This document shows, one piece after another, positions 1 to 64,000 of a stretch of 64,000 bases of DNA. The DNA lies in NCBI GenBank assembly GCA_000002445.1, contig CP000066.1, positions 1,376,001 through 1,440,000 on the forward strand. Direction: 5' to 3'. The position numbers and the translations under genes are program-made. Position 1 is the stretch's first letter. Each line of letters opens with the position of its first letter. This stretch comes from Trypanosoma brucei (taxonomy: Eukaryota). The notes under the pieces were generated by a model that had not been told where the DNA came from, did no database searches, and saw nothing but the letters and a program-made list of their open reading frames with translations.

Positions 1-59
1 CTCTCGACACTTGCAAGCAGCAACAGCAGCAAAGAGTGATGTGAAGTGACCAGGAAGCT

Positions 60-1436
60 ATGAGGTCTATTTACTTTGTCATAGGCGCGACCGGCAGTGG
101 TAAGTCACTAGCAGCAGTTCGAGTTGCTAAGACCCTTCAGCTCAGGTGTGGCTGTAACAATGTGGTAATATTGAACTGTGACGTTATGCAGTTTTACGCC
201 GGTCTTCCCATTGTGACGAACAAGATATCATCGGAGGAAATGGATGGGATTCCTCACTGCTTTATGAGTTTCCTTTCTCCCGAGGGCAATAAAATTCGCG
301 ACCCAACGTTGGCATTCGGAGGTTGTGACCGTGAAGCATTTTCTGAACAGGGTTGTAAGTCTGCAAATGATGCGTATAATATTCATTCATTCGTTCGCGA
401 TGCTGTAAGTTATATCGAAAGCTTTTTGTCAACTCATTCTCCTGCAGCGGTGGTCGTTTGCGGTGGAACGTGCTATTACGTCCAGTCACTGCTTTTCGAC
501 AATCTTTTAACTGTAGAAGATACTCATGTGTCGGGGTGTCTGGACACAACTGGCGGGTGCGCAGAACACACCGAATTGAATGATGGGAATTCTCTTTGGG
601 ACCAACTGAAGGATATTGACCCGGACATTGCTGCTCGATACCATCCCAACGACATCAGACGGATTCGGCGCCTCGTCGACATATACAAAAGGACCAATAG
701 GATACCATCCGATGTTTATAACTCCAGGGAGAAGCCGCGACTTCGATTTTGTCCCAGTACGTGCTTCATATTGTGGACACACATTGAACTTGAAAAGCTT
801 AGGCCAAAACTCAACGCACGTATAGATGTGATGGTCGAAAAAGGGATCATTGAGGAATGCCGCAAATTTGCTCAGCGGCATAAAGAGGACGTTTTTACGC
901 TACCCCTAGGGAAAGCCATAGGTTTTAAAGAAATTGTTTCGTCCTTTGACATGTCGGGAAGTGAAGTTCAACTAAAGGGCGAACGCGAAGTTTCAGAGTC
1001 GCTGGATCTTCTGAAAGTGAACACCAACCGATACGCACGGCAGCAGTGCCAGTGGATAAAAAACCGCTTTCTTGGTCGTCTTCGCGAGCTGTTTGCTACT
1101 GTAAATCTGGAGGAAAACTTTGTTGCAGTTGACGCCTCTGCGAGTCCTTCCGATTTTCTTCGGCAAGTTGAAGTTGCCGTTTTGTTTTTCACCAAACGGA
1201 CGTGCGACAATGTCGCTGGGTTGTTTTTTCCATTGAAAAAAGATGTGTCAATACCATCCCCGGTTCGGCACGAGTGGTGTGGCGTCTGCAACGTCTTTTA
1301 TACCGATGGGAGGGGGAGAATCTCACATCTGCATTCGAAACGACACAGGGGTGCCCTAAGGCACGAGGCGTTGGTGAAGGAGCAAGCTGAGAAGTTTGGT
1401 CGGATAATTCCTTCTAAGAGAGTTAAGCGGTCGTAA
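60..1436 (+). CDS. tRNA dimethylallyl (isopentenyl) transferase, eukaryotic Mod5/MiaA type, with a C-terminal U1/matrin-like zinc finger
   Basis: N-terminal P-loop GATGSGKS. Conserved IPT segment DIDPDIAARYHPNDIRRIRRLVDIY, matching the family HPND.RRI motif. C-terminal CGVC-x12-H-x5-H zinc finger (CGVCNVFYTDGRGRISHLHSKRH), typical of eukaryotic Mod5. Confidence 0.85.
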   Translation: MRSIYFVIGATGSGKSLAAVRVAKTLQLRCGCNNVVILNCDVMQFYAGLPIVTNKISSEEMDGIPHCFMSFLSPEGNKIRDPTLAFGGCDREAFSEQGCKSANDAYNIHSFVRDAVSYIESFLSTHSPAAVVVCGGTCYYVQSLLFDNLLTVEDTHVSGCLDTTGGCAEHTELNDGNSLWDQLKDIDPDIAARYHPNDIRRIRRLVDIYKRTNRIPSDVYNSREKPRLRFCPSTCFILWTHIELEKLRPKLNARIDVMVEKGIIEECRKFAQRHKEDVFTLPLGKAIGFKEIVSSFDMSGSEVQLKGEREVSESLDLLKVNTNRYARQQCQWIKNRFLGRLRELFATVNLEENFVAVDASASPSDFLRQVEVAVLFFTKRTCDNVAGLFFPLKKDVSIPSPVRHEWCGVCNVFYTDGRGRISHLHSKRHRGALRHEALVKEQAEKFGRIIPSKRVKRS

Positions 1437-1544
1437 GGTCTCATTTTGAACATTGATTAATAGTTTCCTGCGTCACCGGAATTTTGTTTTAAACATATTT
1501 TGATTTTTGTATTGGCCCCTTTAAGCTGAGGAGAACTTGTATCA

Positions 1545-1572
1545 GTGTTTGTCCCTTTTTTTTTTTACCACT
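1545..1572 (+). promoter_or_regulatory. Polypyrimidine tract upstream of the SPP gene; candidate SL trans-splicing acceptor region
   Basis: T13-containing pyrimidine run (cccttttttttttttacc) about 100 nt upstream of the ATG at 1662. Function is inferred from kinetoplastid mRNA processing rules. Confidence 0.4.
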
Positions 1573-1661
1573 CTAATTAGCTAAACGTGAGTAAGGAAAC
1601 CGAGTCGAATCTACACTAGCCATTTATTAAAGATAAAAAAGGAAACTTTAATAACGGAAAG

Positions 1662-2720
1662 ATGCCGAGTCCATCTGAAACAATACAGTTAAGTATAGCT
1701 CTTGCCTATCTTATGGCTAGTGCTGTGACGATTGTCTACATGGGCAGCCAGAGACTTCTTAGAGAGACAATCAAAATGAAGAAACGAAGTGGCAACCAAA
1801 GTGAAGTAATGAAAACAGGGGATGCTATGATGATGCCTTTAATGGGGTCAGTCGTGTTGTTCAGCGTGTATGTTATACTGAGATTTGTTCCTAGGGAGTA
1901 TTTCAACTCCATAGTTTCATTCTACCTGAGTATCTTTGGTGTATTCTCTCTTGGCTCATTTGTTAAGACGTACACTCGTCCCAATGTTTTAACTGGCTGC
2001 TTTTGCTGCGTGGCAGGAGGGTTATATTACATAACCGGGAATTGGCTGGTGAATAACATATTAGCCACAGGTATAGCTGTTTCGGCGATCAGTTCGATAC
2101 ATTTGGGTTCTTTTAAGAGCTCTTTTGTTCTTCTCCTGGGCTTATTTTTCTATGATATATTTTGGGTGTTCGGATCTGATGTTATGCTCATGGTCGCAAG
2201 CGGTGTAGATGGACCAATCAAACTGGTTTTCCCAAGGGATATCTTCGGTGGTTGTAAGTCGATGAGCCTTTTGGGTCTTGGTGACCTTATCATTCCGGGG
2301 TTCTTTATCGGCCAGACACTGGTATTTTCCTCTCAGTATGTAAAGAAGGGCAGTCTTTACTTCAATGTTGCCCTCACTGCATATGGTTTGAGTTTAGTGA
2401 ACACGATGGCGGTAATGGTGATATTTGATCACGGTCAGCCAGCGCTTCTTTTTATTGTTCCTTGGCTTCTAGTTTCCTTTTCCATTACTGCCGTTATTCA
2501 AGGCGATTACAAGGCTGCATGGGAATATACATCCGATGCCGTGACGGAGCCGGACAACTCATCGACTGATAAGGTGAAGTCTGAAGAGGGGGATCAACGG
2601 GACGCAGGGGACGAGATGGGGCTGGGCGACTTTTTAGTGAAGCAAATGAAGGGACTTTTTGTCTGGGACGGCGAAGAAGAAGAGGAGGAGGTATGTGAGG
2701 GAACAAAAAAGAATGACTAG
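1662..2720 (+). CDS. Signal peptide peptidase (presenilin-type intramembrane aspartyl protease, A22B family)
   Basis: Multi-pass hydrophobic protein carrying the catalytic YD motif (FFYDIFWVFGS), the GLGD motif (LLGLGDLIIPG) and the PAL motif (QPALLFIVP). Acidic tail followed by C-terminal KKND, a KKXX-type ER retrieval signal. Confidence 0.85.
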   Translation: MPSPSETIQLSIALAYLMASAVTIVYMGSQRLLRETIKMKKRSGNQSEVMKTGDAMMMPLMGSVVLFSVYVILRFVPREYFNSIVSFYLSIFGVFSLGSFVKTYTRPNVLTGCFCCVAGGLYYITGNWLVNNILATGIAVSAISSIHLGSFKSSFVLLLGLFFYDIFWVFGSDVMLMVASGVDGPIKLVFPRDIFGGCKSMSLLGLGDLIIPGFFIGQTLVFSSQYVKKGSLYFNVALTAYGLSLVNTMAVMVIFDHGQPALLFIVPWLLVSFSITAVIQGDYKAAWEYTSDAVTEPDNSSTDKVKSEEGDQRDAGDEMGLGDFLVKQMKGLFVWDGEEEEEEVCEGTKKND

Positions 2721-3130
2721 AAGATATGTATTGTTCCCTTTTCACTTCTCTTGCATCAGGAAAGTCGTTCTAGAATCAATGAGACCACTTCGGTTTCATT
2801 CACTTAGCAGCCACAGAGGCGCGGTTGGAAACCTCTTTGATAGTTTGCAATCATTAAGTTGCTTATACACCACACCCCGACTTCTGTATGTTTGTGGGTG
2901 TGTACACGGAACCACTGCAGCCCTCATTTTCTTGAACCAGTTGAAATACTCTATTTGAAAGCATTCATTTTTCCTGTTTTTGTTTTACTGCTTAGCAGAG
3001 AAAAAAGGGGGAATTCTATAAGAAGGGGTCACGATCGGAAAGTTTTTAAAAGGTGTCTTAACAAAAGTAGCAGATTATCGGGGTGTTGCGGCGGTTAGTC
3101 ATTGAAGAACGGACGCATTTTTCCCCCCCG

Positions 3131-3438
3131 ATGTTGGCAGCAACGGGGTTCCGTCTCCATACCTCAAGCTCATCAAAAATAACGAAACAGTCCAAGGCAG
3201 GGTATACCTCACGCAGCCCGGGAAGGACTTCGTCACGTGTATCACGGATTTAATCTTTTCTTCTTGAATACGCGTCTGGCTTGGAAATACCTCCCGGCAG
3301 CTCAATGCAGGAGTTGCCTTAACTCGGCGGGAGCGGTTACTTCTGGAAAGCGCAACTAAAGATCTTCTTCGACTCGTCCCCTTTAGTTTCTTCATCCTCG
3401 TTCCGTTTGCCGAGCTCCTGCTACCTGTTGCACTGAAG
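3131..3438 (+). pseudogene. LETM1: Disrupted 5' portion of the LETM1 homologue; the reading frame is split across three frames
   Basis: The only upstream ATG (3131, frame 2) sits just after a C7 run and encodes a presequence-like MLAATGFRLHTSSSSKITKQSK. Frame 3 (3183-3290) encodes REGLRHVYHGFNLFFLNTRLAWKYL, which aligns with the LETM1 [10 protein letters not shown] segment. Frame 1 then carries RQLNAGVALTRRERLLLESATKDLLRLVPFSFFILVPFAELLLPVALKMFPDLIPSTFE, which runs into the ORF at 3439. Removing one C from the CCC at 3293-3295 fuses frames 3 and 1 into KYLRQLNAGVALTRRER. Confidence 0.6.
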
Positions 3439-4575
3439 ATGTTTCCGGACCTGATTCCCTCAACATTTGAGAGTGAAAATCAGGGACGCAACAAGGCCTT
3501 TACGACTCTTATGGGAACGGTGCGTGCCCGACGCCGGTTGGCGGAATACCTGTCGTCCACTGCTTTTGTAAGCTTTACGAAAGAACAACAAGAAGTGGTG
3601 CGTTTCTCGGCAATGGGGGAGGCGGTGACCGCGAACCAGATACGTTTAATTGCACCTCATTTTGGTCGGGAAGGGCCGTTTAATGTCTACCAGATCCCCA
3701 ATGGTATTGCAGTAGCTCTGGCAAGGACTGTGGGAGTATACAAAGCATACCATGGTCTTGTTCCTAACAAAATTATGGCTCCTTACATGCGTCGTAAGAT
3801 CTTGCGGCAGTATCATAAAACCCGCGAGGATGACCGTATGCTACGTTTGGAGGGGCTTGACGATTTAACGGATGAGGAGCTGATAAAGGCGAACCTTGTT
3901 CGGGGTATGCGCTGGACAGAGGATGCGGAGACACTACGTATCCAACTTGAATGGTGGATATCTCTAGGACGTGACCCGGATGTCCCTTACAACACCCTTT
4001 TCTGGGTCAAGCCTACCCGATACAGCTTGAAAGAGTCAATGAAACGCTTGCCTGTGGAACAGCGCCGGCAGCTATTGGGCATTCAACATCTTCCCGAGAG
4101 CATTCGTGGAAATCTCGAGACACTCTGCGAAACGGTCGACACAGCTCCATCCATGAGTGAGGGTAAACCTGAGGACGCTGATCAGCTAGTGGAGAAACTT
4201 GCAGAGTTAAATGCTAAAACGAAAATCAGTGATAAGGATATTGCAATTCAGAATATTCAAATATCGCTGGGCGCTTATCTAACGGAACCAAATGTGAAAC
4301 GTATGTTTGAAGACATTCGCAAAAGTAAAACAGTGAACGAATATATAACAGTTACGGATGTCATAGATTTCATTGGAAGTGAAACCCATAATTCTTCCCA
4401 TGTAGTTTCTACTGTGTTTGATGCGTTCGATCAGAGTAGCGGAGTGAAGGCAATTACCGAATCTACACTCATATCTATCGGGGCCCGCTGCAGGGAGGCG
4501 TCAAAGGCACATGTCGACGTATCGTCTCAGTCTTCCCCAGGCAAACAGCCTTCAGAGGTGATTGCAAAAAATTAG
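3439..4575 (+). CDS. LETM1: LETM1-family mitochondrial inner-membrane protein; intact ORF portion covering the LETM1 domain onward
   Basis: MFPDLIPSTFE matches the LETM1 signature LFPNMLPSTFE. GMRWTEDAETLRIQLEWWISL aligns with human [22 protein letters not shown]. The upstream in-frame sequence continues the LETM1 TM/LRLVPF motif. Confidence 0.8.
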   Translation: MFPDLIPSTFESENQGRNKAFTTLMGTVRARRRLAEYLSSTAFVSFTKEQQEVVRFSAMGEAVTANQIRLIAPHFGREGPFNVYQIPNGIAVALARTVGVYKAYHGLVPNKIMAPYMRRKILRQYHKTREDDRMLRLEGLDDLTDEELIKANLVRGMRWTEDAETLRIQLEWWISLGRDPDVPYNTLFWVKPTRYSLKESMKRLPVEQRRQLLGIQHLPESIRGNLETLCETVDTAPSMSEGKPEDADQLVEKLAELNAKTKISDKDIAIQNIQISLGAYLTEPNVKRMFEDIRKSKTVNEYITVTDVIDFIGSETHNSSHVVSTVFDAFDQSSGVKAITESTLISIGARCREASKAHVDVSSQSSPGKQPSEVIAKN

Positions 4576-5716
4576 GTTGTACCGGTGTTTTTTCCCCGTA
4601 TCATCACCAACGTTTACCGACTGTTCGCCATGGAGGAAGCACCATGACTGTAGGTTCATCGAGGGGGGGGGGTAGCAACCCCGAAGAACATATACATTAC
4701 TTCCGCCTTGTGCTCAGGGACATTGAACTACCATTTGCTCCAGTGAACGATGTTTCATGACAAAGACTGGTGCGAAATTGGTATGTATTACGTTTATGTA
4801 TGTGCGGATTAATGTTTTGGCTCCCGTTTTCTCTGTTCAGGGCTGCGGCGTTACTAGCGCGATTAAAGAACGTTGGGTGGGGAGGGGGTATAAGGCATGT
4901 TTACCCTTGTACCCGGGTGTAGCACAAATTTATGCGGCAGCAGGGAAGTATATGAACATAACTGTAGGGGTCCTGCGCGAAGAGCGGGTGACGTGCAATT
5001 ATATCATAGATCTGAAACTTGAATGAAAGCATTCTACTTCGTTTTTAAATTCCCCCTTTCTACAACTTTGAGGAAAGATATACATCAAGTGATCCATGTA
5101 GCCGCACATGAAACCCAGTTCGACTGGCTGTTGTTACCGTGCATTCGATATTGGGAAGAGGACGGCACCCCTTCCCGCTATTTCACCCACGGGTGCGCTG
5201 CGAACGTTAAACGCTTCAACGACGTCGGGTTTCTTTCGACAGTTTGGTGTCGCTGGTAATGGAGTGCAGAGTTTTCCGAAGCAAGCTCAAGAAAGGGCAT
5301 GTTCCCACCCGACTGCTAAATTTCTTTCAGGCAAATATAAGCGGTGGATACACCCGGTGGATTTCGAGTCTTTGAACGAACCCACCCTGTCAATTTGATT
5401 GTGATGAGTTATGTGATATTTTTCTATCATGTTTTGGCGCGTCATAATGACATAGTCACTTCTTTGTGTTTTACCCGAGTCGGAGGCGCCACTTAATACT
5501 ATGTAGGTGAGTTTTTGGTGGGATTCGGCTCAGCAGTTGCACTATTGTGACTCCGTTGATACACAGCGTGTCGAAGGCATGCACCTTATTTCGATAACCA
5601 CATCAATGAAAAGCGTTGTGTTTCATGCGAACTTTGGTGTTTCACACATTCTACTTTACCTCTTTTCATACTGGAGCGGTAGTTGGGATCATGTTTACGA
5701 CGGTATCTTTTTAAAA

Positions 5717-5739
5717 ATATATATATATATATATATATA
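5717..5739. repeat. (AT)n microsatellite
   Basis: About 11 AT dinucleotide units in the intergenic spacer. Confidence 0.9.
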
Positions 5740-6458
5740 CCATCTGTTAACCCAGTTATCTGTTTTTCGTTGTTTGTGGCGTCGGTTTTGTTGTTAAAGG
5801 CACATTTTAGCGCCATCATTACCTATTAGTGCCCCGATTTGTTGTCGTTGTTATCACTGGAAGTTTCTTTGTACTGTAGCCACTCGTTACCGTGAGTGGT
5901 TGAATCGTTTTTCGACTGGTCAACTATTTTGACTTGAAGGACCCGTCGTATCCTCTGGCATGTGGTGTTCGTGGTTGATACAAACGTGTTTGTGCGTGGT
6001 TTGCTGGGGTTTCGACTGCAGCGCTTGTGTTATTTGGCAGTGACCACAAGTACAAACTGTCTGTCGCACAAACCACCTAGCTAGCAAAAAATTTTGCCAC
6101 ATGCACGTCTTGAATAAACGGACGTGGCGACGTTCATGCTAATTTCATCGGTTACGTTGCTTGGGGGAAGTGCTGTAGCATTATTCGCGATAGGGGAGGG
6201 ATTTTTTTTTTTGGAGTGTTTATTTGTTTCTTCCCTTTAATGGTGCAGAGGAATGGGCTTGATACAGCTCGGGGATGTCGCTGTACTTTGATCGGGGGAA
6301 ACGACTAAAGGGTATCTGTGAAGATGTTTTTGTTGGTGGGGAGATGCTTAGAGGTGAGTTATCTACATGGAAGTGGGTCTGCATTGCCGCTGCCTGCATT
6401 CCCTTATTTTGAACGGTAGTCGCTCAACGATGCTTCTTCCCACATATTTTGAGAGCGA

Positions 6459-7085
6459 ATGAGAGAAACTGCTATTATGAACAACAGATTAGTACTACCT
6501 GCTTCAGCTTCCACAGATGCAGAGAACGGCAGTGTACACGTTCGTGGCGGCACCCGGTGCTGCGGGCCCTGTTGTCACTCAGACCAAAAGCGAGGACGGT
6601 CAGTGTGGACGAAGCCCACGTTAGAAGCAGACGACACTGCTGACAGCGACGCGTGTGAAGATGTCGTGAAGCGCAGTGAGCGGCTCTTGGAACTCTTGCG
6701 CGTGCGCAAGATTCAGTGTGATTCAGCTGTTGATACTTCTAGCATGATTTATGATGTGGAAGCAGAGATGTCACCATTGGCTGCTTCTGGCACGCGGATG
6801 TGTAGGGCCGTTTTTTCCCAATCCTCTGCTCTTGTGCCTTTGTCCTCCATCGCTGGGGATAAGGATCTCGTGGAGTTTGATGTATCTGGGGAAGAGAAAA
6901 CTAACCCGGTGCCGGTGAGCTCTCGTTCGCTACTGAAAGTTGCTATTACTTGTACGGACGCAGAGACACAAACACTTCCCGCTCCGGTGGGCTATCGGGT
7001 GGAAAACCCAATAATGACAAAACCTGATTGGTTCGTTCTTCGGTTATGTGAATTGGACGCTTTACTTCACATATTTTTTTCCTGA
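6459..7085 (+). CDS. Hypothetical protein (208 aa); no recognisable domain
   Basis: Open frame on the + strand only, lying between two supported genes in the directional cluster. No motif recognised. A weak call. Confidence 0.3.
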   Translation: MRETAIMNNRLVLPASASTDAENGSVHVRGGTRCCGPCCHSDQKRGRSVWTKPTLEADDTADSDACEDVVKRSERLLELLRVRKIQCDSAVDTSSMIYDVEAEMSPLAASGTRMCRAVFSQSSALVPLSSIAGDKDLVEFDVSGEEKTNPVPVSSRSLLKVAITCTDAETQTLPAPVGYRVENPIMTKPDWFVLRLCELDALLHIFFS

Positions 7086-7242
7086 GATTGTTTATTCGTT
7101 TATTTGATTCTTTTTTTTTTCCCGCACCACGTCTATTTTTATACTTTTTGCAGATGGGACTGCATGTTTTCCCCTCCTGACTGCTCGGCTCAGTGTTGCC
7201 CATCTTCCTCCGCCGTGGTTGCCGGTTTCCCAGTAGTTGCGT

Positions 7243-7290
7243 TCGTGAGGTGATCCTATTTCTCTGACCCCTCCGGCTGCTTTATAGAAT
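7243..7290 (+). promoter_or_regulatory. Polypyrimidine tract upstream of OvoA; candidate trans-splice acceptor region
   Basis: Pyrimidine-rich gatcctatttctctgacccctccggctgctttatag ending in AG, 25-70 nt upstream of the ATG at 7312. A longer T-rich tract lies at 7091-7150. Confidence 0.4.
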
Positions 7291-7311
7291 AAGAAGCTAA
7301 GTAATCAAAAA

Positions 7312-9561
7312 ATGACCTCACTCGTCCTAAATCACTATTCGCAGGAGGAAGTCAGCCGACTTTTCAATCTTTCGTCTCCACGAGACCTATTTCACCAGCG
7401 CACGCCGGCGCTGGCCGACGGAGACGTGAAACAGAAGGTGGAGGAGATACGCTCTTACGTGCATAGCACTATGGAACTGTATGAGAGGGTTTTTGAATGC
7501 CTCTCGTCGGAGGAAGCGTTTTTCGTTCAACCGATCCACAAGCTTCGCCACCCCTTAATTTTTTACTACGGCCACACTGCCTGCTTCTACATAAATAAGT
7601 TGTGCGCCGCTGGACTCTCCATGCGAATTCGCCCACACCTTGAGGAGGCGTTTGCAGTTGGTGTGGATGAGATGAGCTGGGATGATCTTAACGAAGAGCA
7701 CTATAACTGGCCAACAGTGGAGGAAGTTGTAGAGTACCGCCGTGCTGTCCGTAAGCACGTGGATGGCATGATGACAAGTGGCAAATTTGAACTGACCCTT
7801 CCCTTGACATTTGCTGGAAGCACAGAGAACGCTGACAGTTCATTTTGGTGGTTAATGTTGATGTGTGCTGAGCACGAGCGCATCCACGTCGAAACCGCCT
7901 CCGTTCACGTGCGAGAACTTCCCATGCGTTATGTGAGGCCGTCTATGGATCAGTTCTGGAAGCCGTGTGGGGAGGCAGGTTGCGAAGCCCCGGCAAACGA
8001 GCTGGTGGATGTAGCCGGGGGACGGGTAGCCGTCGGACGTGCGCCTAACTCTGAGCTATACGGTTGGGATTGCGACTACTCTGACGGAAATTATGTGCTT
8101 AATGTTGCACCGTTCAAGGCGAGTAAGTACTTAGTGTCTAACGCGGAGTTCTTTACCTTTGTTGTTGCAGGTGGTTACGCTACGCAACGCTACTGGGATG
8201 AGGAAGGGTGGAACTGGGTCCAGTGGAGGAAACCTGAGTGTCCCTGGTTCTGGGTTCGCGATGAGAACCGACCCAAGGGTTATGCGCTTCGACTTCAAAC
8301 GACGCTTATTGACTTGCCGTGGAGCTGGCCATGTGAGATTAACAATCTTGAGGCTCGGGCGTTTTGTAACTTTAAAAGTGAGCAAACTGGGAAGAAAATT
8401 CGTATGCCTACAGAAGCTGAATGGCTGATTCTTTGGGACCGGTACGTCGGCAAAGATCAAATGTTGTGGGATGTAGCGCCGGGGAATGTTAACATGGAAC
8501 ACTTCCAAAGTAGTTGCCCTGTCGATAAGTTTGCTCACGGTCCATTTTTCGATATAGTTGGAAACGTGTGGCAGCACTGTGAAACACCAGTATACCCGTA
8601 TCCTGGTTACCAGGTGCATCCATTCTACGATGATTTTTCTATGCCTACCTTTGATGGTCGCCATGCGTGTATGAAAGGCGGGGCATGGGTTAGTACGGGG
8701 AACGAGGCTACACGCGATGCTCGCTTCGCCTTTCGCCGCCATTTCTTCCAATACATCGGACTTCGATACGTGGAAGGTGAACCGGTGCAAGAGGGGTTTC
8801 TCAACTTGAATTCGTTGGGGCTTGATCCCATGGTGGATGCCATTACGGATGCCAACTACCGTCCTTCGTTTAATGACATCCCTAATGGTTTCGTACAGAT
8901 AGCAGAATTTGTTATGAACCAGTTCAGGTGTTGTGCTAGGACAGGGCCGAAGCGTGCCCTTGATTTTGCGTGTGGGGCTGGACGGATAGCATTTGAGCTG
9001 ACGTCAATGTTTGATCAAGTGGTTGGGTCGGATTTTTCTGCCCGATTGCTCATTCCCGCCTACGCTATCAGTGAGCGCGGAAGCTACACATATAGTATTG
9101 TGAACTCTTCTACGTCGAGACGTGTAGAACAAACCTTCAAGTCGCTGGGGTACCCGTGGGATGCAACCCGAGGGCGCGCTGTTTTTTTTCAAGCAGATCC
9201 TACGAACCTACACTCCCACATGAAAGATTTCTCGTTGATCTTGTGCTGGAACACGCTGGATAGGAGCTACAACCCCACCGCTGTTCCGTCGCATATGGTT
9301 GACAGGCTTGTGGTGGGTGGTTTGATTGTCTTCGGGCTTGATGGAGTGACTGATGAAGTCAACGAAGGAAAGAGGGAGCAGGGGGGTGAGGAAACACCCA
9401 AGCAGGTCGTCTTCTCAGAAAACGAGATCTATCATCTGTTGGGCGGAGAAAACGTGGTGGACCGCGTCGGAGACCCAACACAACTGACGGTTGCGTTTCC
9501 TGCGTCAGACTCTACAGCAACTTTCAGAAAAGTTCGGCTGTCCGTCTACCGAAAGAAATAA
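7312..9561 (+). CDS. OvoA: 5-histidylcysteine sulfoxide synthase OvoA (ovothiol biosynthesis): a DinB-like plus FGE-sulfatase domain fused to a C-terminal SAM methyltransferase
   Basis: Iron-binding H-x3-H-x-E motif (EHERIHVE). EgtB/OvoA-type FGE-sulfatase-like region (FKASKYLVSNAEFFTFVVAGGYATQRYWDEEGWNW, GPFFDIVGNVWQHCETP). C-terminal methyltransferase motif I (LDFACGAGRIAFEL). This three-part architecture is the one described for OvoA of Erwinia and Trypanosoma. Confidence 0.85.
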   Translation: MTSLVLNHYSQEEVSRLFNLSSPRDLFHQRTPALADGDVKQKVEEIRSYVHSTMELYERVFECLSSEEAFFVQPIHKLRHPLIFYYGHTACFYINKLCAAGLSMRIRPHLEEAFAVGVDEMSWDDLNEEHYNWPTVEEVVEYRRAVRKHVDGMMTSGKFELTLPLTFAGSTENADSSFWWLMLMCAEHERIHVETASVHVRELPMRYVRPSMDQFWKPCGEAGCEAPANELVDVAGGRVAVGRAPNSELYGWDCDYSDGNYVLNVAPFKASKYLVSNAEFFTFVVAGGYATQRYWDEEGWNWVQWRKPECPWFWVRDENRPKGYALRLQTTLIDLPWSWPCEINNLEARAFCNFKSEQTGKKIRMPTEAEWLILWDRYVGKDQMLWDVAPGNVNMEHFQSSCPVDKFAHGPFFDIVGNVWQHCETPVYPYPGYQVHPFYDDFSMPTFDGRHACMKGGAWVSTGNEATRDARFAFRRHFFQYIGLRYVEGEPVQEGFLNLNSLGLDPMVDAITDANYRPSFNDIPNGFVQIAEFVMNQFRCCARTGPKRALDFACGAGRIAFELTSMFDQVVGSDFSARLLIPAYAISERGSYTYSIVNSSTSRRVEQTFKSLGYPWDATRGRAVFFQADPTNLHSHMKDFSLILCWNTLDRSYNPTAVPSHMVDRLVVGGLIVFGLDGVTDEVNEGKREQGGEETPKQVVFSENEIYHLLGGENVVDRVGDPTQLTVAFPASDSTATFRKVRLSVYRKK

Positions 9562-11002
9562 GTGATGGACAAAGCTCTACCTCCTCTCCAGTTTGTATGA
9601 AGTCACAGTCGCGCCTCGAGTCTTCTTCCAATGAGGCTTTAACATGATGGTAGGGCGTTTAGTTTTTCGGTTATTTTCCATAATTTTCTTTCTTATTTGG
9701 TTTTTCGGCTTAACAAAAGGCCGGTTTCCGGCCCTCCCCACCGCGGGCGCTTTGCTACGGGCCACCGTCTATGCACTGGCCCGCCTCATAGCATTTGAAT
9801 ACGTACATATACTTGTATTCGAATAGTTTGTGCAGCTCTAATGAAAAAAGTATGTTTTCAGGGTTTATGAGATATACCATTTGTGTTTAATTTTTTGTAC
9901 CCTCGTATTCACATTGTTTACTCATTTATCAAAAGAGGAAGTGGTAGCGTGGAGGCAGGTAAACGCCGCCGGCTACGAGCGAACGGGTGTCGGGAAACGA
10001 CGATGTGTTAGCGATTTCGTTTGGGATACCATAATTGAGGAGAGAGATCGTTGGCATTCGGTGATGGAAGAGGGATGCATTCTGCTAGTTTTGTCAGTGA
10101 AGTAAAATGGACTGTGCCCACTTTTTTTTTCTTCGTATTGCTAAGCGGCGAGAAATGTGCATGATATCCCCGCCTCAGTGCCCTGACTACCCCTCCCACT
10201 CATGGCGGTTGTTGAGTTGTTTTGATGGTCCCTATGGGTCGTTTCTTTGTGTTCTCAGGTGCTTCCGCTTGAGCGTGTGTCCGTTATTCAGAACATATTG
10301 AGGGCCAACTTATGTAAGGCACTTGTGTAACTATGGGATTGGAGGTGTGGCTTTGTTGTGGTAGGGTCGAAGTTCAGCGTATTGTGGCAGATCAACCCCA
10401 TTTCCTGTTTGCTCGCGTCAGGAGGACACTGTTTCTTTTTTTTTTTTAAAGGCACAAGGGAATACGCCTGGGTTAGTGCGCTGCATTTGACCTTATATCC
10501 GGTTCCTATTGATGAGGCTGGCTTCGTTTTGGCGGCGGTATATTCAACCAAGCGCGATCCTTGAATCGACTATGCCCTCCACTACGCTATGTCGGCTTAC
10601 TGACTTTAGGATCCACCTCGTTGACCTCTGTCCTTTTACTTGGGGTGTTTAAACTGGGTTCGGGCTCTGTGGGTGCTCGTCAGCGACCGTCGTTTACATC
10701 GGACATCTTTAATTATTTTTATTCCATAATCCGTTTGTGTTTTTGTACCCCTCACTCCAATATACGAGGGTGTAAGGGCCTGAGAGTTATGTGCATGTGG
10801 GAGGAACTCTTCGTATTAATGCAGTTTCTTGTTTTTTGTTTGCATACGCCAGCCGAGTACCACGCACCTTCTCGTTTCCCATATGTGTGTGTATCTCCTT
10901 CCGTAGGTCTGCGCGCTGTTTGTCTTCTTTTACGGTCATTTGTCATTATTTCGTTAATTTCTTTTGCCCCTTGTAGATACGCGGTGCGGCCAGTAAGTTG
11001 GG

Positions 11003-12502
11003 ATGCGGCGTGCATTGTACCGTGGGGTGACCGAGTCAGGAGCTGAAATAAGAAATTTTGCTGTTCACGCTGGATGCATGCGACGCTGGTGCAGCGCTGC
11101 GAGTGGTTCTTCGCGTGGTGATAGGCCCACTGATTATGATGTACCTCCACCGCGCCCCGCCTTTTATGTGCCCCCGGAGGAACGAGCATCAGACGATGCC
11201 TCGCTACAGTTTCTTCGGAAAGACAGTGGAGTGCGCTCAGGTCTGATGAAGGGATGTGGGGATGCGACTGGTGAGGTTAAACTAGAGCCTGGCCAACTCT
11301 TCGCCCCCGAGCCTCCCGTCCGCCCGGCGGAATCACCCAGTTACATCAATGAAAAAGCAGCGCGATTGTCATCTACAAGTGTCCGCGCAGGGGCCTCCTT
11401 GTTAACGGGGGACATCGGAGCAGAGGTCAGTCGTCTAGCGGTGGTGAAAAATTCCACATCTACGCGGAACCGAAGCGAGAAAACAGATGCATCTCCACCC
11501 CTCACGTATGGGGGGAGTAAAGGATCGATATTTGAGTCGAGGGACGTAGCCGATGGAGTGCCGGAAGGGAAAAAGATCAGACAACATGAAGGAACTGTTG
11601 GCAGAGGTGAGGAAGGCGGAGAAACCACTGGAGGAAATCCCACTGGCGATGAATTGCCGCTCTTACAACAAATGCAGGTTGATCTTCGCCGTCTGGAATA
11701 CTACCAGGGGACCCCCCAATATCCAGAGATGCTGAAGGAGTTCCGCGCAAAATACTTATCTGACGGCGGTAGCGAGGGTGAAGGGGACGGACGTCTGGAG
11801 GACCTTCGGTCTTACACCCAGGAAGAGCTGGCGCGCGGACTGGAGTCACAGCCAATTGATTATCTTCGGGCTAGCAGTAAGTTGAAGGTGGAGCTTACCA
11901 GCGGCCCCAGAGCGTACGACCCGGTACTTGTCATGCAGCAGATGGGTGTGATGCGGTTTCAAGGGTATGCTTTCCCTCCCACGACGGAATTAGGTAGGCT
12001 ATGCGACAGTGATGGAAAACTGCCGGACTCGAGCGAAGGTGCCCATAGATTTGCCAAGTATGTAGCTCAGACGGCTCCAACAGCCATCAAAGATCAATTG
12101 AAAGGCAATGAGGACAGGCACATTCTCTATCGAACAATGGGCCTAGACGTCGTACAACGCCGACAAGTGAAGGCTATGTTGAGTGACTTTGACCACGGTG
12201 ATCGCCATACGTCATACCATGTGATGATGTCGTATCCCTACGCTGACTGGTTACATGTGTTCTACATGGTTTTGGTGGGGGTGGCGATATATGAGATGCA
12301 GGTTCGATTTTGTGCGTATGACTTTTATGATGAGTATTTGGGATTGGACCTGCGCCAAGTTCCCAAATTGAAGAAGCCCTTCCTTGTCACTGTTACTGTT
12401 GTGGTGATGGTAGTCGCACTGTTTCACCCACTGCTTCTAGTTAGCATTGCAACCACGCGTCTTTATCGCATCGCGATGAAGCGCCCTGTTGGACCTCCAT
12501 AA
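11003..12502 (+). CDS. Hypothetical protein (499 aa) with an Arg-rich N-terminus and two C-terminal hydrophobic helices
   Basis: N-terminus MRRALYRGV...RNFAVHAGCMRRW resembles a mitochondrial presequence. C-terminal hydrophobic segments WLHVFYMVLVGVAIY and PFLVTVTVVVMVVALFHPLLLVSIATT. No catalytic motif recognised. Confidence 0.5.
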   Translation: MRRALYRGVTESGAEIRNFAVHAGCMRRWCSAASGSSRGDRPTDYDVPPPRPAFYVPPEERASDDASLQFLRKDSGVRSGLMKGCGDATGEVKLEPGQLFAPEPPVRPAESPSYINEKAARLSSTSVRAGASLLTGDIGAEVSRLAVVKNSTSTRNRSEKTDASPPLTYGGSKGSIFESRDVADGVPEGKKIRQHEGTVGRGEEGGETTGGNPTGDELPLLQQMQVDLRRLEYYQGTPQYPEMLKEFRAKYLSDGGSEGEGDGRLEDLRSYTQEELARGLESQPIDYLRASSKLKVELTSGPRAYDPVLVMQQMGVMRFQGYAFPPTTELGRLCDSDGKLPDSSEGAHRFAKYVAQTAPTAIKDQLKGNEDRHILYRTMGLDVVQRRQVKAMLSDFDHGDRHTSYHVMMSYPYADWLHVFYMVLVGVAIYEMQVRFCAYDFYDEYLGLDLRQVPKLKKPFLVTVTVVVMVVALFHPLLLVSIATTRLYRIAMKRPVGPP

Positions 12503-13071
12503 CGTCTTTCACATCTCAGGTCTATCGACGAAGGCTCAAGGCTTGCATTCTATGCAACAGGGGCTGATGGCGGTGGTGCCTGCTTTTGCGAGTACCTTTC
12601 ACTGTTTTGATTTTATTTTGCACTACAGCACTCCGAATGTTCTTTCTTTTTGTGATGCTGCCCACTTCTAATAGCTAAGCAACTACCTTCTTTTTTTCAC
12701 TGCTTCCAATTTGGCAAGAAGACTACTGAGGAAGAGGGGGTGATAGGCAGCGCATTGAGAAAGGTGCGTTTAAACCCTAGGAATATCCGCAGAGTAGGTG
12801 TATCCACCACACCACCAATACCGCAAAACGAACCAAAAGTAGAGGAATAACGTACAAAGTATCGAAGGAGAGCATCAAGCGGCCTTTCGCACGGGTAAGT
12901 TATCAGTTTCTGTGAGTGGGAGTGCGACCAAGTTTAGATTATTTTTCATTTTATATATTGTTAGAAGGAGAGAGTATCTTTTTAGCATACGTCGAAAGGT
13001 GATATTCATAGAGTTGTTTACTAGATAGAGTGCATATACACGTGTATCGTAAGCTGTAGTATCGCTTATTC

Positions 13072-16000
13072 ATGTCTATGCACCGTGACTTACTTCGAAT
13101 AAGGCGGCAGACGTCGAACCTTGTCTCGTCACCCTCGCCTCCTTCCTCACGTGCCAGCCCTCGTGCAAGGGTGAGTTCGGCTAGAGGGGAACAACGACAA
13201 GGTGCTAGTGAAGCCGTGCATGTAGCAGTTCGTGTGCGGCCTTTGTCTGTCAATGAGGCGGGACAAGATGTCATCGTTTCGATGGATCCGTCAGCGAAGA
13301 AGATATTCGTGAGGAACCGAGGCGAGGAGCAACAAGAGTTTCCTTTTGAGTTGCCCGTATGGTCTTGCGGTGGAAATGCGCTAAACGGCTCGCCGCCGGT
13401 AAGTCAGGCAGCACTGTACAAAATGGTTGGGCAACCCCTTTTGGACCACGCATTTGAGGGCTTTAACAGCACACTTATGGTATACGGTAGCACAGGCAGC
13501 GGAAAAACTTACACAATGATGGGTGACATGGATGGCGGCTTTCTGGGTGAGGACGAGGATGTGCTCAACGATGGTGAGGAGGGCATTGTCCCACGCCTAT
13601 GCCGTGAGATGTTTCAGAAGATCAGAGATCGCTCGGTCAGCTTGTCTGACGGGGGAACGCTGACGTGGGATGTGCATGCCTCCTATGTGGAGGTTTATTG
13701 TGAGAAGATTAGCGATTTACTGAATAACGGTGCCCCTGTCACTATTCGTGAGGTGATCACGGATAACGAAGCGCACTTTGCGCTCAATGGTGCGCAGCGG
13801 GTTAACGTCCGTAATTCAGCGGAAATACTGCATCTCCTAAAAATTGGTAACAGACACAGGAAAACAGCCTCTACGGCCATGAATGAGCGCAGTAGTCGTA
13901 GTCATGCTATATTTGTTGTGGAGCTCACCGAGATGCTTGTAGTGAGGGGACCCGATGGTGAGTGTGTCGGTGCCCCAGGCAAGTTCCTTACCGTTCGCCT
14001 CGTTGATTTGGCGGGTAGTGAACGCGTTGGGGAAGCGGGCATGTCGGGACAGCTATTCAAGGAGGGTGTTGATATTAACTGCAGCCTCTTCACCCTGGGT
14101 ATGGTAATTGAGGCTCTTTCGGATCCTAGTCGACGCCATATGAGGCCACCATACCGTGACAGTACGTTGACGAAGATTCTAAAGGACGCATTTGGTGGAA
14201 ACAGCAAAACCACGATGATTTGTACCATTGCCCCCACGGAGGCCCAACGTGTGCACACGGTTCAAACACTTCAGTACGGGCTTAAGGCGCGACGAATTGT
14301 GAACAAGCCATGTGCGAAGAGAGGACCGTCAGCTAAAGAGCTTCGTAAGGCCAGTGAGGAGATGCTTAGTTTACGCCAGAAGCGCAGGGAAAGGCAACCA
14401 CAAGGCACTGGCTTGGAGGAATCGTATGCTGATCTAAGGCGTGCTGGCGACGGAGGCTTACATAATGGGGGTGCTTTACGTCATTCTGAGAGCTCGTCGG
14501 AAGGCAAGGAGACTTCTCTTGGCGGCTCCAATTTCGCTACAGATGAGGAGAGGGACCGTTACAGGAGGAAGATGGAAGAGCTGGAAGAAGAAATTGAGCG
14601 TGCGAGGGCGAGATACAGAGAGCAGGGGCGGGAGCTGCAAAACATAAGGAGAGAGAGTGCGGCTGAGGCTGAGGTGCGTTTAAGGGCGTTAGAAGCCCAA
14701 TTCAATGAGAAGGAAAATCATTTGAAGCGGAAAGGTCACGAAATTCAAAGGAAGCACCGTGATGCGGAGAGCCGATTGAAAGAGTTTAAAAATTTTTCGG
14801 AGGAGCGCATTTCTGACCTCCTTCGTGCACAGGGGGAGCTGAAAGATAAGTTACACGAGAAGGAACTTGCAGTCGGGCAGCGTGAGCGGGAGCTGCAGGA
14901 GGCCCAGAGTCGTGCCGAGGAGGAGGTTTCCCGTTTGCATCAGCGCATGATGCAGCAGGAACGAAAATGGCTTGAGCGCCATAAGGCTTTGGAAGCTGAA
15001 ATTTGCGCACAGGAAGACAAAATGAGGGACCGATTGCGTGATGCTATGGAGAGAATGCGTAATGTGGAAGAAGTTGCAGCACGTCGCGAGAGTGAGCTTC
15101 ACCGCAAGTGGTTAGATGCCCAGCAAGCGACCCGAGAGCTTCACCACAAGTTAGCTGAGAGCGAGGCAGAAAAGGCGCGACAAATATCTCAGGATCGCCG
15201 GGAAACAACCAAACGCGAGTCTGAACTTGCCCATAAATTGGAAGAAACTGAGCGCGGCCGAAAGGCCCTCGAACGTGAGGCGGTATCGCTAAAGACTGAA
15301 TTGGATGTGTTGAAGGAAGACTACGAGATGCTCGCTAAAAACAGCAGGGAGGGTTGTGATGCGGAGGCGCGGCTTCTCCCCCTTGAGGAGGAACTAAAGA
15401 GGCGAGAGGAGCGGCTGCAGCAACGCGAGGAACAGGCCCAGGCATCACTCGATGAAGTTCTAAAGAAGCAAGAGGAACTGGACCGCTTACACCTCGCAGT
15501 CATTGCCAAAGCAGATGCTATTGAGAAGGATGCGGTTGCCGCACTTCGGGAAAGGGAGAGTCGCCTTCAGAAGCGTGAAGATGAGCTTAAGAGCTTGGAG
15601 CATGAGTTGGAGGCACGCTCCGCGGTTTTGGATGTGGAGGCCAAGTATAAATCAATGGAGTACGATACGAAGGAGAGTGGGGCAGAGGCTTTAGCTTCCC
15701 GCGAACGCCGCGCCACAGAACTGCTTCAAGATGAACTTCAGGAAGCATTGCAACGTGTTCATCTCGACATGAAACAGAGGGAAGAGAAGTTTGATCGAAT
15801 GGAAGATGATATCAAGCGATGTCGTGAGCAGTTGGAGAATCTCTACAACGAGCGGGATGAGATGCTTAGGCGTGCATCCACATCCTCCGCTGGACGCAGC
15901 TGCGTGTTTGACTCGCCGCTTCCCGTTCCTCCACGGGGTTGCCGAAGATGCAGGTCGGGTACATCGTGGCCGTCCAACTGTAGCACGATGGGGACCGGGG

Positions 16001-17856
16001 AGGAAAATGATGCGTCTCTCAGTGGGCGGCAGTTCTCTCCTAACCAAAGCAGCGCGTCGCAGCAAGAACCGCGCTGCTCAGAGAACGGGGTTGAGGGGGG
16101 GAGGTCGTCTGAACTGCGTCCGATAAGTGCTCTTGCGGGGGAGTCGGTTTGCTTATGGCTCAAGAATATGCTGATCACTATGGAGGAAAGGAGCCGCGGC
16201 TTACTTGAGGATTTGTGCTATCATGAATACAGTGTCCTCGAGCGGATGACGTCCATCGGCTCTCTTTTTTCGTTTGGCGAAAATGCTCCCAACACGAGGA
16301 GCCCTGAGGTGGCCGCCAGGGTGGTTGACCGTACTTCGGTGTCTGCATGTAGTGACCATTTGCGCGGTGGTTTTCGACTTGGATCAATATGTGGTGTCGT
16401 GCCCCATGATGCTCCTTGCGTGCCTAGCCTCATGCATACTGAAGCGGACTGCGGTTTAAGAGATGCAGCATCGGAACATGAACAACTTGCCCAGCGTATA
16501 GTCGCGTTTGAACGGCTGCAGCATCAACGTGAGGTCGAGTTTCAGCAGAAGGATGAGCAAATCAGGGAATACCTAGTTGAAGTGGAGGCGATGGATCGTG
16601 AAAGGATGGCGATGTATCGCTTAAAGGAGGAGGAACACGAGGCTGCGGCTGCACAGTTGCAGATGGCAAAACGTGAGTTTGACCACCGTGTTAATTGCAT
16701 GCAGCAAACCCTTTTTTGCCGCGGCGCGCAGCAACACGCTGAGTCCATAGTCTTGCAGGAGGCCGCTGAACGTGAGAACATTTTTCGGCTATTCAACATT
16801 CAACTTCACAAGATTTTCGCCCATGAGAGAAACATGGCGCACCATACGAACTGTGTGGACTTGTTGCGCCAGAGAGAGGAGGTGATCACGCTTGAGGAGG
16901 CACAACTCCAGAAACGTATAAGTCAGCTAAAGGACGAGGAGGATGAGTGGAAAAGACGTCGTTCCACCGAGGAGACGCAGATACTCACGTACCTATTGGA
17001 GCTACAAAACGAAGATATGCTGCGCAAGCAAGCCATTGGGGAGAAGGGAAGCAGAGAGGACACCGCGAAATACTGCGAAGACGCCGAACTCGGGGTTGCG
17101 GGTTTGTGTAATGTGATGCATCGAGTAAGGGATCACACGCAGAAGTGTGAACTTGCGGTACAAAAGATGGAGAGTGAACTGGAACAGCAGGCAGATGCGG
17201 AGAAGGTCTTGGAGGAACGTGAAGCTGCTGTTGAACGGCGCCGTCGTGAACTTTCCACCAGCATGGAGTCTCGGGAGCGTTCCCTTTTGGACAGGGAAAT
17301 GGAACTGGAGGAGTTGACTCGTCGGCTTAAAGGTGACATACAAAAACGTGAACTTGCGATACAAAAGATGGAGAGTGAACTGGAACAGCAGGCAGATGCG
17401 GAGAAGGTCTTGGAGGAACGTGAAGCTGCTGTTGAACGGCGCCGTCGTGAACTTTCCACCAGCATGGAGTCTCGGGAGCGTTCCCTCTTGGAACAGGAAG
17501 TGGACCTACGGAAACTGTCCACTAAAGCAGGGGATAATTGTCGTAAACGTCCGGGTTCTCGTGTGGCACATAATCAGGAAGGTTCCTACTACGTTGACAT
17601 CAAGAAACTTCTGGAGGTCTGTGGATTTCAACTGCCGGGTGGAAAAGTTGAATTCCCGGACGGCGCTGACACACCGATTGAACTGACCGATAACCTTATC
17701 GACGTTATCGAATCACTACGACGCCAGCTAAAGGTATGGATTCAAAAGTATCGTGTGCTGAAGTCAGATGAGAAACTGGAGTGTGAACGCTGTTTGTGGC
17801 AGAATAACCGTGGTGCCACTGTGTGCCGATGCTGCGGCAATGCTCAACTTGTGTAA
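13072..17856 (+). CDS. Kinesin-like protein (1594 aa): N-terminal motor domain, very long coiled-coil stalk, C-terminal RanBP2-type zinc finger
   Basis: The motor begins VAVRVRPLS. P-loop GSTGSGKTYTM, switch I NERSSRSHAIF and switch II LVDLAGSERV are all present. Charged heptad-like sequence runs from about residue 430 to 1500. C-terminus CERCLWQNNRGATVCRCCG fits C-x2-C-x3-N-x6-C-x2-C (RanBP2 ZnF). Confidence 0.9.
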   Translation: MSMHRDLLRIRRQTSNLVSSPSPPSSRASPRARVSSARGEQRQGASEAVHVAVRVRPLSVNEAGQDVIVSMDPSAKKIFVRNRGEEQQEFPFELPVWSCGGNALNGSPPVSQAALYKMVGQPLLDHAFEGFNSTLMVYGSTGSGKTYTMMGDMDGGFLGEDEDVLNDGEEGIVPRLCREMFQKIRDRSVSLSDGGTLTWDVHASYVEVYCEKISDLLNNGAPVTIREVITDNEAHFALNGAQRVNVRNSAEILHLLKIGNRHRKTASTAMNERSSRSHAIFVVELTEMLVVRGPDGECVGAPGKFLTVRLVDLAGSERVGEAGMSGQLFKEGVDINCSLFTLGMVIEALSDPSRRHMRPPYRDSTLTKILKDAFGGNSKTTMICTIAPTEAQRVHTVQTLQYGLKARRIVNKPCAKRGPSAKELRKASEEMLSLRQKRRERQPQGTGLEESYADLRRAGDGGLHNGGALRHSESSSEGKETSLGGSNFATDEERDRYRRKMEELEEEIERARARYREQGRELQNIRRESAAEAEVRLRALEAQFNEKENHLKRKGHEIQRKHRDAESRLKEFKNFSEERISDLLRAQGELKDKLHEKELAVGQRERELQEAQSRAEEEVSRLHQRMMQQERKWLERHKALEAEICAQEDKMRDRLRDAMERMRNVEEVAARRESELHRKWLDAQQATRELHHKLAESEAEKARQISQDRRETTKRESELAHKLEETERGRKALEREAVSLKTELDVLKEDYEMLAKNSREGCDAEARLLPLEEELKRREERLQQREEQAQASLDEVLKKQEELDRLHLAVIAKADAIEKDAVAALRERESRLQKREDELKSLEHELEARSAVLDVEAKYKSMEYDTKESGAEALASRERRATELLQDELQEALQRVHLDMKQREEKFDRMEDDIKRCREQLENLYNERDEMLRRASTSSAGRSCVFDSPLPVPPRGCRRCRSGTSWPSNCSTMGTGEENDASLSGRQFSPNQSSASQQEPRCSENGVEGGRSSELRPISALAGESVCLWLKNMLITMEERSRGLLEDLCYHEYSVLERMTSIGSLFSFGENAPNTRSPEVAARVVDRTSVSACSDHLRGGFRLGSICGVVPHDAPCVPSLMHTEADCGLRDAASEHEQLAQRIVAFERLQHQREVEFQQKDEQIREYLVEVEAMDRERMAMYRLKEEEHEAAAAQLQMAKREFDHRVNCMQQTLFCRGAQQHAESIVLQEAAERENIFRLFNIQLHKIFAHERNMAHHTNCVDLLRQREEVITLEEAQLQKRISQLKDEEDEWKRRRSTEETQILTYLLELQNEDMLRKQAIGEKGSREDTAKYCEDAELGVAGLCNVMHRVRDHTQKCELAVQKMESELEQQADAEKVLEEREAAVERRRRELSTSMESRERSLLDREMELEELTRRLKGDIQKRELAIQKMESELEQQADAEKVLEEREAAVERRRRELSTSMESRERSLLEQEVDLRKLSTKAGDNCRKRPGSRVAHNQEGSYYVDIKKLLEVCGFQLPGGKVEFPDGADTPIELTDNLIDVIESLRRQLKVWIQKYRVLKSDEKLECERCLWQNNRGATVCRCCGNAQLV
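17147..17488 (+). repeat. Near-identical tandem duplication inside the kinesin stalk: two copies of about 141 nt with a 201-nt period
   Basis: 17147-17286 and 17348-17487 are almost base-for-base identical, with one visible difference (gcggta versus gcgata). They encode CELAVQKMESELEQQADAEKVLEEREAAVERRRRELSTSMESRERSLL twice, 67 aa apart. Confidence 0.9.
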
Positions 17857-18211
17857 TTTATCTACTGCGAAGGGAGCAGGAAGAGCACAATACTAGCGTA
17901 CATTAACGTCTGCGGAACTCCCCCTTTTCAAGGACGTGACACATAGCGTGCAGAAAATAATGGCGGGAGTTCTGTAAACTCGTGTCACTTATGGTGCGCG
18001 TAGGCGTTGCGTGCGCTTTATTTTAACCTTAGACACTTTTTTTTTTCCCGCTATATGTTTGGCACGTGGGTGTAGGCCGTAACTTCCCTCAGGTAGCACT
18101 GCTGCCGTCCAGTGTTGGAGTACCGTTTGGCAGGTGTCGATCAATAGTTCTCTTTTCGAGCGCTGTAGGCCGTATGGTAAGTGGAGGAATCGATGGTGAG
18201 TGAAAAGACTA

Positions 18212-18234
18212 ATATATATATATATATATATATA
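18212..18234. repeat. (AT)n microsatellite
   Basis: Dinucleotide run in the spacer after the kinesin gene. Confidence 0.9.
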
Positions 18235-19236
18235 CATTTTTTTGAGCACCTCAGCACGTGTGAGGAACAAAAGTGAATGTAACGGTGATGATGATAAATG
18301 CAAGATGTGAGCTCAAATGACACTAACGCGATTTTTTTTGTTGGAGCGATGCGTCGTTGCCCTCGTTTCGTTTCAGTGTTCGTTTGCTCGCGATTGGTTT
18401 ACCCTTTTAACGTGGATGCGCGTCAGTTTTTAGATTCATGAATGACCGATGTCTTGTGGTGACTTGTGCACTCATCTTACAAACGGTTGCAGTGCGTAGA
18501 TTTCGCCGCGCGTTCTTCTTCCTTTGGGGGCAGAAGAAAAAAAATTAACGTCAACTTGCACGCACGAACTTAGCTAACACCGCAGGTATAATAAAGAGTT
18601 ATGGGAAGTGAAGTGGTGAGAGTGGGTTGATGGCGCCACTTTGGGATGATTGTCCTCCCTTTCCCTCCTTTTCTTTCCTTCTTTATCGTTTTCTCTATTC
18701 CTATCACCGTTTTTAGTACCTCTATTTGTCGTATTTGTCAACTCCTTAGTGCCATTTGTTTACTTCACTTTCCCAATCCATTCTTCTACCTTACCTTGCC
18801 TTTCTTCTATTATTACAGCGAGGACGTTTATTAGGTGGTAAATGATATGTGACGGCAGGGAACCGCTGTATTTTGGGGTTGGAAGATTATTGTTCATGAT
18901 GTGTTTGTTTGTGTACACAACAAACGTAGAGAGTGACAGCCAGAGATGGAGACCGCTGTTTTAATGACCCACCAGCGAACCCTCTTATATTGGGAGTAGA
19001 CATTTTAACATTCCCCCAGCTCCAAGCGTTCTGTTGTTTTCCTTGAGTATCTTTTTTTTACTCTTTTCTGACCTGGCGAAAGGGGGGGGGGGTAGTGTTC
19101 CTCTGCCTTATGAACTTTTGCGTGCGAAAAGGGGGAACAAATGAGCTATGTAGATGTGTCGGAACATTTCTTTTTGTTCAGATGTGTGTATACTACCCCT
19201 GTCCATGACTGATCTCGCTTGCACTTCCGTTTCAAT

Positions 19237-19292
19237 CAACTCTCGTTATTCTTCTAAGTTTTATCTGCGTGCCTTCTTCTAAGATTCAGTAT
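19237..19292 (+). promoter_or_regulatory. Pyrimidine-rich tract upstream of the 19382 gene; candidate splice-acceptor region
   Basis: ctctcgttattcttctaagttttatctgcgtgccttcttctaag about 100 nt upstream of the ATG. Further long CT-rich tracts lie at 18651-18830 and 19021-19072. Confidence 0.35.
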
Positions 19293-19381
19293 TTGTTCGC
19301 TAGGGTAAACGCTTCCCAGTTAAGGTGCAGCGAAAGAGTGTAGAGACTGTGGAGCGTCATTTGCGGCGCTACACGTAAGGA

Positions 19382-22300
19382 ATGGGAACAATAGAAGGCA
19401 CAACTGTGGATTTTGATCCTAACCCACTTCAATGCCCCACTAAAACCATTCTTGTAGGGAATGAGGACGCTACTGCCGGTGTATTACCGCGCACAAGCCG
19501 GCACATTGACTTTACTGACGACGGTAAACTATTCGAGGGTCATTTTACACTCCAAGCTAGCAGTCTCAAATCAATCATTCAAGTTCTTGCAGACCAGCAA
19601 GCGGAGCAGCGGGTAATCATCAACGACCTACAGGATCAGGTGAATAATCTTCGGCAACAAACATCGAAAATGCGTAAGTCGGTACCCACACTGCAGCTTC
19701 CTGCCTCAGTAGGGGGGAGCGCTAAGTCATTTTCCAAGGAATATGAATCCCTTGAACAACGGGTAAAGTCGTTGGAAGGGTTCAGATCACTATGGGGGGC
19801 CCGCACTGAGGATGTGGATGGACTGATAAGTATATACGGGGATCCCGTTGTTACTCCTGACGAGTACACCACTTACATTATGAACCTCCAACCCTTTCGT
19901 GTGGTACGAAGTGAAGCGCGTCACTTTGTTACTTCTCAGGCGGAGCAGCAGAAACAGGCCGTTCGTACTGTGGGCGGTGAAAGAAATGAGAGAACACGCG
20001 GTGCGCGAAGTGCTCGCCTTGCTGATCCTGGGGATGCGGCTGATGATGGTTCGCGGACTCCGCGTGAAGGCGGGTCTCGCGCTCCTCGTGATGGGAGTCA
20101 GTCTGGTCGTGATGACTCACGTGGGTCTCGCCGGTTCCGCAAACGCCAGTCCGCTGATGATGACTCCAAGCCCGCTCGTGAAGATGATTCCGGTGCTCCT
20201 CGCGATGATAGCCAGTCTGGTCGTGATGGCTCGCGTGGACCTCGATCGGCTCGTAATCGGCAGGCTCATGATGCTGAGAGGAAGTCTTCCCGCGATGACG
20301 ACTCTCGTACAGTTCGTGATGACAATAATTTTGCTAACGATGACAATCGTTCTGGCCGTGATGAAACCCGAGGGCGTCGGCGGGTTCGCGAACCCCAGTC
20401 TAATGACGATGGCACCCGGTCTCCAATCGAAGAGTCCCATGCCAACCGCGACGACACCCGGCCTGGCCGTGACGATTCGCGCGGGTCCCGGCGGCAGCGC
20501 AACCGTCAGTCGCACGAGGACGACCTCAAGTCCTTCCATGAGGAGGATGCTCGAACCCACCGTGGCGGGCCCCGTGGGGCTCGCGACCGCGTCACTTATG
20601 GTGAGCATCTGGATTCTCGTGACGGGCTGCGGCAGGACAATATTGGGGATGGGGACACGATATCCGACTTGTCTAAGCGCCTCCAGTTGCTAGAGCAGAG
20701 GGTTCGGTCCGTACACGGCGGCCACAAAAATAATGCTCAGGGATCAGCATCTGAGCAACTGTCGCCAACTTCTGATGCCACCGGCGCAAAGGATTTACAG
20801 GCACGAGAGGACATTGAGGAGTTGAGTCGGTTCGTAGCAAAGCGCTTCAAGGAACTCGAGCGTTCTATTGCGAAGGTTCAAGGTGGAGACTTAAATGTCA
20901 CAGCACCCAAAGCCGGTATGGGTGCAAGGAAATCTGAAACCCCTCCCAAACGGAGGGAGAGATCCCCAACAGTAATGTCCAAAGGTCAGACCGGTGCTGG
21001 GGGCAGCGGGCCCGGTCCGAGTGGCGCCGTTGAAAGTGATCTTCTTCAGAAGGCCGGTAAACCGAGGGAGATTGCCCCTAGTTATACTCCGGTTGTGGAT
21101 GAGGTTGCCCGTGATGACGCTGCCGCTGCATTGGAGCAGGTGGAGCTACTCGAGAAGTATGTGGTGAGGAAGCTAAAGGAACTCACGCCGAGCCTAAGCA
21201 AAGGAGTATCAGACACACACATCTCATCACCCCCAATAGGTTCCACTTCCACTCAGCCTCCTGAACGGCCTTCCGGGGAGAGCCACGTCCCCCGCGGTGC
21301 TGACCGTTCCGCTTCCGAGAAGGTTGCAGTGGACCAGGCTGCTCGAGAAGATACCTCTCGCTTATTTGAACTTGTACATGACCTAGAGGATGATTGGGGG
21401 AAGCGGTGGGCTTCGTTGGAAGAGCGCCTTCGTATCATTGGGCGCGCAGCCGTGAACAAAGGCTCAGTTAACGCGGCCGCACCCGGTACGATCGACAGAA
21501 GAGCGCGGGAGGACGCTTCCATATCACTCATGAGAGTTCAGCAGTTGGAACGAGAAATTTCTAGCTTCCGAAGACTTCTCATGAAACGAAACGGGGCACC
21601 CATGGAAGTTGGATTGTTTGAAGGCCGTATGCAAAGCGGTGGCGCATCCAAGTTAGTAGTCGATGCGCGGGACCAGAAGGAACCAAATGACAATGGTTGC
21701 GCTGGTCTGGGGGCTGTCTTAGAGGGTGCAGATTCCCAGTCACGCGTCCTTGCCCTAGAAAAGGAGGTAGAATCACGGATGGAGGAAGTTAACCGAGCGC
21801 TTGCCACCCTACGTACAGCGCAAGTTGGTCAAGACTTTCCCGATCTTAGCTTTCTGGGAGATGACACAGGAACAAGAAAGTCTACAGCGCCGAGCCAAAT
21901 AGTAATCAGCACCCGGGAGATGGATCTTGCTGCGGCCGGAAATTTTCGGCGCCCGACCCCTGATACGAAGACGTACGCGGCAATGCTTGTCATGTCGTCT
22001 TACGACCCTGCACAACCGTTTCATGGCAGTTACTCAAACTACGATCAGGGGAACCCTATCGTGCTTCGCCCGCCTCAGATGGAGACGTTTGCAACACCAC
22101 TAGTCAGGCGTGAGCCGCAGGATAATCTTACACCCCGGACACGCGGCGAAGCCGGGGTAGCAGTTGGTACACCTCAACATGAAAAATCACCCGTGAACAA
22201 GGCAGCGACTCAGAGCGGTGAGGCGGGCCTATCACCTTCAGGAACGGGTAGCTGTCCCATTAGGATGTCTGGACCAGCGCCGCACCCACCCGACGGGTCT

Positions 22301-22573
22301 GCAATCTGCCCCGTTGCTCCGCACAAACAGAGTGTGATGCAGCACTTGGGTGATATGAGGTCTGTATCTTCTAGAGTGCGCGGGAGGGAGTCCACTAGGA
22401 TGGGGTCGCAGAACATCTTAGGACGAGAAACTGTGCTAGGGACGAAGGGTAGGGCAGGATTAGGTCTTGTTGCAGAATCAAGTGCTTTGGGGCACCGGAC
22501 GCCGTGTGTTGTTCCTAATTGCGCGTGGTGCGCAGTTCAAAATGTAAAGGCAACAGTAAAAACGGCACGCTGA
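19382..22573 (+). CDS. Hypothetical protein (1063 aa) with an R/D/S-rich degenerate repeat region and coiled-coil segments
   Basis: Long + strand ORF. Residues about 200-400 consist of four degenerate units of roughly 40 aa (SRAPRDGSQSGRDDSRGSRRFRKRQSADDDSK, then GAPRDDSQSGRDGSRGPRSARNRQAHDAERKS, and so on). No enzymatic motif recognised. Confidence 0.6.
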   Translation: MGTIEGTTVDFDPNPLQCPTKTILVGNEDATAGVLPRTSRHIDFTDDGKLFEGHFTLQASSLKSIIQVLADQQAEQRVIINDLQDQVNNLRQQTSKMRKSVPTLQLPASVGGSAKSFSKEYESLEQRVKSLEGFRSLWGARTEDVDGLISIYGDPVVTPDEYTTYIMNLQPFRVVRSEARHFVTSQAEQQKQAVRTVGGERNERTRGARSARLADPGDAADDGSRTPREGGSRAPRDGSQSGRDDSRGSRRFRKRQSADDDSKPAREDDSGAPRDDSQSGRDGSRGPRSARNRQAHDAERKSSRDDDSRTVRDDNNFANDDNRSGRDETRGRRRVREPQSNDDGTRSPIEESHANRDDTRPGRDDSRGSRRQRNRQSHEDDLKSFHEEDARTHRGGPRGARDRVTYGEHLDSRDGLRQDNIGDGDTISDLSKRLQLLEQRVRSVHGGHKNNAQGSASEQLSPTSDATGAKDLQAREDIEELSRFVAKRFKELERSIAKVQGGDLNVTAPKAGMGARKSETPPKRRERSPTVMSKGQTGAGGSGPGPSGAVESDLLQKAGKPREIAPSYTPVVDEVARDDAAAALEQVELLEKYVVRKLKELTPSLSKGVSDTHISSPPIGSTSTQPPERPSGESHVPRGADRSASEKVAVDQAAREDTSRLFELVHDLEDDWGKRWASLEERLRIIGRAAVNKGSVNAAAPGTIDRRAREDASISLMRVQQLEREISSFRRLLMKRNGAPMEVGLFEGRMQSGGASKLVVDARDQKEPNDNGCAGLGAVLEGADSQSRVLALEKEVESRMEEVNRALATLRTAQVGQDFPDLSFLGDDTGTRKSTAPSQIVISTREMDLAAAGNFRRPTPDTKTYAAMLVMSSYDPAQPFHGSYSNYDQGNPIVLRPPQMETFATPLVRREPQDNLTPRTRGEAGVAVGTPQHEKSPVNKAATQSGEAGLSPSGTGSCPIRMSGPAPHPPDGSAICPVAPHKQSVMQHLGDMRSVSSRVRGRESTRMGSQNILGRETVLGTKGRAGLGLVAESSALGHRTPCVVPNCAWCAVQNVKATVKTAR
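19980..20590 (+). repeat. Degenerate 120-nt tandem repeats encoding Arg/Asp/Ser-rich units
   Basis: Recurring gctcctcg(t/c)gatgg/at-agccagtctggtcgtgatg(a/g)ctc(a/g)cgtgg blocks, for example at about 20084-20130 and 20204-20250. This region explains the spurious alternative-frame and antisense ORFs at 19899-20693 and 20117-20608. Confidence 0.7.
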
Positions 22574-23309
22574 CCAAACAGCGCGTGACCAGTTTCAGTT
22601 ATTCCATTTATATGCGATCTATGTGCTTAGGAAGTGTGTATGCGTATGAAGTAACGGTTTGTTCGCTGCTCCCCTCTTCCGAAAATAAGGGACATGTTTC
22701 TTTTTACGTGTGCTCCTTTATGTATCTTTTACGCTGTAACGAATGTTAAGAGCCTTTTTTTTAAATATCCCGCGTAGTTTTTTTTTTTTTTTGGGGGGGG
22801 CAATGTGGGGCTAAACCCAAAGAAAAAGGAGGGAAGGGATTCAGACGGCCAATGCTATCCAATTGTTGAATTCTTTTTACGCCTCAGATGCTTGCGGAGA
22901 ATCGGGAGAGGGAAAATGGAGAAGGGATGTAAACAGATTGAGCGGAGGAAGAACATGACTTCGACAGGATCTCACTCTTGATGTTGCATTCCTCATATTT
23001 TTTTTGCTCTGCATGTTGAAATTACCGTCCGTTTTTTTTTTTCGATGCCCATTGTTTGGGGCCCGTTAATTCTTACTGTGCGCCGAGCGTATTTTCTTCA
23101 CCCAAACGTCTTCTTTTGTCTCTTCCCTTTTCTCTTTTTGTTTTATCGTCCATTCGTACTTACCACATCCACAGCCATCGTGTTAGAACGGTACAGTTTT
23201 TCGATAACCATACGTACAGTGAGAGACGCTTAGAGCAACTATCAATACAGTAGGGGAATAAAACTCCAGTAAAACAAGACCGCCCACTCACCCACCCACT
23301 AAGGAGATA

Positions 23310-24134
23310 ATGACAGTAATGGACGTGGATGCCACCGCCATCCCGGATATGATCGAGGCGCAGCTGACTCTTAGCTACAGCCGCCTCACACAACTAATTC
23401 GTCTGATTGTTGACCAGGGCAACGGCCATGATATGGACATTGGGAAGATTATGAATCGTCTAGATGCGCTTGCAAAGGAAAACGCAGAGCTTCGGAAGCG
23501 TGTGGACGAGCTCACAGAGACGACGATGCGCTGTGGAGGCGTCAACGAGGAGGTAGCAGTGTTGAAACGGGAAGTCGCCATTGTGCAGGAGCTCTGTACC
23601 GAGAATACGAAGAGGCTCACCAGCAGTGAAGGCATAAATGAGAGACGATTCGTTAAGTTGGAGGAAGCGGTAAGTACAGTATCGGACACAGGGACAACTG
23701 AAACCCAACGCTTGGACGGATGTATCACCGAGCTTCGATCGGAGAACTTGGAGATGAAGAAGGATGTTGGGTGCTTGAACGACTTCGTAGCCCTTTGGGA
23801 CGGTCATGTAGAGAAGATTCGAGCGCTGACCACACGTGACTCAGAGGGTAATTTGCAGCACGCAGCACATGAGAGGGCGAGATACCTTCACTCCCTTCCC
23901 CCATTCACTAAACTGTTTGAGGAGTTGGAGGTGATGCGGCAGCTGAATCGACATCAGACTACGGACTCACTCGCCGCAAAGGGTGTCGTAGGTGTGTTGA
24001 GGCGCTCAAGCGTCGGCGATATTGCGGGGAATACGGATCCCGCACCCAAATCACCATGCGTGGCGACCCCCGCTGCCGAAACAGAGTCGTGGAGAGAATC
24101 AATGCCACCATCGCTCAGTTGGACAAACGGCTAA
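23310..24134 (+). CDS. Coiled-coil hypothetical protein, 5' part; frame ends shortly after a C5 run
   Basis: Heptad-like sequence (LDALAKENAELRKRVDELTET, VAVLKREVAIVQELCTENTKRL). The frame terminates 60 nt after the C5 run at 24067-24071. Confidence 0.6.
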   Translation: MTVMDVDATAIPDMIEAQLTLSYSRLTQLIRLIVDQGNGHDMDIGKIMNRLDALAKENAELRKRVDELTETTMRCGGVNEEVAVLKREVAIVQELCTENTKRLTSSEGINERRFVKLEEAVSTVSDTGTTETQRLDGCITELRSENLEMKKDVGCLNDFVALWDGHVEKIRALTTRDSEGNLQHAAHERARYLHSLPPFTKLFEELEVMRQLNRHQTTDSLAAKGVVGVLRRSSVGDIAGNTDPAPKSPCVATPAAETESWRESMPPSLSWTNG

Positions 24135-24961
24135 AGGCCCTGGAGACTGAGCGAGCGGAACGAGGTAATGAGGCGCATGGCGCGGCTGCATACAGTTCAC
24201 AGTTCTTCATGGAAAAGGACTCACGCAACGCTGTGCCTCCATTGGTGGAGGGTTTCATTCCCTCGAGGGCTGTTCTAACCGACATCGAAGATCGACTGTG
24301 TTACCTTGAAGCTGCACTCAAAACCGGTAATACCTTGCCATCCTCCCGACGTGTACCACGGTTGCCTGAGAGGGATCTTCCACCAATCGTGGGAGCACCA
24401 CACCCCCCCGGTGCAGCACCATTGCAGGGTGAAGCTGGGGGAGAACCTTCAACTTCCACAAGCAAAGAACGTCAGGCATCCGAGCGGGCTGCAAGCAACG
24501 GCACATCGAATGGGATACCTCCACCTATTCAAGGACATCGAGGGTGCGACGTCAGCAATCCCTCTGCAGGAAACTCATCAAGTGCTGGCGTAAGTCAAGG
24601 ACGGCACGCGGTGGATGACGGCAGTGTGTTGCGACAACGCGTCGACAAACTTGAAGAGAGGGCGTCTGTGCTGGAGAAAAAGAAAGCTGATCGGCGGGAG
24701 GTGCAGCAACTGGAGGAATTTGTAGAGGAATTAGCCAGGCGTTCGTTGGGGCCACTCCAAACTGGTCCAGTGCCTTCCAACATGCAAGAAAATGCGCAAT
24801 TGGGTTACTCAGATGACGTTCTCGGGATGGGGAGAGGCTCGCGAAAAGTGGGCACTGCTCCACTCATGCGCTCCGTATTTGTTGTTGGCATGGGTACACA
24901 GTTGAACGATTCGACGGGCAGCAAAACTTCCGCCACAGTCGCCAACCCCAGGCAACTTTAG
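24056..24961 (+). CDS. Coiled-coil hypothetical protein, 3' part; probably the continuation of the 23310 gene after a single-base frame change
   Basis: This frame is open from 23999. It starts immediately with coiled-coil sequence RVVERINATIAQLDKRLKALETERAER and carries further coiled coil (LRQRVDKLEERASVLEKKKADRREVQQLEEFVEEL). It overlaps the upstream ORF by 79 nt in frame +2. Confidence 0.6.
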   Translation: MRGDPRCRNRVVERINATIAQLDKRLKALETERAERGNEAHGAAAYSSQFFMEKDSRNAVPPLVEGFIPSRAVLTDIEDRLCYLEAALKTGNTLPSSRRVPRLPERDLPPIVGAPHPPGAAPLQGEAGGEPSTSTSKERQASERAASNGTSNGIPPPIQGHRGCDVSNPSAGNSSSAGVSQGRHAVDDGSVLRQRVDKLEERASVLEKKKADRREVQQLEEFVEELARRSLGPLQTGPVPSNMQENAQLGYSDDVLGMGRGSRKVGTAPLMRSVFVVGMGTQLNDSTGSKTSATVANPRQL

Positions 24962-26255
24962 CTCTATGGGGAGCCGCACAATAGTATGTACGATGTTTTT
25001 TTTTTTTTCTCTCTTCTTCTGCACCCGTTTGTCTGGTACGGAGGAAGTAGGTATGTATTTTTCGTTTCATTCTCTTCTGTGGGTTTGCCGCCTTGTCATG
25101 TCTTTCGCATAACAATAAACCAAGAAAGAAAAGTTAACAAATACACGAGACTAGAAGAGTAAACAAACCAAAAAAAATAAATAATAGTTGACGCTTCCCC
25201 CATGGTATTGTTACTAAAAGACGTAGGGATGAGAGAAGAGTGAGTGGGTATTGGGAAAGGGGGAACACTTGGAGGAAGAAAAAAATAAAAACATGAGAAA
25301 TAAAAACGGGTTCGATCTAGTGTTAAATGAGTGAGGTTGTTTACTTGTTGTTTGTAAGCGTAGTGATAGCACTTTAGGACAAAGATTGCGCGTGCGTATC
25401 TGTATGTGAAGGGTTAGTGGGGTACAGTGAAGTGTTAATGGTTGTGGAAAAAAATGTATCACATCCATGTATATATGTGTAAGCGAATGCATTTGCCTCT
25501 ATTTGTCAGGTGTGGAAAGTGCCGCGTTCCGAAACAAGGCATTATATTTGTTCTTCCTCACACACCTTTATGTTGTTTTTTTTTCTATTGTTGTCAATCG
25601 TTGAAGCGACCGACCACATAAGTATGGGGAGGAACCGCGACTGCTTTGTTGAGAAGCCTAAGTTCTTGTGTTTCAGTGGGAAGAGGAAAATATATAGAGG
25701 AGATGCGACAGCATCAGGGTCGTCTCGTATGAACGGCAAAAGAGGATGGGGACAGCCCTTTGCTCTTTAAATTTTAATCCATATCTTGAACTAGGGCGGC
25801 AGTGGAACGAGATAAGCCGGAGGCCTCGACCTAAATAGTTTCGTTCTGCTGGTCGTCTGCATTTCACCGTTTCCCCCCTTTCGGAAGCAGCTTATTTGCC
25901 CTTACGTCAACAACCTTACTTTTGCTTGGTGCAATTGACAGCCGTGTTTACCGCCACACCGCTGCTTTGTGATGTACTTTTACTTACCCCACTTTGACAC
26001 TGTTATTGCCTTGTGCGGGGGCACTTTGTTGAGGTCGTGTGGGTCGGCGTAACTTTTCTTACCCTGTTTTAATTCGTTACAACATATAGTGCCATTCACT
26101 GGTTAAATCGTTTCCTCTTGCCGCTTGTATGGGGATAAGAAATAAAATTTATAAACTATTCCATTTTTTATTGCATTCCTTCAGATTGCTTATCGGGATA
26201 AGGGAACACAAACAACTTGCACACAATAGGGGGGGGGTGCTTTAACGAGGACATC

Positions 26256-27275
26256 ATGAAAACTATGCGTGCGGTTACGCTGAAGGCGTATGGCGCAGTC
26301 AACATGCTGGGAATTGGGCAGGTTCCCGAGCCAGCTTTCTCACGTCCAAACGATGTGCTGATCAAAGTCGTAGCTGCTGGTGTTAACCGTGCGGACATTT
26401 CGCAGCGTCGGGGCCATTACCCACCACCTCCAGGCGTTAGTGAGCTTTTGGGACTCGAAGTGTCTGGCGTGGTGCTGAGGGTTGGTAGCAACGTCAAGCG
26501 CTTCGGTGAAGGCGACCGTGTGATGGCGCTGCTGGCTGGCGGAGGGTATGCCGATCTCGTCGTTGCCCACGAGGGCTCAGTTATGAAAATACCGGATGAG
26601 TACTCGTTTGTCGAGGCTGCTGCAATTCCTGAAGGATTCCTTACTGCTTGGCAGCTGTTGAGACGTCACGGATCGCTAAAAAAGGGACAGTGTGTGCTTG
26701 TCCATGCTGGTGCCAGTGGCGTTGGTACCTCTCTCATGCAGTTGGCGGGTAAGTACTTCGGCGCGAAGGTCGTCGCTACCTGTTCCGAGGGTAAGGTGGA
26801 CTTTTGCAAGAAATTTGCGGATATCGTGGTTGACAGGTCTCCCGATGAAATGGGGAGGTGTTTTTGCCACAAAGTAAAAAGTGCTGTAGGAGACGACGCG
26901 GTGAATCTTGTCGTGGACCCGGTGGTGGGAGGTTCATACCTCAACGAGGATGGCATAGTGTTGGCCCAGGATGGCAAAATTGTAGTCATTGCCCTTATGG
27001 GTGGCTCCAAGGTTGAGTTGAACATCTCTACTCTGCTCCGAAAGCGGGGAACGATTGTTTTTTCAAAGCTTCGTGATCAGACAGATGAGTACAAAGCATC
27101 CCTGGTGGAGGAGTTTGAGAGGGAAGTGATTCCATACTTGAAGGACCGCATCATCACACCTATTGTGCAGCGGACCTTTGCGATGGAGGATGTAGCAGAA
27201 GCTCATGTTTTCATGGAGGGTAATATGACGAATGGAAAAGTTATATTGACAATGTGCGACTCTACAGGTGAGTGA
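26256..27275 (+). CDS. Quinone oxidoreductase-like NAD(P)H-dependent MDR-superfamily enzyme (zeta-crystallin type)
   Basis: MKTMRAVTLKAYG start typical of QOR. Nucleotide-binding HAGASGVGTSLMQLAGKYFGAKVVATCS. Overall GroES-like plus Rossmann layout. The first ATG at 26217 would include a G9 run and is probably not the start. Confidence 0.8.
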   Translation: MKTMRAVTLKAYGAVNMLGIGQVPEPAFSRPNDVLIKVVAAGVNRADISQRRGHYPPPPGVSELLGLEVSGVVLRVGSNVKRFGEGDRVMALLAGGGYADLVVAHEGSVMKIPDEYSFVEAAAIPEGFLTAWQLLRRHGSLKKGQCVLVHAGASGVGTSLMQLAGKYFGAKVVATCSEGKVDFCKKFADIVVDRSPDEMGRCFCHKVKSAVGDDAVNLVVDPVVGGSYLNEDGIVLAQDGKIVVIALMGGSKVELNISTLLRKRGTIVFSKLRDQTDEYKASLVEEFEREVIPYLKDRIITPIVQRTFAMEDVAEAHVFMEGNMTNGKVILTMCDSTGE

Positions 27276-28021
27276 GCCCAGGAGCGGAGTGAAAATCTTA
27301 TTACCATGGTCGTGAACGAAGTGGGCTGTGGCTTCACCTGACATCGCTTCTGGGTGGTGCATCCCATTTTGGTTGAATGCAACTCTTTCTCTTTCTCTCT
27401 CTTTCTTGTGCATTTCCCCCCCCCCTCTGTGGTGTGTGTGTACTGAGCATTAGTGGGTTGACCACTCACATACCACCGACGGCTGTTGGGCGTTAACGCA
27501 CTTTTGTTAGTCATTTTAACCGGCTTCACTTTCATCTCAGTATGTCAGTGCGTGCCATAGGAGGCCAGAGTATGCTTTTTTTTGTTTCGGATTTCACAAC
27601 AAGAAGCTGGTGTGTATTTGAAAATGTAACGGTGACCACATACTGGATCATGCGCTATAAACACACGTACATTTTTTTATGTGTATTGGTGCTATTTTTT
27701 TCCGATTGTTTCAAGCTTATCGACATTTAAATTAGTGTTTGACATCGTCTTTCAACCCCCTACGATTTCGCGCGAACCCCCTCTCCCTCTGGTTGCAGTC
27801 GGAATGCTTCGTTTGGGCCAACGCGGATGCCGGCCAATGGTCTGCGCCCCGCAAGAGGGGGAAAAAAAATGATACTGTGCATCCCCTGTTTTTTGATATC
27901 GTCATGTCTCTATCTTTATCTTTCCCTGTTGTTTATTTCTTTATTGTTACTTACTATGTGATAACCATCGTTATGGGGAAGGAAGTGTAATGGTGGAGCC
28001 GTAGGAACTGTTTGCAGAGAA

Positions 28022-29722
28022 ATGTTCATTTATGTCCGCTGCTTACTCCGCATGGCCACATCAGGTGAACTAAAGTCACACTTATCGCGTCTTCGGGCTG
28101 CAGGTCGAGCTGGGGAGAGCCAAATTCGCCAGCGACGCGCTTTGCTTCGGGGGACGAGGCAGCGGCGACATCAGCAGGTCAGAGATGCCGGTTTGTCTTC
28201 TCGTCGTTCCACCTCCTCCACTGGGGCGGATTGTTCCAGTAAACTCCGTGACATGCTTCCGCGGAATGACTTGCTGGAGAGCGCCATTGCCTTGACCATA
28301 AGTGAAAACCGTGATGCGCGTACCGAGCTTGAATTCATGCGTCATTTTATGGTTGGTTCGCTCTTGTCGCTTGCGTCACCCGTTGGTATTTGGGATCCGT
28401 ACGACGTACAACCACAGGTGTTTGCGTTAGATAAGTACATTGCACTTCCTGTGTTTACATCGGTCGACTACCTGCGCCTGTTCTGCAGGCGCTTTCGATT
28501 TACTGTACGCGACCCCAGCGGAGTGCTGTGGGCTGATGGTCCCGCCGAAGCGGCAGAGGAGGAGCAGAACGGTGGGGCCGCCTGCACTTTGCCTCTTCCC
28601 GATGTCATGGCGAGCGAATGGTGGGCTCGGCACGTTCGGCGCCAGTCGTCAAATACGCTGTCTGGTGCAACCGAGATGTGTGCGACTCGGAGAGGGCCGT
28701 TATTGGCAGCGGCAGCTGTTCCTGTTGCCGAGGAGATTACGGCTGTTAACGAGCACAACCATCGTACTTGTTGTATGGGAGCTGATGAACTTTTTAACTA
28801 TTTGGAGTCCCAACCGGTGGAGACGGACGGGAAGGCACAAAATATGGGAAAGCGGCGCAAGAAAGGGAAAAAAGTATGTAGGGTGGGTATGCGCGGAAGA
28901 AAGGGAACGTTGGAGAGAAGGGATGTTCCAGGGGGCGAAGAAGCCACAGGAAACCGTTGCCGTGAGAACGAGGAGGCGATTGCAGCGTTTTGGGCGAAGG
29001 TGCGCAGCACGGCCCCCTTTCAGATCAAGCAGGCAACACCACTTCCTACATTTGGTCCTTTGCTCCACTCCTTCTTTGTTGGCTACTTTGCTGACACGGA
29101 AACTCTATTGCATAATGCCTCTATTGTTCCTGAGAAGGTGGACATTGTCCTTAACCCAGCGTCTCCCATTGAGTTTGTACTTGCGCGGGAGGCAACGGAC
29201 CGTGTACTGCAGAAGGATCAGCTTCTGCTGCTGGCTTATCGCCGGGTGGAACGGGAACTCTGCGGAGAGTTCCACCGTTTTTTCTGCCTTTTCGCACCAG
29301 AAGTGTTGTGGGCCCGGAGTGCCTGCGTCCCGTCCCCCGTTCCCGGGACTGATAAGGAAGTGGGGTATGAGGTGGTCATTTTAGTTCAAAGCGAGGACCC
29401 TGAATTTACGCTTTCATCGCTCCGCGCTGCGAAGGCGCGTTGTCTACTTATGGGCCATGCCGACTTGCATATATTGCCCTGGGCTGCCGCTGCCCCACAC
29501 GTTCAGGAGGCCTCCGTGGTATTTTACGAGCGCGCCGCATGCTCGAAGGGCGCCGGCTCCAGTAACCGCGGAGAGCTTGGAGTCTTTGAGCAACGGGGCC
29601 CTGTACAAACAATCAACGTGGCTCGACCAGCCGACAACTTCTTCCATGACCCAAGTGCCGCTTACACGGAAAGTCATGCCGTATTCACAGAGGAGTTGAA
29701 GGTGAGACGACGTATGCTCTAG
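28022..29722 (+). CDS. Hypothetical protein (about 555-566 aa); start uncertain between 28022 and 28052 (MATSGEL)
   Basis: Long GC-rich + strand ORF with no recognised motif. The overlapping alternative-frame ORF at 28440-29384 has arginine/proline-rich junk composition and is rejected. Confidence 0.5.
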   Translation: MFIYVRCLLRMATSGELKSHLSRLRAAGRAGESQIRQRRALLRGTRQRRHQQVRDAGLSSRRSTSSTGADCSSKLRDMLPRNDLLESAIALTISENRDARTELEFMRHFMVGSLLSLASPVGIWDPYDVQPQVFALDKYIALPVFTSVDYLRLFCRRFRFTVRDPSGVLWADGPAEAAEEEQNGGAACTLPLPDVMASEWWARHVRRQSSNTLSGATEMCATRRGPLLAAAAVPVAEEITAVNEHNHRTCCMGADELFNYLESQPVETDGKAQNMGKRRKKGKKVCRVGMRGRKGTLERRDVPGGEEATGNRCRENEEAIAAFWAKVRSTAPFQIKQATPLPTFGPLLHSFFVGYFADTETLLHNASIVPEKVDIVLNPASPIEFVLAREATDRVLQKDQLLLLAYRRVERELCGEFHRFFCLFAPEVLWARSACVPSPVPGTDKEVGYEVVILVQSEDPEFTLSSLRAAKARCLLMGHADLHILPWAAAAPHVQEASVVFYERAACSKGAGSSNRGELGVFEQRGPVQTINVARPADNFFHDPSAAYTESHAVFTEELKVRRRML

Positions 29723-30222
29723 CAAGAGGGTAATGTTTTGTTCCAAAGCATTGGCTGACGGTCGTTTACTGTCGGTCTTATATGAGAGATGCGACATCTG
29801 GAAATGCGTTTGGATGTTTCTGCACTTTCCTCTTCAATCACATAATTAATTTTTACGTGTTCTATCTAAGAGGTGGAAGGGGGGTTTGGTGAGTTGCTAT
29901 TTATTGTGTTATTGCAACTGCCTGTTCATGGAATGCTTCTTTTTCCTTTTTTGATGTATTCGCTTTCTGCCTGCGTTCATAAGTGTTTTTGGGTAGTTGG
30001 TGCCGTTATTGTTTATTTAGAGGAAGGCGCGTGAACTTACACATAATTGTACCCGTTAGTGAAGCCTTTTTTTTTCTTTTGCACAATTGGAGAAACCAAG
30101 AGGGAACGTTGGTAGTGATAGAAGGGAGTCGAAAAGAAGGGGACGAATAACTGTGAAATAGGAGAGTGCAGGCTCGTGTTGTGTCAACTACTCGCCGTTA
30201 ATTAAGCTATAGGGGTCTTGCT

Positions 30223-30873
30223 GTGGTTACAAGCAATTATATATTGCGTTGCATTGGTCTACTTTCACTACAGATCGCAGAGGCGAGACAAATGGCGGAT
30301 AATGAAGAAGTGCCCCCTTCCGGTCCCCGGATGACTCGTGAGGAGACGGATGAACTCGTGCGGCGTCTGTACGACCAACAGATGGAACGCGCCGCCAGGC
30401 GTGAGGAGGAACGGCAGCGCCAACTCGCCAGGCCATTCTGCTCCAGTCGCCGGATAAAGAAGGATGAGGAGGAAAACCTTGTGCGCCGCATTTATGACGT
30501 GCAACGGGAGCGCTTTCAGCAGAGCAAGGAGGAGCGCGAACGACGATTGACACTCGAACTTCAAAGTAAGGACAAGAAGCTCCCCGAGTCGGAGATACAG
30601 GATCAGGTGGATCGCATCTACAATCAGGAGGTTGCTAAGAGTAAGGCACGCCGTGAGGAGCTACAAAAGCGGTACCTACCAGAGGTGCCTCCAAAGACAA
30701 TAGGCAAGAAGCAGCTAAAGGAGAGCGTTGAACGACTCTTTCGTGTTGACTACGTGAAACGGGATGAGGAACTCTTTAAGAAGCACGTGTACCCATACGA
30801 CCCACCAACGACGAAGATTTCCCGGACGGATGTGGAGGCGATGGCCAACCGTCTGTCGAGGAGGGGGTCATAA
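30223..30873 (+). CDS. Small charged protein built of four tandem units of about 35 aa, each with a V[RDE]R[LI][YF] core followed by a basic/acidic helix
   Basis: Units read VRRLYDQQMERAARREEERQRQL, VRRIYDVQRERFQQSKEERERRL, VDRIYNQEVAKSKARREELQKRY and VERLFRVDYVKRDEELFKKHVY. The true start is probably MADNEEV at 30292. Confidence 0.5.
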   Translation: MVTSNYILRCIGLLSLQIAEARQMADNEEVPPSGPRMTREETDELVRRLYDQQMERAARREEERQRQLARPFCSSRRIKKDEEENLVRRIYDVQRERFQQSKEERERRLTLELQSKDKKLPESEIQDQVDRIYNQEVAKSKARREELQKRYLPEVPPKTIGKKQLKESVERLFRVDYVKRDEELFKKHVYPYDPPTTKISRTDVEAMANRLSRRGS

Positions 30874-31454
30874 TGAACGGAGGAACAAAACATCCCATCC
30901 CTTTCTTCCGGTCCGAGACATTTTAACAGCGCGGTTCCAAGGAGGGGAGAATGCTAGAGCAAACAACACAGCCGTTAACCAATAACAAATGTTGTGAATG
31001 TTTTTGTACCATATGAGGTGCAATCCCCAGTTTGGATGCGACACCATTATTTAAATTCTCCTTTTTTTGTTTTGTATCTTTCCCCACTTTTCCCTTCCTT
31101 CTCTTGTTTGTCGGCTTGCCGCTCGAGTCTACGTGTGGTGACGGACGGGTATACGTTGAGAAAACATATTTTTCAGGAGAGGAGGAGGGGAGAAGGGGGC
31201 TTGCGTGTTCTTTCTTTCTGAGTGTGTGTGGAATATGCACGCGTATAAAGAAGGCTTATGAGAGAAGAATTACGTGTGAATCTAGAGAGTAGAGTTGTAA
31301 CAATGGGCAAGTGAGTGCATGGCAAAGTACATTCCGACACCTTAAGGAGTCAGAAGGTCAGTGTTGGCAAAGTTTTATTTGAGTTTTGTCCATTTTCATC
31401 TCAAACCCATCACACTCTCCCCCTTTTTACTTTTATTGTTTCACCAACATGAAA

Positions 31455-31458
<4 letters not shown>

Positions 31459-31498
<40 letters not shown>
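31459..31498. repeat. (AT)20 microsatellite
   Basis: 40-nt perfect AT dinucleotide run. Confidence 0.95.
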
Positions 31499-31501
<3 letters not shown>

Positions 31502-31543
31502 ACACGATGTATATGGCACTAGGTGGGGTCTTGGTTTTGTCCC

Positions 31544-31587
31544 TTTGTTTGTTTGTTTGTTTGTTTGTGTGTGTGTTGTTGTTGTGC
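31544..31587. repeat. Compound (TTTG)n-(GT)n-(GTT)n microsatellite
   Basis: tttgtttgtttgtttgtttgtgtgtgtgttgttgttg. Confidence 0.9.
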
Positions 31588-32123
31588 GGTTGGACTGTTT
31601 GATGTGGGACGTCGTCGCCATAGAGGTTTTCCCTCCGAAACTTTTTTGTCTTGAATGTGTTTCATGTAGTCCACCTGTCTGTTGTTCCCGATCTGCACGA
31701 GCACGGTTGTGGGTACGGATTGTGTAGGGTGTGCCAAGGGGAATTGAAAAAAGAAAAGGATAATAAAATTTTATGTGGTGTGTATTTATGCGCTTTGCGT
31801 CGCATGCACGCAGACTTAGTGCCAGCATAACCGTTCTTCTGTTTTTGTTTTCCCCCCTGTTTCTGATTTCATACACATTTTTTTTTGTGCGGTACATGCA
31901 GTGTGGGTGTCGCGAGTAGAAAACCGAAGACGTGAAGTTACTCCTGCACGGCTGTACACGAAGTGTGTGATAGAAAGATAATTAGGGATACGTGGGTGAC
32001 GCCTTTTTGTTTAGGTGCCCCAGTAGAAGCACATTAGGCGCTGCACGACGCATTTGGGGTGTTTAGGAGAGCATTTGTTACAGTGACGTCTTTGGAAGTG
32101 ACAGAACACTCGAGTGCTCATCT

Positions 32124-35100
32124 ATGGGAATACAAGGTGATTTGGCTCTTGCGGTAGAGGGAGCGCGTAATGGTACCGCTTCTTTTGACGACAGCCTTCG
32201 GGCAACTACGGATGAGCGTGGCTCATGTAGTATTGAAGCAGATAGGCTGCTATTTGTAAATACAGCGCTCCGTGCTATTCCTGGTCGGACGCTCTGCACC
32301 TTCTTCGCCCCTATCATGGGTGTCAAGCGCAATCTCCTCAATCGGAGACGACTCACGGAGCAACACATGTTATCTGACCCAGTGAAAGCGGAGAGGTTGT
32401 ACAAGGACGCTATTCGTATTCTTACTAAGACTCTTGTAGACGCATCGGCAGAGGTATTTGACTCGGCGGCGCCGATCGACGAGAAGGAGCTGGCTGCCGC
32501 CTTGAGGGGAAAATTGGTCCCGCAGTGTTACGAACCAGGAGCAGTTCTCGCGTATCCCGGGGAATTCCCCGAGGTTATGTTTGTGCATGTTGTGTTGAGT
32601 GGAAGCGTGCAGGTTGTGCACTATCAGCTGCAGAGCCGGAGAATGGGCTTCTCTGAGGGTAGTAGAAGGCAATATTTTGTGTCTAATGAAGTACTGAGGT
32701 TGAGTGGGGCCCTGGGACTTCAACCGGAACTTTTCAAATTGATCAACGCGGCACCGGAGCCGCTCAGTGACGGTGCGAGTGATATGGCTTCTCTTTCCAA
32801 CGTTTCGACCACTGCTACCCGCACAATGCGGCGCGTCTCGCGTATGATGGGACAACCCACACTCCAAGCAATTCGAACGGAGTTGAACCGGGCCCCATAT
32901 GTTCTTAGTGCACAGGAAGCACTTGGATTTGAGCCTTTTCGGCTCACCACAGTTACCGCTGAGGCAACGGGTCCATCTGGAAGGGGGGGCGAGTCGTCCC
33001 CGGATTCACGCATAATTCAGACAATGAGGATCCGTGCGAGGGACCTCCACAAAGCTCTTGTCCAGATGGCACTTTCTCATGCGGGAAAGCAGCGAACTGC
33101 CACATCACCAACGGCATCGAGTCGGCACACCTCTGCATTGATGGAATGCATTTCTGTGGCTCGAGTGAAATGTATATGCCGTCATTACCCACTTAACGAG
33201 ATTCTCATGCGTCAGAGCTGGTTGTTGCAGGACACTCCAGCCTACACAATAAGGGCTCTGGTGACGCAGCTAGCCCCTCGTTCGTACTTTCCAGGGGAGG
33301 TCATTCTTTGTCCCCACTCAACAAACAGACACCTGAGCTTCTTGCGGCGTGGCATAATGACTATTGAAGAGGTGCCGCCACCGGACCCTTCTAGGCCTAA
33401 TGCATGCCAATGCGGTTCTCTTTCTGGAGGGAATGTTCTGCAGGAGGTTCCTCAGGGTGCGTCGTTTGGCGAGTTGTCGGTGCTGTTCGGCGAACCTAGA
33501 CAGTTTGTGCTTCGTGCAAAGACACCGTGTGATGTTTGGTCCCTCTCACGACAGAGTTTTGCGGCAACTATCAGGCGTGATGATGCCCTCCGGGCAAGTC
33601 TGCTTTCGAAAGCCGCTGCCCTCCGTATGCGGTGGTTGGGAGAACAGCGGTACACTACGGTACTGGCGGACAAACTACGCGAATGTTGCGAACTCTTCCG
33701 CCACGCATCCGATAGTTTTATCCGTCTCATACAAGAGCGAGTGGAGCCTGTTGTGTATCCACCGGGGAGATTGCTAACGTCAACCTCTGCGCGCTGCATG
33801 GAGATGCTGATCATTACTCATGGTAAGGTTTCATCAATTGTTGATGGTGTGGCAGAATATGGCCCGGGGAGTGTCATTGGGGAACCAACTATAATCCTGC
33901 ACCGCTGGCCCCTTGGACTCGTCTCGAAGTCCATGGTGGAAGGATGGAAACTTACCCGACATCAGTTGCGGGATGCACTTGAGCGTGTGGAGGTGCTGCG
34001 TCAGCACTCTGGTGAGGTTGCAGGTCACGTCCAACAGCTCATGCAGAGTATATTTGCTCCCCCCGTCCCTCCATGCGGCGTGGATGCCGTTGGGCGGTCG
34101 CGGATGCCCTTGGTGGGACCACCTCCTTATGGGAACACATATTTCGAATACGCGGAATGGCTCGCAGAGGGTCAACTGAAGGCTCTTTGCTTTAAGCATC
34201 GCGAATACGTAAACTGGAAGGACATTTCTTACTCTACACTGTCTGGACAAGGTAAGAAGAAGCGGGGCAAAGTTTTTAAACTTTCAGAGACGTTTGACGT
34301 TCCTACGGTTGGTGATCACCGTAGCTCGCTTCCGGCATTAAGGCCCGTGACTAAACCACATGCACCGAAGCATAAGAGGAAGGAGCAGCCACGCAAAATT
34401 CGCTTTGCTTCCGCAGGGAGCACTTTTCCGTTTCACATTAATCCTGTTATTGGAAGGCAGCTTGTTGCACACCCGAATTCTGCAAAGCAACCTGTAGCCG
34501 TCCCCTTCGAAGCCGATCCATTCTTGGCGAAGCAGCGAGCCCTGACATCCGCCTTTGTGGAGAAAACTTTTAATGGTCCTCTGCCTCAGCTGCAGCAGAT
34601 GACAAATCTTCTAGAGAATCGTGACAAGTTGATGAAGGTGGAAGCGAAGCAGCACAAGCTAAATGACTCTAAGCAGGAGCGTATGAATGTAATTGACTTA
34701 ACTGAGTCAGGTGGACTCGCGCCCGTTCACATCTTTCTGCACGGGAGCAATCCCCGCGTGCACATTACAGTGGAAGAAGCGGTGGCCGTGGGGTACGTAC
34801 TACAGTTCCCGGACACCAAACGCATTCAATCGTGCGTCTCAAACATCGATTCGGACGTGACGCTTGGATTGCCGCAGCACCGGCAACGCCGGAGAGATAT
34901 GGCGTTTATTCCAAATGATCGACATCCTCGTTACTGTTTTCTCTTTGCCGCCTCTCAGCTCGGAGAGAGGAGTGCGGAAGAAGTTCTGCTTTACGAGGCC
35001 GCTGTACAGGAGGCGGAGAGCAAAGAACGAGCGCAGCATCTCACTGCACTTTTGGTGGCGCAGCTGCCAGAGAAGCACCGACCGTCAGCGGAGCAACATG

Positions 35101-36365
35101 CTGTAATTCCCGACGCAGAAAATACCGCAACGGGGGAGTGGAGGGGGGTTTCGATGCCTGTCACCTCTCTGAATCCTACCGTACCGGGAAATGCGGTCTC
35201 ATCGCGCCGAAGGTCTTCCTCGCCTCAAGTGAAAGATGCAACTGGTGAAACATTCCTACAGCATCTCCGCGACAGCCCCGAGCAGGCAATGAGTAAGATG
35301 CGCATGAAGTTTCAAGTTTCCGCTAATGCCGTTGAAGAAGTTGATGGAAGCAAAATTATTGCCACTCGGGCGAGCGGTGATGTCACGCCCCTGGCCGTTA
35401 GTGGCGCTGAGGGTTCCGACCAAAAGTTTGACCTGCTCGACCGTCTGCGCAGTGCGACAGCGCCAGTAGAGGGCATCAACGAGGGCGGTGCCGGCGAACT
35501 CCCTCCGCGAAGACCCAATGCGGATCCTGATGAGAAATCAGATAGTGGAACACACAGTGAAGGTGAACACACTATGGAGAAGTTCTTTAAGAAGGAAGAA
35601 ACCCCAGTCTTTGTTGACGGTTATGGGGAGCTCAGTACGGTACAAAGCAAATCCACTGTCGAGGTTGCAGCTACTCAACCCACAGTTCCTCCAACCGCGC
35701 GCGGGGAACCGAGTGAGAATTGGTTCACGGATTCACCACCAATACCTGGCGCCAGCAACACTACATGCGCATGGATGCCGCAGAACTTCACCATGCCTAC
35801 TGTTAGTGAGGCAACGGCGACTATGCGTCTGATCCAAAGTGATGTGGACGGCCTCAATGCCGTTGCGCAGGAGCAAAGGCGCGAGCGCTTGCAGCGGCGC
35901 AATATTCCCGGTGCTGGTGTCTTCGATCCTACCGCTTCTAATGTGACATCTCTTGAGTCACAGCGGTTGGTGGACGAGTGGGTTGCTGAATATCGTGGGC
36001 ACTCACGTGACCCTATGTGTCCTGCCCAGATTCCGCCACTACTGCTCGCAGAGGCTGGCACTGATTATCTTGCTGAAGAGTTCCGTCACACTCGGCGCCA
36101 ACATGTGGTTGCTGTGAAGGAAGCGCAGGGTGTTGAAATATGGCGTGGTGAGGTGGATGCACGTGCGCGTCGGGAAGGGAAGAATCGCCAGGATTCCAAT
36201 TCCCCCGGCGGCGGCAAAAGTGTTTTGGCAGTTATAGGAGGTACTAAACTTGGGTTTCCCGCGAAGCCGCTACGCAATCCAACAGCAAATATGAGCGCGG
36301 AGGAGTACGAGCGGTGGGTCAGTGAGCGCGACGCACTGTTTGCTTCAGCTGATGGTCGCCAATAA
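32124..36365 (+). CDS. Large protein (1413 aa) with multiple cyclic-nucleotide-binding-like domains and no kinase domain
   Basis: A phosphate-binding-cassette-like motif FGELSVLFGEPRQFVLRAKTPCDVWSL, matching the PKA-R consensus FGELAL...PRAATV. At least two further beta-barrel-like segments (GAVLAYPGEFPEVMFVHVVLSGSVQVV and GRLLTSTSARCMEMLIITHGKVSSI...GSVIGEP). The C-terminal half is low complexity. Confidence 0.6.
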   Translation: MGIQGDLALAVEGARNGTASFDDSLRATTDERGSCSIEADRLLFVNTALRAIPGRTLCTFFAPIMGVKRNLLNRRRLTEQHMLSDPVKAERLYKDAIRILTKTLVDASAEVFDSAAPIDEKELAAALRGKLVPQCYEPGAVLAYPGEFPEVMFVHVVLSGSVQVVHYQLQSRRMGFSEGSRRQYFVSNEVLRLSGALGLQPELFKLINAAPEPLSDGASDMASLSNVSTTATRTMRRVSRMMGQPTLQAIRTELNRAPYVLSAQEALGFEPFRLTTVTAEATGPSGRGGESSPDSRIIQTMRIRARDLHKALVQMALSHAGKQRTATSPTASSRHTSALMECISVARVKCICRHYPLNEILMRQSWLLQDTPAYTIRALVTQLAPRSYFPGEVILCPHSTNRHLSFLRRGIMTIEEVPPPDPSRPNACQCGSLSGGNVLQEVPQGASFGELSVLFGEPRQFVLRAKTPCDVWSLSRQSFAATIRRDDALRASLLSKAAALRMRWLGEQRYTTVLADKLRECCELFRHASDSFIRLIQERVEPVVYPPGRLLTSTSARCMEMLIITHGKVSSIVDGVAEYGPGSVIGEPTIILHRWPLGLVSKSMVEGWKLTRHQLRDALERVEVLRQHSGEVAGHVQQLMQSIFAPPVPPCGVDAVGRSRMPLVGPPPYGNTYFEYAEWLAEGQLKALCFKHREYVNWKDISYSTLSGQGKKKRGKVFKLSETFDVPTVGDHRSSLPALRPVTKPHAPKHKRKEQPRKIRFASAGSTFPFHINPVIGRQLVAHPNSAKQPVAVPFEADPFLAKQRALTSAFVEKTFNGPLPQLQQMTNLLENRDKLMKVEAKQHKLNDSKQERMNVIDLTESGGLAPVHIFLHGSNPRVHITVEEAVAVGYVLQFPDTKRIQSCVSNIDSDVTLGLPQHRQRRRDMAFIPNDRHPRYCFLFAASQLGERSAEEVLLYEAAVQEAESKERAQHLTALLVAQLPEKHRPSAEQHAVIPDAENTATGEWRGVSMPVTSLNPTVPGNAVSSRRRSSSPQVKDATGETFLQHLRDSPEQAMSKMRMKFQVSANAVEEVDGSKIIATRASGDVTPLAVSGAEGSDQKFDLLDRLRSATAPVEGINEGGAGELPPRRPNADPDEKSDSGTHSEGEHTMEKFFKKEETPVFVDGYGELSTVQSKSTVEVAATQPTVPPTARGEPSENWFTDSPPIPGASNTTCAWMPQNFTMPTVSEATATMRLIQSDVDGLNAVAQEQRRERLQRRNIPGAGVFDPTASNVTSLESQRLVDEWVAEYRGHSRDPMCPAQIPPLLLAEAGTDYLAEEFRHTRRQHVVAVKEAQGVEIWRGEVDARARREGKNRQDSNSPGGGKSVLAVIGGTKLGFPAKPLRNPTANMSAEEYERWVSERDALFASADGRQ

Positions 36366-36799
36366 ACGTGCGGGGAGAGGGGCTTCGAGAACGGGGAAGT
36401 GTACGGCTAAATAAATATGTATCATCGGTTGTTTTTTCCCTTTTCTCCTTTTGTTCCCGTGAGTTTGTTTTTATTTTAGTTTTATGTTAGAAGGGTTCAC
36501 GATCAGTGGGGTTTCCGTGTTTCATTTCTTCTTTTCTCCGCGAAGAGTTAGATTAGAATTATCCCTTTATTTTTTTTTCGACCGCCCCCTTTTTCTTGTT
36601 CCTCTGCTACGTGCTTTTCTATTTCATTGTAGGAACGACGTCTGGCGGTAAGCCGAGTATGTATATGTTTCTGTTGGGGAGGCGGGGTTCAACATGAAGC
36701 AAAGAGACCCGCACTTCGATGTACTGCCAATAACCGCAACAGCGCACACAACCAAAGCACGTATTCACTGCCCTATTTATTGACTAATGTTTGCTGACT

Positions 36800-36905
36800 T
36801 CCTTCCTTCTATTGTTCGCGGCATGCCTTCGTTTATCATTTTGAACAATCGAAAAGTTATTTTTACCGTTTTTCTTCCCTTCACTTTTTTGTTCGTTCAT
36901 TCATC
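36800..36905 (+). promoter_or_regulatory. Pyrimidine-rich tract upstream of Ku70; candidate splice-acceptor region
   Basis: ccttccttctattgttcgc...ccgtttttcttcccttcacttttttgttcgttcattcatcc, 40-140 nt upstream of the ATG at 36944. Confidence 0.4.
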
Positions 36906-36943
36906 CAATCATTTGTATTACTTACTAAGCTTGTGAAGGAGGG

Positions 36944-39199
36944 GTGCGCCGGGTTGGACCCATGGCGCACTATGATGAGTGGCTCATGTCAGTTGACGGG
37001 CTCGATTTCCACGACGAGGATGACAGCTATTTTAATGAAACTTATGCAACGGAGGATGAGCCTTCTCTCCGGACGGGTAGTGTCTCTTCTCTAGACCAGT
37101 TCGATGTGGTGCTGTGCCTCGTCGACTTTCAACAACGCATGTTCCAAGGTGTTGTTGCGCATGATTGCAAGAACCCATTTGCCGGTGGAGCAGAACAGGT
37201 ATACGACGATATCGCCGAGGTGAAAGTGAAAGAAACCCCCACAGTGTTCGAAAAGGCAATCTGCTGCGTTCAGCAACTGTACAAGGACAAGGGGATATCT
37301 GACAGCAACGATATGGTTGCGTTGGTGCTGTACAATACAAGGGAATGCACACATCCTGATTACCCTGGTGTATACGTCTTTCATACTTTTTGCTCAGCGG
37401 AAATACAATCTGTACTGGATTTGGAGGAACTTGTAGCTGCGGGGAGGGTACCGTCAGCGGGATATGAAAATATTGTGACGAAGATTGGCCATTCAACTGA
37501 AGCCAAGTCTCATCTCGGGGATGCGCTGCGGGCAGCCCGGCATTTGTTTTCCCAGCTGCCTTCCGAGGTCAAACATCGTCGAATTTTTCTCTTCACAAAC
37601 GACGTGAACCCACATCGCGGTGACGAGGAGCTTTTGCAGAAATGTGCTATCCAAATCGAGAGCTTGTCCTCTGGGGGAGTGGGCTTGGTGTGCTATGATA
37701 TGAGCCCCACTGCCCTTCCGTCACCGGCGGCTTCAACGCAATCGGGAGAAGCGGCTGCAATGAGTGAGCGTTGGGCAACACAGTTCGGCGGTGTGGACGA
37801 GTTTTGGAGTGCTCTTACGGGTGCGGTACCGAAGGCAACAAACAGTTCACGGGTTGGCACTATTGATATTGTTCACCTGAATAGCGACGATAGCGTTATG
37901 CTCGGAGCGCTCTCAACGGCAGTCCGCTGGCGCACACACCCACGGGGAGCCTCTCAAACGACAACACTAACTATTGGTGTAGGCGCAAAGGGCTCGGCAC
38001 TACCAAGACTGACAGTGGGTATGTATTTCCCGATGACAAATGCGCAGCGCCGATTATCGAAGTGGTTGGATGGACGCGCAGGTGAAATGGTAATGCTTCG
38101 GCAGCGTGCGGTGGGAGTGGGGGCCCCTATTTTGCTGCCTTGCCACGCGGGGAAGAGTGGTGCGCCACCTGCACATATCAGTACGGGGCAGTTGGGCAAG
38201 TCACGTCCAAGCACGGGACCGGGGACGTGCCCAAACGTTCCTCTAAGTTGTAAAAAGCATATCGCCGAGGTCGTTGGGGCGGGATTAACTCTCGGCTTTT
38301 CCATCATATGCTTCAAAAACGCTGATGACGTTCTGCACCCTCAGTACGTCCTGGGGAAGTCGTGCGTCCTCCACCCAGATCCGCAAGACGGTAGCGATGG
38401 CTCGCTTCGACTTTTCATTCGGTTGGCTCGAGCGCTGAAGGAGCAGCGGAAGGTTGCGATGGCGCAGCACATTACGCGCTACGCCACTCCTCCTCGTCTT
38501 GTCGCACTTGTGCCGCCCGGGCTCAACGGTGATCATATGGACACGGCTAGTTTCCCTGTGATGCACGGTCTTGGTTTGTACGTCGTGCCTCTCTCGTATG
38601 CTGACGACGTTCGTACCACCCCTCGATCCCCTCTCTTCGGCGATGCAACGAAACCTATGGAACGTGATATTGCTCTTGCACAGCGACTGCTGGCCACGCT
38701 GCCGTCTAAGTACAATGTGAACGTAGTTCCCAACCCTGCTTTGGAGCTACGCTATAAAGCTATTGAGAGTATTGTGCAACAGACACAGCAGCAGAGTGGG
38801 TTGTCAAAGGAAATTCCAGGGGTAGCTCCGTTCTCGCAACTGTCAAAGGCAGTTGATCGGACGTGGGGTGATCGTGGGGCTATGGCAAAATACGGCTCTG
38901 TGTTTGATGAGTTTAAGGCGGTATTGCTCCCTTCGTACAACCGAGACGAAACGTGTGGTCCTAAGACGAAAGCGGCGCGGAATGTGAAGGCGCGAGCAGA
39001 GTTGGCTGACGAGGACATCAAAGGTGTTGAAAGAATAATATCTGCCGTCGAGTCGGCGTTTCGGTTCCAGTCTATGGGGATGCTGACTGAACCGCAGTTG
39101 AAGGAGTATTTGCGCGTGATGGAGGGCGGTGCCTTTGGAGTCCGGAGAAATCCGGATATCATTCAAGCTGTGATATCTCAATTGCAAGGCGACATTTAG
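36944..39199 (+). CDS. KU70: Ku70 (ATP-dependent DNA helicase 2 subunit 1) homologue: vWA-like N-domain, Ku core, C-terminal SAP domain
   Basis: DVVLCLVDFQQRMF aligns with human Ku70 DSLIFLVDASKAMF. HRRIFLFTNDVNPHRGDE aligns with HKRIMLFTNEDNPHGND. LVALVPPG...MHGLGLYVVPLSYADDVR aligns with FVALVPQE...PPGFQLVFLPFADDKR. The C-terminal LTEPQLKEYLRVMEG is SAP-like, and the SAP domain separates Ku70 from Ku80. Confidence 0.85.
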   Translation: MRRVGPMAHYDEWLMSVDGLDFHDEDDSYFNETYATEDEPSLRTGSVSSLDQFDVVLCLVDFQQRMFQGVVAHDCKNPFAGGAEQVYDDIAEVKVKETPTVFEKAICCVQQLYKDKGISDSNDMVALVLYNTRECTHPDYPGVYVFHTFCSAEIQSVLDLEELVAAGRVPSAGYENIVTKIGHSTEAKSHLGDALRAARHLFSQLPSEVKHRRIFLFTNDVNPHRGDEELLQKCAIQIESLSSGGVGLVCYDMSPTALPSPAASTQSGEAAAMSERWATQFGGVDEFWSALTGAVPKATNSSRVGTIDIVHLNSDDSVMLGALSTAVRWRTHPRGASQTTTLTIGVGAKGSALPRLTVGMYFPMTNAQRRLSKWLDGRAGEMVMLRQRAVGVGAPILLPCHAGKSGAPPAHISTGQLGKSRPSTGPGTCPNVPLSCKKHIAEVVGAGLTLGFSIICFKNADDVLHPQYVLGKSCVLHPDPQDGSDGSLRLFIRLARALKEQRKVAMAQHITRYATPPRLVALVPPGLNGDHMDTASFPVMHGLGLYVVPLSYADDVRTTPRSPLFGDATKPMERDIALAQRLLATLPSKYNVNVVPNPALELRYKAIESIVQQTQQQSGLSKEIPGVAPFSQLSKAVDRTWGDRGAMAKYGSVFDEFKAVLLPSYNRDETCGPKTKAARNVKARAELADEDIKGVERIISAVESAFRFQSMGMLTEPQLKEYLRVMEGGAFGVRRNPDIIQAVISQLQGDI

Positions 39200-39700
39200 G
39201 TGTGGTGGGGCTTCACCTTTTTTCTCGTTTGCCTATATTTTCGCTTTGGTTTCCTCCTCGGTTGCGCTCTTCCGCCGTCGCTCGGCGGGGAAGGGGGCGT
39301 ATATAACCATTGCGAGTGCGCGTTGGCAACGGGGTTGGAGGTCTCTTTATGACACTGTGCGGGGATTCTTCGCTGAGGAAGATACCAAAGAGATAAGAAG
39401 GAAAACAAAACAAATACGAGTTAAACATTGTACTAACAATGTGCAGTTCTGATGTTGCATGTGTCCATTCCATGGACTCACTACGACATTACCCCTTCTT
39501 CCTTTCTCCCTTTTTACCAGAATATTTAAGGGATTATTATTAAGGTTTGTGCTGTTTGGCTCGGTTGAGGGTGCGGTGTCAGTGCGACGTTTGCCGCCAC
39601 CTCTTGTTTTATGTGCAGGAGCGCCAGCGAAAGGAGAGTGGTAGTTGGTGTCAAGTGACGGCACAAAGGAAATAAAGTAGAGAATCCCACTGCAAGGGGG

Positions 39701-41473
39701 TTGTTGCGGATATACATAAAAATAACTAAGGTAGCATTTATTTTCCACGGCAAGGTTTCTGTTACATTAGGTAAAGCAATGACACAACCTGCCCACCTTC
39801 CACCTCGCCCGAGTCACACGTTTAGCATGCGTACAGTTGAGAAGTTACACCAGCGTTTTCTTGGGAGAAGCGGTACAACTGCACCAGCGCAAAATATGTC
39901 GAACATTGTTGAGGCCATGCGCCAAAACCTTTTGCGCATTGAAGGTGTTCTTAGTTATCGCTTGGATCACCCCAGCACGGCACTGACCGACACGAGCGAG
40001 CACCACCCTCCAATGTCGGCATTTGAGCGCATTCGCGTTGGTCATATTCTAGCAGATATTGTGCTCGACCTTTTCACTATCTCAACTTCCAGCAGCAACG
40101 CGACGTATGACGCCTTGGTTGGGAATAAAGGTGCTTTCGCCGGCTCGATGAGTCAAAGCTGCGGGGTTGCTTCACTTCCCTGCGGTGGCCTGCCCCTGAT
40201 GCAACGGACACGGCCAGGAGTTTGGACGCCGGAGGGTTTGGATGGGGTTGAGGGACGTTTGACGCCTCCTGAGGGTGTGAACGCAAGTCTGATTCCCCTA
40301 CATACGAAGGCAGAAGTGGGTCATCAGTCGTCTTATCAACCCTTTGTGGATGGGTTGAAGAAAGGGGGAGGAGATGAGGTGCTCACAACGCTTTTGCAGA
40401 CCCAACAAAACCATCAGCAGAAACGTGGGCTACAGGATGGTGTGGAGAGCGATGGCTGTAGTACTGTCTTTTCTCATTCTGGTCAGAGGTCGACCATGAA
40501 CACCCCACAGCACCATCAACGCGCCATAAAGGACACGTCTGCTGGTCATGAGGGTCCACCGGCTGGTTATCACCGGCACAGCGCACACGTGCCCGTCTCC
40601 GGGACAGAGAACCAAATGAACCTTAATCCTTCAAGAAGGATGCGACCGCATGAGTCTCCTCTATGTGTGGCAGGGTGCCAAGGAGCTTTAACTCACAATG
40701 AATCACCGATATCACCTACTTCAATGCGCTTCAAGTCAGTACAGTCACTCCATTCCGGTGGGGACAGCACGACGGGGCAATCACAGCACGCTGCCAATCC
40801 TAAGAAATACTATGAAATTGATTTCCAGAGATTAAATGACTTCCAGCGCTGCCTCCGTGTTATTCAGCGACTATCATTAACTGATGACGCATTTGAGAAA
40901 TTCGGCTTACGGTACGCTATCCCTGGGATACGGGAACTGCACCCCGACGAGGTTCACTCAGCGAAGATTCGTATGGACCGGCATAATGATTGCTTGATTG
41001 ATTCGTTTAATCCTTCGGAGTCCCAAGAATCTGCTCAGAAAAGTGATACGCCACAGGAACAATTTCTAGCTCACAAGAGATTGCAAGCGCACGTATCCCC
41101 TTGTCTTTCCAAAGATGGTAATAACGTGATTCTACACACTGTGGCTGATGTTCCGGTTACAGAACACGATACGCCCTTTGACATTCAACAATCCCCTTCC
41201 AAGTCACCACTTGCAACACAGAGATCGGAAAAACAGCTGTGCAACAACCCTACTAGAGAACCCCCAACGCCCTCAGCCCCATGTGACAAACAATGTCTGC
41301 CATTATTTCATGGGGGGAGAGATATCATTGTACAAAAAAAGGATATGAATATTTTCATCGCAATGGTGGATGCAACATTGAGGCAGGTAGATCAAGATAT
41401 TGTTGGACGACTTCATATTGCTAGTGCGGACTTTGGATCGAGCAGTGGTGAAGATGAAGTGGCGTACATGTGA
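39701..41473 (+). CDS. Hypothetical protein (about 565-590 aa); probable start MTQPAHL at 39779
   Basis: Long + strand ORF, Ser/Pro/Gln-rich, no recognised domain. Confidence 0.45.
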   Translation: MLRIYIKITKVAFIFHGKVSVTLGKAMTQPAHLPPRPSHTFSMRTVEKLHQRFLGRSGTTAPAQNMSNIVEAMRQNLLRIEGVLSYRLDHPSTALTDTSEHHPPMSAFERIRVGHILADIVLDLFTISTSSSNATYDALVGNKGAFAGSMSQSCGVASLPCGGLPLMQRTRPGVWTPEGLDGVEGRLTPPEGVNASLIPLHTKAEVGHQSSYQPFVDGLKKGGGDEVLTTLLQTQQNHQQKRGLQDGVESDGCSTVFSHSGQRSTMNTPQHHQRAIKDTSAGHEGPPAGYHRHSAHVPVSGTENQMNLNPSRRMRPHESPLCVAGCQGALTHNESPISPTSMRFKSVQSLHSGGDSTTGQSQHAANPKKYYEIDFQRLNDFQRCLRVIQRLSLTDDAFEKFGLRYAIPGIRELHPDEVHSAKIRMDRHNDCLIDSFNPSESQESAQKSDTPQEQFLAHKRLQAHVSPCLSKDGNNVILHTVADVPVTEHDTPFDIQQSPSKSPLATQRSEKQLCNNPTREPPTPSAPCDKQCLPLFHGGRDIIVQKKDMNIFIAMVDATLRQVDQDIVGRLHIASADFGSSSGEDEVAYM

Positions 41474-41585
41474 TGGGGGTACCACTTGAGTTCCAACATG
41501 ACGGCCGGTGCATGTAACCGCATTGTCACCGACTACAATTCGTGGTGTATGGAGGCTTCATTCACCGTAGTGAGTTTTGTTATTT

Positions 41586-41715
41586 GTCTGACTTTTTAAC
41601 TCTCCTGTTTGTTTTGTTTGTTTGTTTGTTCACATCCAGTACGTGTTTACAATTTCCCTCCTATTTTTCGCTGAACAACTACTGTAGGTCTTTCCTCTCG
41701 CTTTACAAGGCATTC
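41586..41715 (+). promoter_or_regulatory. Pyrimidine-rich tract with (GTTT)n upstream of RPL4; candidate splice-acceptor region
   Basis: tgtctgactttttaactctcctgtttgttttgtttgtttgtttgttcacatccag...tttccctcctatttttcgctg immediately upstream of the ATG at 41717. Confidence 0.45.
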
Positions 41716-41716
41716 G

Positions 41717-42841
41717 ATGACTGCGCGCCCATCTGTGAGTGTGTACTCTGCGTCGGAGGATAAAGTGGTTGGCACCTGTTCGCTACCCGCTGTGTTCACT
41801 GCGCCCATCCGTCATGATGTTGTGCAGTTTGTGCACACGAACATGGCAAAGAACTCCCGCCAACCTTATGCGGTGAACCGTCTTTCCGGCATGAAGCACT
41901 CCGCGGAGTCTTGGGGTACTGGCCGCGCTGTCGCCCGTATTCCCCGTATTCACGGTGGTGGTACGAGTATGTCGGGTGCTGGTGCATTCGGTAACATGTG
42001 CCGGGGTGGTCGTATGTTCGCACCCACAAAGATCTTCCGCCGCTGGCACCGTAAGATTAATCTGCACCAGAAACGTTTCGCTGTGGTGTCCGCCCTCGCC
42101 GCCTCGTCACTGCCAGCACTTGTAATGTCACGAGGACACAAGATCGAGAATGTCGCTGAGGTGCCGCTCGTGGTGGAAGATGGTGTACGAGCCTATGAAA
42201 AGACTAAAGAGGCAATGACATTCCTTAAGACTGTTGGTGCCATCGACGACGTGAACCGTGTGAATGACTCCCGTCAGATACGTGCTGGCCGTGGTAAGAT
42301 GCGTAACCGTCGCTACGTTGCGCGACGGGGCCCGATGCTGGTGATGCCAGACAACAAGGGCACACGTGCCTTCCGCAACATCTTTGGGCTCGACCTTGCG
42401 AATGTAAACTCACTGAACCTTCTGCACCTTGCACCTGGTGGTCACGTCGGGCGCTTCATCATCTGGACGAAGAGTGCATTCGAGAAGCTGGACAAAATCT
42501 TCGGTACCTTCACAGAACCCTCCACCGTTAAGTCGGGCTTCATGTTGCCCGCACCGATGTTGACGAGTACTGATGTGACGCGCATCATGCAGTCCGAAGA
42601 GGTGCGTCGCGTTCTGAAACCCAAGAAACTGCAACCCAAGAGGCCAAGCCGCTATAGGCAGCCGACGAACGGTATTCGCAACCGTCGCCTGCGCCTGCGT
42701 TTGAACCCGTTCCAGAAGAAGGAGAAGGCAATGGCTAAGGGCATGCAGAACAAGAAGAACCGTGAGGCTCGCCACGCCGCCAAGGTCGTTCGGTTGGCGA
42801 AAGCGAGGAAAAATGTCGCGAAAGCACTCAAGAAGAAGTAA
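41717..42841 (+). CDS. RPL4: 60S ribosomal protein L4 (uL4)
   Basis: Highly conserved uL4 sequence throughout: PIRHDVVQFVHTNMAKNSRQPYAV, ESWGTGRAVARIPRIHGGGTSMSGAGAFGNMCRGGRMFAPTK, and a Lys-rich C-terminal tail. Confidence 0.95.
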   Translation: MTARPSVSVYSASEDKVVGTCSLPAVFTAPIRHDVVQFVHTNMAKNSRQPYAVNRLSGMKHSAESWGTGRAVARIPRIHGGGTSMSGAGAFGNMCRGGRMFAPTKIFRRWHRKINLHQKRFAVVSALAASSLPALVMSRGHKIENVAEVPLVVEDGVRAYEKTKEAMTFLKTVGAIDDVNRVNDSRQIRAGRGKMRNRRYVARRGPMLVMPDNKGTRAFRNIFGLDLANVNSLNLLHLAPGGHVGRFIIWTKSAFEKLDKIFGTFTEPSTVKSGFMLPAPMLTSTDVTRIMQSEEVRRVLKPKKLQPKRPSRYRQPTNGIRNRRLRLRLNPFQKKEKAMAKGMQNKKNREARHAAKVVRLAKARKNVAKALKKK

Positions 42842-43144
42842 GCGTTAAGAGAGGAGAAAACCAATAATGCCCATTATGTGGTGAAGGAATAATTTTATTT
42901 TACTTTATTTTTCTTTTCATAAATCATTGTGAACCCTGGGTAGTGACTACCCTGGGCTCACCATTGCATCCCGTTTTTTTTGTACGTATATTCGTTGCTC
43001 TTTTTCTCTCTGTCTTCATCTATTCTGTTATGATGTTACTATTCTTTTCCTTTGACTTTATTTCTTTTGTATTTTGTTTCCCGGTTCCTGTATTTTTTTT
43101 TCTAGGTTTGTTGGAAAGGTAATATCTGGTATTTGCAATAAAAA

Positions 43145-44188
43145 ATGAGCGACTTCCCCAAACTGATGCGCTTGAGAGTGGATGATGAGAACATGGAGAA
43201 GATTCATTCCGTAGCGCGTAAAGGCCAAACAGATGAAGTGAAACGGTTTGTAGAACAAGGCATTGATCCTTCCATCCAAAATAAGTTTGGTTGCACTGCC
43301 TTACATCTTGCGTGTAAGTTTGGTCAAGTTGAGACTGCGAAGTATTTATCAACCTTATGTGATTCTCATATATCATGGCACGGCCAGAAGCCACTTCACC
43401 TCGCGGTGCTTTCCAAAAAGGAGGATCTTGTGGAAGCCCTCGTTGCAGGGGCACGGGATCGCGGTCGTAATGTGGAGGCCATGTTAAACGAACATGATGA
43501 ATTTCAGGTAACGGAAATCGGGGAACATGATATCCACTCGGATGGGCAAACGGCGTTACACTGGTGTGTGGCCCTCGGAAGTGAGTATTTGCCCATGTTA
43601 AAGTTATTACTGAAGCTGGGTGCCTCACCGACCGCCAAAAGCAAGGAAAGTATGACGAGCCTAATGTATGCGATCATCACTAAGAATGAGGAGGCAATGG
43701 AATGTATGTTAGATGGGGCTAAAAGTGGACAACTCCGACTGGATTACCAAGACAAAGATGGGAGGACGCATTTGCATCACGCCATCTTGAGCAACCGTGA
43801 GGACTATGCCATGCGCTTTATTGAGTTGGGCCACGGTTTAGATCAGGAAGATGATAACCACGAGCCACCGCTGTTTCATGCACTCCGCGCTGCGATGCCT
43901 AAACTGCTGGCGTATCTGTTGGAGAACGTGGACACGTTTTCCGTTCAGCAAGCTCCCTTTCATAACGGCTCCACTGTCATGCCCGAGCGCATTCAATGGT
44001 TGCCTTTTGCAACTAATGAGCAGGAGCAGAATGAGTGCATAGCGTTGTTTCAAAAGCGTCTATCTGAAGTCTGCGCACCACAAGAAGCTGTTGTGAAGAA
44101 AAAGAAGGCCAATATCAAGAAGATGCACTTGGCGCCGTCTGCGCCTGTGCGCAAGCGCAGTGTCGGACGCCCTAAAGCCTCCAAATAG
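43145..44188 (+). CDS. Ankyrin-repeat protein (347 aa)
   Basis: Repeated ank units (GCTALHLACKFGQVETAKYL, GQKPLHLAVLSKKEDLVEALV, GQTALHWCVALGSEYLPMLKLLLKLGASP, GRTHLHHAILSNREDYAMRFIELG). Basic C-terminus. Confidence 0.8.
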   Translation: MSDFPKLMRLRVDDENMEKIHSVARKGQTDEVKRFVEQGIDPSIQNKFGCTALHLACKFGQVETAKYLSTLCDSHISWHGQKPLHLAVLSKKEDLVEALVAGARDRGRNVEAMLNEHDEFQVTEIGEHDIHSDGQTALHWCVALGSEYLPMLKLLLKLGASPTAKSKESMTSLMYAIITKNEEAMECMLDGAKSGQLRLDYQDKDGRTHLHHAILSNREDYAMRFIELGHGLDQEDDNHEPPLFHALRAAMPKLLAYLLENVDTFSVQQAPFHNGSTVMPERIQWLPFATNEQEQNECIALFQKRLSEVCAPQEAVVKKKKANIKKMHLAPSAPVRKRSVGRPKASK

Positions 44189-45045
44189 TAATATGACCTT
44201 ACGGTGAACTCCGCGAGGGGAGAGAGAATGTATCAAATTTGGTTGTCTATAAGCACCACACTGCTAGCAACTGAACTGGGGGAAAAAGTGGTGCGGACTA
44301 AGGGCATATAACGTTAGATTAATGTTCTGGCGGCTACGCGAAATCTGTTTTGCTAGAGGGCTTCGTGGATACAGGATTGTATTAGGTGTAGTCGATACCA
44401 CTCTATAATATTATTATATCCTTTTTTTCTTCTCGTACCCCATCTCTTTCCACTTCGTTGCCAGCGCTTCTCATTGGTTACGTTACTCCCAGGTCCAAAA
44501 GTTCACTGTTTTTCCTTTTCAGTGACGCTCCGTGGAGGAGGGTGAAAGGGGAATATGGCCTTATTATGTGGGACGTGTGGGGAGACGTGGGGTGTGGTAG
44601 ACAAAAGAAATACGTGCCAGAGAGGTGGATTTGGCTCCTCCGGATTTCTGTTTTTCCCTCTTTTGTTTCTCTAACAGCTTGTTGGTGGACTCGCAGGTGG
44701 ACGGGCCTATCTGAGACCGTAGCATCAGATTTTTTTTTTGTATATAGTGCTCCCTTATTATCAGCCCAATTCCGGTTCAGATCCTGTTGCCCGGTTGTGG
44801 TGCTGTTGGGATCGTTTTCGTTTGAATGACGTCAAATCCCTTTGACGGTCGAACCGATAAATTATTTTTCCATTTTTTTTTTTGCGTTTCTTTATAGCTG
44901 ACCCGCTCTTAGGGAATTAGAGCCGCTTTTTTGAGGCCAGCGATATCTCTTTCACTTAGCGGCTGCAGGGACGGGGTATTTATTGCTATCTCACTTATAA
45001 TCTTCCTGCACTGTTACAAACCGTGTATTTGGGTCTACATATCCA

Positions 45046-45056
45046 AACACACACAT

Positions 45057-45089
<33 letters not shown>
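45046..45089. repeat. Compound (CA)n-(TA)n microsatellite
   Basis: acacacatacacacacacacatatatatatatatatatata. Confidence 0.9.
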
Positions 45090-45223
45090 CGTTTACATTT
45101 AAAGATTGTTTGGTCGTTTGCACGCGGAGCTCTTCTTCGTTCGGTGGCTGTTCTTCGGCGAAGTGAGGGTGAAAGGGAGCAAAAGGTCGTAACGTTTTAA
45201 ATAGAAGGTTTAAAGTTAGCTGT

Positions 45224-47176
45224 GTGCTGAGGTTATACATGTCCTCTCTCCCTTACCGCGCAGAAGGTGGCAGGGAGGGTTCAACCAACTCGGCGCTTCA
45301 GCGGGCTACCGACGCGTGTGGTGACGGAGATGTGGAAGGTAGGGGGTCTATGACTTCAGTTCTCAGGGCCCCAACCGTCCGTTTGGAGATGTCATACGGA
45401 GAATTCATCCGAGCCTGTACGAGGGGATATTGCTTCGACTGTTCGTGGAATATTGCTCCTCCCACTGTTCCCAATGCACCGATTTTGTACAATCTACTGC
45501 CGATGGTCGAGTTCTTGAAAAGCACAGAACCCCTCGGCGTAATGGGGGCCGAGTTGGATGCCATGGCCATTGGTGTTTTGAATAGTATTCCATTGTCTTA
45601 CCATCTGCTGCGCCCGCAGGTTGTGGAGGAGGCTCGTCAGTTGTCAATGGAGAGCGAGCGACGTGTGGAGAATGCGAAACAAAGGGCCATCGCTGAGGGT
45701 TTGTCCGACCAAACGACATGGAGCCCTGGAAGTGTGAACGAAAACCTTGATCCAAAGGATGCAGAATTGTTGGACACGGATATTGACGTCAGTATGATGC
45801 TAGAGCGTGACAAGCCCTCACTTACACATCTGCAACGCCCTCTGTATACAGATATGGGCCTGGTGTCACCAGAGCAGCGGCACTTGGAGCGCATCTCCCG
45901 CATTGTGCCTGATGAATTACGGAGCATAGTTTCGTTACCTCTGTCTCTGATGTCACAGACGCAGCCGGGCGGGCCTCCCCAACATGGGGGATATTTGTTG
46001 TCGTCTGCCTCACTCGCGGGTGCAGCTCGGGGCTCGGGGGAAACGTCGGAGAATACGGCTGTGCAATGGAAAGATGGTGTTATCGCGTCATTCAAGGCCG
46101 CTCGTTCGCTAGACGTTTCTCATGAGAAGATGCTTAAGGCCATCGCGCGGACAAAGCTCGGACTTGGTGGTGAGAACTGCCGAACACTCGCATTTGTCCA
46201 GCGACTGTGGAAGCTGCTTTTCGAGGGTACAAATGAAAGACAGCAATGTGGGATGTGGAGTTGTTTGTGTCACTTCTCCGCTAACTACGGTTCTCATGAC
46301 GAATCTGAGGAGGTGCTGGAGCATGCGGTAGAAGCTCTTGAGTTACCAGACCGTGGATTGTGGTGTAGTGTGACTCGGGAGTATGTCAAGTTACTGAGGG
46401 AGTACACGGCGTCTTTGCCTGGTGGCGTGGAAGAACGAAGGGCTGCTTTGCAAATTAGTGAGAGCGAGCTGAACCCCCCAAAAGGGGGAGCTTTTGGAGC
46501 AGACATATCGGTTGATAACCGGCTGCGGAGGGAACGGGGTGAACTTGGGCCGAACCGGCAACCGGTGCCCATCTACCCTGTAGAAGTGGTGCCATTATAC
46601 CCTGCAGGGTTCCAAGAGTACGCTGAAGTGTACGGCACCTCAGGCAATGAAGCTGCCAATGAAGTGAAGTTGGGTGAAGTTGAAACAGCGCTTCATCACG
46701 TTGTACTTCCAGGCGCTGTCGTCGGCCCGGAGTCCAGAAGCGGAGGGCCACATGTATTGGTGGCCAACACCAACCTTCTGGTGGCTGATAAGCAAAGCGA
46801 TTTGCAGGCTGCTGATGGGGTTACTCTTACCTACCACGCATCACGGGAGAACACGTTTGAACGACTGGTGCTGGATGCTAACAACACAAGTAGCTACTTA
46901 TTCCAATTGTGTTCGGTACCTGAGACTAGTGGCGACGTGCCCACGGGCCTTGCCAGTGCAGCTGGGCATTATGCTGTTTACCGTCGTCTTGCACTTCGGG
47001 ATTTGTACGTAAAAGCGCCCGATGCTAAAGATCCCCCATTGGAACGTTATGTAGTGGTCTTTGGAGAAAAAGAAAATCCACGCACAGAATCACGGAAACG
47101 GAGCCGTGAAGATTTAGGAGCAGGTGAAGGCTCGGCGTTTTACGGGACGGAGGGGGGGGGGAAATATGTTGAGTGA
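45224..47176 (+). CDS. Hypothetical protein (650 aa)
   Basis: Long + strand ORF with no recognised motif. A G10 homopolymer (47152-47161) encodes GGG 5 codons before the stop. Confidence 0.5.
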   Translation: MLRLYMSSLPYRAEGGREGSTNSALQRATDACGDGDVEGRGSMTSVLRAPTVRLEMSYGEFIRACTRGYCFDCSWNIAPPTVPNAPILYNLLPMVEFLKSTEPLGVMGAELDAMAIGVLNSIPLSYHLLRPQVVEEARQLSMESERRVENAKQRAIAEGLSDQTTWSPGSVNENLDPKDAELLDTDIDVSMMLERDKPSLTHLQRPLYTDMGLVSPEQRHLERISRIVPDELRSIVSLPLSLMSQTQPGGPPQHGGYLLSSASLAGAARGSGETSENTAVQWKDGVIASFKAARSLDVSHEKMLKAIARTKLGLGGENCRTLAFVQRLWKLLFEGTNERQQCGMWSCLCHFSANYGSHDESEEVLEHAVEALELPDRGLWCSVTREYVKLLREYTASLPGGVEERRAALQISESELNPPKGGAFGADISVDNRLRRERGELGPNRQPVPIYPVEVVPLYPAGFQEYAEVYGTSGNEAANEVKLGEVETALHHVVLPGAVVGPESRSGGPHVLVANTNLLVADKQSDLQAADGVTLTYHASRENTFERLVLDANNTSSYLFQLCSVPETSGDVPTGLASAAGHYAVYRRLALRDLYVKAPDAKDPPLERYVVVFGEKENPRTESRKRSREDLGAGEGSAFYGTEGGGKYVE

Positions 47177-48348
47177 CAGTCGAGGTGGGGTGGGGGCGTC
47201 TAATGACTAAGACTCAAATGGAGAAAGTGGCGGGAAATTGGGAGTGGGAGGGAGAGATGAGGAATCGTTTGAGGTGTTTACCAGCGCTCCGAAGTCAGGA
47301 TATACGCTTGGTATTTTTTGCGCTTTTATTTTTGTAACGATGTTGTGTCTGAGGGGTTGCGATATGGAGCACTTGGAAGCGAGTGACCAAATAGCGAAGA
47401 GTGGCCAACAGAAGGGAATGTGGGCTCAGTTTGATTAGGTATTTGGGTGAAGGATGGGTTTAATCGTAAAACAAGGATGAGTAAATTCAAAGTGTTAAAC
47501 AACAGTGTATTGGCTGCGGGGACTATCCGGATGTTGTATCGAGGATTTGATTTGGTGCATAAATAACTGTAGGTGGAAATGTGTTTTTGTTCCGAATCAC
47601 GCATCTCCGCACTTTTTTCCTCCATATTTCGCCGTAATTTTCTTTCTCTTTTTTTTCGCGGTCTCTCATCGGCCTCTTCCTTCTTCTTTCCGTTTTAGTT
47701 TATTATAAAAAAATTTTCCGTACCTAATTGCCTCCCCCGTTGGGGGTCAAGTGTGGAAGTAAGACATATACTTCCGTCTTACTACGCCCTTGCCTTAAGC
47801 ACTGCATTTCTGATTTTTGCGTGCTCCCTCAGTCGTTAAATCTTTTTTTTCGCCTTCTCTCTTCTTTTTATCACAAACATTAAGTTTCATCCTTATAGAG
47901 GCCGGTCGCATTTGTGTAGCCATCGCTCTTCTTTATTTTTTTTTCTTTGGTTGCTGCTGAGGGAAGAAATTGTTCCGTCCGTTACCTTCACAATTAGTAA
48001 GTGAAGACAGTAACGTACATTAGTGTGATAAAAAAGCAACGGGAAGGAGGGGGAAAAAAAAGAAGAAGAGTTGATACAACTACTGCAGGTACTACAAGAG
48101 TTGGAACGAAGGGAGTGAGTGGCATTTACTAAAACATCAGCCCCAAACGAAGGCGAACTTGATAGAAGAAGAACAAAAAAAAAATAACGGAAACGGAGCT
48201 AAGGGAAAAACCGTTGTGAAAAAAAAACGTCTTTTTGATTTGGAATAAGGCCACATTGACTGATTGAAAGTAGTTGGGCCGAATAACAGGCGTAAGGTGG
48301 AAGAGAACATAGAAAAGCTTAGACGACGGAAGGTGACAGGACTGAAGG

Positions 48349-49965
48349 GTGAGAAACAACGATCGAATCATGCCTGTAGTGTCGACTGTCGCCGGCGCAT
48401 CACTGGAGACGGAGTGGAAGAAATGTATGAAACGTGACGAAACCAGTTATAACATTTCTTATTCCCACGACAGCAAGCAGAAGTGGGTTCATACGGATAT
48501 AGTGGCAAATATCCCATCATCAATGTGTGGCGGCGTTAACACGAACAATCATGGACCAACGAAACCTTCTTCTCGGACTTCAGTAGAGGAGAAACACGTG
48601 TCGAAGGAGGAACCCTCTTCTGCTGTACGACGTGCACCGTTTCGGTCACTAAACGGGAGGGCTTACGCTGTTCCCTTAAGCATGCTGAAGGAATTCGACG
48701 CCATCTATCAGCACGTGCAGAAGGCTCAGCATCCACCCAGGCGAGACGACCCCCTCTTTTCACCTTTAAGCTCTCCCGGTGTGCTTTGGCGCCACGACCC
48801 CTACAGCGCAAAGGTACTCAATACAACTTTTTCGTCTTCCGGGAGTCACCTTTCTTCCACTGAAGAGGATGAGGAATGTGGAACATCAAAAAGGGTTGTA
48901 GAAGGCATCGTTACACGGTCGATTGGTGTCGTAAACGCGGCGCAGATGCAGCGGCTACCGATACGCCCACCACCAATTCCCAGTTGGATGCCGCAGAACC
49001 TTCGGACATCGAACTCTGCAGTTTTGACAATGCCAGTTGAGATAACCCCCCGCACTATTCAACCCTCAACACGTCCAGTGCCACCTCCCAGCGGTTGTTG
49101 TTTTGTTGTTCACTCCATAACTCCCACACGGCAGCCTCCTGCGCGTTCTGAATGCCAAAGCGCATTAGGAGTGGCAGAAATGGAGGACTCGCTGAATGCT
49201 TGCGGCGATTTTGTTCCGCAATTATGCCGAAAGCGTCCGTTAAGGCGCCTGAGCGAGGACTGTAAGAGGGACGAGTTCCCCATGTTGCTGCCGTCTTTTC
49301 GCGCTCTGCCTCCGCTCTTTCAAGACCTCACGGTCCACATGAGTCGGCGCCCTCCTCCACTGAGCAAACGGCCAAGGAATGTTTCGGATGAGAACCAATC
49401 GCGACCTGAAGGGGTACGTTATGTATATCTTGTTGATCACCGTTGCAGGCGCAGTGTTTGCGCGGCTGGCGTCCTCTATAAATTAAGCGAGATGGTTGTC
49501 CTTGAGGGTGACATGGGAATTGACATGGGAACTGTGCACGCCGTCCTCCCTGTAGAGGAATTTGACCAGTTGCATGGTGACGAATTGATAAGTCGGGGCT
49601 TTCCTGCGGCTGAGTGGCATGTGATGGCATCTGCTCTCATTTTGCGTTCAGCCACTACAGCGGAGATACATCATTACGACGGGGCGCTTTACAGCTTCTC
49701 AAAGGATCTCCTATCATTCTTGCGTAATCGCCTTGTCCCCGCGAGATTTTCGGATTGCCGCGTGGAGAACATGGAATTCCTTGGTTGTGAATTCCAGGCG
49801 GACTGCAAAAAAGTGTATGTTTACTACAGGGCGAGGCGACGCGTATTGTTCCGCGAGTTAGCACAATACCTTCATTCTTTTTACCGGTGCCGTATTTGGC
49901 TTCATGAGGTGGGCCGCGACAGTCCCAACAGCTCAGGTGCCACAACTCCTGATTTAAGTAATTGA
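48349..49965 (+). CDS. Hypothetical protein (538 aa)
   Basis: Long + strand ORF, Pro/Ser-rich middle, no recognised motif. Confidence 0.45.
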   Translation: MRNNDRIMPVVSTVAGASLETEWKKCMKRDETSYNISYSHDSKQKWVHTDIVANIPSSMCGGVNTNNHGPTKPSSRTSVEEKHVSKEEPSSAVRRAPFRSLNGRAYAVPLSMLKEFDAIYQHVQKAQHPPRRDDPLFSPLSSPGVLWRHDPYSAKVLNTTFSSSGSHLSSTEEDEECGTSKRVVEGIVTRSIGVVNAAQMQRLPIRPPPIPSWMPQNLRTSNSAVLTMPVEITPRTIQPSTRPVPPPSGCCFVVHSITPTRQPPARSECQSALGVAEMEDSLNACGDFVPQLCRKRPLRRLSEDCKRDEFPMLLPSFRALPPLFQDLTVHMSRRPPPLSKRPRNVSDENQSRPEGVRYVYLVDHRCRRSVCAAGVLYKLSEMVVLEGDMGIDMGTVHAVLPVEEFDQLHGDELISRGFPAAEWHVMASALILRSATTAEIHHYDGALYSFSKDLLSFLRNRLVPARFSDCRVENMEFLGCEFQADCKKVYVYYRARRRVLFRELAQYLHSFYRCRIWLHEVGRDSPNSSGATTPDLSN

Positions 49966-52900
49966 GCATCTCTGACGCTCATTTCTCCCTTTTGAATTGT
50001 GGAGCGAGGGAGATGGTTGCGGCGATGTGCAAACGGTGAATGCACAAGAGAGAAAAAAGCGAAAAAATAATAATAATTCTAAAGTGTCTGTAGACATGAC
50101 TAAGGAGAGAAAACCTCTCCCTCTACATTTCACCTTATTGTATTCCATTTTATTTCTTTACTTAACAAAAAAAGAAAATAACTGTAAGTGACTTAACTAT
50201 ATTCCCTTCCCTTTAAACCTGTTTTCATCCCCTTTCATTCCCTTTCCTTATTTTTCTCGTTATTTTTAAAAAAAAAGCTGTGTGTGCTGCTGGGTGTGTT
50301 TTTATACATTAATTTATTTTCATGTTGCAATATTTCCTCCCTCTCATCTCTTTTCTGCATTCCACGGATTCACGTGCGTTGGGGTAATGAAAGAAGAAAA
50401 TCTCAATTTCTGATGGTGGAGTCAAATCCTCCACTTTTTTATGTTTTATGGTATGTTTTATGGTATGTTTTATTGTTTTTTTTAATTGTTTTATTATTTA
50501 TTATTTTTTTTCCCCCATTTCAAAATTCGTTCGACCCACATTTGTGTTGATGCTTCGTTTCATTGAACCCTTTTCTCCCTACTCTCACTCTCACTCTCAC
50601 ACGCACACGCACACGCACATGCACGATTATACGAAAATATGTGAAAGTTATATATTTATTTATGAATGTGCTTATTTTTTGGTTAATGCAACTTCTCAAC
50701 CCCCCTTTTCCCCGTTATTATTTCACATGTACCGTTTTTTAAGCGATGCGACGCACTTACACTCTCTGCATGATGAAACGGAGTTTCGCGACACCCCATT
50801 TTAAAATTTTTATTGTTTATCTTTTTTCTTTTTTTTGCTCCTATAAATGTAGTTTTTACACAATATCACATAATATAATTTAATATGACTTCACATTATT
50901 TAATACAATCTCATTATTTTTCTTTTTTTTTTTGTGTGTGTGTGTATGTGCGGTTAAACGACCCTCTATGAGGCAGTTGCTTGTTGTCAATATCGTTATT
51001 TGTATTTTAAAACGAAAACAATAAGGGAACTGCAAAGGAACAGACAAAAAGGAAAAAAATAAAATAAACAACAAGAGGACACTCACAGAATAAACCGAAT
51101 AAAATCCAGCATTCAATAATAAAACAATGACAACATCAACAGAAAACAGAACACAGAAGGAAACACGAACAGAAAATAGGAGGAAAACAGAACCCGTTGA
51201 CAAAAAATAAAAACAGAAGAAAAAAAACACAGAGAGAAAAAGAATTAGTCAATATACCTCAGTATAAAATGAAATATTAACGGAAAGAATATGTTATGAT
51301 TTTGCCCGTTTGTTCTTTCTTCGATGCCGTTGCAATAATGGTAAAAATGATAATAATAATAATTAAAAAAAACGTTTTCCCCTCCGATATTTTTATTTTA
51401 TATCCTTCCTCTTTTTTTTTTTTGCTTTGCATTTTGGTTTGCACATAACTTTGTGCAGTTCACGTTCACACGATGGCGCTGCTGCTCACAGGCACTCAAC
51501 GCATCCACTTCAAGAAGTGAGAAGATAAAAAAAGAAAATAAAAATGAAGCTATCAAATCTGCTCCACCCATACAATCCACGACTATTCTTACATACTTAC
51601 ATTTTTTTCTTTTAAATAAATAAATAAATATATATATATATATTCTTTTCTTGTTGTTGTTTTTGTTCACATAAATATCAAATAACAAATAATAAATACA
51701 TTCGTTTTACTATTTATCCAATCACTTCCGATTTTCACAAATGACTTTGTTTCGCTTCGATACCCTTCAAAACACCGCTGCGTGGGACGGATTCAAAAGA
51801 ATAACTTGCAGACGACTAGCGGCAATGGGAGGAGGAAAAAAAAAAGACAAAAAGAACTGACGCACACGAGTTAGAAGTTGATAACTGTTGTGAGAAGGAA
51901 GAAGAAGAAGCAAAGGGGCGGAAAAAAAAAAGGAGACAAACAGAGCAACAACAACAACAACAGCTAATTTTCTCATTATTATTATTATTGCTATTATCAC
52001 TATTGTTATTTTTGTTTTGCCGGTCACTAGAAGAATATACACCCGTATTGAAATAAATAAAATAAGTAAATTTTAATTTGTTTTGTAACTATTATTTCCC
52101 ATATTTTAAGCGACCAAATATTTACATCAAGGCAGAACACTTTGGATGATATGATCTCCAAAAGAAGGAAGATAATGCAATTGTATATGTATATGCATAT
52201 GTATGAGTGTGTGGGTTTTATAAAAGAAAGCACGTGACACAATTAATGGCAGAAAAGAGGGAGAAAATGCATAAAACGAAAGTCGCTCCAATGAACAATA
52301 ATGAAATATAGGACACAAAATATTAAAGATGGGGGATCAAATCGAAGGGCAGAGGGGCGGGGAGGGAGGGCGGAGGAAAGAAAAAAAAAAGATAATAGCC
52401 TGATAAAAAGAAAATACGAATATATATATATATATATAACTATTTATATTTTATATGTTTTTTTTTCTTTTTATAACGTTATCGCGTGATGACATGAATT
52501 ATTGGGAGGGTGTGGGTTTTTATCGTTTCCTTATTTTCTTTTAATTTCAGAAAAAAGAAGTTGTTTTTGTTTTTTTATTTTTTAATTTTACTTTTTAAAT
52601 TATCAGGTATGTTCTCATTACCTCTCCTGCGATGTGACTACACGCCTTTATGTTTCACTGAATCCAAATTCTTTCGTGTCTTTACTTCCATTTTTTTTTC
52701 TCTTATCCCCCCATATATTTACTTTAATTTTTATTATTTATCGGAACATGACTTAAGCGATTACCTGACTTGGATATCAGTCAACTAAGCACGCACACAC
52801 ACACACACACACATAATCAAGTGAATTAGAAAGAAGAACAAAAAAAATCAAAGAAAGCAAATTTAAGGATACGATAAGGGCAGATCAAAGTGAAGAAGAA

Positions 52901-53043
52901 AAAAAACAACAATAACAACAACAATAATAATAATAACAGCAAAAAAATAAAAATAAAAAGGAAAGAGTATAAATTATTCACTCAAATTGCCCACTGTTTT
53001 TTTTTAATTTTGCTTACTTGTTACTACTTGAACGCAATCACAT
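49966..53043. other. 3 kb AT-rich low-complexity spacer with alternating strand composition
   Basis: About 50200-50900 is T/pyrimidine-rich on the + strand, 51000-52400 is A/purine-rich (long runs such as aaaacagaacacagaaggaaacacgaacagaaaatagg), and 52400-53000 is T-rich again. It contains (CA)n at 52791-52814, (TA)n at 51633-51646 and 52424-52440, and (cactct)n/(cacg)n at 50581-50625. No ORF longer than 120 aa. Confidence 0.7.
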
Positions 53044-53640
53044 ATGCCCTCCGCTGAAACACTACTGAAGGATTTGTTCGGTTCTCATACCGTTGAGTTG
53101 CTTCGGCAGGATGGCAAAATGGTACCCGCAACAACTGCTCTTGAAGGTAAGAAATATTTGCTTGTATATTTCTCCGCCTCATGGTGCCCTCCGTGTCGTG
53201 TTTTCACACCACAACTCGCCACATTTCATGAGCTTTTCAGCGCAAAACACAATTTTGATGTGATATTTGTTTCACGAGACAAGGATGAGTCCTCCATGTC
53301 TGCTTATTTCTACAATCCAAAGTACAGCAGTTTATCCGTAAGTGGTGGCGAATGTTCTCATGGGGACTGGCTTGCATTGCCCTTCACACAAGCGCAGACT
53401 GTAGGAAAGGAAATAATGAGCCGATATGGTTTAAACACGATTCCTAATATTCTTTTGTTTGACCTCAGCACGGAGGAGTTGGTGACAAGTGAGGCACGTC
53501 AATTGATTGGATCCAACTGCCGGTCGGCTGAAGGTTTCCCGTGGCGTGGCGCCTCGGCTCCGGTAATTTCGTTTCAAGGATTGGCAACTGTATTTGTTGT
53601 GTTTTTGATGTTGTATCAATTTTGGCAGTCGTGGAGTTGA
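53044..53640 (+). CDS. Tryparedoxin-like thiol-disulfide oxidoreductase with a C-terminal hydrophobic membrane anchor
   Basis: Tryparedoxin signature YFSASWCPPCRVFTPQL (WCPPCR active site) in a thioredoxin-fold-sized protein. C-terminal hydrophobic GLATVFVVFLMLYQFW immediately before the stop, i.e. tail-anchor-like. Confidence 0.8.
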   Translation: MPSAETLLKDLFGSHTVELLRQDGKMVPATTALEGKKYLLVYFSASWCPPCRVFTPQLATFHELFSAKHNFDVIFVSRDKDESSMSAYFYNPKYSSLSVSGGECSHGDWLALPFTQAQTVGKEIMSRYGLNTIPNILLFDLSTEELVTSEARQLIGSNCRSAEGFPWRGASAPVISFQGLATVFVVFLMLYQFWQSWS

Positions 53641-54250
53641 GTGAACTGCCTAATTGGGGTAATAAACTGATTTTATTTCCTCTTGCCCATATTTGTGTGG
53701 TATCCCTTTAGTAGTTATGCGCGTGGGAAATCAGCATGAATGGTTGAAAGGGAATTGTGTGGGGATTTTTTTTTGGGGGGAGGGGGAGATGACCAGTGAT
53801 TACGCTGGAAGTATTTTTTTAAAATTTTCTTTTCTGCTATTTCGTGTGTGTGTGTGGGCGGGCACATTGTTATTTGTGTTTGATATAAGTCAAAGGAATA
53901 ATGAATGAATGAATGGGATGCGTGAGAGCTAATTGTGTATTGTGGTGTGTTCTACTCTGTTTTATTTTTGTCTTCGTATCTTCATCCATCGTATTTGCCA
54001 TTGGGTCTGTTCTCCTTCCCATCATTACTCGTACTGTCTTTGAAGACTTGCGCCCCTTATCTTGAACTTTAAATCTTTTTTCTTTGTTGCTGTCATCACC
54101 TTGCGTGCGATGTTCGTGCAGGAAGCGCCGTGAAAAGCAACAACAACAACACCAGTAAACTTCAGCGAGAGGGAGGCAGGGATATGTGCATGAGCGATGT
54201 GTGAGTGTGAAAAAGTGTAGGGCGGGTTGCAGTCACAACATTGTTGTTTA

Positions 54251-54395
54251 AATCTCCTTTCAGTATATGTCTTACTTCTTCTTTTCCAACTCTGCTGAAG
54301 CTCCTTTTGTTTGTTGCTTTTGCATTTGAATTTCATTCGTAACCCCTTCTTTTTTGCGTCATTATTGCTCATCCTTTCTTTCCTTCTTTTTACCA
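54251..54395 (+). promoter_or_regulatory. Extended CT-rich tract upstream of the XPB gene; candidate splice-acceptor region
   Basis: ctcctttcagtatatgtcttacttcttcttttccaactctgctgaagctccttttgtttgttgcttttgc...ctttctttccttctttttacc, 200-350 nt upstream of the ATG at 54606. A further tract ctttctttctttcttatttttttttttttg lies at 54508-54538. Confidence 0.4.
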
Positions 54396-54605
54396 TAACT
54401 TGGGTAAAAGAGGTTGCAGAGTTGTTCTCCCTTCCTTGCTCCTCTTTCGAACACCTGTCGAGAATAAGGGAAAGGGAAAAAAAAGAGAAAGAGTGTGTGC
54501 CTACCTCTCTTTCTTTCTTTCTTATTTTTTTTTTTTTGCGTGGGCAACTCATTTCGTTGGGTTGGAACTACTCACACGCTTTCTCAATAAACACACAGTC
54601 ATTGG

Positions 54606-57425
54606 GTGATGATTCTTGGCCCTGGTGGGCGCATTTTCATCAACCATGGTCATCCAGCGTATCCGCATCTCATGGACTTTCTTACTGCCTGCTGTGAGCC
54701 AGTCTGCCGGACTCTGTACGTGAGTGAATATACCATTTCACCTTCGTCCCTCTCGGCTGCCACTGCGGAAGGGACGTATTCCATGGAAATGGTACGGAAC
54801 GTCATTCGTTACTTTCGGCTGGATGAGCAGCAGCAAATTCCAGTGGATGTAGAGCGATATGCGGCATTGGAGCGGAGGGTGCGCGACAGCGTTCAAGATA
54901 CTTCATTGGATTTGCCGATGGAGGTGGGAGAAGCGAAAGTCAGCGCCAATGGCGACGTGAAAGCGGAAGAGGGGTGCGAAGAAGCGACGGATGAATTGAG
55001 CCCGTTGGCGGGGCAGGTGAAAAAGGAAGAGACGAAGGAAGTTGCGGCGGAGCCTCGGCGTCGGTTCCTCTCACTTAGTAAAAGAATTTCGGCAAAATCA
55101 GAGCCTTTAGTGACTCGGGCAGTGGTTAACACCGGCGCTCTCCAACCCCTTCCAGCCGATCTCGAGCAGATGTTGCGAGAAGAGGAGAACTCATCGAGGG
55201 TTCGAATTGTGTTGCAGCCTTGTCTGCGACCTGTTAAACGACGTGCTGTCGGTGGGGACAAACAGCACTCGGATGAACAGCAATGTCAGCGTGCAGAGGA
55301 AACCAAATTAGCATACTTTTTGACGAGTCCCGATCGCAATCACATGGAGCATCTGGTGAGTCGTCTTCAGGACTTTCTCGTTCCCGTACTTTTGCACGGT
55401 ACACGCCGCTGGGTTGTATCGGATGTGGATCGTGGAGTGGAGGAGAGAAGCACCGCTGAAAGTGGTCGGGCAAAGACACTTCGGAGGCTGTTCGAGGCAC
55501 CATCATCGGCATCGGGTCGGTCAGTTGCTTCTAAATCTTTAACGAATGAGGGAGCTAACGGTGACGGCCTTGGAGGTGGCGTGGGAAGGAGATGTACTCG
55601 CATTGTCTACAAGAGTCAGGTGATGGACGGAAAGATGCGTAATGTGCGCGAACGACTTTACAAGGAGCTCAGTGTTCGCGCTGACTTGTTTTATGATTAT
55701 GTTCAGGATCACTCGCTTCATGTATGTGACCTTGAGCTTTCCGAGAATGTCCGACTGCGACCATATCAGGTTGCATCGCTGGAACGCTTTAGAAGTGGTA
55801 ACAAAGCTCACCAGGGTGTCATTGTTTTGCCCTGTGGTGCTGGAAAAACCCTTACTGGCATTGGTGCAGCAGCCACTGTTAAGAAGCGGACCATAGTGAT
55901 GTGCATTAACGTTATGTCAGTTTTGCAGTGGCAGCGCGAGTTTATTCGCTGGACGAACTTATCAGAAGACCAGGTGACGGTGTGTATAGCGGATAAGAAG
56001 CAAATGCCTGGCGATGTTTTTATAACGACGTATAGTATGCTTATTGCGCGGCGTTCTAACGTTCCTGAGATGGAACAGAGTGCGGATGCCAAATTGACCG
56101 CAAAGATACTTGCCAGTGTTGGGGAGCAACCATGGGGTTTACTTCTCTTGGATGAAGTACACACGGCTCTCGCTCACAACTTTCAGGAGGTGCTTAACAA
56201 GGTGAAGTACAAATGCGTAATTGGGTTGAGTGCTACGCTGCTGCGAGAGGACGACAAAATCGGCGACTTGCGCCATCTTGTAGGGCCGAAGCTGTACGAA
56301 GCGAACTGGTTGGATCTTACAAGGGCGGGTTTCCTTGCTCGAGTGGAGTGCGCAGAGATTCAGTGCCCGCTGCCAAAGGCCTTTCTGACGGAGTACTTGG
56401 AGAGCCAGTCGGATGGGGACCCTTTTGCTCGCCGTGGTACAACGCGGATGGCGCACTCAGTGGTTTGTTTAAATCCGTATAAGTTATGGTGCACCCAGGC
56501 GTTGCTAGAGTTCCATCGTAACAGATCGCCACCTGATAAGGTCATTATTTTCTGTGACCAAATAGATGGAATTCAGTACTACGCCCAGCACCTGCACGTA
56601 CCGTTCATGGATGGCAAGACGAGTGACATGGAGCGGGAAAATCTTCTTCAGTACTTTCAGCACTCCGACAACATAAACGCCATCATCCTCTCCCGTGTGG
56701 GTGATGTTGCTCTCGATATCCCATGTGCTTCTGTTGTCATTCAAATTTCAGGTCTGGGAGCTTCGCGGCGTCAGGAGGCACAAAGGCTAGGTCGGATTCT
56801 GAGGCCAAAACCCGCTTCCTTGGATAACGTCTGTTCATACTTCTACACCCTTGTGTCGCAGGACACACACGAAATTTCACAGAGTTATGAGCGGCAGAGC
56901 TGGTTACGTGACCAGGGATTTTCTTATCGTGTACTGCAGTCGGACATGGTCCTTCAGCACTTTTTGCGGACGGGTGGAAAACTTTGTTGTGTTGGGCCGC
57001 CGCGTTGGTGGTACGAGTGTGCGGGCCCGTCGTGTGATAGTGCCGTTGCGGCAAAGGGGACTTACTGGATACCCTTTTCTCAGGAGGCTGCGCTTCGCAT
57101 GCAAAGCCGATTTGTTGCTGGTGTGAGGGGATGCGATTTGACAGCTACCGTACTTCGTGACACGCCGCGGCCGCCGGAGCTGAAAAACATGGGTGTGGAA
57201 GAGAAGTGGACCGTATGCTTCAGTGATTCTTGTGCTCCGGAAACATTCGGTACAGTTCAGTTGGTGGAGGGCAATCCGCTGCTGGTGCGCCGTATCTGTT
57301 GTGGACCGCTTGCTGTCGAGCATGATTGCCTTCACGGGGGAGAGGAGTGTCTGCAGTACGCCGTGCAGCAGATGAAGGTTATGGTGGCGAAGAATTCTAA
57401 AAACCGAATTCCGCTGACTACCTAG
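54606..57425 (+). CDS. XPB: XPB/ERCC3-family DNA helicase (TFIIH/NER type) with an acidic internal insertion and a Cys-rich C-terminal extension
   Basis: N-terminus GRIFINHGHPAYPHLMDFLTACCEPVCRTLYVSEYTISPSSLSAA aligns with human XPB [45 protein letters not shown]. Walker A VLPCGAGKT, DEVH box LLLDEVHT, and helicase C-terminal motifs (QEAQRLGRILR, LVSQDTHE). Residues about 770-939 form an extra Cys-rich tail. Confidence 0.9.
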   Translation: MMILGPGGRIFINHGHPAYPHLMDFLTACCEPVCRTLYVSEYTISPSSLSAATAEGTYSMEMVRNVIRYFRLDEQQQIPVDVERYAALERRVRDSVQDTSLDLPMEVGEAKVSANGDVKAEEGCEEATDELSPLAGQVKKEETKEVAAEPRRRFLSLSKRISAKSEPLVTRAVVNTGALQPLPADLEQMLREEENSSRVRIVLQPCLRPVKRRAVGGDKQHSDEQQCQRAEETKLAYFLTSPDRNHMEHLVSRLQDFLVPVLLHGTRRWVVSDVDRGVEERSTAESGRAKTLRRLFEAPSSASGRSVASKSLTNEGANGDGLGGGVGRRCTRIVYKSQVMDGKMRNVRERLYKELSVRADLFYDYVQDHSLHVCDLELSENVRLRPYQVASLERFRSGNKAHQGVIVLPCGAGKTLTGIGAAATVKKRTIVMCINVMSVLQWQREFIRWTNLSEDQVTVCIADKKQMPGDVFITTYSMLIARRSNVPEMEQSADAKLTAKILASVGEQPWGLLLLDEVHTALAHNFQEVLNKVKYKCVIGLSATLLREDDKIGDLRHLVGPKLYEANWLDLTRAGFLARVECAEIQCPLPKAFLTEYLESQSDGDPFARRGTTRMAHSVVCLNPYKLWCTQALLEFHRNRSPPDKVIIFCDQIDGIQYYAQHLHVPFMDGKTSDMERENLLQYFQHSDNINAIILSRVGDVALDIPCASVVIQISGLGASRRQEAQRLGRILRPKPASLDNVCSYFYTLVSQDTHEISQSYERQSWLRDQGFSYRVLQSDMVLQHFLRTGGKLCCVGPPRWWYECAGPSCDSAVAAKGTYWIPFSQEAALRMQSRFVAGVRGCDLTATVLRDTPRPPELKNMGVEEKWTVCFSDSCAPETFGTVQLVEGNPLLVRRICCGPLAVEHDCLHGGEECLQYAVQQMKVMVAKNSKNRIPLTT

Positions 57426-57834
57426 TCGCAGGTATTAGAATGTTTTGTTTTGGTGCGCTTGTGTGCGCGAAGGAATTCATGACACATGGGTGGAGTGCAT
57501 TGAATTACTTCGTTCCCGGCACAAACGCAGTGTCACCGTTCAACTACTGCAGTCTTTATTCTTTCTCAACAGTTTTCTGCGGCTCCGGTACGTTACGACG
57601 TTACGCTTCGTGGATTGCTGCTACGTGCACCACTCCTTCTCTCCCAAGCTTGTCGTTTTTCTTCTTTTTAGTTTCTTAAAGGGATACCTCTCCTTGTTTT
57701 TACTTATTTTCCCATCTTTTCAATGTCGCTTTTCCCCCTTCTTGTTTCTCTTGTTAAAGTTTCTAACACTTGTTGAGTATTCGTGCCTCTTTGTGCAACG
57801 AGGATCGGAAATCGAGGTCACAATATTTAGCAAC

Positions 57835-59292
57835 ATGTCGATACAAGGGGACCCAAAGCACAAGCAGGCAAGGCGTAGAGTGGCCGCCGAAATCGGCCGC
57901 ATCAGGCGTGAAATGGAAGATATGGCTGATGAGGCTCAAACTGGACATTCCCTCGGCCAACTGCTCCGCCGCCGTGTGGAGCTTCAGCATCGCATCCAGC
58001 AACTTCGCGACGAGGAGGAAAGGCTGCGACGTGAGTCGTTTATAAATATGCTCATGGAGCGGCGTCGGTCGGATAAAGAAAGACGGTCGCGGTCACCTCT
58101 GCATCATTCAGTGAAGCGTGAGACACCGAGTCCAACCATACCGGAGGAGGAGGAAAGCAAGGATGTTGGATCTGCGGCAGAAGTTGTGGAGGCTGTGGTT
58201 GACAAAAGATGCGAGAGCCCCCCAGTAGCTGAGGTTCACATGAAGCCTGCTCGCGTTTCGGTGTGTGCCACAGACACATCCGAGAGTGAAAGTACCCCCG
58301 AAAGGAAAAGCGAGAGCGCGAAGATAGAAAGTATAGTGGTGACCCCTCCACGACCCATAACAAAACCAACTACGGTAGCCGAATCAGAGGTAAGTAAACC
58401 AGAGGAGGCTTCTTTTATTGCAGCGGGGTTGGATAAGGCCCTACTTCAGATGATTCAGTCATCAGAGAGGCGAGTCACTGCGGTGGAGGCGCAAGCAGAG
58501 GCGGCCAGACGCGCAAAGGACGCGAAACTAAGGGAGACTAACCTTCTTCGCGAGCAGTCAAAGCGCCGGTTTGAGCTTGTTGACGATATGTATACAAAAG
58601 CAATAGAGCGTCGAATGCGCGCAATGAGGCGAATCGCCGCCGACCCACCAGCCGATCGTCTCATTGGACAGAACGCGGCGCAGCACGTTCCCCTAAGCAT
58701 GCTCACGAAGGAAACCCGGAAGTTGGGAATGTGTCTTATGCCGGGGGCACAGAAAAGCCAGAATGCCAAAGGAGGGACTGGCGTTAGCGGCCTTTTGGAG
58801 ATGCACCGCAGTAACTTCTTCTTAACTGGGGTTGATGCTAGCAGGAGCGGTGTCTTTATAAAGGGACACCCCGAGAATTCGGTAGAGGCGGAGATAAATG
58901 AGCATCTCCATGGACAATCTGAAGAAACACCGTCAGACGGCAGGGGCGGGAGGTTACTACGACCCTCTGGTGCTGAAGATTTGGAAAGGGAGGCGCATGA
59001 AGAGCTGCTTCGTCAATGGCGGGAGTTGGGTTACACCGCTGTGTACCTCCCCGCATCCCGGCGTCTGGCCTTTCCATTTAGTGAAGGCCGTGAAGGCACC
59101 AGAAGGCGTCGTGATCCCTACGCATGGATGCACTTGGATCCGCTGCCAGTTGTGCATTTAATACAGCGGCGACTCCCAGAGCAGCCATTAACTCGGCCTG
59201 TAGTGGGACTACCGGCGTCAGCACGTGCCGGTTGTCCAACTGTTAGAGGCGCCAGTAAAAATGTGGGGCAATCAAAGGCGCGTGTGAGGTAA
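57835..59292 (+). CDS. Hypothetical charged/coiled-coil protein (about 485 aa); start moved to MSIQGDPKHK
   Basis: The ORF track begins at 57445, but the first 130 codons are a translated pyrimidine tract (LFFLNSFLRLRYVTTLRF...FLFLLLKF). Protein-like sequence begins at the ATG at 57835. Contains RRRVELQHRIQQLRDEEERLRRE and other charged helices. Confidence 0.5.
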   Translation: MSIQGDPKHKQARRRVAAEIGRIRREMEDMADEAQTGHSLGQLLRRRVELQHRIQQLRDEEERLRRESFINMLMERRRSDKERRSRSPLHHSVKRETPSPTIPEEEESKDVGSAAEVVEAVVDKRCESPPVAEVHMKPARVSVCATDTSESESTPERKSESAKIESIVVTPPRPITKPTTVAESEVSKPEEASFIAAGLDKALLQMIQSSERRVTAVEAQAEAARRAKDAKLRETNLLREQSKRRFELVDDMYTKAIERRMRAMRRIAADPPADRLIGQNAAQHVPLSMLTKETRKLGMCLMPGAQKSQNAKGGTGVSGLLEMHRSNFFLTGVDASRSGVFIKGHPENSVEAEINEHLHGQSEETPSDGRGGRLLRPSGAEDLEREAHEELLRQWRELGYTAVYLPASRRLAFPFSEGREGTRRRRDPYAWMHLDPLPVVHLIQRRLPEQPLTRPVVGLPASARAGCPTVRGASKNVGQSKARVR

Positions 59293-59510
59293 AATTTTGA
59301 GTAGATAGCAGAAGGTTGGTTGTGGGGGATCAACAGTGCATTGTTTGTATATATTTCAGCATTTCTTTTCCCTGTTACTATGTCTGTATCGAAAACCATG
59401 GTTGTATATTGATCTATTTGCGGCGTTTGGAATTGTTCGAAATGTTTTTACCCGTCACATGAACTGTATTAACAGTAATTTCCATTATTCCTCTCAGTTC
59501 ACAACTTTCG

Positions 59511-59536
59511 TATATATATATATATATATATATATT
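59511..59536. repeat. (TA)13 microsatellite
   Basis: Perfect TA run in the spacer. Confidence 0.9.
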
Positions 59537-59683
59537 CTTTTTTGTAGCCCTCTCAGTGTTTTCTAACTGTTGCTATGTCCGATCTCTCTTTCGTCTTGTG
59601 TTGTTGTTGCTGTTTTTCCACTTCGTTTTCACGCTCTGTTTGTCTTCCAAAATTTCCTTGCGTACGGTCCCCTTGAAGGAATC

Positions 59684-61804
59684 ATGTGGAAAACTAAGGG
59701 GCGTGGTGTTTCCACTTCCCCCGAATTGCGTGCACTCGTGCAAGTAATACGGGCTGCAGACAAGAAGGACTTTCCCGAACTCGTCCATCCCGGGCAGCGC
59801 CACCCGCCCATCGCCGCGCTGCAGCAAATGGTGAAAGAAATTACGGGCCGAGTGCTCACCTCGGAGGAACTTCAGTTGTTCAGCGTCATGTATATGAGTG
59901 TTGAGTACCGTCTGTGTGGTGTGGATCCCATGACACTGCCAGAATCGCTCGTGGGTGACGCTTTGAGTCTTACATTCCGTCTCGAATCGGCCTGTATTAA
60001 GGCGGGTATATCGCTGCTGAACGTCTTTCCTTGTATTAGCGCCGCGCACAATTATTTTCTTGAAATTAGAGGGTTCAAATTTTCCGTGAAGCTTGTACCT
60101 GTGTTCTACCGACTCTCTGATGCTATATGCGGTTTACTGCACCGTGCGCTGGATAAGGTAAATGAGTACAAAGCTAGAGGCGATTGGAGGCCGGCTTCGC
60201 CCCTTTCAAGGGCCGCCAAATCCAGTTTAAACCAGTTTTCAGAAGGAGAACTGTGTGATGACATCGTTTTATGGGAGAAGGTGACTGGAAATGTGCCAGA
60301 AGATATTCTTGATGTACTCACAGACATTGACGGGGATGTGGACGAACTACTGGCACATTTAAAATGGTACGTAGAGGCTTGTAGAGAAACTATTTATATT
60401 GACACAGCCAACTTCACAGACGATATCTATGTAAGGAGGCTTTGGAATTCGTATGTTGGAAAAGGGATGCCGGCGTGCTTCGCTGAGAGTTGCTCCCCAG
60501 CACTAAGTTTGTTGCCCAAGTGCCTTCATGAGCCGGTTATGGACGTGTTAAATTATAGGGATTGTGGTGTTATCTCCTTGTATTCACTGAAGCGTCTGTT
60601 GGACATTTGGGGCCCGTTTCTGCTTCTTGGTCGAAACATGAAGGATGATGTCGCTATGGGTGTGTTTGACTTCGGACACTCGTTGGAATATCGGTGCAAA
60701 ACGTTTGCGCGACGGGAGGATGCGCGGGAGGGGGACTACGTGTTGATGCTTAGTAATGTCCCTTCTGAGGTACTTGCGTTAGTGCTCGTCCAGCGACGGG
60801 GTGCTATTGAGCAACAGGACCCGGGTGAGTGTAAAAGGAGGAATAGAACTCTTGCAGTTAAAAGGATTCGTTTCACGCAGAGTTCAGGTGCCTGGGTTCC
60901 GGATGGGCTGACGGTGGAGGAATTCGACAGCATCGGGGCGGCTTGCCGCGCGTTTCCCGAGGTTTTCCAGCGGCCCTGCGGTACACAATATGATGTGGAG
61001 CAGTGCAGCGATGCTCGCGCCTTGGTGGATAGCGGAATAGACAACGACATGGCACATAATGTCTCGAGTTTGCATCGTGCTTGCTTCCGAAATAATGTGC
61101 GGTACGTGAAGACGTTACTTTCACGCGGTGTTGCGGTTATTGTGAATACCAGTATAATAGATCCTGTTGTATCATCACGGTACTGCTGGACACCACTCCT
61201 TTGTGCTGTGAACAACCCCAACAGTGACCCTAGTGAAGTGGTGCAGATGTTGCTGAATGAGGGTGCCGATGCATATATATGTGATAATGCAAAATGCACG
61301 GCATTGTACTATGCCATAGCCAATGGCTACGCTGAGGCTGCCCGTATTCTGTTGAAGCACTTCCCCGATCTGCGTCCGTCTCCCTGGACGGAGTCTCTTC
61401 TCGTCGCTCTCGGTGCACATCACTTTCATGCGCACGAGGGTGATATCCGCCGTCTTGCGGATTTGATTCCTTCAGCAGCGATGATGCGTGTGCTTTTACC
61501 GAGGGAAAATAATCTTCGATTTGTTCAGCTTTGCGTGGACATCATCGCGGGAAAACTTTGCGGTGTGGACCGACTACCGCGGCCGGAGGACGACATCACC
61601 CTGTGGCATCCCGATGGTGATGTCGAGCTGCGCACCGTTGAAGAAGAGGAATATTTAACGAAGATTGTCTTTTACCATGGTGTGCATTGCCGAGAAAACG
61701 TTGATGAGGTTTCCGTCGCTGCTCAGCTCCTTTATCATCGTTGTTATTATCTTTCGTGCAGGGAACACTTTGGTCTGGCTGTGGAGACGCCGCAAAATTC
61801 ATAA
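59684..61804 (+). CDS. Hypothetical protein with C-terminal ankyrin repeats (about 705 aa); start moved to MWKTKGRG
   Basis: The ORF track start at 59570 translates a CT-rich tract. Ank-like units appear in the C-terminal third (MAHNVSSLHRACFRNNVRYVKTLLSRGVAV, WTPLLCAVNNPNSDPSEVVQMLLNEGADAY, KCTALYYAIANGYAEAARILLKHFPDL). Confidence 0.55.
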   Translation: MWKTKGRGVSTSPELRALVQVIRAADKKDFPELVHPGQRHPPIAALQQMVKEITGRVLTSEELQLFSVMYMSVEYRLCGVDPMTLPESLVGDALSLTFRLESACIKAGISLLNVFPCISAAHNYFLEIRGFKFSVKLVPVFYRLSDAICGLLHRALDKVNEYKARGDWRPASPLSRAAKSSLNQFSEGELCDDIVLWEKVTGNVPEDILDVLTDIDGDVDELLAHLKWYVEACRETIYIDTANFTDDIYVRRLWNSYVGKGMPACFAESCSPALSLLPKCLHEPVMDVLNYRDCGVISLYSLKRLLDIWGPFLLLGRNMKDDVAMGVFDFGHSLEYRCKTFARREDAREGDYVLMLSNVPSEVLALVLVQRRGAIEQQDPGECKRRNRTLAVKRIRFTQSSGAWVPDGLTVEEFDSIGAACRAFPEVFQRPCGTQYDVEQCSDARALVDSGIDNDMAHNVSSLHRACFRNNVRYVKTLLSRGVAVIVNTSIIDPVVSSRYCWTPLLCAVNNPNSDPSEVVQMLLNEGADAYICDNAKCTALYYAIANGYAEAARILLKHFPDLRPSPWTESLLVALGAHHFHAHEGDIRRLADLIPSAAMMRVLLPRENNLRFVQLCVDIIAGKLCGVDRLPRPEDDITLWHPDGDVELRTVEEEEYLTKIVFYHGVHCRENVDEVSVAAQLLYHRCYYLSCREHFGLAVETPQNS

Positions 61805-62303
61805 GGGTCAATCACTCACGTGAGTCTGAGTGCACTGAGCTGCAGAGACATTTCCCCAGAAGTGACCCTGAAACCTGTTGGACACAATTACTGCCGGTGT
61901 CTGAGTGCGGTGTGGGCATACTTGGGTTCTGTATCTGATCCTTGTTGTTTTCTCCCTTCTTATCTTTGTCTTTTTGTTTCCCTAGTTTGCTCTGCATTCG
62001 AGATGAGTACTGTATATTCTTTAATTGATTCCCTCCAAGCCCTCCTCTTTTCTTGACTATATTGCGTTGTTGAATGTAGATGTGCATGGTTGTATTTGGT
62101 TATGATACCCCGTTGCTTGCGGGCGCGTTGCACGAGATTGCATGGAGGGCGCGTGTGAGGCTTCTTTTCCTCCAGAGTTCCTTCATTTTCCTCCTGTTTC
62201 AATCCTCATCTGCATTTGTTTTCTTTTCTCTCTTTTTTTTCTTCGCAAACTACAAATACATTTGGTTATGTTCCTCTCTATGTTTTTTTTTAAATCTGTC
62301 ATC

Positions 62304-62337
62304 AATAATAATAATAATAATTATTATTATTATTATT
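62304..62337. repeat. (AAT)n immediately followed by (ATT)n; a self-complementary trinucleotide microsatellite
   Basis: aataataataataataattattattattattatt. It can form a perfect hairpin, and it translates as N5Y5 in the spurious 5' ORF extension. Confidence 0.9.
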
Positions 62338-62363
62338 GCGTTACGTATAGCGCTTACAGAAAC

Positions 62364-63500
62364 ATGTCGCCCCACAACAAGCGCTCCATGGAACAAAAGA
62401 AGAGGAATAAAGACCGTATCGCCGCCTACCACGGGCAAAGGGTCAACTCGCATGGAGGTCACCGAAATTCGCATTCGCATTCGGGCCACCGGCACCGCGG
62501 CGGGCATACTGTTAGGAGAAACCGCATTTACGACCCGGGAAATCCGTTTGATAGGCAACTCTTCGACTATTTGATTGTCGTGGACGTGGAAGCGACATGC
62601 GAGTATAAAAATGACAATTATCCCCACGAAATTATTGAATTACCCGGTGTATTAGTTGACGTGAGGCGTGGCGTTGTAGACAAGGAACGTTCGTTTCGTT
62701 CATATGTGCGACCGCAACGTAATCCTCTTCTCACCCCTTTCTGTAAAGCACTCACAGGAATAACGCAGGAGGATGTTGACAGCGCACCAACCCTCCAGGA
62801 AGTTGTGAAGTTATTTGAGCAGTGGTACACCGAAACGATTCCACGCGGTGCAAAAGTTGCCTTGGCTACGGACGGGCCTTGGGATTTGAAAAACTTTGTG
62901 CACGAGCACTCCATCTTGCGTGATCATATTAGTTTCCCCACCATCTTTTACGAATATCTGGACATCCGCACGACCTTTGCACACTTCTTCAATCGTGGTA
63001 CGCCTTTAAAACTAGTTCCCATGCTTGAACGGTTGCAGCTAACATTTGAGGGACGTGAGCACTGCGGTTTTGACGATGCGGTGAATATTGCCCGCCTCGC
63101 GGTGTCTATGATGCGTGCGGGATGTGTGTTCAACTACCTCGTGGCAATCCCATTAACTGATGAATTTCACTACGACATGCCAAATACTGCGTTGTACCGC
63201 CGAAAGGAGGGGAGCGGTTATCTTGACCCTGATGTTGTTGATGACATTGCGAAGAAATGCTTTGGAGTAGATTACTTTACATTCGGTGAGAGACATATGG
63301 CAGAGGTGATGGAACACCGGCGCCGCTACCCTCAAAACTTCAACCAACGCAACCAACTGTGGAAACAAACGAAAATGAAGAATCGCGGCCGCAGGTTGTA
63401 CGGCGTTCGCTTCAGAATGGTAGCCGTTGCCGTCTTGGCTCTGCTTGGATTAGTTTTGTTTTTGTTGCTCATTTACCGGAAAGTGATGACGCTGCTCTAA
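62364..63500 (+). CDS. DEDDh 3'-5' exonuclease (ERI-1/3'hExo/RNase T-like) with a His/Arg-rich N-terminus and a C-terminal transmembrane helix
   Basis: Exo I motif LIVVDVEATCE. Exo II region KVALATDGPWDLKNFV. Exo III motif with the H-x4-D signature (HCGFDDAVNIARL), which marks the DEDDh subfamily. N-terminal HGGHRNSHSHSGHRHRGGH tract. C-terminal MVAVAVLALLGLVLFLLLIY followed by RKVMTLL and the stop. Start taken at MSPHNKRS; the track start at 62142 lies in pyrimidine/low-complexity sequence. Confidence 0.8.
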   Translation: MSPHNKRSMEQKKRNKDRIAAYHGQRVNSHGGHRNSHSHSGHRHRGGHTVRRNRIYDPGNPFDRQLFDYLIVVDVEATCEYKNDNYPHEIIELPGVLVDVRRGVVDKERSFRSYVRPQRNPLLTPFCKALTGITQEDVDSAPTLQEVVKLFEQWYTETIPRGAKVALATDGPWDLKNFVHEHSILRDHISFPTIFYEYLDIRTTFAHFFNRGTPLKLVPMLERLQLTFEGREHCGFDDAVNIARLAVSMMRAGCVFNYLVAIPLTDEFHYDMPNTALYRRKEGSGYLDPDVVDDIAKKCFGVDYFTFGERHMAEVMEHRRRYPQNFNQRNQLWKQTKMKNRGRRLYGVRFRMVAVAVLALLGLVLFLLLIYRKVMTLL

Positions 63501-64000
63501 CTGCTATTTTTTTCTTTTTCTTTTGTTGTTCTTATACTGCTTTAGATGTGAAGCAAAGTGCTTGGGTGGTTAAGCAACACTGTTTGTGTTTGCGTATGTG
63601 TGGGGAGTTAGCTGAGAGTTTGGTTGCCAACGTTGATGTTTGTTGTGCGCGTTGTCTTCCGCGTGTCCCCTTATCGTGTTGAAGGGGTAGTGATGTAGCC
63701 GATCCTAACGAAGGGGGAGGGAGTGGAGTCATCGAACTGAAATAACTCAATTAGTGAAAAAACAAAAAAAAATTAATAATAATAATACAACAACAACAAC
63801 AACCTCCAATTGTCGTGTAATGGTGGAATAAAAGGGGGAACCACGACTATAAACACATTAAAAGGGATTAGGGTTGATGTGGACGTGAAGGATGGAAATT
63901 TGATACACGCCGCCTCTTTACTCGTCCTCATTTTAACTTCTTTACGTCTGTCCCAACTAATCTCATCGCCATGTGTTGTTGTGTTGTCCGGGTTTAGAGG

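Follow-up and report, generated by a model that had tools for sequence, protein, structure and literature searches.

TREX1 is a mammalian ER tail-anchored DEDDh DNA exonuclease with a C-terminal transmembrane domain (TMD), and it is an active dimeric DNase. SNIP, which Zeiner et al. reportedly described in Mol Cell Biol in 2004, is said to be a nucleoplasmic 3'-5' exonuclease of Trypanosoma brucei that polishes the 3' ends of SL RNA and snRNA and has a central ExoIII/DnaQ-type domain. Human ERI1/3'hExo (1w0h, 1zbu, and 4l8r), ERI2, ERI3, and CRN-4 of Caenorhabditis elegans have the same DEDDh fold and motifs as a fourth kind of protein, TbLrRP1 (large subunit rRNA processing 1; 378 aa, 44 kDa) of T. 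brucei (Amodeo et al., Nucleic Acids Res 53(22):gkaf1327, 2025; PMC12702573). RNAi and double knockout showed that TbLrRP1 is needed to excise ITS5, ITS6, and ITS7, which are kinetoplastid-specific spacers, from LSU rRNA; upon its loss, LSU-beta, SR2, SR4, and SR6 were not released, and unprocessed precursors were found in translating ribosomes, while 5.8S rRNA was unaffected by its depletion (PMC12702573). The NERD protein TbLrRP2 (Tb927.10.9200), which is anchored at its N-terminus, was co-purified with TbLrRP1, and a heterodimer of the two is predicted; the evidence for this interaction is a single SILAC co-IP and, from AlphaFold3, an ipTM of 0.62 (PMC12702573). Orthologues of TbLrRP1 are present in all metakinetoplastids, a range that agrees with where fragmented LSU rRNA occurs (PMC12702573). 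TbLrRP1 makes up half of the machinery, long sought, by which kinetoplastid LSU rRNA is broken into pieces, and since this fragmentation is lineage-specific, it is a possible drug-target area.

Here we analyzed a 64,000-nucleotide stretch of chromosome 3 DNA from T. brucei TREU927 (the window), in which the ORF at 62364..63500 (+ strand), including its TAA stop codon (63498-63500, + strand), encodes a protein of 378 aa and 44.2 kDa with a pI of 9.5. This protein was 100% identical over 378 residues to XP_844103.1/Q580W2 of T. brucei TREU927, a protein of the 1.65-Mb chromosome 3. Ku70 at 36944-39199 corresponds to Tb927.3.5030, and counting ten consecutive ORFs downstream leads to Tb927.3.5130. 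Species, chromosome, length (378 aa), mass (44 kDa), DEDDh domain, C-terminal TMD, and gene order all agreed with TbLrRP1 of PMC12702573, and no difference was found. With this exact protein match, size, architecture, and gene order, the ORF is the complete CDS of Tb927.3.5130/TbLrRP1. The gene of its partner TbLrRP2 lies on chromosome 10, outside the window. No mention of the accession Q580W2 was found in the literature text, and a search of the whole window against Rfam at the gathering threshold gave no matches.

The combination of an ERI1-type nuclease fold with a membrane anchor is an unusual architecture. This oddity is real but already explained by the December 2025 paper (PMC12702573), and since the discovery of TbLrRP1 is already published, our finding adds no new biology. 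What goes beyond that paper is an over-long GenBank record and the perfect conservation of catalytic residues that were reported to be dispensable. We also add the tail anchor in 31/31 homologues, the lineage-specific His-richness of the N-terminal region, the MxxHNKR peptide, the 74-residue extension, and the D-E-D-H-D set in 57/57 homologues, each of which is described below.

The GenBank model XP_844103.1, still labelled 'hypothetical protein, conserved', starts at 62142 and has 452 aa. No orthologue aligned with its additional 5' part (62142..62363, + strand), which is unlikely to be translated and would instead be 5' UTR or splice-acceptor region, and the protein has 378 aa both in the model annotated in T. 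equiperdum and in PMC12702573. Upstream of the true start codon, within the 5' part, base composition revealed a polypyrimidine tract of 80-90% C+T (62165..62244, + strand), which is likely a trans-splicing signal, judging from established trypanosome mRNA processing. The orthologue alignment, the 378-aa model of T. equiperdum, and the position of the pyrimidine tract inside the extension all support a start at 62364, where an earlier note on this DNA had also put it, rather than at 62142. At 452 aa against 378 aa, the TREU927 model in GenBank is over-long.

The Pfam search, the alignment with ERI1, the AlphaFold2 (AF2) model, and Foldseek together defined an ERI1-like DEDDh domain (RNase_T, DnaQ-fold) at residues 71-256 (62574..63131, + strand). 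Residues 71-245 matched RNase_T (PF00929) over profile positions 1-163 of 164 with an E-value of 6.1e-22 and 79.3 bits, far above the curated cutoff of 24 bits. The best match in a sequence search of the PDB was human ERI1/3'hExo (1w0h; E=5.6e-40), and in this alignment D74, E76, D170, H233, and D238 of TbLrRP1 paired with D134, E136, D234, H293, and D298 of ERI1. The three exo motif strings that the earlier note had read from the ORF were present in the translation of 62364..63500 (+ strand), namely VVDVEATCE (residues 72-80), LATDGPWDLKNFV (residues 167-179), and HCGFDDAVNIARL (residues 233-245). They contain the Exo I motif D74-V-E76 (62583..62591, + strand), the Exo II aspartate D170 in TDGPWD (62871..62873, + strand), and the Exo III motif H233-x4-D238 in HCGFDD (63060..63077, + strand), all of which were invariant in 31 aligned homologues. 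These homologues are trypanosomatid and bodonid and include Trypanoplasma borreli and bodonid-like metagenome sequences. F126 and L130, which correspond to the base-stacking pair F185/L189 of ERI1, were also invariant in the 31 homologues, and the D-E-D-H-D set was intact in 57/57 full-length anchored homologues.

The AF2 model of TbLrRP1 had a mean pLDDT of 87.6, with block means of 86-98 across the nuclease domain, and predicted an RNase H-like alpha/beta fold. Foldseek searches of the PDB with this model gave 3'hExo/ERI1, ERI2, CRN-4, and ERI3 as the best matches (E-values of 2e-18 to 1e-14). ERI1 showed 32-39% identity with TbLrRP1 in the Foldseek alignments, and the target-normalised TM-scores to 1w0h and 7k05 were 0.86-0.90 with an rmsd of 1.9 A. 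Non-kinetoplastid matches with a functional name were mostly called '3'-5' exoribonuclease 1'. These results uphold the ERI1/RNase T-like DEDDh fold that had been proposed from the sequence: the RNase_T profile was matched, the ERI1 family was the closest by sequence and predicted structure, and all five active-site residues aligned with those of ERI1 and were retained in the homologues.

Outside the nuclease domain, TbLrRP1 differs from ERI1 in that it has no SAP domain, a basic disordered N-terminus, an extension of 74 residues, and a tail anchor. The SAP domain (PF02037) is carried by many metazoan and fungal homologues; in TbLrRP1, Pfam gave no match to it at E<=0.1, and RNase_T was the sole domain found, in line with the earlier note that a basic segment stands in place of SAP. 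Alignment, AF2, and composition identified a conserved basic peptide and helix, MSPHNKR...KxR, at residues 1-24 (62364..62435, + strand), which has 7 K+R and 2 acidic residues and in which the helix spans residues 3-24 at a pLDDT of 59-73. M1, H4, K6, and R7 of this MxxHNKR peptide were conserved in at least 90% of the homologues. It is followed by a His/Arg-rich low-complexity linker at residues 25-58 (62436..62537, + strand), which was delimited by composition, AF2, and alignment, has 7 His, 7 Arg+Lys, and 1 acidic residue, and contains the basic His-rich string HGGHRNSHSHSGHRHRGGH at residues 30-48. Residues 25-53 had a pLDDT below 50 and are predicted to be disordered. T. theileri and T. 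grayi had a Gln-rich stretch in place of this tract, and Leishmania had one of Ser, Gly, and basic residues; the N-terminal region was net basic in the full-length homologues. As judged from these sequences, the His-rich composition is lineage-specific, and the basic disordered character and the MxxHNKR peptide are kept. Of the N-terminus as first described, the basic character stood in the comparison of orthologues and the His-richness did not.

A conserved extension, YRRxEGSG...DIAKxCxGxxYFxFG, with two helices follows the nuclease domain in the alignment and the AF2 model (residues 257-330; 63132..63353, + strand). Y278, R279, R280, S284, G285, K297, G301, and G308 were invariant in the alignment of 31 homologues, and the extension was found in 50/58 anchored homologues. 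Block-mean pLDDT was 93-96 over residues 251-320 and fell to 80 at residues 321-330. The extension is without a counterpart in the matched ERI1 structures, and the PDB matches spanned only about 190-260 alignment columns. The His/Arg tract, the MxxHNKR peptide, and the post-nuclease extension are not discussed in PMC12702573.

The C-terminal part begins with a basic juxtamembrane segment (residues 331-351; 63354..63416, + strand) that contains 8 K+R and 0 acidic residues and belongs to one long helix predicted by AF2 at residues 329-377. The transmembrane tail anchor, MVAVAVLALLGLVLFLLLI, is at residues 352-370 (63417..63473, + strand), and the C-terminal hydrophobic string pointed out in the earlier note, VAVAVLALLGLVLFLLLIY, lies at residues 353-371. 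Residues 352-370 had a mean Kyte-Doolittle hydropathy of 3.23 and were the top 19-mer of the protein; the next best 19-mer, inside the nuclease fold, had 1.43. Very high TMD hydropathy is typical of ER tail anchors, whereas basic TMD flanks, which TbLrRP1 has on both sides, can favour targeting to the mitochondrial outer membrane in other systems. A short luminal tail of 8 residues, YRKVMTLL (residues 371-378; 63474..63497, + strand), was assigned from the translation, the hydropathy, and the protease protection of a C-terminal HA tag. TbLrRP1 has a single TMD at its extreme C-terminus, a short tail, no N-terminal signal peptide, and no other TMD, and its N-terminus is strongly basic and hydrophilic in composition, as in tail-anchored proteins. 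The C-terminal segment was the most hydrophobic 19-mer (Kyte-Doolittle 2.3-3.5) in 31/31 aligned homologues, at 0-44 residues from the C-terminus. Neither of the observations that the earlier note had named as refuting its reading, missing DEDDh residues or orthologues without the hydrophobic tail, was made.

The published assays showed that TbLrRP1 is a carbonate-resistant integral membrane protein with a cytosolic N-terminus and a protease-protected C-terminus, which bears out the membrane tethering that was predicted from the hydrophobic tail (PMC12702573). TbLrRP1 from which the TMD had been deleted was cytosolic and less functional, full activity requiring the TMD (PMC12702573). In confocal immunofluorescence, TbLrRP1 overlapped with BiP, which marks the ER, and was enriched at the nuclear envelope, and an ER location is given both by TrypTag and by a spatial proteomics study (PMC12702573).

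Both ERI1 and TbLrRP1 have a part in the maturation of LSU rRNA (PMC12702573). However, the trimming of 5.8S rRNA by ERI1 needs its catalytic residues, whereas TbLrRP1 in which all three exo motifs had been changed to alanine still complemented the knockout and fully restored the visible rRNA pattern, as read on EtBr-stained agarose gels (PMC12702573). This published mutant indicates that exonuclease activity is unneeded for the role of TbLrRP1 in ITS5-7 excision. The view of the protein as a membrane-tethered exonuclease therefore holds in part: the tethering is proven, and the known role does without catalysis. Because 5.8S rRNA was unaffected and the exo motifs were dispensable for the rRNA role, we file TbLrRP1 as ERI1-like in fold and not as a functional ERI1 orthologue.

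We hold, with a probability of roughly 0.88, that the ORF is TbLrRP1, a tail-anchored ERI1-like protein that sits in the ER and nuclear envelope, and infer that it acts mainly as a membrane-tethered adaptor in LSU rRNA processing. As its discoverers suggested, the adaptor would bind RNA or ribosomes. It may present nearly mature 60S particles to the TbLrRP2 endonuclease at or just after nuclear export, and its basic N-terminal region could bind nucleic acid as the SAP domain does in metazoan ERI1.

Conservation of both the catalytic and the stacking residues is unexpected for a pure scaffold, and the intact D-E-D-H-D set in the anchored homologues hints at a catalytic role yet to be found. TbLrRP1 might be an active 3'-5' exoribonuclease that polishes 3' ends after cleavage by TbLrRP2 or has some other ER or nuclear-envelope substrate; on the conservation pattern and the modelled fold, we hold this as a tentative alternative. 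The invariance of the five active-site residues and of the equivalents of the nucleotide-stacking pair F185/L189 of ERI1, together with the high-confidence ERI1-like fold in AF2 and Foldseek, would fit such an enzyme. Against it, complementation with the motif mutant brought the visible rRNA pattern back in full, nuclease activity of wild-type TbLrRP1 is not demonstrated according to PMC12702573, and active-site residues can be kept for RNA binding alone. Such a role might have been masked in the experiment with the dead mutant by limited resolution of the assay, as a few extra nucleotides do not show on EtBr-stained agarose gels, or by redundancy with two DEDDh paralogues, Tb927.3.5140 (762 aa) and Tb927.3.5150 (329 aa), which occur kinetoplastid-wide and whose domains are highly similar; the authors state that other exonucleases must take part (PMC12702573). 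For the tail-anchored ERI1-like clade as a whole, a catalytic role in nucleotide-level 3' polishing of the rRNA fragments that TbLrRP2 sets free, or in the turnover of other RNAs or of spacers after excision, may likewise be entertained, with some doubt.

By their numbering, Tb927.3.5140 and Tb927.3.5150 should lie just downstream of the window. Sequences among the weaker matches, such as P0139, P0184, and P0135, are probable orthologues of these two genes. Unlike TbLrRP1, the examined representatives had no C-terminal TMD. Tb927.3.5150 is listed in the literature as a putative telomere-associated or DNA-lesion-binding protein. SNIP is likewise a trypanosome protein with a DnaQ-type exonuclease domain, but it is reportedly nucleoplasmic, whereas TbLrRP1 is membrane-bound. 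Identity of TbLrRP1 with SNIP was set aside in view of this reported location, and SNIP is absent from PMC12702573. No gene ID for SNIP was found in the literature text.

A DNA-clearing function in the cytosol, as an ER-anchored exonuclease like TREX1, is very unlikely for TbLrRP1. In both proteins a C-terminal TMD fixes a DEDDh domain to the ER on its cytosolic side, and TREX1 was among the Foldseek matches (E-value of about 6e-6). However, TREX1 belongs to another DEDDh subfamily with about 15% identity, and TbLrRP1 is far closer in sequence and fold to the RNA-acting ERI1 (E-value of about 1e-40). We regard the shared architecture as convergent. TbLrRP1, whose partner is a NERD protein, is linked to the processing of rRNA; its knockout impairs this processing, and no DNA phenotype is reported (PMC12702573). 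The weakest alternative, an RNA or DNA exonuclease tethered to an organelle such as the mitochondrial outer membrane, which the earlier note had also considered and to which the basic TMD flanks, one automatic annotation of the Leptomonas orthologue as 'putative mitochondrial', and a mitochondrial RNA-editing TUTase among the four co-IP-enriched proteins would point, has almost no probability, since the BiP overlap, nuclear-envelope enrichment, TrypTag, and spatial proteomics contradict mitochondrial or organellar targeting, the knockout affects cytosolic LSU rRNA (PMC12702573), and the TMD is very highly hydrophobic.

Returning to the tail-anchored ERI1-like architecture itself, five anchored homologues (P0048, P0051, P0052, P0054, and P0123) were without the kinetoplastid extension. 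Since these extension-less forms come from lineages without an assigned taxon, the anchored architecture may predate the metakinetoplastids or extend beyond them, to judge from the sequences. In an NJ tree that was rough and carried no support values, the extension-less anchored homologues adjoined the TbLrRP1 clade. The L001 and P0123 contigs shared an upstream UCH gene and a compact gene order on one strand; a homology search with that UCH protein matched only itself. As a separate observation, the P0129 contig had archaeal-looking neighbours, and near 12 kb its GC stepped from about 0.49 to about 0.43; P0129 is either a product of chimeric assembly or a real archaeal gene.

The ORF at 62364..63500 (+) encodes 378 residues (computed mass, 44.2 kDa) and its product is 100% identical to a protein of T. 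brucei brucei TREU927. LETM1, Ku70, RPL4, an apparently tail-anchored tryparedoxin-like protein, and XPB are encoded in the same window, all on the + strand. Ku70 is Tb927.3.5030, and counting ORFs from it in steps of ten gives Tb927.3.5130 for 62364..63500. Based on this gene order and on the mass, which matches that described by Amodeo et al. (Nucleic Acids Res 2025; PMC12702573), the ORF is TbLrRP1, a known gene whose experimental characterization was published in December 2025.

The mechanical ORF and GenBank XP_844103.1 start at 62142 and give 452 aa. In the orthologue alignment, the 74 extra residues matched no orthologue, and the T. equiperdum model has 378 aa. Additionally, a pyrimidine tract (80–90%) lies at 62165–62244, within the 5′ extension of the 452-aa model. 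In trypanosomes, the trans-splicing signal stands upstream of the coding region, and this tract looks like such a signal ahead of TbLrRP1. These three observations indicate that 62364 is the correct start, as the earlier note had placed it; all strings quoted there were found in the translation. The length used in the 2025 paper is also 378 aa (PMC12702573). GenBank lists the gene in TREU927 and T. b. gambiense as a 452-aa "hypothetical protein, conserved"; these models include 222 nt of sequence upstream of the true start (62142–62363), and the annotation is outdated.

RNase_T (PF00929; residues 71–245, E = 6.1e-22) was the only significant Pfam match of TbLrRP1, in agreement with the proposed absence of a SAP domain. 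The best PDB sequence match was human ERI1/3′hExo (1w0h, E = 5.6e-40), followed by ERI2, ERI3, and CRN-4. In the 1w0h alignment, D74/E76, D170, and H233/D238 pair with ERI1 D134/E136, D234, and H293/D298, so that all four acidic residues and the histidine are retained. An AlphaFold2 model (mean pLDDT 87.6) was built from an alignment of 31 homologues from Trypanosoma, Leishmania, Phytomonas, Angomonas, Trypanoplasma borreli, and bodonid-like metagenome sequences. Foldseek matched it to 3′hExo/ERI1, ERI2, CRN-4, and ERI3 in the PDB at E values of 2e-18 to 1e-14, with an rmsd of 1.9 Å to isolated nuclease domains; Pol III epsilon, RNase T, and TREX1 ranked far lower. The ERI1-like DEDDh assignment thus holds by Pfam, PDB sequence search, and structure comparison.

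In the C-terminal helix (residues 352–370), Kyte-Doolittle hydropathy averages 3.23, whereas the next best 19-mer reaches 1.43. The stretch ahead of this helix contains eight Arg/Lys and no acidic residues, and only eight residues follow it. The tail is shared by all 31 aligned homologues, whose top hydrophobic 19-mer (2.3–3.5) lies 0–44 residues from the C-terminus. Membrane tethering, predicted in the earlier note, agrees with experiment: TbLrRP1 stays in membranes under carbonate, and an N-terminal tag is protease-accessible while a C-terminal tag is protected (PMC12702573). The protein overlaps BiP with enrichment at the nuclear envelope, and TrypTag and spatial proteomics place it in the ER (PMC12702573). 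The suggestion of a possibly organellar enzyme therefore stands only for the ER and nuclear envelope; a mitochondrial location is unsupported. In the bodonid-type homologues P0043–P0047 and P0126, which come from Trypanoplasma borreli and bodonid-like sequences, an acidic or coiled-coil insert separates the conserved extension from the tail anchor; it has about 200 residues in the 560–604-aa forms and is shorter in the ~380–408-aa forms (P0047 and P0126). One such homologue is encoded at 4089–5903 of contig L002. The nuclease and the membrane are therefore separated by a spacer of unconstrained length.

RNAi or double knockout of TbLrRP1 abolished LSU-β, reduced SR2, SR4, and SR6, and left ITS5, ITS6, and ITS7 retained, while LSU-α, SR1, 18S, 5S, and 5.8S were unchanged (PMC12702573). 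Unprocessed rRNA intermediates reached 60S, 80S, and polysomes, and growth was only slightly slower (PMC12702573). The partner is the N-terminally anchored NERD protein TbLrRP2 (SILAC co-IP; AlphaFold3 ipTM 0.62), whose NERD motif is required for processing; TMD deletion made TbLrRP1 cytosolic and only partly functional (PMC12702573). The authors proposed that TbLrRP1 would bind the substrate RNA and hand it to TbLrRP2, and placed this step on 60S particles whose assembly is almost complete, at export or immediately afterwards (PMC12702573).

Alanine substitution of conserved residues in all three exo motifs still allowed complementation of the knockout (PMC12702573). Since the only function known so far does not depend on the putative activity, the description of the protein as a 3′–5′ RNA or DNA exonuclease needs changing. 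On the other hand, we gathered 219 homologues, 58 of which have a C-terminal hydrophobic helix, and the five catalytic residues were intact in all 57 full-length anchored forms. F126 and L130, equivalent to ERI1 F185 and L189, are invariant in the 31-homologue alignment; in the 3′hExo-rAMP structure, the ERI1 pair stacks on the 3′ base. The complementation result came from EtBr-stained agarose gels (PMC12702573), and 3′ extensions of a few nt are below what such gels can show. In addition, two paralogues, Tb927.3.5140 and Tb927.3.5150, have highly similar DEDDh domains (PMC12702573); judged by numbering, they should lie directly downstream of the window. Residue conservation, gel resolution, and the paralogues together keep a redundant or fine-trimming catalytic role in consideration, at a probability well short of even but not slight. 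That a "dispensable" active site is conserved without exception is one residual point of value; the outdated GenBank annotation is a second.

The third lies in the unstudied N-terminal and post-nuclease segments. The His-rich N-terminal tract is present (seven His and seven Arg/Lys in residues 25–58; residues 25–53 predicted to be disordered in the AlphaFold2 model) but is not conserved as such: T. theileri and T. grayi have a Gln-rich equivalent, and that of Leishmania is Ser/Gly/basic. The His-rich form is thus specific to its lineage, within a linker that is basic in general, and what is conserved is a net-basic region and an extreme N-terminal peptide, M-x-x-H-N-K-R. Residues 257–330, absent from the earlier note, make up an extension past the nuclease domain (YRRxEGSG...DIAKxCxGxxYFxFG) that is strongly conserved, is modelled with confidence, and has no counterpart in the ERI1 structures matched by Foldseek.

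Eight anchored homologues, including P0048, P0051, P0052, P0054, and P0123, lack this extension. Such short forms (276–346 aa; e.g., at 7893–8822 of contig L001 and P0123 on a 9.1-kb contig) adjoin the TbLrRP1 clade in a rough NJ tree that included part of them. The P0052 and P0123 contigs are compact; one strand carries all called genes but one on the former and all five on the latter. On both, a UCH-domain gene and then a short gene precede the gene for the ERI1-like protein, and the UCH protein had no relatives in a homology search. The TMD is described as absent outside kinetoplastids (PMC12702573), and the short forms may come from unsampled kinetoplastids. P0129, which shares 51% identity with P0052, is also ERI1-like and has a hydrophobic helix at its C-terminus; it is encoded at 10001–10915 of L003 (ENA ERZ21831265 ctg79425l, 71.9 kb). 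Archaeal-type genes adjoin it (aCPSF1-like KH_TffA + Beta-Casp, SepF, proteasome, and FKBP26), eukaryote-like genes (WSD and split L24e) lie on its other side, and GC falls from ~0.49 to ~0.43 near 12 kb. L003 is either a chimeric assembly or from an archaeon with a eukaryote-like ERI1 gene. Mammalian TREX1 is an ER tail-anchored DEDDh DNase and shares this architecture with TbLrRP1. However, it belongs to another DEDDh subfamily and is a far weaker Foldseek match than ERI1; by subfamily, the likeness is convergence, not homology.

All Pfam-supported ORFs of at least 200 aa in the window are on the + strand: IPP transferase, signal peptide peptidase, LETM1, an FGE-sulfatase/DinB/methyltransferase protein, kinesin, a cNMP-binding protein, Ku70, RPL4, ankyrin proteins, PSP1, and XPB. 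The window (1–64000) is a single polycistronic unit, and Rfam at the gathering threshold gave no matches across it. A 198-aa tryparedoxin/thioredoxin-like ORF at 53044–53640 (+), with a WCPPC motif and a hydrophobic C-terminal segment (VISFQGLATVFVVFLMLYQFWQSWS), is apparently a second tail-anchored protein and, from gene order, would be Tb927.3.5090. Between it and the PSP1-domain gene, ~3 kb at 49966–53040 are AT-rich (GC 0.33–0.36 vs ~0.50 elsewhere) and contain only short low-complexity repeats and no ORF of at least 200 aa, which makes for an intergenic or UTR region of unusual length in a one-strand gene cluster. The ORFs at 23310–24134 (+; 274 aa, coiled-coil-like) and 24056–24961 (+; 301 aa, no Pfam match) overlap by ~80 nt in different frames; they may represent a single gene broken by a frameshift or a sequencing error, or else two ORFs that really do overlap.
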